Shown here piece after piece: positions 1-64,000 of a stretch of DNA of 64,000 nt. The translations under genes and the position numbers were made by a program. How positions within the stretch are numbered: position 1 is the stretch's first letter; each line of letters starts with the position of its first letter. The notes below the pieces were generated by a model that saw only the letters and a list, made by a program, of their open reading frames with translations, was not told where the DNA came from and did no database searches. Source of the DNA: Squalus acanthias (taxonomy: Eukaryota); the NCBI GenBank assembly GCA_030390025.1, contig CM059434.1, positions 99,138,001 through 99,202,000 of the forward strand, written 5' to 3'.

Positions 1-1889
1 TGATCTTCATATCGGGCTAATTCTTCGCAAATTTCCAATTGTAATGGGGTTGTGTGAGTGCCATGTTCTAATTTTCAGTTCTCCAGCTTGAATCCCATCT
101 ATGGAAATGTTTTGCATGCAAAGTGAAATAAAGTTTCTTAAAACTTTAATGGTTATGATATCCGCAATCCTTGATCAAGAGTCAACTGGAAAGACCGAAA
201 CGCATTCTGGACCACTTTAACTACTAAGTCACAGCAAGCCAGTATGCCCCAGTTTGGGAACCACTTGCTTAGTGGGTACAGGTGCCAGCCTGTGTAATAG
301 CAAGCCACCTGGATTGATTCACAGTCTATGCTTAGCAGGGGCAGAAAATGGGCTCTATAATCAGCTTCAGTGCCCTGGGCTAGCAAGCAGAAACAAAAAA
401 AGTCAAATTTCTGCTCCTGATCTCTGCCCTGTTTAAAATAGTGTCAGATGAGGACAGGGTAAGGCTCAGCTCTGATGCCCCTGGTAGATGAATAGTCCGT
501 CAACACTCACTGTCCAGGGTCACACAAAAACAACATCGAGCGAGTTACCTGGAGAACTTCTGGCGTCTATGGAACCACAGCCTCGCGTGAAAAGGGGGGG
601 GAAAAAAACCGTTGCTCATGCATAACTTTGGGTACAGGAAACATCCGTTTCTGCAGACGAGAAGTACTGAGCATGGTGGCATTGCAATTGAAGTGTTGAG
701 GAGACTGTATTCATCCACTACTCAAGATATTTCAGTCATAAAATTATCACTGGTTCAAATAATCTTTCTAAGTAGGTTTTCCTTTTGATTTGGTCCTCAT
801 GTATCAATGTGCTCACCCCAAAACCCCCACATGTTCTTTGTCAACTTCCAGGAGTTTCTAAACTCTACTTTTGGGGAAGCCAGAGAAATCTGGATTGCAA
901 AACTGGAGCCCTAAATATTTATTGGTATCATTAGTTGACAGACTCCCTATGGACTACATGGTATGACAGGCATAGGGAGGGCTGAGTGTTGGTCTGAGCA
1001 CGGAGGAGTCCTTCCTCGTTTCCCCACCCCTGCACAATCCAGGTACAAAGTCAAAATGACTGTGCTTTTTGAGAGACCAGCCATGAGAGAGTGATTTGTA
1101 ACAATAAATAAATCTGCTTCTCACTATCAATGAAGTAAAACAAAGATTTTCCTAGCTTGAGAATTTTGATGATTATGATCGAGCCTATCGTTGATGTATT
1201 CCTTTACATGGAGTAACATACAAATTATAGTGCAGTACCTAGTTTAAAGCCAAAATGCCTCAAACAAAAGTGGGGAAAGACCATGTGTGAGTCACAAGTC
1301 ACTTTTTAACAGCACAATCCAAGATGATGGCTACATAGCAAGGCCTCTGATTTGCTTTGCAGTTGAAGGCACAGGTAGATATGTGCATGCTTTCTTGGCT
1401 ATAATTGAGGCCAACTAGTGTCAAACAGTGACACATAAATCAATATTTCACCTGTGTGATACACTATTTGAAATGAGTTTCAAATGAGAAGCTTCCACAA
1501 TCCTGATTAAAATCTGGCTGCTCCTTCCATGTGAACAGGAGGAATGTCTGCACAGAGTAAGTGAACAGCAGGTGCTCATTTGCCCTCTCACTGACTCGAC
1601 CCAACCCACTTAATCTGCTGAGGGAGCGAGGCATCCAAAAACACACATCTCCTCAAAAGTTTCTTCCCAGCCCTCAACGGTAGTCAAGCAAAACTCCAGA
1701 ATTTACAGTTGCATTTAACACATGACTCACCCACAGTCCCAGTATTACAGGAACCATTGAATTTCAGAGTATTGGATCATCTGTTTCTACTTTACCATTA
1801 TTTATCCAGCTCTTTTCCAAGGTGTCACATTGACTCCGCTTGTTGGGAATCCATTCCGTATATCCACTGCCCTACAGAAAAAACACCTT

Positions 1890-2478
1890 GGGCTGGATTC
1901 TCCTAAGGTACTACCATGTGGTGAAACATCCCGCCGCTGGCCCAACACCGCTGAAACCCCAACCCATTGTCTTAAGCCAGGAGCCATTTGCTATATTAGG
2001 CAGATTCCTGGTGGGATCCCCGCCACCAAGAGGGAGCCTTCTGCTGCAAAGGAGCAAATCCTGTTGGAGGTGCTGTGAGGATTTAAAGGGGACTAGAGAG
2101 TTCTGAAGAGGATTCCAAGAAATCTTTAAGCGTTGGCTGAAACTTAGGCCTAAGAAGGTCAGTCAATTGGGCAGTTATGCAGAGACAGAAGGTCTCTACT
2201 AGGCCCTGGCCTCCACTGAAAGAAATTTGGAGCCTTACCACCATTACCCTGAGCCAACTGCCACCTTTCTACATGCAGTCCCAGGGAGTGGCCATTAAGA
2301 GGGGCAGTCAGCAGGAGAGCCCAGGCCCCGCACACCACACCAACAGCATTTACATGCAGCGGACAGGGAAGCTAGCTCGAGGCAGGAAAGCAGCGGTATG
2401 CCTTACCACTCAGTTTTGCCCCCTTTTCCGCCACTGTCCTGTTGATTTTGGGTGGAATAGCTGAGGAAAATCCAGCCC
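1890..2478. mobile_element. Harbinger-type MITE
   Basis: TIRs GGGCTGGATTCTCC / GGAAAATCCAGCCC (13/14 match); flanks CTT/ATT. Confidence 0.8.
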
Positions 2479-2867
2479 ATTCATTTCTTATTTCTAAACT
2501 AAGATTGTACTCCTGTCCTCTAGTTTTGCAATCACAGTCTAAGTCAATTAGCTTGCTTACATTTACTTCATCTGTGTCACTCATCATTTTGAAAAGTTAG
2601 ATCAATGAAAACAAGTCCACTTTTTTGAGCCCCTCTTCATAACTGAGAACACTACATCTCAGAATCATAATTGTCACAGTTCTCTTAAGTCTCTCCAGTG
2701 CATCAATGATATTTTGAAGTTAGGGTGCCCAAAGTTTCAAGCAAGATTAGAGCACAATATTCAAAATGTGACTTTGACAAGAAAACACTGGCAGTCTGAC
2801 TAATTATCCCCTTAAACCAGAGATGGAAAATCTTCATTTTAGCAACTGTTCCCAGAGGGTTTCCTCG

Positions 2868-3115
2868 TTATTGGGAAAACCAAATGTAGACTGGGTGACT
2901 GCTTGCTGAACATTCCATTGTGTGTATAAACATGATCTTGACCTCCCTGTTGCTCACCTCTTCAACTCCCCCTCCATTCCAAGTCTCACCTTACTGCCTT
3001 TGGCCTTCTACATTGTTCTAACCAAGCTCAAAACAAACTTCAAGAACAATATCTCATCTTCCTTCTGGCTACTGTGCAACTTTTAATCTGAACATTGACT
3101 AGCAACTTCCGACCT
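2868..3115 (+). mobile_element. Penelope-like element fragment (GIY-YIG endonuclease C-terminus, degenerate)
   Basis: Frameshifted translation IGKTKCRLGDC..EH...KHDLDLPVAHLFNSPSHSKSHLTAFGLLHCSNQAQNKLQEQYLIFLLATVQ..LNID resembles the PLE endonuclease end (IGETKRRL...HFNS...LEEQHLIFRLGTL...LNI). Confidence 0.72.
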
Positions 3116-3337
3116 TAGCCTTTCCCCTATTTTCTTGCCAGTTTCTCCCATTTGTGTTCTACTTCACTCCCTTCTACTTTGGAGCGGTTTTATTCATCTT
3201 TTGTTATTGCAGTGCCTTTTCCAAGCCTGTTTGATGTGATCTTCATGAATCACCCAGCATGTTTCACCTCCTTTTAGCCTTTAACATTTGTCCACAGGCT
3301 TTTAAAACTTTTAGCTGCTTCTTCCTAGTAGCAGTTA

Positions 3338-5900
3338 CATAGAAGGACAGACGTTACAACATGGAAACAGGCTGGTTGATCCAACCAGTCTGTGCTGACA
3401 TTTATCCTCCTCCACACAAGCAGTAGTCCCAATCCGATGTGCCAGACAGGGTTCCCCCTTTCCTTCAACTTCTTATCTAACCTGTTTTTAAATGTTTACA
3501 TGGTCTCTGCTTCAATCACTAACTCCACAGCCTCACAACCCTCTGTGTAAAATAGCTTCCCCTGCTCCCTGTCCCAAATCTCATATTTAATCTGACATCT
3601 ATGTCCTCTTGTTCTAGACCCCTCAACCACTAGAAACAAAGGGCTGGATTTTCCCAGCCCTGCGGAGGCGGGACTGCTGGGAAAATGAGAAAAATTGGGA
3701 GCGGGTCCCAACCCCGCTCCCAACCCACCTCCGAACCATCTTCCCGGAAGGCGGGTCCCTGACTCCTAGCGGCGGGAAGGGGATTAGAGCCAATTAACTG
3801 CCTGTTAACAGGCAGTTAAGAGGCTTTTCCCCATTTTACGCCTGCTGATGCGGGCTTCCTGACGTCGGGGAACCCCGCCAAGGTCATCGAGGTGAGCTGT
3901 GGGTCTGCTGCAGTGTAAGTGTGCAAATGACAGCTGCAGAGGTAGTGTGATGGGCGCAATGGTGCACAGGTAAGTATGACAGGTGAGAGAATGTAGTGAG
4001 AAATATTTTTATTCTGTTTATATATATCTGCAGGTGACAAGATTTGATGTTTCTGTGAAGCCTCATCTGATCGGGAGAATTGACAGATGGCTTCTGCAAT
4101 CTCACATGCAGCTGCCATCTGTTTTCTCCTAAGGAGAGAAACACTGACAATTCATCTGTCAAAAAATTATGGTGCCCGTCACTTTAACAAAACCAGCAGA
4201 TGAAGCATCATGCACTGACGTCATCTGACACCGAATTTCCCATAATTGGCCGGCAAGCCCACAGGGCGGGCTTAACAAGGCCAATCAGGGGAAAATAGCG
4301 TCAGTTCGTCTGACGTCGCTGGGGGTGGGACTAAAACCCAGAAACCAGCAGTCCCGCCCCCAACGCGCCTCCTCAGGTAAGATCCCGGCCATACAGTCCG
4401 TTTCTATTTACCCTGTAACATCTCTTCATCATTTTAAATACCTCTATCAAATCACCCCATAAATGTTCTAATAAAAATGGACCCAATTTTAAGTCTTTTT
4501 TTCATATTTGTTTTTCCTTATACTAGGCAGCATCTGAGTGAATCTGAACTGTAACGTCTCTATGGCCTCAACATCCTCCCATAGTGTGGAACCCAAAACT
4601 GCATACAGTACTCCAACAGTGATCGTACTAAGCTTTTATATAGATTCATCTTGACTTTTACATTTTACACCTCTTGCCATAAAACCCAGTATTCCACTAG
4701 TTTGTTTTTCCAAAATGGTCTTATCCACTTGAAGTACTGCTTTTAATAGCTCCACAACCTCAGCCCCAAAATCTCTCTGCTCTTCCACATCACCTAACCT
4801 TCCCCCATTCAAAGTATAATTATGACCTTTTTAACCATCTTATCCCTTTACAGCTTCCTTTGGTCCTCAGAATTATTTACTATGCCTTCTACTTCAGTAT
4901 GATCTGCAAATTTAGACACCGCTCTCGCTCACCCTTTATTCAAATCACTGACGTACACAGTGAACAGAAGCATTTCCAGAACTGAACCCTGTGGGATACC
5001 GCTATCTACTTCCAACCACTCTGAGAAACTGCCCTTAATGCCTATTCTGTTTCCTACCTTCTAACCAGTTTTTAATTCAATTTGCTACCCTCCCGCTAAT
5101 CTTCCTTAGTCTTCTCAATTAGTCTCTGCATGATACCTTGTCAAAGGATTTCTGAGAATCCATGTACACCACATCCACCATATCTGTCACCCCTTCAAAG
5201 ATCTATCAGGTTTTCAAGCATAATCTTCCTTTCTTAAATCTGTGTCATCAGTGTCTAATCATTTTCTCTTCATCTAGATATTTAGTAATTTCATATTTAA
5301 AGATTCAAAACATTTTCCCTACCATAGATGCTAAATTAACTGGTCTGTAATTATTCAGGTTAGCTCAACCTCCCTTTTTGAAAATGATATTACATTGGCC
5401 ACTCACCAGTCCTCCAGCACGCATCCACTCAATAGAATCCTGAAATATAATTCCTAGGGCCTCTGCAATTTCTTTCTCCATTTCCCTCAAGATCCTTCAA
5501 TGTATCCCATCACGTCCCGGCGCTTTAGCTTAACTAACTTCTTTCATACTTTCCTTTTATTTATTATATCTTTCATCTTGCTTTTAACTAATTAAGGATT
5601 TACCTGCTCCCCAATATGCTTCTGTTTTGTACGCACTGATGCAAAGTACTTGTTAGAAGTATTCCGGTCAAATTCTATTTACTCTCTACTAACTCATTAT
5701 CCTCTCCTCTCAGGGGTCCCTCCACACATTTAGCAATTCTCTTTTTACGGATGTATTTGTAGAATACTTTATTGTTCTTTTCAATATTTTTGAGACTCTC
5801 TTCTCATATTCCCTCCTTGGTATCCTTATCCGTCTTAACTCTTACCTTATTTTCTCGTATTCTCCCTTTTAAAAAAAATCATACCTCTAAGTCCCATATC
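3338..5900 (-). mobile_element. CR1 LINE ORF2/3' end, degenerate (interrupted by a MITE)
   Basis: Minus-strand RT motifs VDVVYMDSQKSFDKV (~5140-5180), GIPQG (~4990) and VSKFAD (~4900-4920). CR1-type 3' UTR near 3340-3400. Confidence 0.85.
3641..4390. mobile_element. Harbinger-type MITE inserted in CR1
   Basis: TIRs GGGCTGGATTTTCC / GGTAAGATCCCGGCC and subterminal inverted GGCGGGACTGCTGG / CCAGCAGTCCCGCC. CR1 sequence is continuous across the insertion. Confidence 0.75.
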
Positions 5901-6004
5901 ACTCTTCTTCAACTTTGGTTTGTTTCTACTCTCTTTAGTTAGTATAGGTCACTCATCTCCTCTTTGCTTTATTTAGTCCTACAAAGCATCTCGGGACTTC
6001 CTTC

Positions 6005-6100
6005 TTTTTCAGTTCTAGTGAAGGGTCTCTACCCAAAACATTAACCCACCTGTTCTTTTTGTCAGATGCTGTATTTCCAGCACGTTCTGTTTTTATTCAT
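6005..6100 (+). mobile_element. Penelope 3' tail remnant with degenerate hammerhead motif
   Basis: agtt-ctagtga-a-gggt(ctct)accc-aaaa-cattaac followed by gatgctg..tatttccagcacgttctgttttt, the same tail seen at 10398, 10950 and 11890. Confidence 0.6.
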
Positions 6101-7038
6101 GAGCATGGTACAGGCTACAGATTGGGTCTATTCTACCACTTCACAGTTTCCTAATAAAGTTAGGTCCAGGAGGGTGTTTGGATTTAGAAAAACTGTCCAA
6201 TACATGTGAACCTGGGAAAGACATTATAAATCAGGTTCAGGAAAATAGACCCGTGGCTCTAATCCATGCATAACATGAGACATCTGTTGAAGAGGCTCCT
6301 AGTTAGAATTCCAAATAAAAGTGGGACTTAGTTGCCATATACTGCTACCTTATTAGGAAGGATGCTGGGTGGTTGTGACATCATACAGTATCAACGACCC
6401 ATCTGTAACCTCAGCTGGATGAAATACCCCACTTCAGGCTTCTTGCATTGACCTTTAACCCTAGCACCGAATAATTGAATACAACTATCTATTGCAGTAC
6501 TATTTATCTGTGATGGAAGCCCACCTAGATGACCTTGTCACAAAATAACATGACAGTTGATGAAATGGCCCAATTTAAATCGACACACTGCAGCTGAAGA
6601 TGACAGAGGTCCAAACGCTGGTCACAAAAAGGCTTTCATGCAGAACCAACCTGCCATCAAGTATAACTGTACGATAAAACCAACCAAAATGAGTAACATT
6701 AGGTTCACACTGTCAAAGGGGAATGTGTCTATTTTTATTTTTTCATCTGCTTTCTCAGAACAGGGAAATACTTCCCTGCTTCTGTCTGGTCTATTCCAGC
6801 ATGATAAAATGGTTGAGGAGGCGAGGTTGAAACATATAGTTCCTAATATTAAATTTAAAGTGATCTTCATCTATGAACCTGAACAACTCTGGGATGCTGG
6901 TACAAGTCAAATACAGATACACATAGATTTGACTGTATCATCTTGACTTCATCTCATGTGATACCATACACTCTATAGCAGAATCAGGCCTTAATCTTAA
7001 ATAAACAAATTTAAAATAAAAACACGTGAGACACTAAC

Positions 7039-7677
7039 CTGTATAATCTTCACGACATTCACAGTTATAGCCTCCCTCCCTGCTTCGGCAGAGACCATGA
7101 CTACCACATGGATTCGAATAACAAAGGTCAATTTCCGTTTCACAATAATCGCCAGTAAATCCAGGAGGACACCTGCACCGCAGTCCATTGATGGGATGAA
7201 TGGGTCGGAATAAGACCGTGTCAGATGAAATGAAAGGAGCTGAACTGTCAAACTTCAGCACAGACACACACTTCATGTAGTTTTCACAGGGCTCTCTCAG
7301 GCAGATATTGTCATCAAAGGGGAGGACCCTCTGAGTGGAGATAGTGGTCAGCAGTGTCCGGTTGAGGTAAATTTGTTCTTGCAGATCCTCTGAAGGGAAG
7401 TATTGGTTTCGAACCCCACCTGGCAGCAATGCAGAGAAACTCACATTCAGAATGTTTGCGCTAACATCCGTATCATTTTGAATATTAAAAATAAAAATGT
7501 CATCTTTGGTTGTGGACAACACAGCGGCAACTCCTTCCACAAAGAGAGACAGCAGTGGAGACAGAAATTTGTCCTGGGACATGTTCTCCAAACGCACGGT
7601 GATGCTGTTCGTCAGCATGTCTTCCGTAATGATGGTCACTCTCAAAGTACAGAGTGCGGTAATGATGTGAATACCAT
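7039..7677 (-). CDS. CELSR1: CELSR1 internal coding exon (equivalent to human exon 2): end of cadherin repeat 9, membrane-proximal region, EGF-like 1 and 2
   Basis: Translation (D)GIHIITALCTLRVTIITEDMLTNSITVRLENMSQDKFLSPLL...EDLQEQIYLNRTLLTTISTQRVLPFDDNICLREPCENYMKC...CRCPPGFTGDYCETEIDLCYSNPC...EDYT(G) is near-identical to vertebrate CELSR1 as I recall it. Acceptor ttttttcctccAG (AG at 7679-7678), donor GTtagt (7038-7037). Length 639 bp, phase 1-1. Confidence 0.96.
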
Positions 7678-8439
7678 CTGGAGGAAAAAAAGAGAAACCA
7701 TCACAATCTGACAGAAAAGTGTAGCGGTTAGTATAATTGGCATAGGTAAGGGAAGAACTTACCAGAACTTATCTACACTTCATAACAATGTGTGCAGCCA
7801 AACACTGAAGAGAGAATACATTGGCATTACCAGGCAACTTACCTACCCACAACTGACAACCCTAAATCTGGATTAAGGTTACAGAGGGTTGGGTGGGGTG
7901 TTGTAGGAGGAGAAAAAAAATTGTTGACAGAGCACAATCATGATCCAAGAAGGAGGAAAATGACTTTAGTTACTGTACCGGAGAGTGGAGGGAAGATGTT
8001 TAAAGATAAATTTAAAATATTTCACCACTTCCTCAGAGTAAGTATTAAGACACATTTGGGTGATATTACACTCAAGATAGTGTCATCGTAGTCTATGACA
8101 AATATACAGCATCCTAACAAAATCTTGACTCATTTATTAGGCATTATATAATTGTAATGCCAATGCCAAAATGAAAGGCGTCTGTGGGTTTAGTTAATCC
8201 TTTCTGCATACTTTAAGGATTATTAATAATTAATTACTGCCTTAGGACATATATAAAATATGTTTCTTTAATTCTGTACTCTATAATTCAAAGAAAACAT
8301 GAAAGCAAGATATTAATCTTATTACAATAGAAACCCATCAATAAGAATTTTTTTTTAAATGGTATCCACGAACCAACCGCAAATTCTTCTTCACAATAAA
8401 TGACCCCCTTTGATCTTTCTCCCCGGCCTTCTCTTCTCA

Positions 8440-9995
8440 TCTCTGCAGGAACGTGTGAGGAGCTCATGAATTTCTCCCCAAAATTGAGGCTACCTGCTCA
8501 GCTAACTCAGCCTCCTCCTGTCCCAACCACCAAGCCTCCTAAGACCGCATAATACTCTGTTGCTTTTTCCCTATCTCACCCCAGCCCTCATCAGACTGGT
8601 TTCCTCCAAGACACCCACTACTTTTTCTCGTGACTATGTGCTTAATCACTCAATGCTAACATTGTTAGCTCCTCCTTTTCCTCAGCCATTATTCTCTCCT
8701 TCAAAACTGTTACCATCACCTCTCTTTTAAAAGCCTATAGTTGACCCCTCCGCCCTCTCCAACAACTGCCCAACTCCAACCTTCTCCTCTGTAAAGTCTT
8801 CAAATCATCAACACATAACTCTGCGGCCACTTCTCCTTATTCAAATTCTTTCAATCTGATTTCTGTCCCTCCCACAGCACCAAAATTTCCCTGGTCAAAC
8901 TTAACAATGAGATTGTGTGACTGCAACTGTGGTGCATTATTCCTCACGATCCTATCTGAGCTTTCATCACAGATAATCTGTATGTCCCCTTCCGCCACCT
9001 CTCCTTCGTGATCCACTTCGATTGCACCGTTATTGCAATGGCTTCTCTTCCTATGCCACACAGTCACCTCCAGCATGTCCAAAATTCTATCCCCAGTCCC
9101 TCATTCAACTATACGCTGCCTCTTAACTTTATCGTTAAGTGTAGGGTCAGTTTTCATGTATCCACAATCGCACATGATTTCATGACAGTTGTGTTATCTG
9201 ACTGCTTCTGCACCATTAAGTCATAGATGAGCCAGGTCTTTCTCCAGCTCAAAGACAAGGCAAAAGCCATTCTTTTTGGCTACCACCAGAAACTTCACAA
9301 ATTAGTCTCCGATTCCATCCCATTTTCTAATTAATTGCTTCGGCCAGATGATGTGCAACTTCAGAGTTCTGTTTAACTCTGCACTGAGTTTCAAACCCCA
9401 CATCCAGTCCAACATCGAAACCTCGGATTTCCACCTCCAAATTATCACTCACCTGGGCCTATATACCTCGCCGGTCTGGAATCCTCATCCACACCTTTGT
9501 CACTCCAGACGTAATTTCCCCAATCCCTTTGCCAGCCACCCAAACTCAAACCTGTGCAAACTCCAACTTAACCAAGACTCTGCCACTCACATTCTATCCC
9601 ATACTAAGTTGCGCTCACTCATCAGTCTTAATCTCATTGACCTCCACTGGCTACCCATCACCCAGTGGATTGATTTTGAAATACTCGTTTTAGCCCAACT
9701 CTGCAACTTCCTCCAGCCCTATGTATCCACTTGCACGCTCCATCTTCCAGCTCTGCCTTACTGTGAACCTCCCCTCTCTGTCCACTCCACCATTGCATGC
9801 AGACCCTTGAGCTTTCATACCATCCCCTTTACCAGGTCTCTCACCACCTTCAAAAACCTCCTTAGAATCTCTTCGAGAGTGGCTACAGAACTCTTCTCCC
9901 AACTTCTTCTTGGGTCTGACAGACCCCCTCCCTTGTGATGTACCTTGGGATACTTCACGACACTAAAAGGTGCTATACAAGTGCAAGTTGCTGTT
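8440..9995 (+). mobile_element. L2 LINE 3' portion, degenerate
   Basis: ORF 9348-9938 has LQLNQDSATHILSHTKLRSLISLNLIDLHWLPITQWIDFEIL (the L2 'LHWLP' motif). Tail aaaggtgctatacaagtgcaagttgctg. Confidence 0.8.
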
Positions 9996-10818
9996 TTGAA
10001 ATGAAAACTACCACTATCACCGCAGATTTTTTAAAGAGGCATTTTAAAAGGGATTTGGCAAACCTTTTTCCAATTGGGAAAGGAGAAGAGCCAGAAGAAA
10101 GATGTGCCACTTTCATCACAATAACATTATGTGCAAGTAAGACAACGATGCAGGTGAATACAAGTTACATCATTGCACATTGTATTTTTACACAGTTGGC
10201 CAACCAATTTTTCTTAATACGGTGGCCCTTTAAATTAACCATCAGCAAGCTCTCCCCGTTTCACGATTTTTGAAATGAAACTCAGGGAACAGCACTGAAA
10301 GCCATCGGCAAAGAGATTATTAATTCACGCAGCAGTTGGTGGGTTCATAAAGTACACAACAATCATTTTAAACTCAACTTAAAAATAAAAAAATATAATG
10401 CCTGACCTGCTGAGTATTTCCAGCATTTTCTGTTTTTAATTTAAAAAAATATATTGCTCAGTCATAAAAATCAAATACATTTCCTATAAAAATAAACCAT
10501 TACTTTGAAGAAACTGCGCGGGGGACCCACGGATGAAACCCCGATTCTGCTGTTCTGGCAGCAAACAAGAATTGCACATCAATTCGACATTGAGCGTTAT
10601 TTTTGACAAACCAGGTATTTATTTAAACTCACTTTTAAACTGCTGGTACATGACAGCTCTCCCGATTATCTCCTACAGATAAACACTACCTTTCGCACCA
10701 ACATTTTAACAGAAGTGTTTTTACTAAAAATAACTCAAGAAGTCTCATTCAATCCTTGCAGAATCAAATACTGAAGTGTGGAAAAAAAAATTGTCAGTGC
10801 TTTTCTTTTAAAAATGAG

Positions 10819-11398
10819 GGAGTAGAAGTTAGACTTCGGGTGTAAAACAGGTGCAAGGAGATCCAATTTCAGGGGCCAACCTCCCGCACCCCAAGGATGC
10901 CGATAAGACGTCCAACCGAAAATTGGAAAAACTCAGCAGGCCAGGCAGCATCCTGCTGAGTTTTCCAGCGTTTTTCTGTTTGTTATTTCGGATTTCCAGC
11001 ATCCGCAGTATTTTGCTGACCTAAAATTGGGTTGGGCCATTTTTCAGGCAGCCCTGGCGGATAGAACTAAGCATTGGGTCCCTTACATATGTAAATGGCG
11101 CAGACGATTCGCTGCGACCTAAAACAAAAGTTTTGATTTTTTTAATTCCAAAAATATAGCTGTGGAGCCAGGAGTGCTCCACCAACTCCACAGTATTCGC
11201 AATCATTGCCACATTCCCTCTTCTGTTCCCCGACTTGCCTTCAGGCCAGGCACGTGGCCCAATATCCGTGCAGGCAAAATGGGCGAGCTGCATGTGGAGA
11301 CGCGACAGGCAAATTAAGCCAAGGAGACCCGAGGCCCACGTTCAGGCGAGCCTCTGGACTCCCGGTTGGTGCGTGCCCGAAAACCAAATTTCTACGCC
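10819..11398. mobile_element. Harbinger-type MITE with nested Penelope-tail hairpin
   Basis: TIRs GGAGTAGAAGTTAGACTTCGGG / CCCGAAAACCAAATTTCTACGCC and a perfect 3-bp TSD GAG (10816-10818, 11399-11401). Confidence 0.78.
10924..11020. mobile_element. Penelope tail fragment in inverted (head-to-head) configuration
   Basis: TGGAAAAACTCAGCAGG..CCTGCTGAGTTTTCCA inverted repeat followed by the tail gatttccagcatccgcagtattttgct. AAAATTGG occurs on both sides. Confidence 0.65.
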
Positions 11399-11834
11399 GA
11401 GATATTTTTGGGGGAAAAGTCTTGTAAATAGATTGACAGCACAACAGAATACTTGGTGTTCAATCACAGCTTCATGCACACTCCTCTATATAGAAAGTAA
11501 TGCTTTACAACCCCCGTGCAATTTATAGAGCTGATTTCACACAACTAATTGAAACCAGCGTGTGCAGGATGATCCTCTAAAAGATGCCGGGAGACTTTTC
11601 ATCAACAAATCAGTTTGAAGTTAATATTTTATTAAGTTCTGTTGAGAACATGTAGCTAATAGTTTACAAAATGTAAATTTTAAATATGGGTGTATCATTT
11701 TAAATTGCTTGATTTGAAAGTTGATGCACATTAAGAGCATAAAAATAGTATCTGTTGATTCTCTCCCTCTCCCCATTCCCCCTTTCTCTCTCAATTTTTG
11801 CCAACCTTACTAAAATGCCTGTTCACCTTTCAGT

Positions 11835-11960
11835 CTTCAGTTCTCATGAAGGGTTACACACCTGAATGTCAAACTGCATACAAATGCTGAATGACCTGCT
11901 GTATATTTCCAGCATCCTCTGTTTGTATTTCAGATTTTCAGCATTTGCAGGATTTTTCTT
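11835..11960 (+). mobile_element. Penelope 3' tail remnant with degenerate hammerhead motif
   Basis: agtt-ctcatga-agggt...cctgaa..aact followed by gacctgctgtatatttccagcatcctctgtttgtatttcagattttcagcatttgcag. Confidence 0.6.
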
Positions 11961-12408
11961 TTTAGCATAGAAAATAGCTCTTGGAAGGGTTCATTTGCCA
12001 ATATTTTTTAGAACAGGAGATGTAATATTGCTCCCTATAGCCTGTAGGGAGGTTGAGTAGTGCTATTTTTGCATCTGTCGCTATTACTCTTTCTGGCAAG
12101 ACACATTTCTTATGCTGCCACAATCACCACCATTTTTAATCGTGATTCTGTGCAACATGCTGCTGTCACTGAATTTAAAATTGTGACAATTCTGGCTACA
12201 TGCATGAAATAAATCCTGAATTCAACGTCATCAGAATAGCTGTTATAAATTGCGTCAGGGGATGAAGATTCTGTCAGCTTTCAAAGTATAAACTGCAGAA
12301 TGTGCTTATTGTGCAAGTCATTCTGGGAAAAAATAGAAGTTGGATTAAACATGGCAGAAAACAGAGGGACCAGCAGACTGTAATTCCTACCGTCAGACAG
12401 ACAAATTC

Positions 12409-12582
12409 GGGGAGATTTTCCTGGGTCTGTGCCCAGGTGCACTTGATTGCCTGGGCAAAGCAAATGTCAGAAAAATCGGGTGGGATCCTTTACAGGTGTG
12501 CGCTCCAACCCAACCAACTTTCCGATATTTGCTGAACTCAGGCGGTCCAGTACACCTGGGAGCAGACCTGGAAAAATCTATC
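12409..12582. mobile_element. Short Harbinger-type MITE
   Basis: Imperfect TIRs GGGGAGATTTTCCTGGGTCTG / CAGACCTGGAAAAATCTATC. Confidence 0.55.
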
Positions 12583-12764
12583 TATTAAACTGCAATAAAT
12601 GAGCAGGCCATTTTCCTTGACTTTTCTGACCCTGAACCGCTTTCGATATATAAGGGGCTCAAAGCTTAGATTAGTTCAGTTCATTTCTTTTGAGCTTTTC
12701 TTCCTGAACTTGCCCGTATTTAGACTTGTTCCCAACAACTGCTAGCATGTAGTCAGACACAATG

Positions 12765-13550
12765 ATTAATGCAGCTTGCACCACTCTCTCCATTGCCTCA
12801 TTCGCACCACACCAAGTGCCAGGTAATGACCATCTCCAACAAGCGAGAGTCTAACCACCGCCCCTCGACATTCAACGGCATTCCCATCATCGAATTCCCC
12901 ACCATCAACATCCTGGGGGGTCACCATTGACCAGAAACTTAACTGGACCAGCCACATAAATACTGTGGCAACAAGAGCAGGTCAGAGGCTGGGTATTCTG
13001 CGACGAGTGTCTCACCTCCTGACTCCCCAAAGCCTTTCCACCATCTACAAGGCACATCAGGAGTGTGATGAGTGCAGCTCCAACAACACTCAAGAAGGTT
13101 GAAACCATCCAGGACAAAGCAGTCTGCTTGATTGGCACCCCATCCACCACCTTAAACATTCACTCCCTCCACCACAAGCGCACCGTGTCTGCAGTGTTTA
13201 CCATATACAAGATGCACTGCAGCAACTCCCCAAGGCTTCTTCAACAGCACCTGCCAAACCCGCGACCTCTACCACCTAGAAGGACAAGGGCAGCAGGCAC
13301 ATGAGAACATCACCACCTGCAAGTTTCCCTCCAAGTCACACACCATCCTGATTTGAAAATATATTGCCGTTCGTTTATCATCGCTGGGTCAAAATCCTGG
13401 AACTCCCTCCCTAACAGCACTGTGGGGGTACCTTCACCACACGGACTGCAGCAGTTCAAGAAGGCGGCTCACCGCCATCTTCTCAAGGGCAATTAAGAAT
13501 GAGCAATAAATCTGGCTTTGCCAGTGACACCCACATCCCGTAAATAATTT
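12765..13550 (+). mobile_element. Non-LTR retrotransposon (CR1/L2 group) 3' end
   Basis: ORF2 C-terminus-like pieces INILGVTIDQKLNWTSHINTVATRAGQRLGIL and SAAPTTLKKVETIQDKAVCLI...HSLHHKRTV. Related fragments at 33985-34250 and 51255-51390 (-). Confidence 0.8.
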
Positions 13551-13932
13551 TTTTTAAATTGCACAAGATCACAAGGCAGGTAAATGATGAGCAAAGCCAT
13601 TCGGCACATTCTAACTCATCTATCCATCACAGAATACAGCTATTTCCTCAGAGTTTTTGCCTCTTCGACCCTACTTGACTGTGTTGAACATGCTTTGTAT
13701 GAAGACGAGCTACCTGGTATCAGTCCCAAATTTGCCTTTTGCTAGTTTTAATTAATGCCCCTTATCCTAATTTGAACTAATTTTTCTAGATTTTTTCTAT
13801 ACCATTTACTATGTTACGTAGATCTGTGACATGCCACCTGTCAAGGCTGAAAAGCCCACAACTATCCAATCTTTTCTCAGTTCCATGACACGGGACACAA
13901 TCCTGCTACTCTTTTCTACAAAGCCTATCAGC

Positions 13933-14347
13933 GCAACCTCAAGTGAGGAGAGAAGATATAATCAGAGCAACCTCAAGTGAGGAGAGAAGATATAATCAGA
14001 GCAACCTCAAGTGAGGAGAGCAGATATAATCAGAGCAACCTCAAGTGAGGAGAGCAGATATAATCAGAGCAACCTCAAGTGAGGAGAGCAGATATAATCA
14101 GAGCAACCTCAAGTGAGGAGAGAAGATATAATCAGAGCAACCTCAAGTGAGGAGAGCAGATATAATCAGAGCAACCTCAAGTGAGGAGAGAAGATATAAT
14201 CAGAGCAACCTCAAGTGAGGAGAGCAGATATAATCAGAGCAACCTCAAGTGAGGAGAGCAGATATAATCAGAGCAACCTCAAGTGAGGAGAGCAGATATA
14301 ATCAGAGCAACCTCAAGTGAGGAGAGAAGATATAATCAGTGCAACCT
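13933..14347. repeat. 34-bp minisatellite, 12 copies
   Basis: Unit GCAACCTCAAGTGAGGAGAG(A/C)AGATATAATCAGA, with no spacers. Confidence 0.97.
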
Positions 14348-14367
14348 AATCAGAAGAGAACATAAAA

Positions 14368-14777
14368 GCTCCGATTTTAACTCAGGGCGGGAGTTATGCA
14401 GAAGGGGGCCGCGTCAAGCGGCAAACTGTCCTGACCTCTGCAGCCTGAGACCTGGGAGATTTTAACTCCCAGACCTCATCTACATAGGCCCCGTCAGTCT
14501 CCAACCCAAAACTGGTGGGAAGCGGCAGCTAGCTGGCAAGCGAGAGTGGAATGTCAGGCAGCAGGAGGCCGGCATCATGGACCGAAGGTAAATGGCTGGA
14601 AGGGAGATCAGGAGGGTCTTGTGGCCCGGGGGGAAAGAGGGGGGGAGTTTGGGGCAGGGGGGGCCTAAACCAACATTGCCCAATAGAAATTGCTGATTAG
14701 CCACAGGAGTGGCTACGGCAACACCGTTGTGCTAAAGTAACTGGCACAAACAACTTTGTGCCGTTTAAATCAACCCT
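14368..14777. mobile_element. Harbinger-type MITE fragment (same family as 50551-50680 and 61141-61658)
   Basis: The end GCTCCGATTTTAACTCAGGGCGGGAGT matches the reverse complement of 61631-61658. Internal CTGGGAGATTTTAACTCCCAGACCTC is shared with ~50634. Confidence 0.55.
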
Positions 14778-15384
14778 TATTTGATAAACATTTGTGTTTC
14801 TCATAAAAATCAAGCAAGGAGAATACTTTCAATATAACTCAGAAAAGCAGCTGCTTAAAATAATAATACTATCTATGGTAGATAGATGAATGAATACCGC
14901 CACGGTTAAGATACCAGACGCTTTGCATTGTTTTGTACAATACCACAACTATAAATTGCACTGACATAAACCTGCAAGATTATGGCGATTTGAACAGAGT
15001 CTAGTATTCTGTGCTTCTGCATTTGGAAACCTACATTCCAACAGCCACCACATTTTTAAAAAGATTAGACATGAAGCCATTAGGTTAACTATTTTTCTTT
15101 AAAATGATTTCCAAATGCTTCTACACTGTATGTTTTTCTTATTATCTAGAACAGTGGGAGTGCCAATCAGATCCCATTTCATCATATTCTTAAAAAGTAA
15201 CCAGGCAACTGGAGCATGGACACACAGGCGAGTAAAGCCCTGGCACCTGGCATCTTGCAACAATCCTCAACATTATATCAGCTTATCTATCAAAAGCTAT
15301 TTTCAGGACTTGGTTGATGTCAATGATCTTCTTGTTTTTACAGTTGATCGGCCTGGAGTTTATTTTACATTAACTACAGCTGAG

Positions 15385-16280
15385 CAATGGTAATGTCGAT
15401 CTACAAGGAAAAGTGTAACTCCAGCAGACTGGGAGAGCTATAAAAAGCAGCAAAGATACAAAGAAAATAATAAGTTGTGCAAAAAGGGAATTTGAAACAA
15501 AACTTGCTAGGGATATCAAACCTAACAGCAAAAGTGTTAATAAACATATTAGGAGAAAGAGAGTGGTAAAGGAGAATGTGGACACATTAAAGATGGATAC
15601 AGGTGAGACAATAATGGACAATAAGGAAATGGCAAACTTGTTAAATGAGTACTTTGTATCCATTCTCTCAGTGGAGGAGGAGGACAAAAAAAGCAGTACA
15701 AGGGAACCTAAAACTGTCAAGGGGGGGGGGGGGGGGGGTGCGGTTTCTTAGTGGATTTATTATAAGTTTTTTTTAAATGGTAATGGAGAAAATAATGGGA
15801 CATACGATAGACAAATCTCCCAGACCTGATACTCTCCACCCCAGACTATAAAAAAAAATAGATGAGGAAATTCCAGATCCATTAGTCATAATTTTCCAAA
15901 ACTCTCAATGCAGGAATTATACCTTTGGATTGGAAAATTGCAAATGTAACTCCTTTATTTAAAAAGGGAGGGGCTGGGGATAAAACAGGCAACTACAGAT
16001 GATCAATTTAACATGAATTATGGTGAAGTGACTGGAATATATCATCAGAGACAGAGTGACAGAGCAGTTGGAATATATCATCAGAGACAGAGTGACAGAG
16101 CAGTTGGAAAAGTATCAGGTGATCAAAGCCAATCATCGTGGATTTGTGAAGGGTAGGTCATGTCTGACTAATCTATTTGAATGTTTTAAGGAGGTCACTA
16201 GCATGGTGGATAGGGGACTGTCCATGGATGTTGTCTATAAGCAATTCCAGAAGGCATTTGATAAGGTTGTACACAAAAAA
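15385..16280 (+). mobile_element. CR1 LINE ORF2 fragment
   Basis: MDNKEMANLLNEYFVSI, DWKIANVTPLFKKG and HRGFVKGRSCLTNL...MDVVYKQFQKAFDKV. Confidence 0.88.
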
Positions 16281-19200
16281 TAGCTATGAGTTCACGGTGT
16301 AAAACAGTCCAAAATTCACAATCTCAGAAAGACCACTTCGGTGACCACAAAAATAGAAATGGGGCTGATTTGGTAGCGGATGCTGTTTGGATGTTGGGGT
16401 GCAGGTGTGGTGCCAGGGCAGTATCAAAGTAATTTCATTCTGTATCTAACCCATAATGTACCTGATCAGTGGGTGTTTGATACTGCAATTCCTCAACAAG
16501 ATAAATAATACTGGGATAATTGGATATTCTAGACTTTCGCAATTTACACTTTTGATCTCCAGGCTTTAAAAAAAATCAAGAGTTTGACACATCAGAAACA
16601 AACTTTTTAAAATATAAGAATAGTCAGAATAAATAAACATCATCTACAGCTCCAAATAGAACATCTCCTGTATGGTATACCCTTTACTGGTGCATGTATT
16701 TTGCTCAGTACCAAAAGATCCTCAAGAAAATCTGGTATCCAACAATGCTGGTATTTACAATAGAATCCAAAAGAAGTTTGAAAAGTTCTAATAACCAGAC
16801 ATCAGTCATACTTATCGCACCACCTGTTCAGTGAATTGTTGCCATATGTTTCAAGAAACTGTATGCCTTCATTGAGCTAAAAGGGCGGAAATGAAATGTC
16901 AGCCTCATACGATACTCCTGTTTATCAGTTGCAACCATCTCTAATCCATATAATTAACATTCATGGTAAAGACAACTTCAGTTATATGATAGATGAGCTC
17001 TAACCTATACTTTACAATGAGTGCAGTAATGCACAGGTTACATGTACATGTTGGTCACTGGCAGTTGTAAGCAGATTATCAAGTGTTTTAACAAGCAATT
17101 TTCTTCCTCATACCCTCAAAAGTGGTGATGCCCAGCTACACTCAGAAATGTAACACAAACACGCTTTCTTACCCACTCAGTCGATTAATCGGTCATGTTT
17201 AGTTCGCATTGCCAAATAACTATCATTTGATAGCTGTGTACAGGTATTTTGAAGGAAACTAAAGAAGGATTTTGTGTTAGATGCCACATGCTGGAGTGTT
17301 ATTGGAGAGAGAGAGGTTACTAATGTGGACACACGCGAGGGAGAAAACCCAGCTCCTCAATCAAATATTTTCATCCCAGTTTGTGTTTTGATAGACTTTT
17401 ATTATGTGTCAATCTTAAGAGCAAAAAACACTCCAATCACATACATTGTGTGACATGCTGGCAGGTCTAGACACATTGCTACCAATATTCCCAATAGTAT
17501 TCCTCATCTGCAGCTGGTACAATAATCACACTTTACTGCACACTGAGAACAACATACATCACATAAAAAAGCAATTGTCATAGAACAACTATAAAGAATT
17601 ACTAATTCGTATGCATATAGTGCAAGAATAGAACCAACATCTGACATAAACACATGGTGGTGAAGTGAATCATGTCTAAAGACATTGTGAATCTAGCTTT
17701 CTTCTGTAGGCACCTGCAAGCCACAAAGAGTCTACCTCATAGACACGACCTATTTGTCTTCATTAATCCATTGCTGTGGCATTTCCCCAGTTGGTGTCAG
17801 AGGCGATTTCTCAATATTTTGACAGTTTTATTGCAGTCTTTCCTTAATGTCAAAACACATGCATTTGACACAACTGTTATATTTTATTTGATACCTTACA
17901 CGGCTTAGGTAAAAGGAATCCAAAACTGCAAAAATGAACACTGGCCAGAAGTATGAAGTAAGGGTATAAAAACCAGTGGCAAAACAGTACGAGAGGCTCC
18001 CATGTAAAGGAAATTATTAGAACATTAGTGGAAGCCGCTGGCCTTAACCTCCAAAGCATGAACATGAACCTGGTTCAGGGGTGAGTGGTAAAGGTCACTC
18101 CAGTGATAGATGTTGAATGCTGAATGTGACTGGCAATCAGATCAGACACACCCAATTATGCTGATGCTTCTAAGTGTAACTCACGACACTAAACTGCCCT
18201 GTTCTGGCAGAAAATAGTTGTCTCATGAGAGGAGCTTTTGAAAATGGAGGTCAAGTTAGGTTAGTTGCATCCAGGGAGATTCCAGAGAAGGGAACCAATG
18301 AGAGCATGTTATTAACCAATGAACTGAACTGAACTGAACTGAACTGATGAATGAGGAAAGGATGCAATGTGGCTATTCTGCTGGGCAGGAGCCACATCAG
18401 AACAGTCATTCATTGATAGCAAAACTGCTGTCCATTTAGAACCAGATTTTCCATCTCTTACACCAAGTGAAGACTTAGGATCCCCGAGAGCACGATTTCA
18501 TGAAATTGGCCCTGAAGGATAAACTTCACTAGGGACAAAATTAACCATTACGGGAATCCTTTAACAAACTCTTTAAACCCAACATCTTGATAGAAATGAC
18601 TGAACTGAATGAATATGTAAACCTGTACCCACCACACAATGCACTCTCACAATTATACTCCAATCTCGGCACTGGGTCTGCCACTCTGCTTCTGCTTCAG
18701 AATCAGGTCTAAACCATTATTATCTTTTGGTTGTAGCTTTGCGTTTCTAACTGTTCTGAAACAGCAGCTCAAATCCAAGAAGCCTCGTTGATGATTAGGC
18801 TTCCCACCATCTAAGGATATGTGTAGGAACTACCCTAATAGAACACTGAACTTGGAGATTTTTTTTTCATTTTGGGAAATAATGTAAAAGGAGTGAGTCA
18901 TTAAATTTATAGCATACCTGTCATGAATATCAGAAACAGTGGGGGATCTCAGGACAGAACCTGCAGAACTCTTCTAATTACTGCCGTACACAGGACCCTC
19001 CTTGTCCATTTACCACTACCGTTTGCTTTCTATTTCCAAGCTAATTTGCAATCCAGCAAGCCACTTAATTCCATGTGTCTTACGGGTCAATTATCTATGC
19101 GTGATATTGGTATTTTAAACAGGTTAACATCTGTATTAAAATAGCTTTGGAGGAATTTCATATGAATGCACTAGCGTGATCATTATTAATACCTACCCAT

Positions 19201-20911
19201 GTTGCACCTTTATAGATTTGTAAGAAGCCTGCAAGAAATCATAGACAGAAGCTTCTCTTTATGGATAAGTTAGGGTAGAACTTAATACATGCGTGCTTTT
19301 TGCCCACATATCAAATTAACAGAATTGGATGATGGGATGGAGGAAGGTGTCACGATTCCAGTGTCTTAGGCTTTATGTCAAAAGCAGTTCACATTACAAT
19401 TTGGACAACTAGATACAACAAGGATAGATCATATATCCCATTATTTGTGTAGCTTATTCACCATTTCATTTGTAGTGTTTCATTACGTGAAATGCACATC
19501 GGATAGAGAATACTGAACGGAGAACTGGAACACAGCACTAAATCTACTCGTCAGGAAACCTTTTATAAATCAATAGTGACGAAAACTCAAGGTATTCCCT
19601 TACTCCCTGTCCAAGCATCACATAGTAAGTCATTAGCACAAAACCTAAGATGCACACTTAGTTATCTTAGTGCAGAATACTGCAGATTAAACACGGTCTT
19701 GAAATAAGCAACAGCTTCCCTCTTGAGCTCATATTGCTGCATGCATCTCAGCTATTTTCTTATTCAACAAGGTATTTTTAGTACTCGGATCTCTGCTAAC
19801 ATACACTCTGGAAGCCTTGATGTCAGGGCTCTTGCAGCTGTCTACTCGTTGACAATTGGATACTATTATGGCTGCTACTTCAACCTGTTATAACTGGCAG
19901 TTGGAGCCCCGTTCCCAACATCCTCCACACAATGTCTGCAGGTCGAGGCTCAATCTGTCAAAAAGATTTCCTTGTGGGATCACTATTATGTGCATGGGAA
20001 GGGTCAAGGTGACCAGTCACTCCCCTGTCACAATATTGATTTCATCTCTGTTAAACATATTACAGATCTGTTGCATTTTATCCCGTCACTGAGACCATAT
20101 GATATACAGTAAAACTGCTGTTTCACATATTCACTATGTTCACACATTGTGTTTGAGTTCTGCAAAATATTGTTTAACCATTATTTTCTGGTTAGGCTAC
20201 ATTTTTGTTTCTAAAAATACATTTTAAAAGCAACCTACCAATGAAAGCACACAAACATAAAATAAAAACAAAATTCACAAGCAGCGTGTAGTTTTTTGTT
20301 GTAGTCTTTACAGATATTCTCTTTTAAAGGTCCATTAATTGACTTTCTGTTTGCTTCTGCCATTGTACATGTTCCATTATCCCATGCTCGGGTAAATGCT
20401 CAACTCAGCCCATGTCAAACCTCACTTCAAGTGTCTACGGTTGCATTCACACTACAAGTTTAGCATTGGTCCAAAGTGGTTTCGGCCTCACTGTGACACT
20501 ACACTTGTGTAGTGTAAATCACTTGTTAAGGCCCAAACAAACTCCAGAGGGAAGCAGAATGGGACTCCCACAAGCGTCTTCATGTCAGGCGTGAACTATG
20601 GAGCCATACTGCATTTACACTATAACTGCAGGGTCGATGCAAAGCGAAACCTCTTGTAGTGTGGATGCATTCAAAGCTGTGTATTCTGTGCCTTCACTTT
20701 GCAGGAAGGATTCCCACTTGCACTTCACAAAGAACTTTTTCAGCTGTCTCTGTACTCTGACTTAAAACATCAAGATTTGTTATTCAAATGATGTTGTAAT
20801 CTTTTTCAGAAAATCTTTTTGCCTTTTGCTAACCACTGTAGTAATATCATTCAAGCATGCACCATATAACAGAATAAGCAATCTTATGAGAAGGGAATAT
20901 GGAAAGGCCTC

Positions 20912-21155
20912 AACATTGTGCATTTTTATTGCACCTTTAACATAGAAAACATCCCAAGGTGCTTCACAGACAAAAATGGATGCCAAGCCAAAGGAGGAGA
21001 TATTAGGAGGGGTGACTAAACCTTGGTCAAAGAGGTGGGTTTTAAGGATGGTCGAGGTGGAGGTTTAGGGAAGCAATTCCAGAGCGTGGGGGCTCGACGG
21101 CTGAAAGCACAGCCGTCAATAATGGAGCAAAGGGAGGGGGGATTACACAAGAAGA
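20912..21155 (-). mobile_element. L2 3' end fragment
   Basis: Shares aaaacatcccaaggtgcttcacag...gagatattagg...ttggtcaaagagg with the copies at 28262 and 34600. Confidence 0.7.
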
Positions 21156-24100
21156 GAGCAGATGGGATTGGGATACTTCACAGCTATTTACTTTTGTGGT
21201 CTGTGATTGTGTATTTTTTTTCTGATTATGTGGTGTTGTTCATGCAAAAATATATTGGCGCTTGTGCGCTCTATTCTAGGAAACCAGTCACATGAAATAT
21301 ACCATATTCAAAATGTACCAATTTTTCTTTATACTAGTCAGCAACAAAATGTTTAAAGTCCAAATACACATGTTGAATAATGCTCCTTCCACCAAATGGA
21401 TAAAACCGGAGGGAAAGTGTATGTCAGGGCGGCGGCAGCAGGGAATGTAATTCCCATTCAGCATAAAGGACAAGTTGCGTTATTTGGACTCATGGCACTA
21501 ATGTCACATCTTATCAAGTCAGCAAACAAGCAGCTTTGGCAGTGCAATGTTTCACTCTCACCTGGAGGACACCAGCTTTAATAGTCTGTCCAAACTAGTT
21601 ACTTTCAAGGACTGCTTTCACTGGTTCAGTTATCAGCCAGGATACAAGATAGGGAATTCAACAGGTACTTTTACACTCCCAGAGTGTCGCTGACTGGAGA
21701 TGGGCAGTCCTTCCTCCGTCGGCTGCACTCTATAGTGTGAATCAGCCAACCTACAGTAAACCAGTAGCATGAAAACATGGGACCATGACAGCGTTGTAGG
21801 ATTACAGGCATTGGTTTAAAGTAAAGGAGGGGAGGTGATCCCACACTTTTGGACTCTGCATCTTTAGATCAACAGTGGAGCTCAGCAATGCTAAAGAATC
21901 TGATTCCTTGATTCAGAATGTCAAAAAGCAGAAAGCAACACATGGAGATTCCTTTCCAATAACCGGGTTCAGAAATCCTATAAAATATAAAAGTACCTTT
22001 TGCCAGATGGGGGTTGAGTTAATGACTAGCGGGGGACAAATGTGTAATGTGTGTGAATCCTTGCAAAGCTGAGCCCTCCAACCTATCACTTAGCCTGCTG
22101 CTGCTGGAGGCATAGTCATCAAGGTAAATATGACAGGGGACTGCTTCCCAAAAAACATACCCTTCAGTCTTTTCTTTATATATTATTTAAGTAAATTAAA
22201 GAATGGGGAGTTTATTTGCGGAAAATGAGCCAGCCAGGCACACAACTGGTGAGCCCTCACTTGACTCTACACCATTCTCAGCACATAGTTGGTGGGCCTC
22301 TGGCAGGCTGAGGGCCTTACTCAGCACATAAGCAATAATGCCCAGTTAGCAGAGCACCACGCCCAGCAGTCAGCTGGTGGGCCTCCACTTGGATCAACAC
22401 TAGTCCTGGCACATAGTTGATACACCTCCAGTTGGTTGAGTGCTGCTCTCGATAATTGTTTACTACAGTCTTCTTTGACCATCCCCCTGCACACATTTCT
22501 TAAAGTCCTGCTCTCTCTCTCTCTCTCTGAGCCTTTTAATCAGTCAGGCGCTTCAATTAAACCTGTAACTCCTTTGTCCTGTGTTGTTCCATTTATCAGT
22601 ATCTGGCTGGAGTCCTAATCCCTTCCTGTCATGTATATGCATGTTTCACTGCTGGACAGGTAGAATGTGTCCACTTTGCCAGCTCCATTAGCCACTAACC
22701 AATTCCATTTCATTTATTTGTGCCGGGATCAGAAATATCTTGGTATGCATTTCATTATCCTGTAGAAATGCTCTACTTGCATGCATTCAAACTGAAATAA
22801 GCTGCAAAAAAGTTACCTTTTATTGACCTAATTGGACAAATCCAGTTAGAAAGTACCTGCTGCAAAACTTTTGTATGTGCTTCTGAATGTGCAGTTTATT
22901 TGTACTATCCTAATTGCAATCTTTATTCCAGAGTTTTCAAATTTTTCCATGTGGGTGGACCTCCTGCCAATAGCAACAAACTCCTGGGGTCACCTGGGCA
23001 AAGACTTTGACACACTTCCAGGAATCTCTTTCCTCACTTCCGAAAGAAGGTGTCAGCTACAAAGGATGGAATCTTCCCATTGCAAAAAAAAAAAATTTTC
23101 TTAGTCAAAAGCAACAGAAATAATGCGCTAGTTGGTCAACAAATACAGAAATCTGATGACTTTGGTGATCCCCTAGAATCCAGGGACCTCAGTTTTAAAA
23201 CCTGTACTGTATTCAATCAAAACATGTAGCCAACATAAACTGTCTGAGGAAGCTGTCTTGACTACAGTACATGGTTTTATGGCTGTGGTGGAAAAAGCAA
23301 CATTAACTATAGCAAAGCCAGTGTGTAACATGCCAGCATGAAAGCCATTTGGAAAAAAGGAATAGCAGATGCTATGACAAACAAGATATACAACTAATCC
23401 ATCAAGTTACATGGACACATTCATGGAACCTACTGCATGAAAACACAATTGTTACTTAAATTCCTAAAGAGTATTCAAAGCACTACCAAGTAACACACTA
23501 GCTGGATTCAAAAAAACTGTCCAAAATGATTTAACGTGGATCTCACAAGGAGATCACTATCCTCATCTCGACTGTCCAGAACTTCGTCCAAATAATATCT
23601 TTAGGGAAGTTTGCCAAGGATACTTAAAAGCCCTTACAAAGCAGCAGGCAAGGGGTGCAGCTCAAAATATTAGCTTGCAGATAATGCAGTAATTGTTTAA
23701 GACGGAACCTGTATTCAATGAGGATTGCTGCGTAGGTATAAAGGTTGCTAAAGGGCACAGCAGTGTCCTCCCTTGTTACTGTATTTTTACACTAGTGAAA
23801 ATGACTATCAGAGGCAACCTGGGAACAGAGATCCGATGCAGAAAACTCCTCCGTGGGGATGTCACAAAATCCTACTCCAGTAAGGTTGTGAATGGGGAGT
23901 GGAATTCATCATGTGGCAGACGGTGGGTTGTGAACAGCAGTCTCCTCCATTCACAGTGTCACTGCAGGAACTCTCTGCTCCCAGACTGTCTCTAATCAGC
24001 AGCTCGAGGAAACATAAAATGCATCAACAAAAAGAGACAGGGACACCAGTGAGTGTAGTGCTCTCTCCTTCTGTGTCTAGCTGCCAAGAGGTGGGATATG

Positions 24101-24299
24101 ATGATGATGGGGGGAAAAATACAAATGCAATGAAAATCAATACTTAGTTTCCCACAACAACTTCTCATATGATTCTGCCATTTTTCCCACCACTCCCAAC
24201 AACTTACAGTTGTATATGCTTCCCTCATCCAAAACATCTTAACCCCATGATAACGAAAGGAAAGAGGTCACCGAGGTGGAATGAGAGATTGAAGGGACT

Positions 24300-24580
24300 A
24301 AAAGCACAACTGAAGAGATATGTTTTTAGGAGCATTTTAGAAGGAAAGTGTCAAGGTACAGTGATTTAGAGAAAGGCTCTGCAGGTGACAGTGACTGAAA
24401 GATCGCCCATCAGTGACACAGCAGAGGGAGTTCTGAGCAAACAGTTAACCAGAGTCCAAGAGCACACGGCACAAGCTGGGACATTTGGTTTGAAGAAATC
24501 ATTTAGGTAGGAAGGGGCAAAGCACAGAAGGGATTTGTAAACTAGGCCAAGGACCTTGAAATCGATACGCTGAGATTCCA
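24300..24580 (-). mobile_element. L2 fragment
   Basis: Minus ORF QRIDFKVLGLVYKSLLCFAPSYLNDFFKP. Confidence 0.6.
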
Positions 24581-25517
24581 GAGAGGCAGTTATTCTATGA
24601 AATGCAACTAATCTCATCTAATTCCATTCAGTTAATTTTTAAAATGACAGTGTCTTTTTGAACTTGCGCTGCAAGCAGTTACCTGTCGGGCATTAGCCTA
24701 ACAGTAGTTCTGTGGCCTGCGGGCCTATCTCGTGCTATTCAGAACTTCAACAGGTTCCGTTGTAAATCTCACTGTGATGTGCCATTTACAATTTTAGCAA
24801 GTTAACTTTGTCCCAGTAAGTCCTCACTTCCTGAGACAATCTCCTCTTTTTCTCTTTTGTATTAATGGATTAATCCTCCCTGGATTATTAGATTCCCACT
24901 GCAATAGTTAACATACATACAGGCTTTCTTAAACCGTGGTTAGAGTGAAAATTGTACTAAATTTTAGCCCTGTGCGACCTTTGACCCTACCTTTTATCTT
25001 TCTCACACTACATATACACGACCTTCCCCTTTTCTGACTCTTCTCTTTTTCTCCATTTTTTATGCTACCCCAAAATCTCTCTATTTTCCTTGCCTTTCTC
25101 TTACTTTTATCTTCCACGTCTCTATTTGCCCACATATTTATCCCTCTCACCACATCTTATTCCCCCTTTGTCCTCATTCTCTCCCCTCTCCACTATATCC
25201 CTGTGCTATATTTCTTCCCAATCTGTCTCCCCATTCTTTTTTTCTCTTCCTCCTTCCCTCTCCCTTTAACCAACCCTACCCATCTCTCGTTTTCCTCATT
25301 ACCCTGGTCTGTCTTGCTTTTCTCTTACTTCCCCTTCTTTCCCGAACTCATCTCCAGATTTATCCTCTCATCCTCCCTTTACCACTCCCTCCATCTCCTT
25401 CCCTTTCCGCTAGCATTCTGCATCTTACCTTTTATCCTCACAGCTTTGTTACACACACCTGAAGCACAGCAGTCTCCGACCTAATGTTGCAACTTATCTC
25501 AGTCAATTGCATTCTTT

Positions 25518-26141
25518 GGGGGCATAATTGGGTTGCGCCCCCTTTGGGGTGCTAACTTCGCCGGGAAAAAGTTAGCACCCCTGTGTCCGAAATTCACTGG
25601 TAGCGCCCCAAGAGGGAAGTGGGGCACTACTGGAAGCGTCCCCCTCCCTCTTGGAGCGCTGCGAGTGAATATCACGGCGCTACGTGCGCTGCGGCATGTC
25701 GCGCCGCGGTATTGCAGGCCCCTCCCCTTATTAAAGGGGAGGGGCCTAGCGCAACTCGGGGCCCAGCTGGGCCACCAGGAATCGGAGTGCCGGCAAAAGA
25801 GCCCGGCACTCAAGAGGAGTGCCGGGCTCACGGAGCGCAGCCGGCACCCTGCGGAGGGGCTGCACAGGAGACCGGGGACAGCAACGGGGGTATCTGCTGG
25901 CAGGCGGCCAGCAACAAAAATGGCTGCCCGGCACCTCCCCTTTAATTTGCGCCGCCCCTTCCGCACGTATGCCCCCCTGACCCTGTCGGGCACAGCGTCC
26001 GGCGGTAAGTCAGGGGGCGCTACCGAAGATCGCGGCCGGGGCGCTGTGCACGGTGATGACGTCATCGCCAGGGGCGCTAACTGTTACCACCGCCGCTAAC
26101 CTCCCGCTAGTTGCTTTGCGCAAATGAACCGAATTCCCCCC
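25518..26141. mobile_element. CpG-rich Harbinger-derived MITE
   Basis: Ends GGGGGCATAATTGG / CCGAATTCCCCCC, internal inverted AAGTTAGCACCCCTG / CAGGGGCGCTAACTG. Shares GGCGCTAA and TAACTGTTACC with the 51912-56562 element. Confidence 0.72.
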
Positions 26142-26999
26142 TCCCCCCCTCCCCCCCGAGACTTATTAAACCCCAAATGTTACCTGAACATATTGATTGG
26201 CACCTGACCTTTCTCAGTTGTGATTGGTGTATCCCTTTGACAACTGCAGAAAGGGGTAGTGTTGGTGGCAGTGCCTGTGAACCTTGCACTATCTGATAGC
26301 TGGAAATTAGCTTTACTGTGACTGCGGCAGCCTGTATCCAGTCGAGACTGGATACAGAAGGCATCACAGTTTCAAGGCATGAGATCCATGCGTCTGGAGC
26401 CTGCATGACTTTTATACTCTTCAGGTGAACACTGCAAACAGCTATGCACGCTACACACTAGATTGATGTTTAATGGCCAGAATGGCATACTAGACTGTTG
26501 CTGACCACTTCATTTGCTGATGCTAAAACACCTCCTATTCTTTGTCAAATGGTGAATATATTAAAATTAGGGCATCAATGTCATTAAAGAACTATAGGCA
26601 ACTGTGTGAACAACCACAGGAATAAAACTTTAAACCATCTTAAAAGTGCTGATGAGCTTAGCAACACTAAATCGTAGATATCTTAACATGTATTTCTTTG
26701 ACCCATTTTATGCAGTCTAGCGCCACTAAACCTCCAATATTACTGTATCGAATAAAATGAAATGGTAATTTAACACGGCAGTTCCCCAACTAACCAGCAC
26801 AGTCAGTACCAAGTGAGAACCAGCACAACTCTCTCAAAGTTGTAGCAAAACAGGTTTTCAGTTTCACAGAAAAATTCAAAAGTGCAATAAATGGATACTT
26901 TTCACCAGCTGCTCCTCACAGTCCAACTCCACTAATAATGATGTGAAGTTACAACTCACTCATTGCACTTCTTTATAAACACAAAGAAATCGTACAGCT

Positions 27000-27400
27000 C
27001 GAGCTCCTCTAATGGTTTAGTTGGTAAAGATGGGGTTTAACGAACATACAGACCAGAGGTTCCCAGTTTCAATGCCCAGTCTGTGCTGAGTTAGCCGATT
27101 TCAGTCAGGACAGTGATTTGGTGCTACAATTGGCCTCAGCATTCCTGAACTAGGGAGGGGAAAATCAACAACAGTTTCTCTGCCTGATCACTGGTAGAAA
27201 AGGCACTTGTTGGTGGATGTCTGCTACAGATAGGATCTAGCTTTTAGCTGTGATGCCCGCCATGGTTAAATAGCCTGCTGATAGTCGCTGTCTAGGCTCA
27301 CAGATGAAGAATGTCGATTTGAGCGATACGGGAGGACTGCCAGCACTCATGGAACCCCACCTCAGCACAAGTCAACACCTTCAGGAGGAGAGGAGGGACG
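27000..27400 (+). mobile_element. tRNA-headed SINE (family unnamed; related copies at ~300-600, 31090-31200, 33740-33860, 58590-58880)
   Basis: A-box-like tggtttagttggtaa and B-box-like gtttcaatgccc. The body (ctgtgatgcc..aatagcctgctga..ctgtctaggctcaca..atggaacc) recurs in the other copies. Confidence 0.6.
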
Positions 27401-28261
27401 TGATTTCTTGCCAGCTCAGCAATCTACTTATTTTCAAACCTCGTTGGCTCTTTCACATTCATTGCTGCTATGTGTGCATTCCAGATTTTGTTCGAGGGCA
27501 ACATGGTAAGAAACAGATCTCAACAAGTATATACAGTGATATTGCAACGAGTATGTATTTAAAATGCAAAATTTAATAACACTGTCATAAACTGATGAAT
27601 AACTGGGAACAGAATCCAACTGAGCCTAATTCCATATTACCGTAAGACCTTATCTGTGCCTGTTGCGTGATGCTTCGTGCAGCTCGCAACCCTGTAACTG
27701 GGCTGATTGTGTCCATGTATGTGAAATGCAAATCCAATAAATAACAGTTCTGTAGCAGTACTGGTCCACTCATTTCTGCAGAAATGGTGGTGGCTTGGCA
27801 CTAAAAGCATGAAGCCAAGCTCTTATCCTTCTCAGTTTCTCTTTGCTTCTTTGTGCAAGTTTCTCTAATTCTGTTTCTTTCCAAATTGTTGATATTTTTT
27901 TCCCCATGTATTAAAGCTATTTTCTTTTCTACTCGATCGCGCAATCCACATCGAAAGTCTTGATTAAACCATGTTTGCAATGAACTGATTGTGGAGGGAT
28001 TCCCTAAAAATATCAGACCTTTAATAAATTCACTTCAGTTCACTCCATGAATATTTGTGACCACACATTTTTTTCCCCCAAAACTAACACCTCATCCCCA
28101 GTAATTCTGTCTCCATCGCTCTGTTTCTTGCAGAGATGCTGTTCTCTGGGTCCGGGCAGCCCCCTGGTATCTCATTCCAATGGCCATTCTTCACGTAGAG
28201 CCTTAACAGAGAACGTCAACAGCATCACTACTAAGTGCAATAACTTTCCTCAGCTGAAGCC

Positions 28262-28763
28262 CAACAACAACAACAACAAGTAGTATTTATATAGCACTTT
28301 TAACGTAGTAAAACGTCCCAAGATGCTTCACAGGAGCACCATCAAACAAAGTTTGACACAGAGCCACATAAGGAGATATTAGGGTAAACTTGGTCAAAGA
28401 GGTAGGTTTTAAGGATTGTCTTAAAGGAGGAAAGAGAGGTGGAGAGGTTTAGGGAGGGAATTCCAGAGCTTTGGGCCTTGGCAGCTGAAGGCACAGCCGC
28501 CAATGGTGGAGCGATTAAAATCAGGGATGCTCAAGAGGCCAGAGTTGGAGAAGCGCAGATAACTCAGAGCATTGTAGGGCTGGAGGAGATTAGAGAGATA
28601 GGGAGGGGCGAGGCCATTGAGGAATTTGAAAACAAGGATGAGAAATTAAAATGAAGGCGTTGCTTAACCGGGAGCCAATGTAGGTCAGCGAGCACAGGGG
28701 TGATGGGTGAACAGGACTTGGTGCGAGTTAGGACACGGGCAGCAGAGTTTTGGAAGACCTCAA
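28262..28763 (-). mobile_element. L2 3' end with (TTG)n tail
   Basis: LEVFQNSAARVLTRTKSCSPITPVLADLHWLPVKQRLHF; (caa)n at 28262-28279. Confidence 0.88.
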
Positions 28764-29333
28764 GATAGATACTTTTCAGCAGCAATGATGGGATGGTATT
28801 CAAGAGTGGGAGTCTTGGCTGGTTTTGTCCTTCCATAGATCAGATGAAATTGACTCCAGCTATCAGCTAGCTGCTGATCAAACCTGGGACTCTGCAAGTT
28901 GATATGACTCAAATCCACACTTGGCCGTGTGTTTACACCAACTGAGTTATCAAAACAAAAGTTTCTTAGAGAGACACATTATTTTGACCAATTGGCTTCT
29001 GAATTACTTTTCTGCAATCCTCCCGCAGATAGTTGAAAGCTTGCGATGATAATTTCAGTGCCTCAAAAGATATTTTTTGATTCTGAACTTCCTAAAAACA
29101 AAGCTTTTTATATTTGCTTCTAAAAGGTGTTTTTTTGGTTTGAATAAACTCCTACAGTAATAAGGCGGTAAAATACAGGAATGATTGGCAGTCTGAATGT
29201 ACAAATGAACTTGTTAAAGCATGTTACCTCAAGAGTTAGTGCCCAAACGCCTCCATTGAGCAAACAAAAAAATCTCTTGAGGCTTTATAACATTAACAGT
29301 ATTAATCTATGATGGAAGAAAACCAACTTCTTT

Positions 29334-29934
29334 GATCCTGAAATTCCGGGGGCTGGAGAAGGCGAAAAGCTCGATTTCAGCTCTGTAACATGGCCGCGGG
29401 ACAGGAATTTGGGATGGAGACCACTTGCTCCAGGATCACACTGGCCCTTTAATTCCACGTAGGAGGGGGGGTTCATGGGTGGATTTTCCTCCCACCATCA
29501 GATTAAGGAGCCATGGCTGGGCGAGATCTCAGGCTTCCCCGGGAAATTCACCCAGTAGGCGTCACGATAGGCCCACTGCAATGTATACGTGCTGAGAGTG
29601 CCGTAGGTCCCGTTATGGGCCAAAATGCAGGAGAGAAAAGGTAATTGATTCCAGAGGGGAGCAATTACCTTTCAGAGATGGCCGACAGCTCCTTTGAGAA
29701 CTGAAAAATTCAGGTTGCTCCACATCTGGGAAGGCCATTCCTGGGGTGCTATGCTGTGTCAGAGTGGCATAGTGCATCTCCGTTGCCAGGCCTATGTGGC
29801 GGTGTGTGCTGCTGATGCATCCTAGGTGCCGGAAGCTCACCCAAAGTGTGCTAATGGCCCTGTCTGCAGGATTTGGGACAGGGTCTAGGGCGAAGGACAT
29901 GAGTGAACAGGGGCTCCGCAGGAATTTTTGGCTC
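29334..29934. mobile_element. Harbinger-type MITE
   Basis: TIRs GATCCTGAAATTCCGGGGG / CCGCAGGAATTTTTGGCTC (14/19), with TTT on both flanks. Confidence 0.6.
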
Positions 29935-30421
29935 TTTATCTTTTGTGATTTTTTTTTTGAATCTATAGGTGGTTTTGGTGAATTGGCAGCCCAAAGGATC
30001 ACCACTTCATACCCATCAGAATGGAGCATAATATTTCACACTCTTACTGATCAGCAGTGAGCAAGTTACCACAGAATTTCAATCAAATTGATAGACCACT
30101 AGTCAGCACACGTACATGGAGACTGCTAGCTCAGATATCCAAGTTTGGACTGGTATTTGCAGTCTTAACATCTCCCACAGGGTAATTCATGTCATCTGTG
30201 GTAAGGAGGAAAGTTCCCCTGTGCCTCGGAGGACGGGTCAGAGAGCTCCTTTTCAGATTTGTTCAAACACATGGCAAGTTGAGCAGCATGGACTTTGTGA
30301 GCATTTGCTGCCTTGATTGTGGTGGAGAGCAAAAGAAAATATGGAGAAAGTTATTCATATTTTTACATTGCTAAAATAATAAAATGTAACTTTGAGGATA
30401 TCATCTTGTACAAGTCATTTA

Positions 30422-30941
30422 AGGGTAGAGTTTCCACTTTGGCCACAAACTGGAAATTGGACCCAAAATGTGCTCGAAATTGCGCTGGTCAGATTACAGT
30501 TCAAGCTGCCACTAAAATTAATTTGCATAATCACAAAGGTAAAATCTTCAATGAACCAGTGCAATCGGGCAACACAACAGACAGTAATCATTTTTTTCCT
30601 CCCATTAAAAAGTATTCCTTGCTGTATTTAAGAATGGTAACCTGGTGCAGTTTTATTAATGCAGCTGAAAATGGGATTATCACCAAAAATAAGCATTTTT
30701 AATAAGAGTGTCCCGAACCATCGCAATTAGCGGAATCTCGCAATGCCGACCTGGGGACGTGGCCAGTTTGTGGGCGGGGCTTGATCCGATGAATTTAATC
30801 TTGAACCAGCACAAAAGATCGCGGGAAACACAATGTGCTTTTGGATGCAACTCACTTACGTTTAAAATTCCCCGATCTTTCGTGCTGGTTCAGCAGATTC
30901 CGCCCGGATTACGCTGATATTACTAGTGGAAACTCTACACC
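30422..30941. mobile_element. Harbinger-type MITE
   Basis: TIRs AGGGTAGAGTTTCCACT / AGTGGAAACTCTACACC (14-bp perfect core); flanks TTA/ATA. Confidence 0.78.
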
Positions 30942-31204
30942 ATAATGTTTATTATATGTGCGCACCATAGTAAACTGCTTATTGTCGTTATCCTAAGGAG
31001 AACTTATGTTGGTCTCACTGACTGAATGAGTTGCTTTTGTTGGCCTGCACATTTTAAATGTGCAATTACATTAATTTTTCACCAATAAGCCCATCAACAG
31101 TCAAATGTCTAGGTTTAAGCACCAAGAATGGCTACTTGGTTATCAGCAGCTGTGGACCCAAACCCCAGCAAAAATTCCCATCTTATAGTGAGGACTACAG
31201 ACAG

Positions 31205-31380
31205 AAATGATCTGGACTAAGGAATTGAGGGAACAATAATGAAATGTGCGGATGACATCAAATTGGGGGGTATTTAAAATTGACCACAAGAGGAAATAGA
31301 TAGGCTAGCAGGATGGGCAGATAGGTGACAGATGCAATTCAATGTACAAAAGGGTGAGAATATGCAAACTATAGGATAAT
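31205..31380 (+). mobile_element. CR1 RT fragment
   Basis: NDLD.GIEGTIMKCADDIKLG (degenerate FADD motif). A further CR1 3' fragment lies at ~32045-32330. Confidence 0.6.
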
Positions 31381-31719
31381 GGCAAGGCAACATCATCCGA
31401 CATATTTCCTGTCGTTAATGCTTTAATAGTGCAGGCCATCAGAAACACCATTGCATTCCTGGTGACCAGCATTGCTAATAACACGGGGGTGGGAGGAGAT
31501 TACAAAATGGAAGGGCTACCTTGCCTAGTGCAGAGCAATTGACTCCACTAACCACTGTGGGAGTTTAAATATAAATTGAACAAAATATGTACTTTTCCTT
31601 CAGCCAGTGCAGCCAACCGTGCTACACTGGAACAAGAGCTGCAGTTGTTGTATTCCTCCTCCAGCCCAAGTCGATCTCCCAAAATAGCACAGAGTCTCTA
31701 CCATGAATACTTCAAATCA

Positions 31720-31936
31720 TGATGCGGAGATGCCGGTGTTGGACTGGGGTGGACAAAATTGAGAGGTCGCACAACACCAGGTTATAGTCCAACAGTTTTA
31801 TTTGAAATCACAAGCTTTCGGAACTATCGCTCCTTCCTCAGGTGAAGTCACCTGAGGAAGGAGCGATAGTTCCGAAAGCTTGTGATTTCAAATAAAACTG
31901 TTGGACTATAACCTGGTGTTGTGCGACCTCTCAATT
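31720..31936. mobile_element. Penelope-like element remnant: inverted pseudo-LTR pair forming a perfect palindrome
   Basis: 90-bp arms at 31756-31845 and 31848-31937 with a 2-nt loop (AG). Direct repeat TACTTCAAATCA at 31708-31719 and 31937-31948 (TSD). Confidence 0.8.
31848..31885 (+). ncRNA. Minimal type-I hammerhead ribozyme motif (mirror copy on the - strand at 31808-31845)
   Basis: UCAC-CUGAGGA-A-GGAGC(GAUA)GUUCC-GAAA-GC-UU-GUGA: stem I UCAC/GUGA, CUGANGA and GAAA core, 5-bp stem II, palindromic AGCU in place of helix III. This matches the PLE-associated minimal hammerhead layout. Confidence 0.7.
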
Positions 31937-34599
31937 TACTTCAAATCACCCAGACCCTGGGAAATCTGCGGGGGACGTGGGTGGGACTCCTGCCCCCACA
32001 CACTTCCAGTGGAACCCCCACCACAGAAAAAAAATATCGGCCCTTGTTTCCTCTGATCAGTGAGATGGTAATGAGAGGGCACAAATTTAAAATAATTAAA
32101 AGAATCAACAGGGTGTTGAGAGAAAAAAAAAAAATCTATAGAATATGGAAATCTCTGGCACAAACCATGTTAAAACAGAGTCCATAAATTCTTTTAAAAG
32201 GGAATTACACAATAATTACTTGAAAAAAAGCAATATTAAAAGGTTTGGGAAGCAAGCAGAAGAGTGGGATTAGCATTGGTGGCTCCTGGGGGAAAATGAC
32301 AGGTGCGTACTCGATGAGTTGATTCTATAGATGGGCAGAAAATTGACCAAAAATGTTATTGGAAAATTTTTGTAACAAGAGAGGCTGTTTGGATCGGTTT
32401 TGTGATGTCGAGAAGATTTTTAACGTGACTCTCGACTGGAATCTTACAAATTTGGCAATAGGTTAACATAGTGTATCTAAACCCTGCCTGAAACTGCTCA
32501 AGTATGTTAGTGCCAAAACCCAGATTGATGTATCTGACAGACACAAGCTAACGAACAAAATGCATGTCCTTCAACAGATACAGACCCATCACATCAGATA
32601 ATCCATCAGCACATGAAGAAACATGTTTGCAGCCAGGGCTGAAACTGCTGTTTGGCAAAGTCCAATCCAGTTCCAATTTCAGGCACTAACAGGAACAAGG
32701 TCTGGTCTCGCAACTGCATTTTCACAAATATTTCTTATCGGTAAACTAAATATCAATTACAAAAACTAAAGGCCTCAATTACTGAAAATCTGAAACTAGT
32801 TTGAATGGAAGAAATGTGGAATTTAAATAAAAATAAAAAAGGTGAGGTATTTAAATGGGGCATCACAGTGGATGTTTGTATCTGTCAAGTGAGTTTACTT
32901 TATGTATCAAATAGAAACATTAATTACATTTAATTACTTGAAGAGATGCATAGCATTTAAACCTTGTATATGCCGTAATACATCAGTTCAAAACAATATT
33001 TCTTTTAGCACAGAAATCAGTTCTGAATGAGCTGCACTCCTCACACAAATACAGAGAGAAATGAATAGTAAAGAACAGCACCTCCTGGGGTTCAATCTAT
33101 CCTGTGGCATCATCTGGAGAATTTATTCAGACCCTGGACCAGGACACCTGTTTCAGCCTCCATGGGAGAAACGTGGAATTTGTTGAATCAGGGTCCCTTT
33201 ATCCCAACTGTCACATAAGAATGTCCAGCTGTTCATTCTGGAGAGATTGTTCTGTTGAAACTGCGGATATTCAGCTTCATCTCTGGCGTATGAAGCAGCT
33301 TCTCCTGAACTGGGATGAGGGCGGGTGGGGGGGGGGGGGCGTGTGGGGTTTGAGGAGAAAAGAAAGAAAGCAAGCGAGAAAGAGAGAAAGTAAGAGGGAA
33401 AGAAAGGAGAAAAATGAGATGGACAAACATTGACAGAGATGGGACAAAGAGGAAAACAAAAGAGATGGACGGACAGTCAAAAAGATGAGAAAAATGCAGA
33501 CAAAAATAAATGACACCAAGATAAAAAGAGAGGAGATAGAGTCAGAAAGAGATAAAGAGGAGAATCTTTAGAAATACAGGCAAAGTTTTCCAAAAACATG
33601 GCAAATATTATAGAGAAAAAAAAACTTGCATTTATATAGCACCTTTCAGGATGCTCCAAAGTGCTTCACAGCCAATGAAGTGCTTTTCAAGTGTAGTCAC
33701 TGTTGTAAAGCAAGGAAACATAGCAGCCAATATAAAGACAGCGGGGCAGAGTTTTCTGATCCCCGCCTGGGCAGCAGTATGGGTGCTACAATTAGCCTCT
33801 GTGCCCTTGGGTTAGGGAGGGGAAAGATTGGCATGGGGTCCCTCTCCTAAACCCTGCTGGAACAAAAAAAAACTTTCACGCATATAGTGTCTTATCACAT
33901 CTCCCAGAAATATTTCAAAGAGTTACACAATAATGCAATTTGCAGTATAGTGACAGTTATTATGTAGGTAAATGGGACAGTCATTTTTTATTCGTTCTCG
34001 GGATGTGGGTAATGCTGGCAAAGTCGCATTTATTGCTCATCCCTAGTTACCCTGAGAGGTGGTGATGGGCCTCTTGAACTGTAGGAGTCCTTGTGGCGAT
34101 GCTGCTCCCACAATGATGTTAAGTAGGGAATTCCAGGATATTGTTCCAGCAATGAAGAAGAAACAATACATGTCCAAATCAGGATGGTATGTGACTTGGG
34201 AAGTGACTGTGTTCCAACAGCATTGCTGCTCTTGTCCATGGTAGAGGTCGCTTTAAGTAATCTTGACAGCTGCAGTGCAGAGCAAAATCTCACAAACAGC
34301 AATGAGATGAATGAAAGAAAGAGCTTGCTTTTATATAGTACTCTTCATTACCTCAGGACATCCCAAATGCTTCACAGCCAATGAAGTGCCTTTGAAGTGT
34401 AGTATTTGTTGTAATGTAGGAAAAAGCGGTCGCTAGTTTATGCACAGTAATGTCCCACAAACAGCAGTTAGATAAATGACAGATAATCTGGTTTTTTTTT
34501 AGTTTTTAATGCTACAGCATTAATGAAAAAATCTGATATAGTGTTTATAACAACTGGCTAGAATGTGTTAAAAGGATATTGCATGTTCAAGGGGTTTCA

Positions 34600-35330
34600 A
34601 CAACAACTTGTATTTATATCGCACCTTTAATGAAATAAAACATCCCAAGGCACTTCATGTGAGCGTGATCAGCCAAAAACTGACACCGTGCCACAAAGAA
34701 AGACAGTGGGAGAGATGACCAAATGCTTGGTCAAAGAGGTAGATTTTAAGTCGCATCTTAAAGGAGGAGAGAGAAATGGAGAGACAAAGAAGTTTGAGGA
34801 GAGAGTTCCAGCGCTGAAGGCACGGCCGCCAATGGTGGGGCGAAGGAAGTCAGACCAAAGTTGGAGGAACGCAGAGTTCTCAGAGGCTTGTAGGACTGGA
34901 GGAGGTTACAGAGATAAGGAGGGGCGAGGCCACAGAGGGATTTGAACATGAGAATGAGAATTTTAAAACTGAGGCATTGGTGGACCAGGAGCCAATGTAG
35001 GTCAGCGAGCACAGGGGTGATGGGTGAACGGGTCTTGGCGCAAGTTAGGAAGCGGGTAGCAGGGTTTTGGAGGAGTTGTAATTTATGGAGGGTGGAAGAT
35101 GGGCGGCCAACCAAGAAAGCACTGGAATAGTCAAGTCTGGAGGTAACAAAAGCATAGATGAGGGTTTCAGCAGCAAATGGGCTGAGGCAGGGGTGGAGAA
35201 GAGCGATTTTATGGAAGTTGAAGTCGGCGGTCTTTGTGATGGAGAGGATATGGGGCCGGAAGCTCAGCCCAGGGTCAACTAGGACATAGAAGTATCGAAC
35301 AGTCTAGTTCAGCCTGATCGAGTGGCCATG
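34600..35330 (-). mobile_element. L2 3' end
   Basis: LHKLQLLQNPATRFLTCAKTRSPITPVLADLHWLLVHQCLSFKILILMFKSLCGLAPPYLCNLLQ. Confidence 0.88.
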
Positions 35331-38300
35331 GAGCAAGATGGAACTTGAATGGCTTCCAAACAAAGTTCTAAGAGTGAATTATTCATTCCAACTTATTCTT
35401 ACGCTTTTCAATTTGAGCTGCGCTACTGGACTTGTACCTACTGCTACCATCTCCCATTGAACCTTACCATGACAATCGCTATGGCTACCAGGGATTCCAT
35501 CATGTGACAGCAAACAGATACATGAGCAAAGATTATAAATATGGACCAAGGTTGTAACATGCCTGACAGGATGGAAGAGTTTTATTAAAAATGAATACAG
35601 CATAATACACTTGGCTTTACTAGGAGAGACTTTTGAATTATTATTTATTACGCATTAAGGAATTTGTTCACATTAGAGCAATAGCCATAGGGAAATACTC
35701 AAATATTATTTTTTTTTAAACCAACAAATAAGTCTGCAGCCTCCAAGGAATCCACCACACCCTTCCCACCTCAAACCAGCAAATTCCACAGTGTGCCAAC
35801 TCTTAGTTTCAATTTTCCTAATACACACGCACAGCAGATGTTGTGGGAACTACAGACTGACAGATAAGCTTGTATGGAGATAGGACATCAACTGATGTCT
35901 ATTTTATCAGTAAAATTACAAACACAAACTAATTCATGCCACATGTTTTGGCTAACTGTGCAGTAACAAGACATGAAGCGAGCGAGATTCTCAGATTCAC
36001 AGATACATAAAAGGATGATTCACCATTTTAGTGCAGACACAAAGAAAATGCAGTTTAGTTTGGGCCCTTTTATTACCTATGGGATCTTTGACAGTGTTGC
36101 TTAAACATGGGATTTCTAACATCTGTAGTGGACCCTGTATTTCCAGACACACCAGATATTCTCATTTACAGAATACCATGGAGTACAGGGAACACCATTT
36201 CAAAAGAATTTAGTTGCAGTTCTATGAGTTGTCCTCCAGGGTGAACACAGCCAGTCTCACAGTACAACAGGCCCAGATTTGATTTGAAGTCAATATAATT
36301 GAAGGCCTCGTCAACTCACTGGTGAGTTTTTTGTTCGGACTCAGTTCTTTGGACCACTACGAACGGTGTGCATTGAAAACTAAATTCAGTGCTGCCTTCC
36401 AGGGAATGTTAATGCTCTAGCAGATGCTTTTGATCCTGCAGCATCAACTTCTGTAATGTCATTTTCAGATTTTTATGTTAGATTTAATTGTTGAAACTTA
36501 GATAACACCTTGCATTGATATAGCACCTTTCACACAGTAAAACATCCCAAGGCGCTTCACAGGAGCGTTATCAGACAAAATTTAATAGTGGGTGCATTTT
36601 AGCCCAAACTACAAGATCACGCTGCAAGTTTATATAATTAAAACATTCAACAGTGCACTACCAGTGATGAGAAGACACCACTGCATAAGTCTGTAATTTT
36701 GTGCATTCGTTACTTTATTAACTTGGCTGTGTGGGGTGGGGTGGGGGGAAATTTTCTCTGTTCAGTATTTGGAGGGAAATCATAAATTGATTCTTTGCAA
36801 ACACATTCACAATTTCACAACAAACAATGCACAGAAGAAATCTTTTCCTCTGGTAAACGGTCTCACATTTACCAGATAATGTTCCTTCAAAGGCAACTTG
36901 AAAGATAAATGAACAAATCTAACAAATTATATTGAGCTCTGTGTTAACTAAAATCTTTCTCTACAAAAGTTCAACCGAACAACTTTCCCCAGGTTATAGC
37001 AGCAAAGAAACTTGCTGTCTTTGGGGCTCGATTTTGGCAGAAACCCTGTCACTGCTTTAGTTGTAGCCCTGGAATAAACTACTAGCTGATGACAAATGCA
37101 AACCTTTCGGCATGTTGTTGACAGCATAATCAATGAGAAGTGAAATTTCCGTCTCAAGTTGTTGCATTCACAAGCATTTGCAAAACTAATCAAATCGGAT
37201 TCAAGGCCCTTGTTTACTTCAAGTTATAACAGTGATTGACAAATCTGTAGGAGTTATTCATATAGGGCTTGGCAGGAGCAGCAGGATAAGTTATTAATCA
37301 TTGGCTCATGACAACTGTCTACAAACTATACCTTCTGTTGACAAAGACTTAACATTTGAGCTGGGTGAAGCCCCTACCCAACCCTCCTTCACATTTGACC
37401 CATTCCTATTCTACTATGCTTTCAGGTCATTAACCTGCCTGTTAGGAAGAGCATTACCTGCAGTGACCAGGAACTGCATAGACTGTTAAACAATCCTTCC
37501 ATCATCTGCTGGATGTTATTATAGACACACACAAATACACACATACTTACTGGAAGCAAATTTTAACAGCAATGGAGGGTTGAAAAGCTGGCACTCGTAC
37601 ACTATATAATTCAATAGGGTAGTAACATTTAACTGTGGCACAGAGAAAAGACTATGCAATAAGCCAAAAAAGTTAAATGTGCTTCAGTAAATCCTTACAC
37701 AACACTCACGTGTAAATGGGCAAGCAGTGCTCAGAACTGTGCCACCCAAAGTATATACTTTGATGATGGAGACGCTTATTTAAGCAATGTTGAGCAAGAG
37801 AATGTGTGCGTCACACCAACCATTGTTTTAGCAGTCAGTCTGACCTTGTATCAAACACCAGCATCACTTGACTTACATGTGCCTTTGAATCCATTACTGC
37901 CATAAGATTTCATTCACTGATCTGAGAGTGAGGTCACTGACTGGTTTAAAATCAGGAACTGTCTCAAACCACCAGCTACACAACAGAACGGTTTCTGGAC
38001 TGAATTCAAAATGTAAAGCAGTAGTTAACTGCACAAATGATGGGCAGAATCTTTATTTAGAGACATATGTGGGAGTATTTTTCAAAAATTTAACTCGATA
38101 TCCCAAGAGTAGTTTGGAATAGTTATCAGAGGAAACCAACATCAGTTATTTTAAGCCACTGACACATGCATCAAAGGTACGCAACATCCTATCCTCCCCA
38201 GCAGATGTAGCAGTACTGTCAATACCCTGATCTAGAAAGAATATTAGACAGCAATCCAGGCTCTTGCTGATAGAAATCTTCAGGAGATCCAATTGTGAAA

Positions 38301-38739
38301 ACTAAAAATAGTCCAGTTCATGCTTCACCACTCTGTCTGTCTGCCTGGGGTGTGTGGAGAGAGGAGAGCACAAACTAAAGCTATAGGCAAGCTGACAGAT
38401 TGAACTAACCTGCTCAAGACATTGCGCACACCCATTCCCTTCAATATCTGAAAAAACATCGGTTTGTGGAAATGATGTCTGAAGCCGTCACAGCATCAGG
38501 AAACTGTCCTCTATTTACAGTATTTCCAAAATGCAAGTCACACTTGTGAGTATTCTGCAAAATATTGCTCAGAGTTGTTGAGGAGTTATTAATATGCACA
38601 TTTCAATAAAAATGTTATCCACTGTCTTTTTCAGTAATAAAGCAAAGTGGAACACCGAGCATCCATTTCTGAAATCTGCACAATACCTGAGGCAGTGAGT
38701 TCAAAAGGGACTGGGAACCTGTCAGGCTCATTAGCAACC

Positions 38740-39448
38740 GCACCCCCCGCCCCTGCCCCCCACCCAACCTCACCCCCGGCCCCCACCCAACCCCACCCCC
38801 GGCCCCCACCCAACCCCACCCCGGGTCCCCACCCAACCCCACCCCGGGTCCCCACCCAACCCCACCCCCGGCCCCCACCCAACCCCACCCCCGGCCCCCA
38901 CCCAACCCCACCCCGGGCCCCCACCCAACCCCACCCCGGGCCCCCACCCAACCTCACCCCGGGCCCCCACCCCTGGCCCCCACCCCACCCCACCCCACCC
39001 CCGGCCCCCACCCAACCCCACCTCGGGCCCCCACCCAACCCCACCCCCCGGCCCCCACCCAACCCCACCCCCGGCCCCCACCCAACCCCACCCCCGGCCC
39101 CCACCCAACCCCACCCCGGGCCCCCACCCAACCCCACCCCGGGCCCCCACCCCACCTCACCCCGGGCCCCCACCCCACCTCACCCCGGGCCCCCACCCCA
39201 CCCCACCTCACCCCGGGCCCCCACCCCACCCCACCTCACCCCGGGCCCCCACCCCACCCCACCCCTGGCCCCCACCCCACCCCACCCCTGGCCCCCACCC
39301 CACCCCACCCCCCACCCCACCCAACCCCACCCCCGGCCCCCACCCCCGGCCCCCACCCAACCCCACCTCGGGCCCCCACCCAACCCCACCCCCGGCCCCC
39401 ACCCAACCCCACCTCGGGCCCCCACCCAACCCCACCCCGGGCCCCCAG
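38740..39448. repeat. C-rich (+) / G-rich (-) 23-bp minisatellite, about 30 imperfect units
   Basis: Unit GGCCCCCACCCAACCCCACCCCC (GG at 38778, 38801, ...). Confidence 0.95.
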
Positions 39449-39609
39449 CCATCCAGAATTCTGTTCAAATGAGGTGGCTGCCCAAGATGTGGCTGAAACA
39501 CTGTCAGTGCCCCAGCTGCAATAGCACCCATTTGGAACTGGCACTGAAGTGGGGGGGGGGGGGCGGAAAGAGAGAGAGAGGGGGGGCGGCACCACTCCAC
39601 TTTTTAAGT

Positions 39610-40027
39610 GTCAACCGTAACTCAGTGGTAGCACTCTCGCCTCTGATCAGAAGGTCGTACGTTCAGGTCCCATTCTAGACCCGAGCACATAAACTAGGCT
39701 GACACGTCAATGCAGTACCGAGGGAACGCTGCACTGTTGAAGGTGCTGTCTTTTGGATGAGACATTAAATCGAGACCCTGTCTGTCCTCTATGGTGGATA
39801 GAAAAGATCCCATGGCACTATTTGAGAAGAGCAGGGAAGTTCTCCCGGTGTCCTGGCCAATATTTATCCCTCAATTAACACCACCAAAACTTGTTTATTT
39901 GGTCATTTATGTCATTGCTGTTTGTGGGGCCTTGCATGTGTGCAAATTGGCTCCCCATTCTTTAGTTGGCTGTGAAGCGCCTTGAGATGCCCCGAGGACA
40001 TGAAAGGCACTATATAAATGCAAGTTG
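39610..40027 (+). mobile_element. Near full-length tRNA-derived Deu-domain SINE (SacSINE1-like) with L2-type tail
   Basis: tRNA head ctcagtggtagcactctcgcctctga..gttcaggtccc, Deu core ggatgagacattaaatcgag..aaagatcccatggcactatt..gtgtcctggccaatattt, tail aaaggcactatataaatgcaagtt. Confidence 0.82.
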
Positions 40028-40754
40028 TTATCCTTCTTCTTAAAACTAAATTTGGGCACCTTTACCTTCGCCCCTCAGCATGCCTGCCTGGTGCTCCTCC
40101 TGCCACATTAGTAAAGTGCCATCCACACAAGAAGCCAGCAGTCCTTTGCTGGCTGCTGGCGCCCAACAACGCAGCCCTGGTCCTCCCAGAGTGTCATGAA
40201 ACACAGGCTTGGGGCACCAGTAAATTATCCAATTGGTTGACCCCACATCTAGTGAGATCAGCCCCTTTGTGGCAGGCCCTATAGTGCCCATACTGCGCTG
40301 GTCCCATTGGCACAGTGCTCAGGCCATTATCAGCTTCTCACTGTCAAAAGCCACACAAAAAAACCATGATGTGCTAAAAGCTGCTGAGAATCATGCCCAC
40401 CAATGAGTCAACAACTTCAACAGATGAGGGGAAAGGAGAAAAATTGGCGAGAGAAAAAAAAATGGCAGTCAATGACAACGCAGGCGTCTGGTAGAAGTTA
40501 CTTCAAATGGTGTTGCACCATCATGACTGATAGAGTCTGAAAGGACTCTGTCATATCAATAACAGGTGCTGAAAAGAAGTTAAATAGCTGAGGAATCTCA
40601 AGAGGCTCTTCCACCAAGTACAGGCTTGTAACTAGAGTAACCTGATCAATTTCTCCAAAAGCAAAGCTGCACCCAGTAAATCATGAAATACCATGTTCTT
40701 GCACTGAATAGGTCCAGACGTGTTATCGTATCCAAAGTGGATACTCATACACTA

Positions 40755-41075
40755 GATAATTAGACGTAGAGAAGATATTTTCATTTGTGGGGGAGACCAA
40801 AAGTAGGGGCCATAAATATAAATCTAATAGGGAATTCAGGAGAAACTTCTTTACCCAGAGAGTGGTCAGAATGTGAAACTTGCTACCACAGGGAGTAGTT
40901 GAGGTGATTAGCATTTAAGGGGAAACTAGATAAGCACATGAGGGAGAAAGGAATAGAAGGATATGCTGATAGGCTTAGATGAAGAGGGGGGAGAGGAGGC
41001 TCAAGTGGATCATAAATGTCGGCATAGACCAGTTGGGCTGAATGGCCCGTTTCTGTGCTGTAGGTTCTATGTAAT
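40755..41075 (+). mobile_element. CR1 3' end
   Basis: ttcaggagaaacttctttacccagagagtggtcagaatgtg (FRRNFFTQRVVRM) and 3' UTR gggctgaatggcccgtttctgtgctgta..ctatgt. Confidence 0.85.
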
Positions 41076-42223
41076 CATTTATAGTTCTAGACAATTAAGA
41101 ACTGTAACTGAATCATAAAAATGATGATATCAGTAAGAAATTAGAAGTAGGAGTGATTTGGCTGCAACAGACCACAAAGCATTGGAGGTAGAGCAGAAAA
41201 AGCAATCAAAGAGGGAGCCAGTGCAGGAGGACATAATCGAGCAAGCTACTGGAATGTAGAGGACACCAGCGAACAAACACACAGAGGAGGAAATAATGTG
41301 GGACACTATATCCTCCCCTGCTTGAGCGATATGGGCAGAATGTCCTCCTTTATCGATATTTATCTGTTAATTTGTGCAAGCAGGAGAGAGACTGGAAAGC
41401 AAATCTGTAAGCAAACAGAATGCTAGCAGGCAGATGGAGACACAAAGCAAGATACTACAAGCAGAGGCAGATGCGAGCAAACAGACAAGTACACGGCAGG
41501 GTGTTAAAGTAACAATTCAGACAATGTTGGTAAGTACACAGAGCAGCATGCTGGGGAATAGAGGAAGATGAGAGAGATGGTATGAGTCATTTGCTGATGT
41601 TATAAACTAAGCATGCAAACCTGAGGATCTCTCTCATTGGCAGTCAGCAGCCTTTGATCTGAATACTGACTTCACCAACTTCAGGCCTCTCCAATTTACT
41701 TGCTGGTTTCTCCCATTTACCTTCCACTTCATCTTCCTCGATTTTGAAGCTTTATCTTTTGTCTTTCCCTCATCTTTTCACCGCTTTATTCAGCAATTTT
41801 TACAGCCTTTTCTCTGCTTTACAGGTGATTTTTGTGCCTCATCCAGCACTTTTTCACCTGTCCAGCTTTTTAAAAAGTCCCTTACGTACCCGAGTCTTCA
41901 TCTTTATGTGCCGTTCTACCTCCCCGTCATTTCAGTTAGTTTACTCTGATAAAAGTCCTTGCTTGCATTCCAGCTGCCAGAAACTCTGGAAAAATGACAT
42001 AAATGACCTTTTACACCGTTTCTCTGTGGTTTCAGCCGATAAAGGGTCTGCACCCAAAATGGGATGGACATTTCCCTTTTCAGATGCGGACAGATCTGCT
42101 GTGTATTTCTAGCATTTTTTGAGAGATGCATTGCTTTTCAGTTTGCCAATCCGAGAAGGTAACTTGTCTGGGGCCGGTCACGGAGTAGAATTCGCTAAAA
42201 GATCCTTTACATTACAGACAAAA

Positions 42224-42495
42224 GGGGTAGAATTGCCACAGGGTTCCAACGATCACTCGCCGTAACCTCAGTGGAAGATCGGCTGAAACCGCGGAGAAAC
42301 GGTGTACAAGGTCATTTACGTCGTTTCTCCAGAGTTTCTGACGAAGTTATGGCATCAGATTTGGAGAACCCCTCCTCACCGGCAGAAATTACTGCCGGAG
42401 GGCTTTAGAGAGCCGACCAAGAGTGTCGCCATCCTGAATTTACACTGGAATCACGCTGCCAGTCTATCTCTGCACTGGCGGTAAAGTGAATCGGG
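42224..42495. mobile_element. MITE-like fragment with internal inverted repeat
   Basis: GGGGTAGAATTG TIR-like start and GGAGAAACG..CGTTTCTCC inverted arms. The right TIR was not found. Confidence 0.4.
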
Positions 42496-42569
42496 AGTGC
42501 TCAATGTGGCCATGATAAGATGGCCATTGCACAATTGAGTCACAATGTTATCCAGACATTATGTCATAC

Positions 42570-42865
42570 AATCATGGAAATTTATGGCACAGAAGGAGGC
42601 CATTCGGCCCATCGTGTCTGTGCCAGCTGAAAAAGAGCTATCCAGCCTAACCCCACTTTCCAGCTCTTGCTCTGTAGCCTTGTAGGTTACGGCACTTCAA
42701 GTGCATATTCAAGTGCTTTTTAAATGCGATGAGGGTTTCTGCCTCTACCACCCTTTCTGGCAGCGAGTTCCAGACCCCCACCACCCTCGGTGAAAAAAGT
42801 TCTCAACTCCCCTCTAAAACTTCTACCCATTACTTTAAATCTATGCCCCCTAATTGCTGAACTCT
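42570..42865 (-). mobile_element. CR1 3' end
   Basis: cacagaaggaggccattcggcccatcgtgtctgtgcc (CR1 3' UTR, reverse) and ttccagacccccaccaccctc..gtgaaaaaag. Confidence 0.82.
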
Positions 42866-44744
42866 CTGCTGGGCCCCTCATAATTTACATCTTCAGTTTG
42901 ATCAGTTTCTGTGTTTGCATGTTGTGCAAAATGTGTAATGATGTGCAAAATGTCCTCGGTTTTACTGGCACATTATGTCATGACATTACAGGCTGTGTAC
43001 ATGATGGCATTGTGAGGTTACATCACGACATCACCAGGGGAACATTCTCAAAATCCTTGTAAATCACGCTGCGGTTGGTGCTGTGCTTTTAGTGGCCGCA
43101 GTTAGACTGACAGCAGGCACTAAGATCCAGTGTAAAAGTGCTCTTCCTGGTTGCCAGTCTAACAGAATACAGTGGTTTTACATTTATCTGGCTGTGAGAC
43201 CCCCAGGCTGAGGGAATAGGCCGGCAAAAAGCAGCTTTAGCTTCACATAACCTCTATACAACAGCCCAACCACAAAGGATCCATGAGCTTTTCTAACTGA
43301 ACAAAATAAATCCTTTATGAAATCGCAGAAATGTAAAGCGTAATATTGAAAAGACACATCCACTGCACTTGAACAAACAGATGATACAAATCTAAAAGGC
43401 ACTCACCCACTTTTTATTCAATGTGGCTGAAGGTGGCATTATGCCTTCAAATGTTTTGCAAAGCAGCCAAACCACAGCTAAGACTACTTTTCCCAACTTG
43501 CAACTCTGTGCCACCTCTTTATCACATTCAGCTTTGTTTACATGGAGTGAATGCAGCAACATGCAAACAAAGGAACTGATCAAACGGTAAGAAAACCATA
43601 AAACCCGATCTCAGAATCTGAACACTACTACAACAACAGAGGTCACCCTGGATGAAACCCGTGTGAACATCATGGAAGATTACACAGGTTTCTAACAACT
43701 CTATTTCCTCATCCACAGAAGGTCAGATGGTTGTAGCTTCAAGCCCCACTCCAGGAATTGAGCACATTGAGCTTTTATATTGCGCCGAGACCCATGCTAG
43801 TAGTGAGCAACAATGGCTGCACTTCAAAGTATTGTGCAAAACGTGACTCGAGATGTTGTTAAAGAGATACAGCACAATATAAATGGAAGTATTTCTTTAT
43901 CCGAGATAATACCAGGAATCCCAGGAGAACTTTCTTCCATCTTGCTACTTTGCTCTTTTTAGCTATTTCCTGCTTAAATTTCAGTTTTCAAGGTTTCAAA
44001 GCATTTCTTGAACAGCAAGTCCTAATATCTATTAGTGCAACCCAATTTTTTCAGTAACTAGAATTTGAGAGTTATTTATCCATGCTAACAGAATGACCAT
44101 TTTCCAGCCTTTGCTCTATTGATACTTTACTAAATCCACCCCTTAGCGCCTGTCTGTTGCTCACTGACCGCTTGTGAATGGGAAAAGCTAGCTAAAGTCA
44201 TACTGGAACCTGGAAACTGCATCCTGAAGAGACTGGAACAATGTCTTCCAATACTAGACACCTACTATGAAATTGCTGTCTAAATGAAAACACAGATTCC
44301 TGCTACACTACAGTACAAATTGAGAGGAAATTCCTGTCACAAACAACTTGTTTGCAAAGCACCACCTGTTACTAATTGTGCCTTGCTGCAATTTGATTCA
44401 TAAAGGCAGCACAGAAGTGAAATTTAAACAAATTTGGTTTTCCATATAATGACATAGTTGACATTCCACTTAATATCTTTGATCTTCCAAATGAAACCAT
44501 TAATTTCCACCTGATGAAGCTCCAAACACACTTGAAGCATATATTTGCCCCAGTGAAGGGATGGACAGCCAATGCATTTTGCTCCATGTCCTCAGTCAGT
44601 GTTGCTCTGTAACCAGCCAGAGTTCATTAATCCTCCATCTGTGGAAAGTGCTCTTTTTCCACCAAATCCATAAACTATTGGCCAGGCTGAAGTCAGAGCT
44701 CTCCCTGTGTGCTTTTAGGAAGAAACGCAAACCTACAACCTATC

Positions 44745-45623
44745 TGAGGCTGGGTAACACACATACAGAGAGCCCAATGAAGCTGGGTAACACACACACA
44801 CACACACACACACGGCCCAATGAGGCTGGGTAACACACACACACAGCTCAATGAGGCTGGGTAACACACACACACGGCCCAATGAGGCTGGGTAACACAC
44901 ACACACAGCTCAATGAGGCTGGGTAACACACACACACGGCTCAATGAGGCTGGGTAACACACACACACACACGGCCCAATGAGGCTGGGTAACACACACA
45001 CACGGCCCAATGAGGCTGGGTAACACACACACACAGCTCAATGAGGCTGGGTAACACACACACACGGCTCAATGAGGCTGGGTAACACACACACACACAC
45101 GGCCCAATGAGGCTGGGTAACACACACACACGGCCCAATGAGGCTGGGTAACACACACACACGGCCCAATGAGGCTGGGTAACACACACACACACACACA
45201 CACACACGGCCCAATGAGGCTGGGTAACACACACACACGGCCCAATGAGGCTGGGTAACACACACACACGGCCCAATGAGGCTGGGTAACACACACACAC
45301 AGCTCAATGAGGCTGGGTAACACACACACACACACACACACAGCTCAATGAGGCTGGGTAACACACACACNNNNNNNNNNNNNNNNNNNNNNNNNNNNNN
45401 NNNNNNNNNNNNNNNNNNNNNNNNNNNNNNNNNNNNNNNNNNNNNNNNNNNNNNNNNNNNNNNNNNNNNNNNNNNNNNNNNNNNNNNNNNNNNNNNNNNN
45501 NNNNNNNNNNNNNNNNNNNNNNNNNNNNNNNNNNNNNNNNNNNNNNNNNNNNNNNNNNNNNNNNNNNNNNNNNNNNNNNNNNNNNNNNNNNCACACACAG
45601 ACAGCCCAATGAGGCTGGGTAAC
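44745..45623. repeat. Compound satellite AATGAGGCTGGGTAA(CA)n-CGGCCC/CAGCTC spanning an assembly gap
   Basis: About 20 visible units with variable (CA)n length. Confidence 0.95.
45371..45591. other. Assembly gap (221 N)
   Basis: Run of N. Confidence 1.
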
Positions 45624-47965
45624 AGATCGTATCTGAGCCCCACCCTGGCCCTTCAATGACTCTAACCACTTTACAACAGATTGCTGAAACACTTGAATCA
45701 ACAGTAAATCATTGTCCATTTAAATCTGCTGAGTTCTGCAAGTACTGCATGACCTTTGTAGCCTTCAAAACACAAACATTTTTTTTTGCACACACCGAAC
45801 ATTGTAATGATGAGATCAAACATTTACAGAAAGTAGAATTTGAGGGATAAAAGGCATAAGATATCCATGTCCTTCCATGCTATTTCCTTTGAATAACATT
45901 AAATTTTAAAATATTTTGGCGTAAGTCATTAACTTTGCTTCAGTCCTGAAAGGATTAGTGATCTTTCTTGACATCACCACAGCATTTGGCTTCCAACACA
46001 GCAAAGCTTTCCGATCGAATCGAGAGAGATACCTCCGGTTTCATTTGGCTGGGAGCAGGGAGGCTATGGGAGTGCACTGTTGCACCTTTTCCTGCACAGG
46101 TATGCATGTCATGGTTTTCTCACGAAAAATAACTATATTCAACTCTACAAGAGCATTTGTTGAAACATGCACCAGGGAAGTCGGTTACCAGGGCATTCTT
46201 CCATCTTGTGTCAACTAACCCCAGGTATTATTCCACATTCCCAATTTGATAAACATTGTGGCTCTAAAGATATTTCCAATTGGCCATCAATGCCTGCAGC
46301 GTTTCATTTTTATTGTGATTGGGAATTAAAAACAAACCTATTTTATGCCCACACCCATACTTGGTTGCCTGTTGGCCATGTATTTCGTTTTGTTTGGATT
46401 ACATGTTTTTCTATTATGCCAAGCAATTATACATAATCCTATTCCACCTCTTATCCTACAGTTCAGGCACTCCACTGATATTGTACAACCTAAAAGTGAG
46501 CAAACAGTACAGAAGTGTGTACATTTTATAAAAGATCTTTATCCATCAAGGAAAGGCACCAAAGGTAGTTCACCCAGGGCCTACGGGGATGAGGCTGTAG
46601 TACGGGAATAGCAGAAACCTGGGAGCAAGTATTTTGGTCAAGGAATGGTTGAGCCAGGGAAAAATAAAGCTCAACAGAAGTTCATTATAAACAAGGCATA
46701 AGCATGACAAGGTCTTGCATGCAAGATATGCAGCTGTGGCTGGCTAGTAGTAACTTTACACTGTAAATATATATATATTAGATATTAGGAGACCGACAGT
46801 GGAGGCTGATTGATGGAGGTGTGTGCTGACACAATATTCGCCCCATCAAAATGACCTTCTGACAGGATACTTTTACTGAAAGGAAGATTGCAAAAAATCC
46901 AGTTTTGAAGTAAACTACCCTCATGGATTTTATCTGTTTCTTTGTTTGCACACACACACACCATTCAGAAAGTAAAATATCTCCATTCTAAAGAAAAAAT
47001 AATAAACAACATTCCACCAGTTATCTTAGAACTCTTAGGTGATAAGTGAAATATCTTTATTTTTTTAAGATATTAGTTTCACACTGGTCATGTGTAAAGA
47101 CTCAAAAGGGTATTGGCAATGGGAGAGTCTGGGGGAGGGGGGGGAGAGAGAAAGAGAACACTTCCAGAATATACCAACATGAGTTACCAAATTGAGCTGC
47201 AGGAAGGAGAGTCAAGGCTTTATAAAAATTCTAATCTTGGTGTCATGCTTGAAGTACCTTTATAAAACACAAAGGAAGATTACAGAAGCATCAACAAATA
47301 ATGCAAGAGTTGTCAATCATTACTTTTTCAAGCTGCGCAGGGAAGCAAACTAAAAGATAGCGGGGCTGAGAGTCCTCGGCTGAGAGTCCACGGGAGTTCC
47401 ACCGCTCTCCTGTTAGAATTTCAGCCCCAATTTCTTCTATTCAATTGTGTGCCTTGTGGTACTGAAGATAACAGAGGTACTGAGAAAAAGGAATGATAGG
47501 AGATCAGACGCCTCTTCAAGCCAGAATATTTGAAAAAAACATAAGACTGAGAGTTTGGTCTCAACACTCTCAGATATTTAATCTTGCCTGTCTCAGTCAG
47601 TGAATCTGATTTATTCAAAGAAAAACCACATCACTCTTTCCCTCTTTTCTCACGCTGCCCTCACTGTTGCTCCATGCCTCCCCTCAATATTTTCCCCATC
47701 TTCTCCTCTCCCTAATGTTGTTTCAAGTCTCCCTCCCCATTTCCCTCTTCCTTCCCCCCACAATCGTCAAGCATTACCACTCTTCCCCCTTACTCCCGCC
47801 CCCCCACCCCTGCCCACCACTTTCCCTTCAGCCTTCTACTTTTGTGGCCTTTTTCCACAGTATCCTGGAGTTGTATGTGCCTTGGATCAGCTCCTGTCCA
47901 ACACGGCTGGCTGCTGCTTCCTTCTTACTTAACCTGTTCTATTCTAACTGTTTGATTCAGGCTGT

Positions 47966-47996
<31 letters not shown>

Positions 47997-48269
47997 GGGG
48001 GAGGGCAGGGGCAGGGTGTTGTGTGTGCATTGCTATTAGGGGATTTAGCAACCGACAGTGAGACAAATTTGCATATTTCGTTGGAAATTCACAAAGAAAT
48101 GTGACTTAGCTCCAGAATGCCCACCCCGCAGTCCTCCAGGTGCGGCGGTACCAGTACCTTGTACAGATTCATGAACAGCCCCTGGGTCCTTCTCCTCGGG
48201 CTGTACATCCCAAGGTTTAGTTAGTTTCCTTTTCCGCTGCCACACACTGTGCTGTTAATTTCAGGGAGC

Positions 48270-48765
48270 CATCCACTAATGTCTCCCAAATCCCTCTCTT
48301 GCGTTCGATTTGTAGCCTAGAATAATCCATTTATATCGCTACTGTTTCTTTCCCTTCCCTAGTTTTGTGACCTTGCACTTGCCCACATTAAATACCTTTA
48401 GCCACTCATCAGCCCCCCCTTCCCAATCTATCCCGATTCTTCGAATTTGGTTTGCCCCTTTCCTATCATCTGACACCCCTGTAATTTGGTGTCATCTACA
48501 AACTTTGACAGCTTTGTTTCTGTCCCCAGCTCCAAATTATTTATATACCCTGTAAACAGCAAGGCCCCGAGCACTGCTCTTTGCTCACCCACTACTGACC
48601 CCTTGGCATGTTGACACAGCTTTGTTCCCAACCACCCACTGCTTTCTCTGGCTTAGCCAATGTGCAATCTACCTCGGACGCTTGCCTCCAATTCCAGGTC
48701 TTCCTTTATTTCCTTATGTTGCACAATACCAAAAATCTTGCTGAAATCTAAATATATAATATTTT
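48270..48765 (-). mobile_element. Old CR1 RT fragment
   Basis: IIYLDFSKIFG and YINNLELGTETKLSKFVDDTKL. Confidence 0.72.
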
Positions 48766-48866
48766 GGAAGGATTTGAGAAAGTAAATTAGCCAAAGATTA
48801 TTTGCACTGGTTGGTGAACAAGGGAATGGTAATAAAGGTATGAGAGATAAATTTTGCCGTGCAAAC

Positions 48867-49204
48867 AAAGAAAGATTTGCATTTATATAGCGCCTTTCAC
48901 AACCTCAGGACGTCCCAAAGAGCTTTATGGCCAATTAAATACTTTTGAAGTGTAGTCACTGTTGTAATGTAAGAAATGCGGCAGCCAACTTGTGCACAGC
49001 AAGCTTCCACAAACAGCAAGGTAATAGTGACCAGATAATCTGTTTTACTGATGTTGATTGAGGGATAAATATTGGCCAGGACACTGGACCCCTGCTATTC
49101 TTTGAAATAGTGCCATGGGCTCTTATCCATCCACCTGAGAGAGCAGACGGGGCCTCAGTTTAACGTCTCATCCGAAAGTGCAGCACTCCCTCAGTACTGC
49201 ACTG
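48867..49204 (-). mobile_element. Deu-domain SINE (5'-truncated); further tail fragments at 33625-33730, 34320-34490, 50405-50505
   Basis: Reverse complement of the 39610 SINE core and tail (gagggataaatattggccaggacac, tttaacgtctcatccgaaag). Confidence 0.82.
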
Positions 49205-50550
49205 CAAAGGGTTATTAGAATATGGAATGCGTGCATTGGCTATTGAATATGGAATTAGATAAACATTTAAAAAATACTGAAGGATGCTGGGGAAAAACAG
49301 GAAAATGGGATTCAAGTAGGTAGGTCTTGCGTGCAGCTAGTACCGGCCTCCTCCATGCTGGAATTTCTAAGACAACCACCAAACCAACACTTTAGAATTA
49401 CCTCACCTTACAAATCATGTTAGCATTTTAATCAGTCAACTGAGGTCAAATTGGTCAGTTGGTTTAATTTTCCCAGACACGATTGACCTTTCTGGATAGA
49501 CCTATCTGTTCTGGGTGAAGCAATCACAAGTATAGGATCAAGTTCAACTGGCAACTGGCCAGAGCCCTACAAACATCCATAATAAAAATCGCACTCCAGT
49601 ATCCAGCTTTCTTTCTCAAGTTGGTTTGAACGTCTACTTCTAAACTACTGTAACCTTTAAAAAGGGAGTGTTCTCTGCAGCCAGGTTCTCAATTATAGAA
49701 CCTGTGCTACTGGAATGCTGAATATGATAAAAACAAATCAAGAAATGTGAAGAACCTTAGCTCACCTCTTAACTGGCAGTCTTCTCAGAGTTGTCTACTA
49801 GGCCTCAATCCTCCCTCTACAGACAATTTACTCAACCGCCGCAAAGTGATATCCTCCACAGCCAGAGGTGCGGCAATAAAACCTCAGGGAAATTCTAAAC
49901 AATAAGACAATGCTTGGCCTGTATTACAGCATCCATTTTATATGGAGTACTGGGGTAGGAGGAATCACTACATGGCATACAGATTGTCAGAGCCATTCTG
50001 TCCAAAATGTATTTTTAATTGTTGAAAAATAAACCTAAAATAGGGGGGATAAGAATATATATTTTTTTTAACAAAAAGGTTTGCCCTATTTTGTGACATA
50101 TCAAATGGAAGATACAGGATAGCATGCTTGAGATCTTAAATGAATTAACACCCATATCAGACACAACAACAGTTTGAATGATAACAGAGGCCACTAGGAT
50201 GAGTGGCACACCCAACTGTTAGGTAATGTGCCAATAGTTGCCTAGCAGTAGAGTTATTAGCCAGTCCAAGATTAAACAATCGTTAATCTTCTAGTAGCAG
50301 TGGTTATAAAATGCCCTTTACCTTGGTATTGTTGATATTCATGTCAGTGTGCCAAATAAGTAGCAGTAGGAGTCAGTAGAGTTCAAGCTCCAGTTGAAAG
50401 AAAGAAAACTTGCCTTTATATAGCGCCTTTCACGACCTCAGGACGTCCCAAAGCGCTTTACAGACAATGAAGTACTTTTGAAAGGTATTCGCTGTTGTAA
50501 TGTCGAAATTTTTTTGTAATGCTGTAATGTAATTGTCCTCTCATTCCAAA

Positions 50551-50680
50551 GGGCTGATTTTACCTCCCAGTGGGAGTCGTGTGGGCAGGGGACAAGGCGG
50601 ACAGCAAACCATCAGCCCTCCGCAGCAGGAGGCCTGGGAGATTTTACCTCCCAGGCCTCCTCGTGTCGACCCCTTCAGTC
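50551..50680. mobile_element. Harbinger-type MITE end fragment
   Basis: GGGCTGATTTTACCTC end and CTGGGAGATTTTACCTCCCAGGCCTC shared with the 14368 family. Confidence 0.5.
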
Positions 50681-52268
50681 TCCCGCCCAAACCCCAAAGG
50701 AAGCGCTTCTCGCCACATCCCCCTCTCTAACCTTCCTTTCCAAGATCCTTGAATGTGTTATTGCCTCTCAACTCCACGCCAGTACTCCATTTGAATGCTT
50801 TTGGTCTGGCTTTCAAACCGCTCTCAGCACTGAGGCTGCCTTAACCAAGGTCACAGATGACATTCCCTGTGACTGTGACCATGCTACATTATTACACATG
50901 TTACACGTGAAAACAGAGTGCAGAGTGCAGAGGTCACTGCTGGACCTTTCTTGTAATTAATTCATAAACATTTGCAAATAACTGTTTTTTAAACACCTTT
51001 CCTTCCTGACAATTAAAACAACTCTATAGGGGCTTTGAAAAGGCAGCAGTTGTTTTCAATGCCCCCATCCTAACTGGATGGAATTCTCACAGGTTCTCAA
51101 TGGCAGGTTTTGGTGTATCAGGTGCAGGGAGTTTGTCTTTTCAATTCATAACAAAACAGAAGGACTGATTGAGTTACATCTGACCTGGTAAATATGCGTT
51201 CTTTCTTTGTATATACACTCACACAGATACAGCTACACGCCCAAACATTTTAAAATATATTTGTCCTTGCGGCATGGCAAGGCAGTGCTTATTGTCCATT
51301 CCTAGTTACTCTGAAGGAATGAAGAGTCAACCACTTAGTGTGGGACTGGAGTCACATGTAGGCCAGACTGGGTAGATGTAGCAGGTTCCCTTCCCTGGTG
51401 GGTAGAAAGAATAGAGATATATTGAGGAGAAACTCAGGGTTGGGCTTGGGGAGGGTGGTACTTGAGGATTTTAAAAGCGAGGCCAGAAGGGTGGAACAGG
51501 GTGAGGGGCTTGAAGGAGAAGATGGTGCCAGTGGAGTAGGGAGAGAGACCATGGTGATGGAAAGTATAGCCAGGCAGGGAGGCTCAGACAAGGCTGACAC
51601 GTATAGCACTATGTACCCAAACATACACAGCAAAGATTTAAATTCAAGAAAAAACATTAGTGTGATAAACGGCAAAGCCAGTGATTTGCAAATCACATTT
51701 GTTTACACATGTATAGTCATGCAAGGAAATAGCAGTGAAAAGAAACAAGCTAGTTTCACAAGTACAATGTTACAATGTAGATGGAAGGATTGATTACAAA
51801 GCAGTTTCAACAGATTCACGGGGGCTGCAAATGTAACAAAGATAAGAACTATACTTTAAAACGTAAAAGTGTTTTGTCTTGACCAGAGACTGGGCTAGCT
51901 CACCACTTTTTCGGCTAGAAATTCATTATAGCCCAAGAATGGGCGGTGTCATTAGAAAAGTTGGAGAATTAGCGCCAGGCGCCAATGCTTTAGACTGCAC
52001 ACAAAATTCAGGCTCACTGCTCAAAAAAATGATTGGAGTACTAACTCAAGTCTTAAAGCCCAAGCTCACTGGCGTTCACTCAAAGGGTGGACCAATATCG
52101 GGGGCAGTCTAATCGCAAGTCATGATTGCCACAGGCTTTAATCAGTACTTAAAGGGAGGTTCATTGATGCTGCAAAACCTCATTCTCAGCATTGCTGGCT
52201 GTGCAGCTGCCTCAGCAAGCAGAAGCAGGACAAGGAGAAGGAGCCGGAGGACTGAACCAGCTGTACTC

Positions 52269-54116
52269 ATGGAAGATCCACGCCCCAGGGAGAGAGCCCG
52301 CAGATTCTGCGATCAAGCATTGGAGGCATTGGTGCTCGCTGTGGAGAGACGGAGAGCGGTGCTCTACCTAGCAAGTGGCAGGAGGCCCTCGCCGCAAGTC
52401 TTCCGCACCATATGGAGGGAGGTAGTGCAGCACATCTCGGGCAGCACTGTGGTCCCCAGGACTCACACACAGTGCAGGAAGAAATTTAACAACCTCACTC
52501 AGGTGGGCAGGGTAAGTGAATGCTTCAACAAATGCTACATACCACCATCTGTACCACAATCTTCACACACTTCCCAAAGCACCACACCCCCACCTACAAT
52601 CTCTACCTACCAACACTCACACCCACATCTCACACCTTGCACACAATGGCAACTATTCAACTATGGCAGGCACATCACCCAAACACATTGCTCCACACTC
52701 ACTCACACACTTTCCTTTCTGTTGCAGGCCAAGGTGGCTCACAACAGGAGGGAACAGGAGCGCACAGGCGGGGGACAAGTTAACACCCAACCACTGTCTG
52801 TGCTAGAAAATAGAGTGCTGCAGATTATTGGGCGCCGTGGCCACTGGCGACGTTGACCCCCCTGGGGACAACAATATGTTCATCCCTACTCCTTCTCACA
52901 TCCCACTTCCCCCTCACCCCACAAGCGTTTCGCACTTTCCAGTTAATCATGCTGTATGGATGCATTTCTCCCTTCCTGCTCCCCTCCCCTCACCTTAACC
53001 CGACTCTTGTGCCTTTATGCTTTTATGCTTTCAGATAATGAGCAAACACCTGAGCAGCCTGTCCCTGAGGGCATCATAGAGAGCGAGGCGGGAGAAGAGG
53101 AGGAGGTAGAACACACCGTGTCACTGCACGTCTCACCCGCAGGCACCAGCTCAGATACTGGCACTATGTGTTCTTCAGAGGCGAGTATAGTAACAGAATC
53201 TGCATAGGGTGAGGCACTGGGGACGAGTGGGCTGCAGCAAGGCCAGGGGGAAAGGGTAGCTCGGGGGCCAGCTCCTCGGAGGGCGAGTTCTGCTGCACAG
53301 GACTCAGATGAGGACGCCTTTAGAAGAAGGGTGATGGGCATGCACATGGAGATAATAGGTGCAATGGCAAGGGTGCCCGAGAGCCTCTCGGCAATGGTAA
53401 GGAGCGTGGAGGAGTCTGCCTCCAACATTGCACAAGGCTCTGCGCACACCATGGAGCCCATCATTTCCAGTCTACAAAGGATGGTAGACTCCCAGAGAGA
53501 CCGTGGCGACCCAGACCTGATGCCGTGTGTGATGGGCAATCTGGCAGCTTCCATTGCAGCACAGGTGGAAACGACGCAACGTCTTAGTGCTGTAATGCAG
53601 TCTATGCTTGGTGGCATCCAACCTCAGATTGCTCTCATGCAGTCTCAGCTTGATGCAATGCAAGCACTGACTGCTGCCATCGTGGCTGGGTCTACCACCG
53701 TCGACTGGGGCTTTCAAGGTGTCGCAGCAGGCCAGCAATCTGTGCTCCAACAGATTGCTAGCGATGCTGAGATGCTGCCCAGGGGGAGAGGCAGTGGATC
53801 AGTGGAGCAGGAACTTGCTGTCCTCTCTCAGGATGACAGCATTCCTGCTCCCAGCACTGCCACTCCGCCATTGCCAGTCATCCAGCCAGCCCAGACTGCT
53901 GCCGTCCATGCTGAGGTGGTGCAGTCTACAGCCGGGCCTTCCAGGCCCAGAGCTGGTCGAGGGTGTCCTGCAAGGCCATCTGAAGTCTCCCGCACGGGCA
54001 CTCAGCAGCCTTCCTCCAGCCCTGCTGCAGCCACTGGGCCAACACTTCGTAGGAGCACTGGAGTAGGCAAAGGCAGAGTAACAAGGGGCACTAAGGGATT
54101 GCACAAGGGTGAATAG
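52269..54116 (+). pseudogene. Harbinger Myb/SANT-like DNA-binding protein gene, 3 exons (52269-52511, 52728-~52875, 53035-54116), disrupted
   Basis: MEDPRPRERARRFCDQALEALVLAVERRRAVLY...WREVVQHIS...RTHTQCRKKFNNLT is the trihelix Myb/SANT (MSANTD/NAIF1-like) pattern. Donor GTAAGT at 52512, acceptor ttgcAG at 52727, exon 2 AKVAHNRREQERTGGG, acceptor tttcAG at 53034. Apparent frameshift near 52835 and in-frame TAG at 53205-53207. Confidence 0.85.
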
Positions 54117-54280
54117 TTAATATTGTTGTTGTAAATTATGTTCACTGATTTTTGATAAATTTATTCATTCAGTTTGGATTCTTTTGTGGTGTGTCTCATT
54201 TCAGCTTTGCACTGTGATATGGCCTGCAACAGGGATGGAATGATGGGGATGGGGTGAGCAATGGGGATCTGGGGTTTAAT

Positions 54281-55417
54281 TCATTCGAACCGCAGTCTGA
54301 TGAGGCGGTCACGGACTGCACTTCCGGGAGGCCGATTGAGTGGCTGCCTCCTTCCTCGCTCCTCTTCCTCCTCTCCCTCTTCCTCCTCCTGAGGTGGTCC
54401 CGCAATCCCTGGTGGAAAGGGATGGGCCCTCATGATAGCCAAATTGTGGAGCATGCAGCAGACCACCACGAAATGGGACACTTGTTCAGCCGAGTACTGG
54501 ATGGCTCCTCCCGAGCAATCAAGGCAGCGGAACCGTAGCTTCAGCAGGCCGATGGTCTGCTCGATGATGTTCCTGGTGGCAGCATGGCTCTCATTATATA
54601 TGAGTGCTGGGCAGGAGTGTTGGGGTTGCGGAGGGGAGTCATGACCCAGTTGGTGAGCGGATAGCCCTGGTTTCCGAGCAGCCAGCGGTGAGCTTGATGT
54701 GGTGGCTGGAAGAGTGCTGGCACACTGGTCTGGTGCAGGATGAAGGCATCGTGGCTGCTGCCAGGATAGCAGGCACTGACATTGCAGATTCACTGTCTGT
54801 GGTCGCACACCAACTGCACATTAAGTGAGTGGTAGCCTTTGTGGTTACGGAAGATCTCAGGATTGTTATGCGGTGCCCGCAAAGCCACGTGGGTACAGTC
54901 AGTGGCACCCTGCAACATGGGGAATCCCGCTATCCTGGCAAAGCCACATGCACGCTCGTCCTGCTTCTCTCTGGTGATGGGCAAGAAAATGTAGTCCCTT
55001 CTCCTGCTGTAGAGAGCCTCTGTGACCTCCCGGATGCAGCGATGGACGGCGAACTGTGAGATGTTAGCTATGTCTCCTGTTGCAGACTGGAAGGATCCGC
55101 TGGTGAAGAAATTGAGGGCGGCGGTGACCTTGACTGCTACTGAAAGAGCAGTGGTCGCCCTGATCGGAGGCTGGAGGTCTGGTTGCAGAAGGTGGCAGAG
55201 TTCTGTGATCACCTCTTGGTGAAGTGGAGCCTTCTAATACACTGCTCCGCACTTAACTGGAGGTAGGAGAAGTGCTCTCAGAATACCCTCGGAGGGTAAG
55301 ACCTCCTGTTGAGAGCCCTGATGGCCCTCCTCCTCCCTCTAGGCACATGTTCCAGTCTTTCTCGCTCCCTCCGCCGTAGAACCGGAGGGTGAGGTCGACT
55401 GCCAGTACAGCCCCAAT
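54281..55417 (-). pseudogene. Harbinger DDE transposase (HARBI1-like, DDE_Tnp_4), disrupted
   Basis: Joined ORF pieces: ...ALSVAVKVTAALNFFTSGSFQ...GFPMLQGATDCTHVAL...NHKGYHSLNVQLVCD...YPGSSHDAFIL...WLLGNQGYPL...YNESHAATRNIIEQTIGLLKLRFRCLD...CCMLHNLA. TGA stops (e.g. 54790-54792), frameshifts, second catalytic Asp appears as Asn, and the likely start codon reads ATT. Confidence 0.92.
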
Positions 55418-55639
55418 TAATGTAACCAAGTGTAGCTGTTTGATTTTAAGAATAAATGTAGCTACTTTTTAGTTGCCACAGCACTCCTGATACAAAATAT
55501 CCTTGAAATTGCTGAATGAAACTGTTGGACTATGTGAAACTGACATGAAACCACTGAAACTCCACTAACCTGACAGCTGCAAGTCATTACTGATGATCCC
55601 TTTAAATAACGTCCCTGGAGCCGGCTTCCTGGCGCTTCA

Positions 55640-56278
55640 TACTTAAGAAAAGACATACTTGCTCTCGAGGCAGTGCAAAGAAGGTTCACTCGGTTGGTCC
55701 CCGGGATGAGGGGGTGGACATATGAGGAGAGGTTGAGTAGATTGGGACTCTACTCATTGGAGTTCAGAAGAGTGAGTGAGAGGCGATCTTATTGAAACAT
55801 ATAAGATTGTGAAAGGGCTTGATCGGGTGGATGTGGTAAGGATGTTCCCAAGGATGGGTGAAACTAGAACTAGGGGGCATAATCTTAGAATAAAGGGCTG
55901 CTCTTTCAAAACTGAGATGAGGAGAAACTTTTTCACTCAGAGGGTAGTGGGTCTGTGGAATTTGCTGCCCCAGGAAGCTGTGGAAGCTACATCATTAAAT
56001 AAATTTAAAACAGAAATAGACAGTTTCCTAGAAGTAAAGGGAATTAGGGGTTACGGGGAGCGGGCAGGAAATTGGACATGAGGCTGAGTTCGGATCGGTC
56101 GAGGCCCTGTGGGTGGCGTTGCGGGCCCAGGGGCTGAGTGGCCGGGTCCTGCTCCTACTTCTTGTGTTCTTTAGATTTGAGGTGAGGATCAGATCAGCCA
56201 TGATCTTATTGAATGGCGGAGCAGGCTCGAAGGGCCGATTGGCCTACTCCTGCTCCTATTTCTTATGTTCTTATGTTC
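55640..56278 (+). mobile_element. 5'-truncated CR1 LINE nested in the Harbinger element
   Basis: ORF2 C-terminus KDILALEAVQRRFTRLVPGMRG...RGDLIETYKIVKGLDRVD...RTRGHNLRI...FFTQRVVGLWNLLP, a (TCTTATGT)n tail, and TTCAT at both junctions. Confidence 0.92.
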
Positions 56279-59200
56279 ATGCCAGCTCTCCCTGTCGCTG
56301 TTTACTCCAGGCGCTAAGGTAGGTTGCAACAATCAATTTTGCAGATCGGGCGGTCAGTGAGTGTTGCACACTCACTGACATCATGATCCACCTGGCATTG
56401 AGGCTCCCAGCGGTAACTGTTACCGGCAGCGCTACGGGGGGGGGGCGCGAGATTTGGCATGCTGCACTGGATTTGCCTCGCCCCAACGATAATGCTCTAG
56501 CACCCCGTTAGCACCATCTGCTGGCGCTAACGAGAGGCGCTAAGGGGACAAATTTTTCCCCCTTTACCTTTTGACCAGAGACTGGGTTAGCTCACCATTT
56601 TTCACCTCGTGTTCAGGGACTGGTCGAGTTCACAATGTATCTAATTAGTGACAATCGGGAGACCTCTGGGCCAGAAATGGTGCAACTTGGTGACAAGGTC
56701 AGACATCCAGTGACAATGTATTCTTGGTCTCATGTTCCACCAGATTAGGTCTCTATTTTCCAGTGACAACCCATATTAATGGTATCCTTTAACAGTTACG
56801 AGACAGTTGAAACTTCATACAACCTGCTATCCCAGTAAAATCTTCCTTGAAAAATTATTCCCTGGTTATACAGGTACGGTGAGGTCTGATTGGCTCTGAA
56901 AATTGGCTGTAGTCCAGGCACAACCCACCAAAATCATAGGTGCCGGGTCAAAATGACAGAGGTAAAGTAACCACAGAGGTTAGTTACAGCCAGAGTGGAC
57001 ACATATCGGTACCCCTTTGCTAACATGAGATGGCACCAGCCCAAAGCAACTGCTAAAGAGCCTTGTCCTGCTGCCCCGCTTCGTTATCATTACAAATTAA
57101 AAAGGTGTAGAAATATTACCAACTCTTTTGCTGCATGCATAGCAACAACACGGGCCCTCCTCCTGAAAACACAATTACTTCAGAGTTCATCCAGTGTACA
57201 CGAGTCAGTTCCACTCGCTCCACCCAGGGAATGCCGCACAGAAAAAACCAGGGTAATAATGGGGAAGAAGGCACTGTAACCCTAGAATGGAAATATATTC
57301 TTGTCTGGACAAATTTTTTTTTCAACTCCTCCTACACTATTCCTCCTGTGCTTATCTAACACTTTTGCTTGGTTTCTAGTTCTTGCACAAAATGAAACAA
57401 TTATACTTCAGGCCACTCAGTAAACAGCACTCCTCTTTGGTGGCAAACTGATTTGCTGCATCCTGCATATAAAATAAGTGGTGTAATAGAATCTGGATAA
57501 AATGACAGATATAGTTTGCCAAGTAAAATACAGCATGCAAAAAAGGATTTGTACAAAGTTGAGATTTTTAAAAAAAAGCAAAATTACAAATTTTGTACTA
57601 TAAACCAATCACAATCATTCACCCAGCAATTCAGTCGAAGCAAATACAGAAAACACTTGAAGCAACAGATTTTACATTCAAGTAATAAGATAGCTGAAAT
57701 ACGCTGCATATTTTGAGATAAATTAGTGGATTGACGTCATTTGCTAGAATTAAGAATGGGAAAACAAGAGAAAAATATATTGTTTGGATTGGCTATTCAA
57801 TATAATGTAAGCGAAGAGGAATGAGTTTGGTTGATTTGAACTCTATACAGGGTTGTCCATTTGAATTCTATGCAGTGCGAGCAAACAATGTCGAGTTAGC
57901 CCCTTGAATTTTGACAGTGGAGTAAATGGATCTGGTTAGTTTCATTGCAATTCTATGTTCTGATCAGGTGGATGTTTTAGATTTAACTATAAAGCCAATA
58001 TTTTGTTAGAAAGGACGTTTTAAAGTTATAATAACAGATCAAATTTGAAGTTTATAGTACATTTATATTATTTAGACTCGGCCCACCCACAGCCCAAATC
58101 GAGCACTGCAAGCAATAGTCACTTATGTTTGTCACCAGTGCTGTGAGAAAAAACACCTCTTAAAATAAGTCTTAGTGCCGTTGGTGGCACTAACATCACC
58201 TCAATTATATTATACAGCACCATCACTGAAGTCAGGTCTGTCGCCAGCTGCAGAAATTGAACATAAATGGGGCATTAGATGGCCTCTAGTTACAATATTA
58301 AACCAATTGAGGATGTATCTTGGGCAGCACAAGAGGGAAAAAACAGATCCACAGATCAGGCCAGGCTCATGAACTGAGGCATTTATCACATCTCAATGCT
58401 GCACATTCTGTAATGGGTTCAAAATGCCATTCGCTTTAGGAATCTGCACCACTATGGCACAAATCAGAGAAACAGCACAAACGGCTATTTTTATAAGATG
58501 CCCTGTGGAAATTCAGGGCCAAATTTTTTAAACTGAACAATTAATAGATTTACATTCAGAGACAAATGTATGACATATTTATCACTTTTAAATCAGTAAG
58601 TTTATCCATCAGGTAGCGGAGCCATACAAACTAGGAAGATCCCAGGTTCAATCTCTGTTCTGTACAGATTCAGAGGGAGTGGCAGTAGGGGTGGTGCAAA
58701 TCAGGTGAGCACAGGATCTGGCTCAGCTGCAATTTGCTTGTGATCGAATGTGTTGACTCTCACTGTCGAGCCTCACATATAAATAGTGGCCACTTGAGGT
58801 AACAGACGGTGGTGAGGACCAGACGGTGGTGAGGACCCAGGATACTGTAACCACCAAGGAAGCAGCACTTTCAGGAGAGGAAGAGACAGAAAGAATTGAT
58901 AAGAAAAAAAAATGAAAATGGCTCATCTTCTAAACCTACCAGAACAGAGATTAATGTTGGAAAAGATCAAATGGAAAAGGATCAAATGTTCAGCTCCACT
59001 GTAATTCTATACAGAATGCAAAGAATTCCAAAGATACCTTATACATGAATGTAAACAAATTATGGGTAATTTTGCACCTGGATACTCTGATCTATAACCA
59101 TTTCTCAATTATTTTTGTTCTTACATTAGCTTTAAGTTGGTGAAATGTTGGCTTTTAAATCTCTATTTGTTTGCCATATTATATATATTGCCATAGAGTT

Positions 59201-61140
59201 GGCCATATTATAGGGCTTTATAGTACTAAACCACTTCAAAAAAAGTTCTGCAAGTTTGTATTTTTTTCTTTCTACTGTCATAACAGTCCTGTTTACAATG
59301 TAGGCAATTTAATAGCAACAAGAGTAGAAAACTTGCTAAGAGTATGACTGCTGTTTGTAATGAGGGGATATCACGGTCTCCGGAAACCGTCCATCCCACC
59401 ACACCCCACGCCCTTTAATGAAATAGTTTCCACGGGCACTTCTTTTGATGACAAAATTACAAAAGAATCAGACTTGATGTCAGAGGCAGGACTATTTTCT
59501 TGGACTGAGCAGCTTAGCCTACAAGTAAAGGCTAGTCACTCTGTACCTACTCCAGGCATTGGGGAACATGATCGACCAATACATAGTGGCAAATATGACT
59601 TAAAAGCAACTGCACAAGGGACCAGAACCAGTATTGGAGAAGCACTTCCTAAATACTAACGCACCACAAATCGATGAAGCCTTCCCATTTCCCTCTTCAT
59701 TGTAAAATTTGAAACTATTTACAAGAGAGTCCAACAACTTCTCCAATGGCTGGGAAATAAGTGATTCCAAAATCGCCTCGCTACTTGTACAGGAAGCAGG
59801 GAGGGAGTTCTGTCACTGTCTTCACTTTCAGCACTGCTGCTCCTTATGGCGATGCTGATTTTAAGGCAGACCCCGCATTTGTGCCTTTGACCTCCGTAAT
59901 TAGACCCAGAGATTAGTTTCCGATAAGTCAATAAAATCACCACATTACAGCGAAAGAGCTTAATGGGTTAATAGGGCTCCTGTTTGTTTATGTAAGAGAG
60001 CTGACTTGAACAAAGTGTGGCATAAAATCCCCAAGAGCCTGTTAGTTATTTTTTCCCCGTTCAATCCACAAATTGTATTTGCCTGGCACTGTATCAGATA
60101 TTTTTTGGCACACTGATCAAAGCTCCAGTGCAGTTGCTTATTGTCCCAGGCAGAATGACTGACTGATCTGTATCTCCATAAGAAGCAATGACCAGCACTT
60201 AATCCAGAGCACCACTTCTGGTGTAGCACTGCGGAGCACAAGTGGCAAAATGAGCCGCTCCAGTTTTTTTCTTTTTATGGTTGGTTGTTGGCACCAACAT
60301 GGATACTAATGGGCTTTTGCCAGCCTCTAAACACCAGCCAGGAACCCAATCTATTTTATAACAATACTGTTTCTAATATTGTTCCACTGAAAAGGTTGTG
60401 TAACTATTGACAGATGGTTTTATTACCACCAATGCCACTAAAAAAAACCCACAGGCAACCATTGTACATAACTTTCAAACAAACATTGTTGGCTAAAGTT
60501 TTTGCTCCCTTTCCATTTTTGTTAAGTCTCCCTCGGCCACATTTTGTGCCCTCGTTAAGAGATGTACAGTGACCTGCTTCCAGACCGTATGTATCAAATA
60601 GCACATCAGAAATCTGAACCAGCAAGCGGGAGAGAAGATAATGAAAGCTGTAGAAGTTTCAAATGATTTCTGTTTAGGACTGCTGGGTCCCATAGTTCGT
60701 ATAGGTGATAGTCAAGGTTCACAGTGGAGGTCAATTTTAGGAAGGCACGGTTTGTGTACTGATATCGCTGAACTCTGCTCTTTCACCTGGGCTACTGGTC
60801 CTGCAATTGGCACTTGCCAGGGCAAAGAGAAAAGGTCACCAGACAACAAACATAACGCACCTTTGTGAAAGTCACCTACACTGCAGAAACCTTTAACTGC
60901 TTCATAGTGGAAAAGGCAAGGGAAAATGTCCCCCTCCTAATGTCCCCCTCTTCTCTGCCGAAGGAGGTAACTCATGCTGGGATTTGGTTCCGCAGCCTTC
61001 CAGCATCTTGTCCAAGTGGCCACACTGCAGCTCGGAGCCTTGATGGTGAATGTTGGCACCAGGAGAATCACTGAATACTGATCAGGAACAGGAACCCCAA
61101 CTGATTGTCTATCCTCCCTCCCTTGCCTTTTCCTTGTCTA

Positions 61141-61658
61141 AGAACTCCCGGGTTATCGGGAGTTTGGAGGTCGACAGGTAGGCAATCACCTCCTAAATGT
61201 TGAAACGTTGGGGTCCGATGACATCATTCAGCCCCCATGCCAATTTAACTCGGAGAAGTGTAAATCGTACAAGCCGCCAGGAATAGCTGAAAAGGTTCAG
61301 GTTAATACTACATTTTTTTGAAAGGTTCCTTGTGGCCCAGGAGGAGCAGGCGTGCTTTTCCTAGCCCAACGAGGGAAATTTGCCCCGGGCTTCTCGCCAG
61401 TCCTCTGGCTACAACTGGCCCAGGCCCCCACCCCACTCACTGACCTTGCTGAGGACTGTTTCCATTGGTCACTGACTGCGGCCACTCCCGCCTACCTCCA
61501 GGTTAACCCGCCGTCTTTGGGTGGGAATCACCGTCAGGAAATTTTAGTAAGGCCTAGGAGTTAAAATCTTCTGGGCCTCACAGTCTGGGGGACTGGATGG
61601 ATAGCCACCCGCTTTGGGCCCCGCAGCCCCGACTCGCGCCCAGAGTTACAATCAGGGC
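61141..61658. mobile_element. Harbinger-type MITE (left end eroded)
   Basis: Right end GAGTTACAATCAGGGC and internal AGGCCTAGGAGTTAAAATC are reverse complements of 14368-family motifs. Confidence 0.55.
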
Positions 61659-63567
61659 TTATGTCTCCTGTAGTGATAATAATGGATGTTTAGTTTTGTC
61701 CTCTCATCCCCTTGCTGCCCTTCAGTTCCTGGAGTCAGTTGTCCTAAGACCATGACAAAGCATTAGTCTTGCCCCAGCAGAGTGCTGTGACAGCCGAACA
61801 ATGTAAACCAATACAAACATAGTTTGTTGTCAACTGACCATCTGGCACCAGTGATCATGCAGTTATTTCTGCACTTGACAAAATGTTTCTCCTGCTTTAT
61901 AGAGGACACATGTTCATAACTAAAAGCCTGAGAATCAACATTACAACTCCACAGTGCAAGACACAATAAAAAAAATTAAAGGTTATTACAAGACAAATGT
62001 CGTAACCATGAAGAAAAGAGCATGTGCACGTGTATGTGAGAGTATACTCTCAAATTCTGGAGTGCTGGAGCATAGCCAGCCCTACCACCAGTAAATGAAC
62101 CTTATCACAGTCAACACAAGGTATGGAGTCCACAGTGGCGCCAAAGTCTAATGAAGGCAATGTGCACGTGATTTACACAGGTATCTGAATGGACAGTAAT
62201 ACCAAGTGGACGGGCATCTGGTGGGCAGGAACTGGAACAGTTTGGATTTCAGCTGTGGTACAAGCCTAAGTTCACAGCAGTTGTACTTGCTCGACTACTT
62301 TTTTTTTTAACTTAATTTTAGGGCACAACACAGAACACACTGTACAACAAGGGGATATCATCATATGGCACTGTACAATGCATTGTGTGATTTTCAGATA
62401 TACTGCAGCCAGATCCAAGGCAAACTGATCTGAAACCAGCACATCAAAACAACTTGATTGATTTCATTATTGATCAGACTAGGAACAAGCAGAGTGCTTG
62501 TACACCACTTCTGGATCGGATATTGGCCAAATTCAGAGCCATTCTCTTCTCAGAAATGCAGTGTAAATGGAACATTAATACAGCGTTTACACTTTCAGTA
62601 GAGTTTTAATTTGCCTCAAGACTGCACAGCACAAAATATTACACTGGCCCATCAGTTAATTACTGTAATAAAATTACTCACATTTAACTCAATGGGCCAA
62701 TAAAACCTTTCCAACTTTGAAACTAAACTAATTTGTAATGAGATTTTCTTTCATGATTTGAAAATATGATGTGAAAGATTCTGTTGATAAAATTGAGTCC
62801 TCGAGCTTTAAACAAGACATGTTGGGAGTTTTCTTTAACCATTTCCTGGAGGTCAACTGAAATGAGGGACTGCACTGAGCTAAATGCATACTCAAGAGAA
62901 CCATAGTAACCTTGCGGGGGAGGGGGAAAGGTCAAGAAGAACCAGCCCAAAGTTCAGAGGTCACATGGAACACATTGCTATTTGTGGTGCCATTCAGTGA
63001 TGACAGTGAAGTGAAATGTTTCAATTATTCACCAGTTGTTTTGAAAAGCAACAGGCCCACAGTTCAAAGGTTGAGGTGTGTTTATAGTACATCACAAGAC
63101 GATTTCCTCCCAAGAGAATATACAAAAGCCCCAAATCTGTTCAGAGCAATAACTTGCTCTCATTATTCAACAACTATCCTTAAATAAAATCAATTATATC
63201 GGTAACAACTTTGCGTTTTTTCGTTAAATGAATCTTGTCGCTCCGAGTAAAAAGATGTGGATTTACGGCAATAATTTCTCAAGTGTATTCTTAGTCAGCC
63301 TGTTGGGGGAGGCATGAGTGTAGGCAGGTGCTCCATTCAGGTGGGAAGAGCGTGAAATCGCTATCTCAGTCTCCCCAATTGGGATTGTGCCTCTTGCTGG
63401 CAAGATATCCAACATTACTAACTGGTCGAAGAAGTCTGTGGCTCCTATTGCTTTGCAGTGGGTTGGGGTGGGGGGTGGAAGCAAGACAGAGAGAAACGAA
63501 ATGTATTCTGGAGACAGAAAAGTTGTCAAGCTGCTGATAACTGAAGGAAAGCAATTGATTGTTTCCT

Positions 63568-63650
63568 TTAAAAACAGAAAATTCTGAAAATACACAGCAG
63601 CTCACTCAGCATCGACAAATTCATTTTTCAGGTGAACCATTTCTTATAAT
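63568..63650 (-). mobile_element. Penelope tail remnant
   Basis: aaaacagaaaattctgaaaatacacagcagctcactcagcatc is the reverse complement of the tail at 10398-10440 and 11890. Confidence 0.55.
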
Positions 63651-64000
63651 CGCCGACCTACCAAATCTCACTCACTAGTAATGAGACAATCATTTTGGTA
63701 ATATGTTAACTTGTTAACTATTTTCATATAAGCCACTCTGATAAAAGCACAGTACCATATGATTAAATGTGTTTGTGATCGGTCTCGTTCTTTTGGTCTT
63801 GTATATCTCACTTGCAGCAGTTTCCTGATGCTGCTGGAACTGTACAAACTATAAACAGGGATTTAGAGTGCTAGAAGTCTTAACCTCTTGACAGCACTTT
63901 GGCACAGCAACTAAGTGATTGTATTGTGCCGAACCACTTTTTGTTAAAAGTCATTTATTTTCAGCAAGTGTATTGTAATGCAATCCCCTCCAAACTAACA

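Follow-up and report, generated by a model that had tools for sequence, protein, structure and literature searches.

The palindromic insert examined here is the smallest product of a Penelope-like element (PLE) probably of the Neptune/Nematis type, which encodes a reverse transcriptase (RT) and a GIY-YIG endonuclease, and it does not represent a separate non-autonomous family; its locus in the genome of Squalus acanthias is unremarkable and, like thousands of others, represents a type of insertion that is already known. The insert probably arose by twin target-primed reverse transcription of PLE RNA, with two short copies joined head to head at the predicted capped, uncleaved 5' end of that RNA. 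The palindrome and the occurrence of a ribozyme motif on both strands would then best be explained as by-products of integration.

Together with its flanking target site duplication (TSD), the insert occupies 31708-31948 of the window, by which we mean the whole stretch of 64,000 nucleotides that was analysed (Table 1). The repeat finder returned two arms (31756-31845 and 31848-31937) of 90 nt each, 100% complementary and spaced by 2 nt, and the 12-nt direct repeat that forms the TSD. Since the T at 31937 belongs both to the end of the right arm and to the first base of the TSD, the insert ends at 31936 and measures 217 nt (31720-31936). A 20-mer of the arm occurs twice in the 64-kb window, once per arm (0.01 expected). 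An earlier note on this DNA had described perfect 90-bp arms, a 2-nt loop, a 36-nt leader and a 12-bp TSD, all of which the repeat finder and the sequence confirm, and had viewed the whole as a young TSD-flanked insertion made in a single event, a view that is supported. The exon listed last in Table 1 matches CELSR1 (PDB 8vy2, E 8.5e-59), and the insert presumably sits in an intron of a CELSR1-like gene; no upstream CELSR1-like exon was found among the 150 longest of 650 ORFs, which were the ones scanned. The window also contains a shorter second inverted repeat (30802-30892, 23-nt arms, 91%, 45 nt spacing), about 0.8 kb to the left of the insert, and a Myb/SANT-like ORF (52113-52853, + strand) that faces pieces of a DDE_Tnp_4 transposase (54284-55233, - strand), which we take to be the gene pair of a PIF/Harbinger-type DNA transposon.

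Table 1. Features of the insert and of its likely host gene (positions in the window; +1 was placed from the TATA/Inr spacing and the pile-up of arm ends)
Feature	Position	Strand	Remark
Left TSD copy, 12 bp	31708..31719	+	Last 3 nt (TCA) also agree with the continuation of the element (tail/ORF start), a microhomology
PLE tail, 36 nt (3' extension of the pLTR)	31720..31755	-	On the tail-bearing arm only; same sequence in L091, followed by the ORF start codon
Tail-bearing arm, minus-strand pLTR copy	31756..31848	-	Ends at the predicted transcription start; complement of +1 at 31848
Minimal type I hammerhead motif, tail-bearing arm	31808..31845	-	Predicted cut 31812/31811; mirrors the + motif
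Head-to-head junction, 2-nt overlap TC	31848..31849	+	C presumably copied from the RNA cap
Tail-less arm, pLTR copy	31848..31936	+	Spans +4 to the internal reverse-transcription start region
Minimal type I hammerhead motif, tail-less arm	31848..31885	+	Predicted cut 31881/31882; palindromic AAGCTT at helix III
AATAAA, candidate pLTR polyadenylation signal	31891..31896	+	Possible signal, read from the sequence; mirror copy in the other arm
Right TSD copy	31937..31948	+	Its first T also fits the pLTR, a microhomology
CELSR1-like coding exon of the likely host gene	7037..7330	-	About 24 kb downstream of the insert in gene direction

Each arm carries the hammerhead motif that the earlier note had read in it, as both parsing and folding bear out. 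On the + strand, helix I pairs 31848-51 with 31882-85, the core CTGAGGA (31852-58) is followed by a bulged A, and helix II pairs 31860-64 with 31869-73 around a GATA loop, after which GAAA, GC and TT lead up to the predicted cut; the mirror copy on the - strand runs from 31845 to 31808. All elements of a minimal type I hammerhead are found (the core CUGANGA..GAAA..UH, the two helices I and II, and a helix III that is palindromic). Rfam returned a weak match to Hammerhead_HH10 (22.5 bits, E 0.14), below the gathering score of 75. Rfam matches to miRNAs scored under their own gathering values and were discarded as hairpin artefacts. Among 370 hammerhead motifs in the fetched loci, retrieved with a search that demanded the hammerhead core and left the pairing of helix II free, each of the 28 commonest variants, some with G-U or C-G to U-A changes, keeps helix II paired. 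In fold predictions a single arm forms helices I and II (-12.0 kcal/mol), whereas the hairpin of the whole insert reaches -178 (+ strand) or -171 (- strand) kcal/mol versus -10 for the hammerhead fold in place. The hammerhead is thus predicted to be locked shut within the hairpin and the ribozyme to be inactive there, in keeping with the self-inhibited ribozyme that had been proposed earlier; in a read-through transcript the antisense arm would come first and is predicted to keep the ribozyme closed. The ADAR, Dicer and cruciform roles that the earlier note also raised find no support in these data.

The family to which the insert belongs is large. Exact-pattern counts gave at least 8,523 leader (tail)-bearing ends, 20,146 core ends and 42,396 matches for the wider family, and a DNA search for relatives of the insert returned 2169 candidates, of which 40 were scored. 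Locus L091 is a near full-length copy, composed of a pLTR, the leader passing into the start codon, an RT-bearing ORF and a second pLTR; its ORF spans 877 aa from stop to stop, with a frameshift near the C-terminus (RVT_1, E 2e-9). In L176 the open frame is 895 aa long, with RT (RVT_1, E 1.6e-8) and, at the C-terminus, a GIY-YIG domain. For the parent protein the GIY-YIG match has an E-value of 1.6e-4 and a score of 22.3 bits, slightly below the cut-off of 22.6. The leader continues into the start codon in L091, and therefore the leader of the insert is the known PLE tail read in antisense. These copies establish the Penelope-like origin that the earlier note had put forward. The parent family also shows the canonical features of EN+ PLEs, namely a single RT ORF with C-terminal GIY-YIG, direct and inverted pLTRs, a tail and a TSD. 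The parent protein has a CCHH motif (two Cys between VVY and YIG, two His later), DKG, and the linker CHGKLCKTC, which is of the form CX4CxxC and falls under the CX2-5CxxC definition of the RT-endonuclease linker; by the definitions of these motifs for PLE clades (PMC8557442), they point, at the level of sequence motifs, to the Neptune or Nematis type. A comparison with solved structures gave no match to the parent protein. The one raw RNA run searched gave 0 reads for the element, and two contig sets of presumed RNA origin cover the element and are uninformative on starts or strand.

For a survey of copies we took the first 100 leader matches along one contig (its first 36.6 Mb), which correspond to 99 insertions, as two matches fell in one locus. 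Positions were mapped on L091, with +1 being the A of ACTTCACC, immediately above the hammerhead. An adjacent inverted second arm was present in 73 of these 99 tail-bearing insertions and a solo arm in the other 26; the inverted form is thus the majority outcome here, unlike in L1, where twin priming occurs in a minority of insertions. The shortest arms are under 100 nt, the longest go about 3 kb into the RT-endonuclease ORF, and the junctions vary. The outer end of the second arm falls at +90 to +110 in 68 of the 73 pairs, the remaining five ending earlier or being interrupted, and in none of the 73 does it reach the tail. Exactly one tail was found in 178 of the 180 head-to-head pairs fetched and two tails in none; in the sets that had not been picked for a tail, one tail was present in 78 of 80; of the two other pairs, one has a tail with an internal deletion and one lacks a TSD. 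Out of about 29 places with a core match and no exact leader, 24 were inspected: the tail was mismatched in two and missing in 22, and of these 22 an adjacent inverted arm was absent from 21, the remaining one having an arm whose outer end could not be assigned. Solo arms of both types therefore exist, with a tail (26/99) and without (21/22). A sister subfamily with the core CTGACGA (12,510 matches) obeys the one-tail rule and the +1 run-off rule as well.

The two arms of a pair are closely related in length and in sequence. Their lengths are correlated (rho 0.79, n=73; 0.81 for the 33 long pairs), 19 pairs have both arms ending near +1 where about 8 were expected (odds ratio 27), helix II is the same in both arms in 44 of 51 pairs versus 10% between insertions, and the arms differ by 0.7% over 20.5 kb, end effects included. 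Such likeness would also follow from self-priming, the proposal found in print, in which one copy or an antisense template folds back and is copied into the second arm and resolution by the endonuclease leaves the tail (PMC3846280 and, as far as the accessible parts go, PMC8557442). Self-priming accounts for near-identical arms and coupled lengths, the one-tail rule follows from it naturally, and the tail arm is indeed longer or about equal in 40 of the 73 pairs. A fold-back copy cannot outgrow its template. In 33 of the 73 pairs, however, it is the tail-less arm that extends the further in the direction of the RNA 5' end, versus 15 in which the tail arm does so and 25 within 10 nt (p 0.013); examples, with the tail arm given first, are +8 versus -264, +49 versus -771 and -484 versus -2800. 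Nor can a tail-less arm serve as the template for a tail, so that self-priming fails for nearly half of the pairs. Priming-type microhomology at both outer ends (see below) and arms with different ribozyme alleles speak against it too, and we regard it as unlikely. The arm likeness could also come from later gene conversion.

Twin priming accounts for these pairs as follows. The endonuclease, probably acting as a dimer, would nick both strands about 12 nt apart; one 3' end would anneal by 1-3 nt where the tail ends (about +133) and the other internally, near +94 and some 39 nt away; in most cases one RNA or one pLTR would hold both priming sites. Both copies would proceed to the 5' end of the RNA, straight across the uncleaved hammerhead. 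In the case of our insert both would have reached the start site just above the hammerhead, one of them gaining a C opposite the cap, and the copy ending in AGTC would pair its TC with the GA of the other copy, giving the exact junction that was found 76 times.

Several observations relate to the priming step. Filtering retained 62 of the 73 pairs; in 52 of these 62 the TSD is 12-14 nt long, and the median offset between the two priming starts is 39 nt (n=62). Microhomology at the outer ends averages 1.6 and 1.9 nt, compared with 0.4 and 0.7 nt in 1000 permutations of the TSDs (maxima 0.84 and 1.18), and its presence at both ends fits priming by both 3' ends of a staggered cut on sense RNA. 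A PLE protein studied in vitro showed, in the accessible part of that report, no difference between strands in start site (PMC11167929), which counts against a strict assignment of each strand to one site. As separate observations, the target ends are T-rich on both strands, and the TSD sequences of L053, L109, L125, L152 and L154, and likewise those of L032 and L092, recur at independent loci inside other repeats, which suggests sequence-specific hot spots.

The coupled lengths, the joint stops at +1 and the matching helix II favour a single RNA or a single pLTR as the template of both copies. Against a single template count 6 pairs out of 121, which need a second one: above the cut site their arms show an indel or at least two differing sites, and below it they are identical (of the remainder, one pair differs below the cut only and one is no single insertion; 22 pairs selected for a rare variant were counted apart). 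Similarly, in 4 of 25 pairs whose tail arm ends near +1 the other arm extends past -20. The arms of L225, L231, L238, L245, L254, L257 and L106 were seen to differ in their helix-II alleles and to be identical or nearly so below the cut, even where haplotypes are rare, and one arm-to-arm helix-II discordance was found again in three independent insertions. A second RNA, a template switch or ligation at the ribozyme are possible sources of discordant hammerhead alleles between arms; arms that differ solely above the cut may reflect RNA exchange at the hammerhead or the use of a ligated circle beside linear RNA.

We found a clear accumulation of arm ends near the predicted start of the RNA. In the pLTR of the element a TATATA starts 32 nt above an Inr-like TTACTTC, labels that follow what we take to be the TATA and Inr consensus motifs. 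Arm ends fall at -4 to +11 in 52 of 172 cases, versus 19 at -5 to -40. Over the whole genome, the number of arms that depart from the element is 955 after +2, 1345 after +1 and 1232 after -1, the last count being dominated by a subfamily with a different sequence there; for the GCTCC types only, scoring by eye of 100 listed matches each gave 58, 64 and 8, which extrapolates to about 550 at +2, about 860 at +1 and about 100 at -1. The base following +1 was C in 52, G in 38 and T in 10 of the 100 matches listed, whereas a C followed +2 in 19 of 100. When arms were not selected on the next base, 57 of 216 stopped at this point (C 24, A 16, G 16, T 1; the A and G counts take in arms that are one base longer, and a few perfect palindromes are counted twice). 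The other 159 extend past +1, so most templates are longer than the +1 start or begin in the 3' pLTR. We infer from these arm ends that +1 is probably the capped start of the RNA and that the extra C is probably derived from the cap; many C junctions lack a matching TC in the partner arm. As a counterpoint to the cap reading, G is also common after +1, and many C junctions, that of our insert included, can also be read as plain TC or T microhomology (1-2 nt) without a cap. The internal, TATA-less promoter described for Penelope of D. virilis (PMC2377424, as far as accessible) counts against the start-site reading. A GAGGA core variant in the sister subfamily was tried as a marker of the 5' pLTR (153 matches versus about 12,500 for the subfamily); about half of the ordinary arms in that subfamily also end near +1, as GAGGA arms do, and GAGGA may have arisen by point mutation.

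That short palindromes are longer head-to-head insertions shortened by a central deletion is in our view very improbable. Long forms exist, and long perfect inverted repeats are unstable; such deletions do not predict the pile-up at +1, the sharp fall at -1 or the extra C, and solo arms, which border directly on host DNA, end at the same point. Even less credence is due to an assembly artefact from fold-back reads: library chimeras can yield perfect palindromes, but the flanks here are unique and carry a TSD, the tail is on just one arm, and hundreds of sister loci follow the same rules with arm-specific mutations. Four sequencing runs, searched also with a view to an empty orthologous site, gave no cover of the immediate flanks.

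The exact junction of our insert occurs in 76 copies in the genome, less than 1% of the 8,523 tail-bearing ends. Some of these copies are 100% identical to it over 213-221 nt and each has its own TSD, as would be expected if a non-autonomous 217-nt ribozyme-hairpin element spread from a master by being transcribed and inserted whole, the family that the earlier note had envisaged. In the first 30 of the 76, however, the junction is found on seven helix-II variants plus one point variant, with both arms identical in 28, and the tail is on the AAGT-ending arm in 18, on the other arm in 11 and was detected on neither in one. The occurrence of the junction on many mirrored variants, with the tail on either side, indicates that it is re-formed at each insertion and that there is no single master. 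The same variants also mark long copies, near-identical junctions differ from this one by a few bases, and the stump has no TATA box. Copies with the same layout and their own TSDs thus exist, as anticipated, without descending from one another as a family; given also the range of arm lengths and the variable junctions, we consider a separate mobile unit improbable and do not retain that claim. The alternative raised at the same time, that the other copies are merely random truncations of long PLEs, largely applies, except that the truncations cluster at one point.

Arms that stop at the predicted ribozyme cut are rare. We counted about 180-190 of them, versus about 95 two bases away, among about 42,400 (about 0.4%), and this low fraction suggests that the RNA templates are mostly uncut at the hammerhead, as in vitro. 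Run-off at the cut was rejected as a separate class, being just about two-fold above the control and in part due to TCAC microhomology. AATAAA is present in L091 at 5639-5644 and 8775-8780, as in the window (Table 1), upstream of both reverse-transcription start sites; templates must therefore read through it or be circular or tandem.

The insert resembles several known systems. Canonical EN+ PLEs have an inverted, 5'-truncated copy, a tail of 30-40 bp at one end, a TSD and a hammerhead in the pLTR, and the pLTR of a rotifer PLE carries TATA/Inr-like motifs (PMC3846280, PMC8557442, PMC2377424, in the parts accessible). Our insert shares with them the inverted arm, the tail at one end, the TSD, the pLTR hammerhead and, in its parent, the ORF with RT and C-terminal GIY-YIG; unlike them, it is pared down to two pLTR halves. 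The accessible parts of these accounts invoke self-priming or endonuclease resolution and give no counts on tail asymmetry, length coupling or start-site run-off. In Schistosoma mansoni, dual minimal hammerheads on opposite strands, about 100-700 bp apart, were ascribed to truncated PLEs; as far as described in the accessible text, they are like ours in the bulged base before helix II and the palindromic helix III, whereas the motifs of our insert abut (2 nt) and are linked to TSDs, a tail and a parent element (PMC4209133). For the Poseidon element PAc of Anolis it was reported that both strands are nicked and extended in vitro by the protein, for which a dimer is predicted, that two start sites bound the tail and that uncleaved RNA serves as template, in agreement with the priming scheme above, the inverted products being left unexplained in the text accessible (PMC11167929). 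The element studied here has the CX2-5CxxC linker, which, going by the accessible descriptions, Penelope/Poseidon elements lack. Non-LTR retrozymes, described in the accessible part of a preprint (bioRxiv 10.64898/2026.07.22.740005), are short, non-coding and derived from PLE pLTRs, with type I hammerheads in head-to-tail repeats able to dimerise. Compared with these, our insert is head to head, predicted to be self-blocking and without a master lineage, and it does not qualify as a retrozyme.

A parallel to the proposed mechanism is twin priming in L1, in which, according to the accessible part of PMC11702581, microhomology lets the other target end prime a second reverse transcription, the TSD is retained, and the inverted pieces are joined through microhomology, with use of a cap-derived extra base (G). 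The retained TSD and the microhomology at the second-primed end are found here as well. In L1 the second primer lands beside the point where the first copy stops, and the resulting inversion has little overlap (PMC11702581), whereas in our family about 39 nt separate the two fixed starts, one stretch of RNA is copied twice and the overlap of the arms takes in the whole shorter arm; the process resembles twin priming without having the L1 form.

The making of the inverted ends and the tail of PLEs has been called undefined in the accessible text of PMC8557442, self-priming being the proposal in print (PMC3846280, likewise seen in part). A search of titles and abstracts found no twin-priming account of PLE inverted ends, although one may be in print, as most subscription journals, including the PLE reviews of 2005-2006, and supplements lay outside its coverage. 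The value of the present data lies in the copy statistics. They tell against fold-back and in favour of twin priming in which run-off occurs at a capped start, and they set rules for any PLE model: each pair has exactly one tail, either arm may be the longer, the arm lengths are coupled, both ends show priming microhomology, and run-off lies just above the ribozyme. Such rules can be tested in the in vitro system that already exists (PMC11167929, as far as described there). A stronger version, to which we give even odds, is that twin priming is routine and programmed in these elements, a dimer cutting 12 nt apart and loading two fixed sites of one RNA that lie one tail-length apart; the tail would then be the spacer between the sites and the inverted pLTR the second copy. 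If this is true, stumps such as the present insert would locate the RNA's capped start with single-base precision and reveal uncut RNA as the template.
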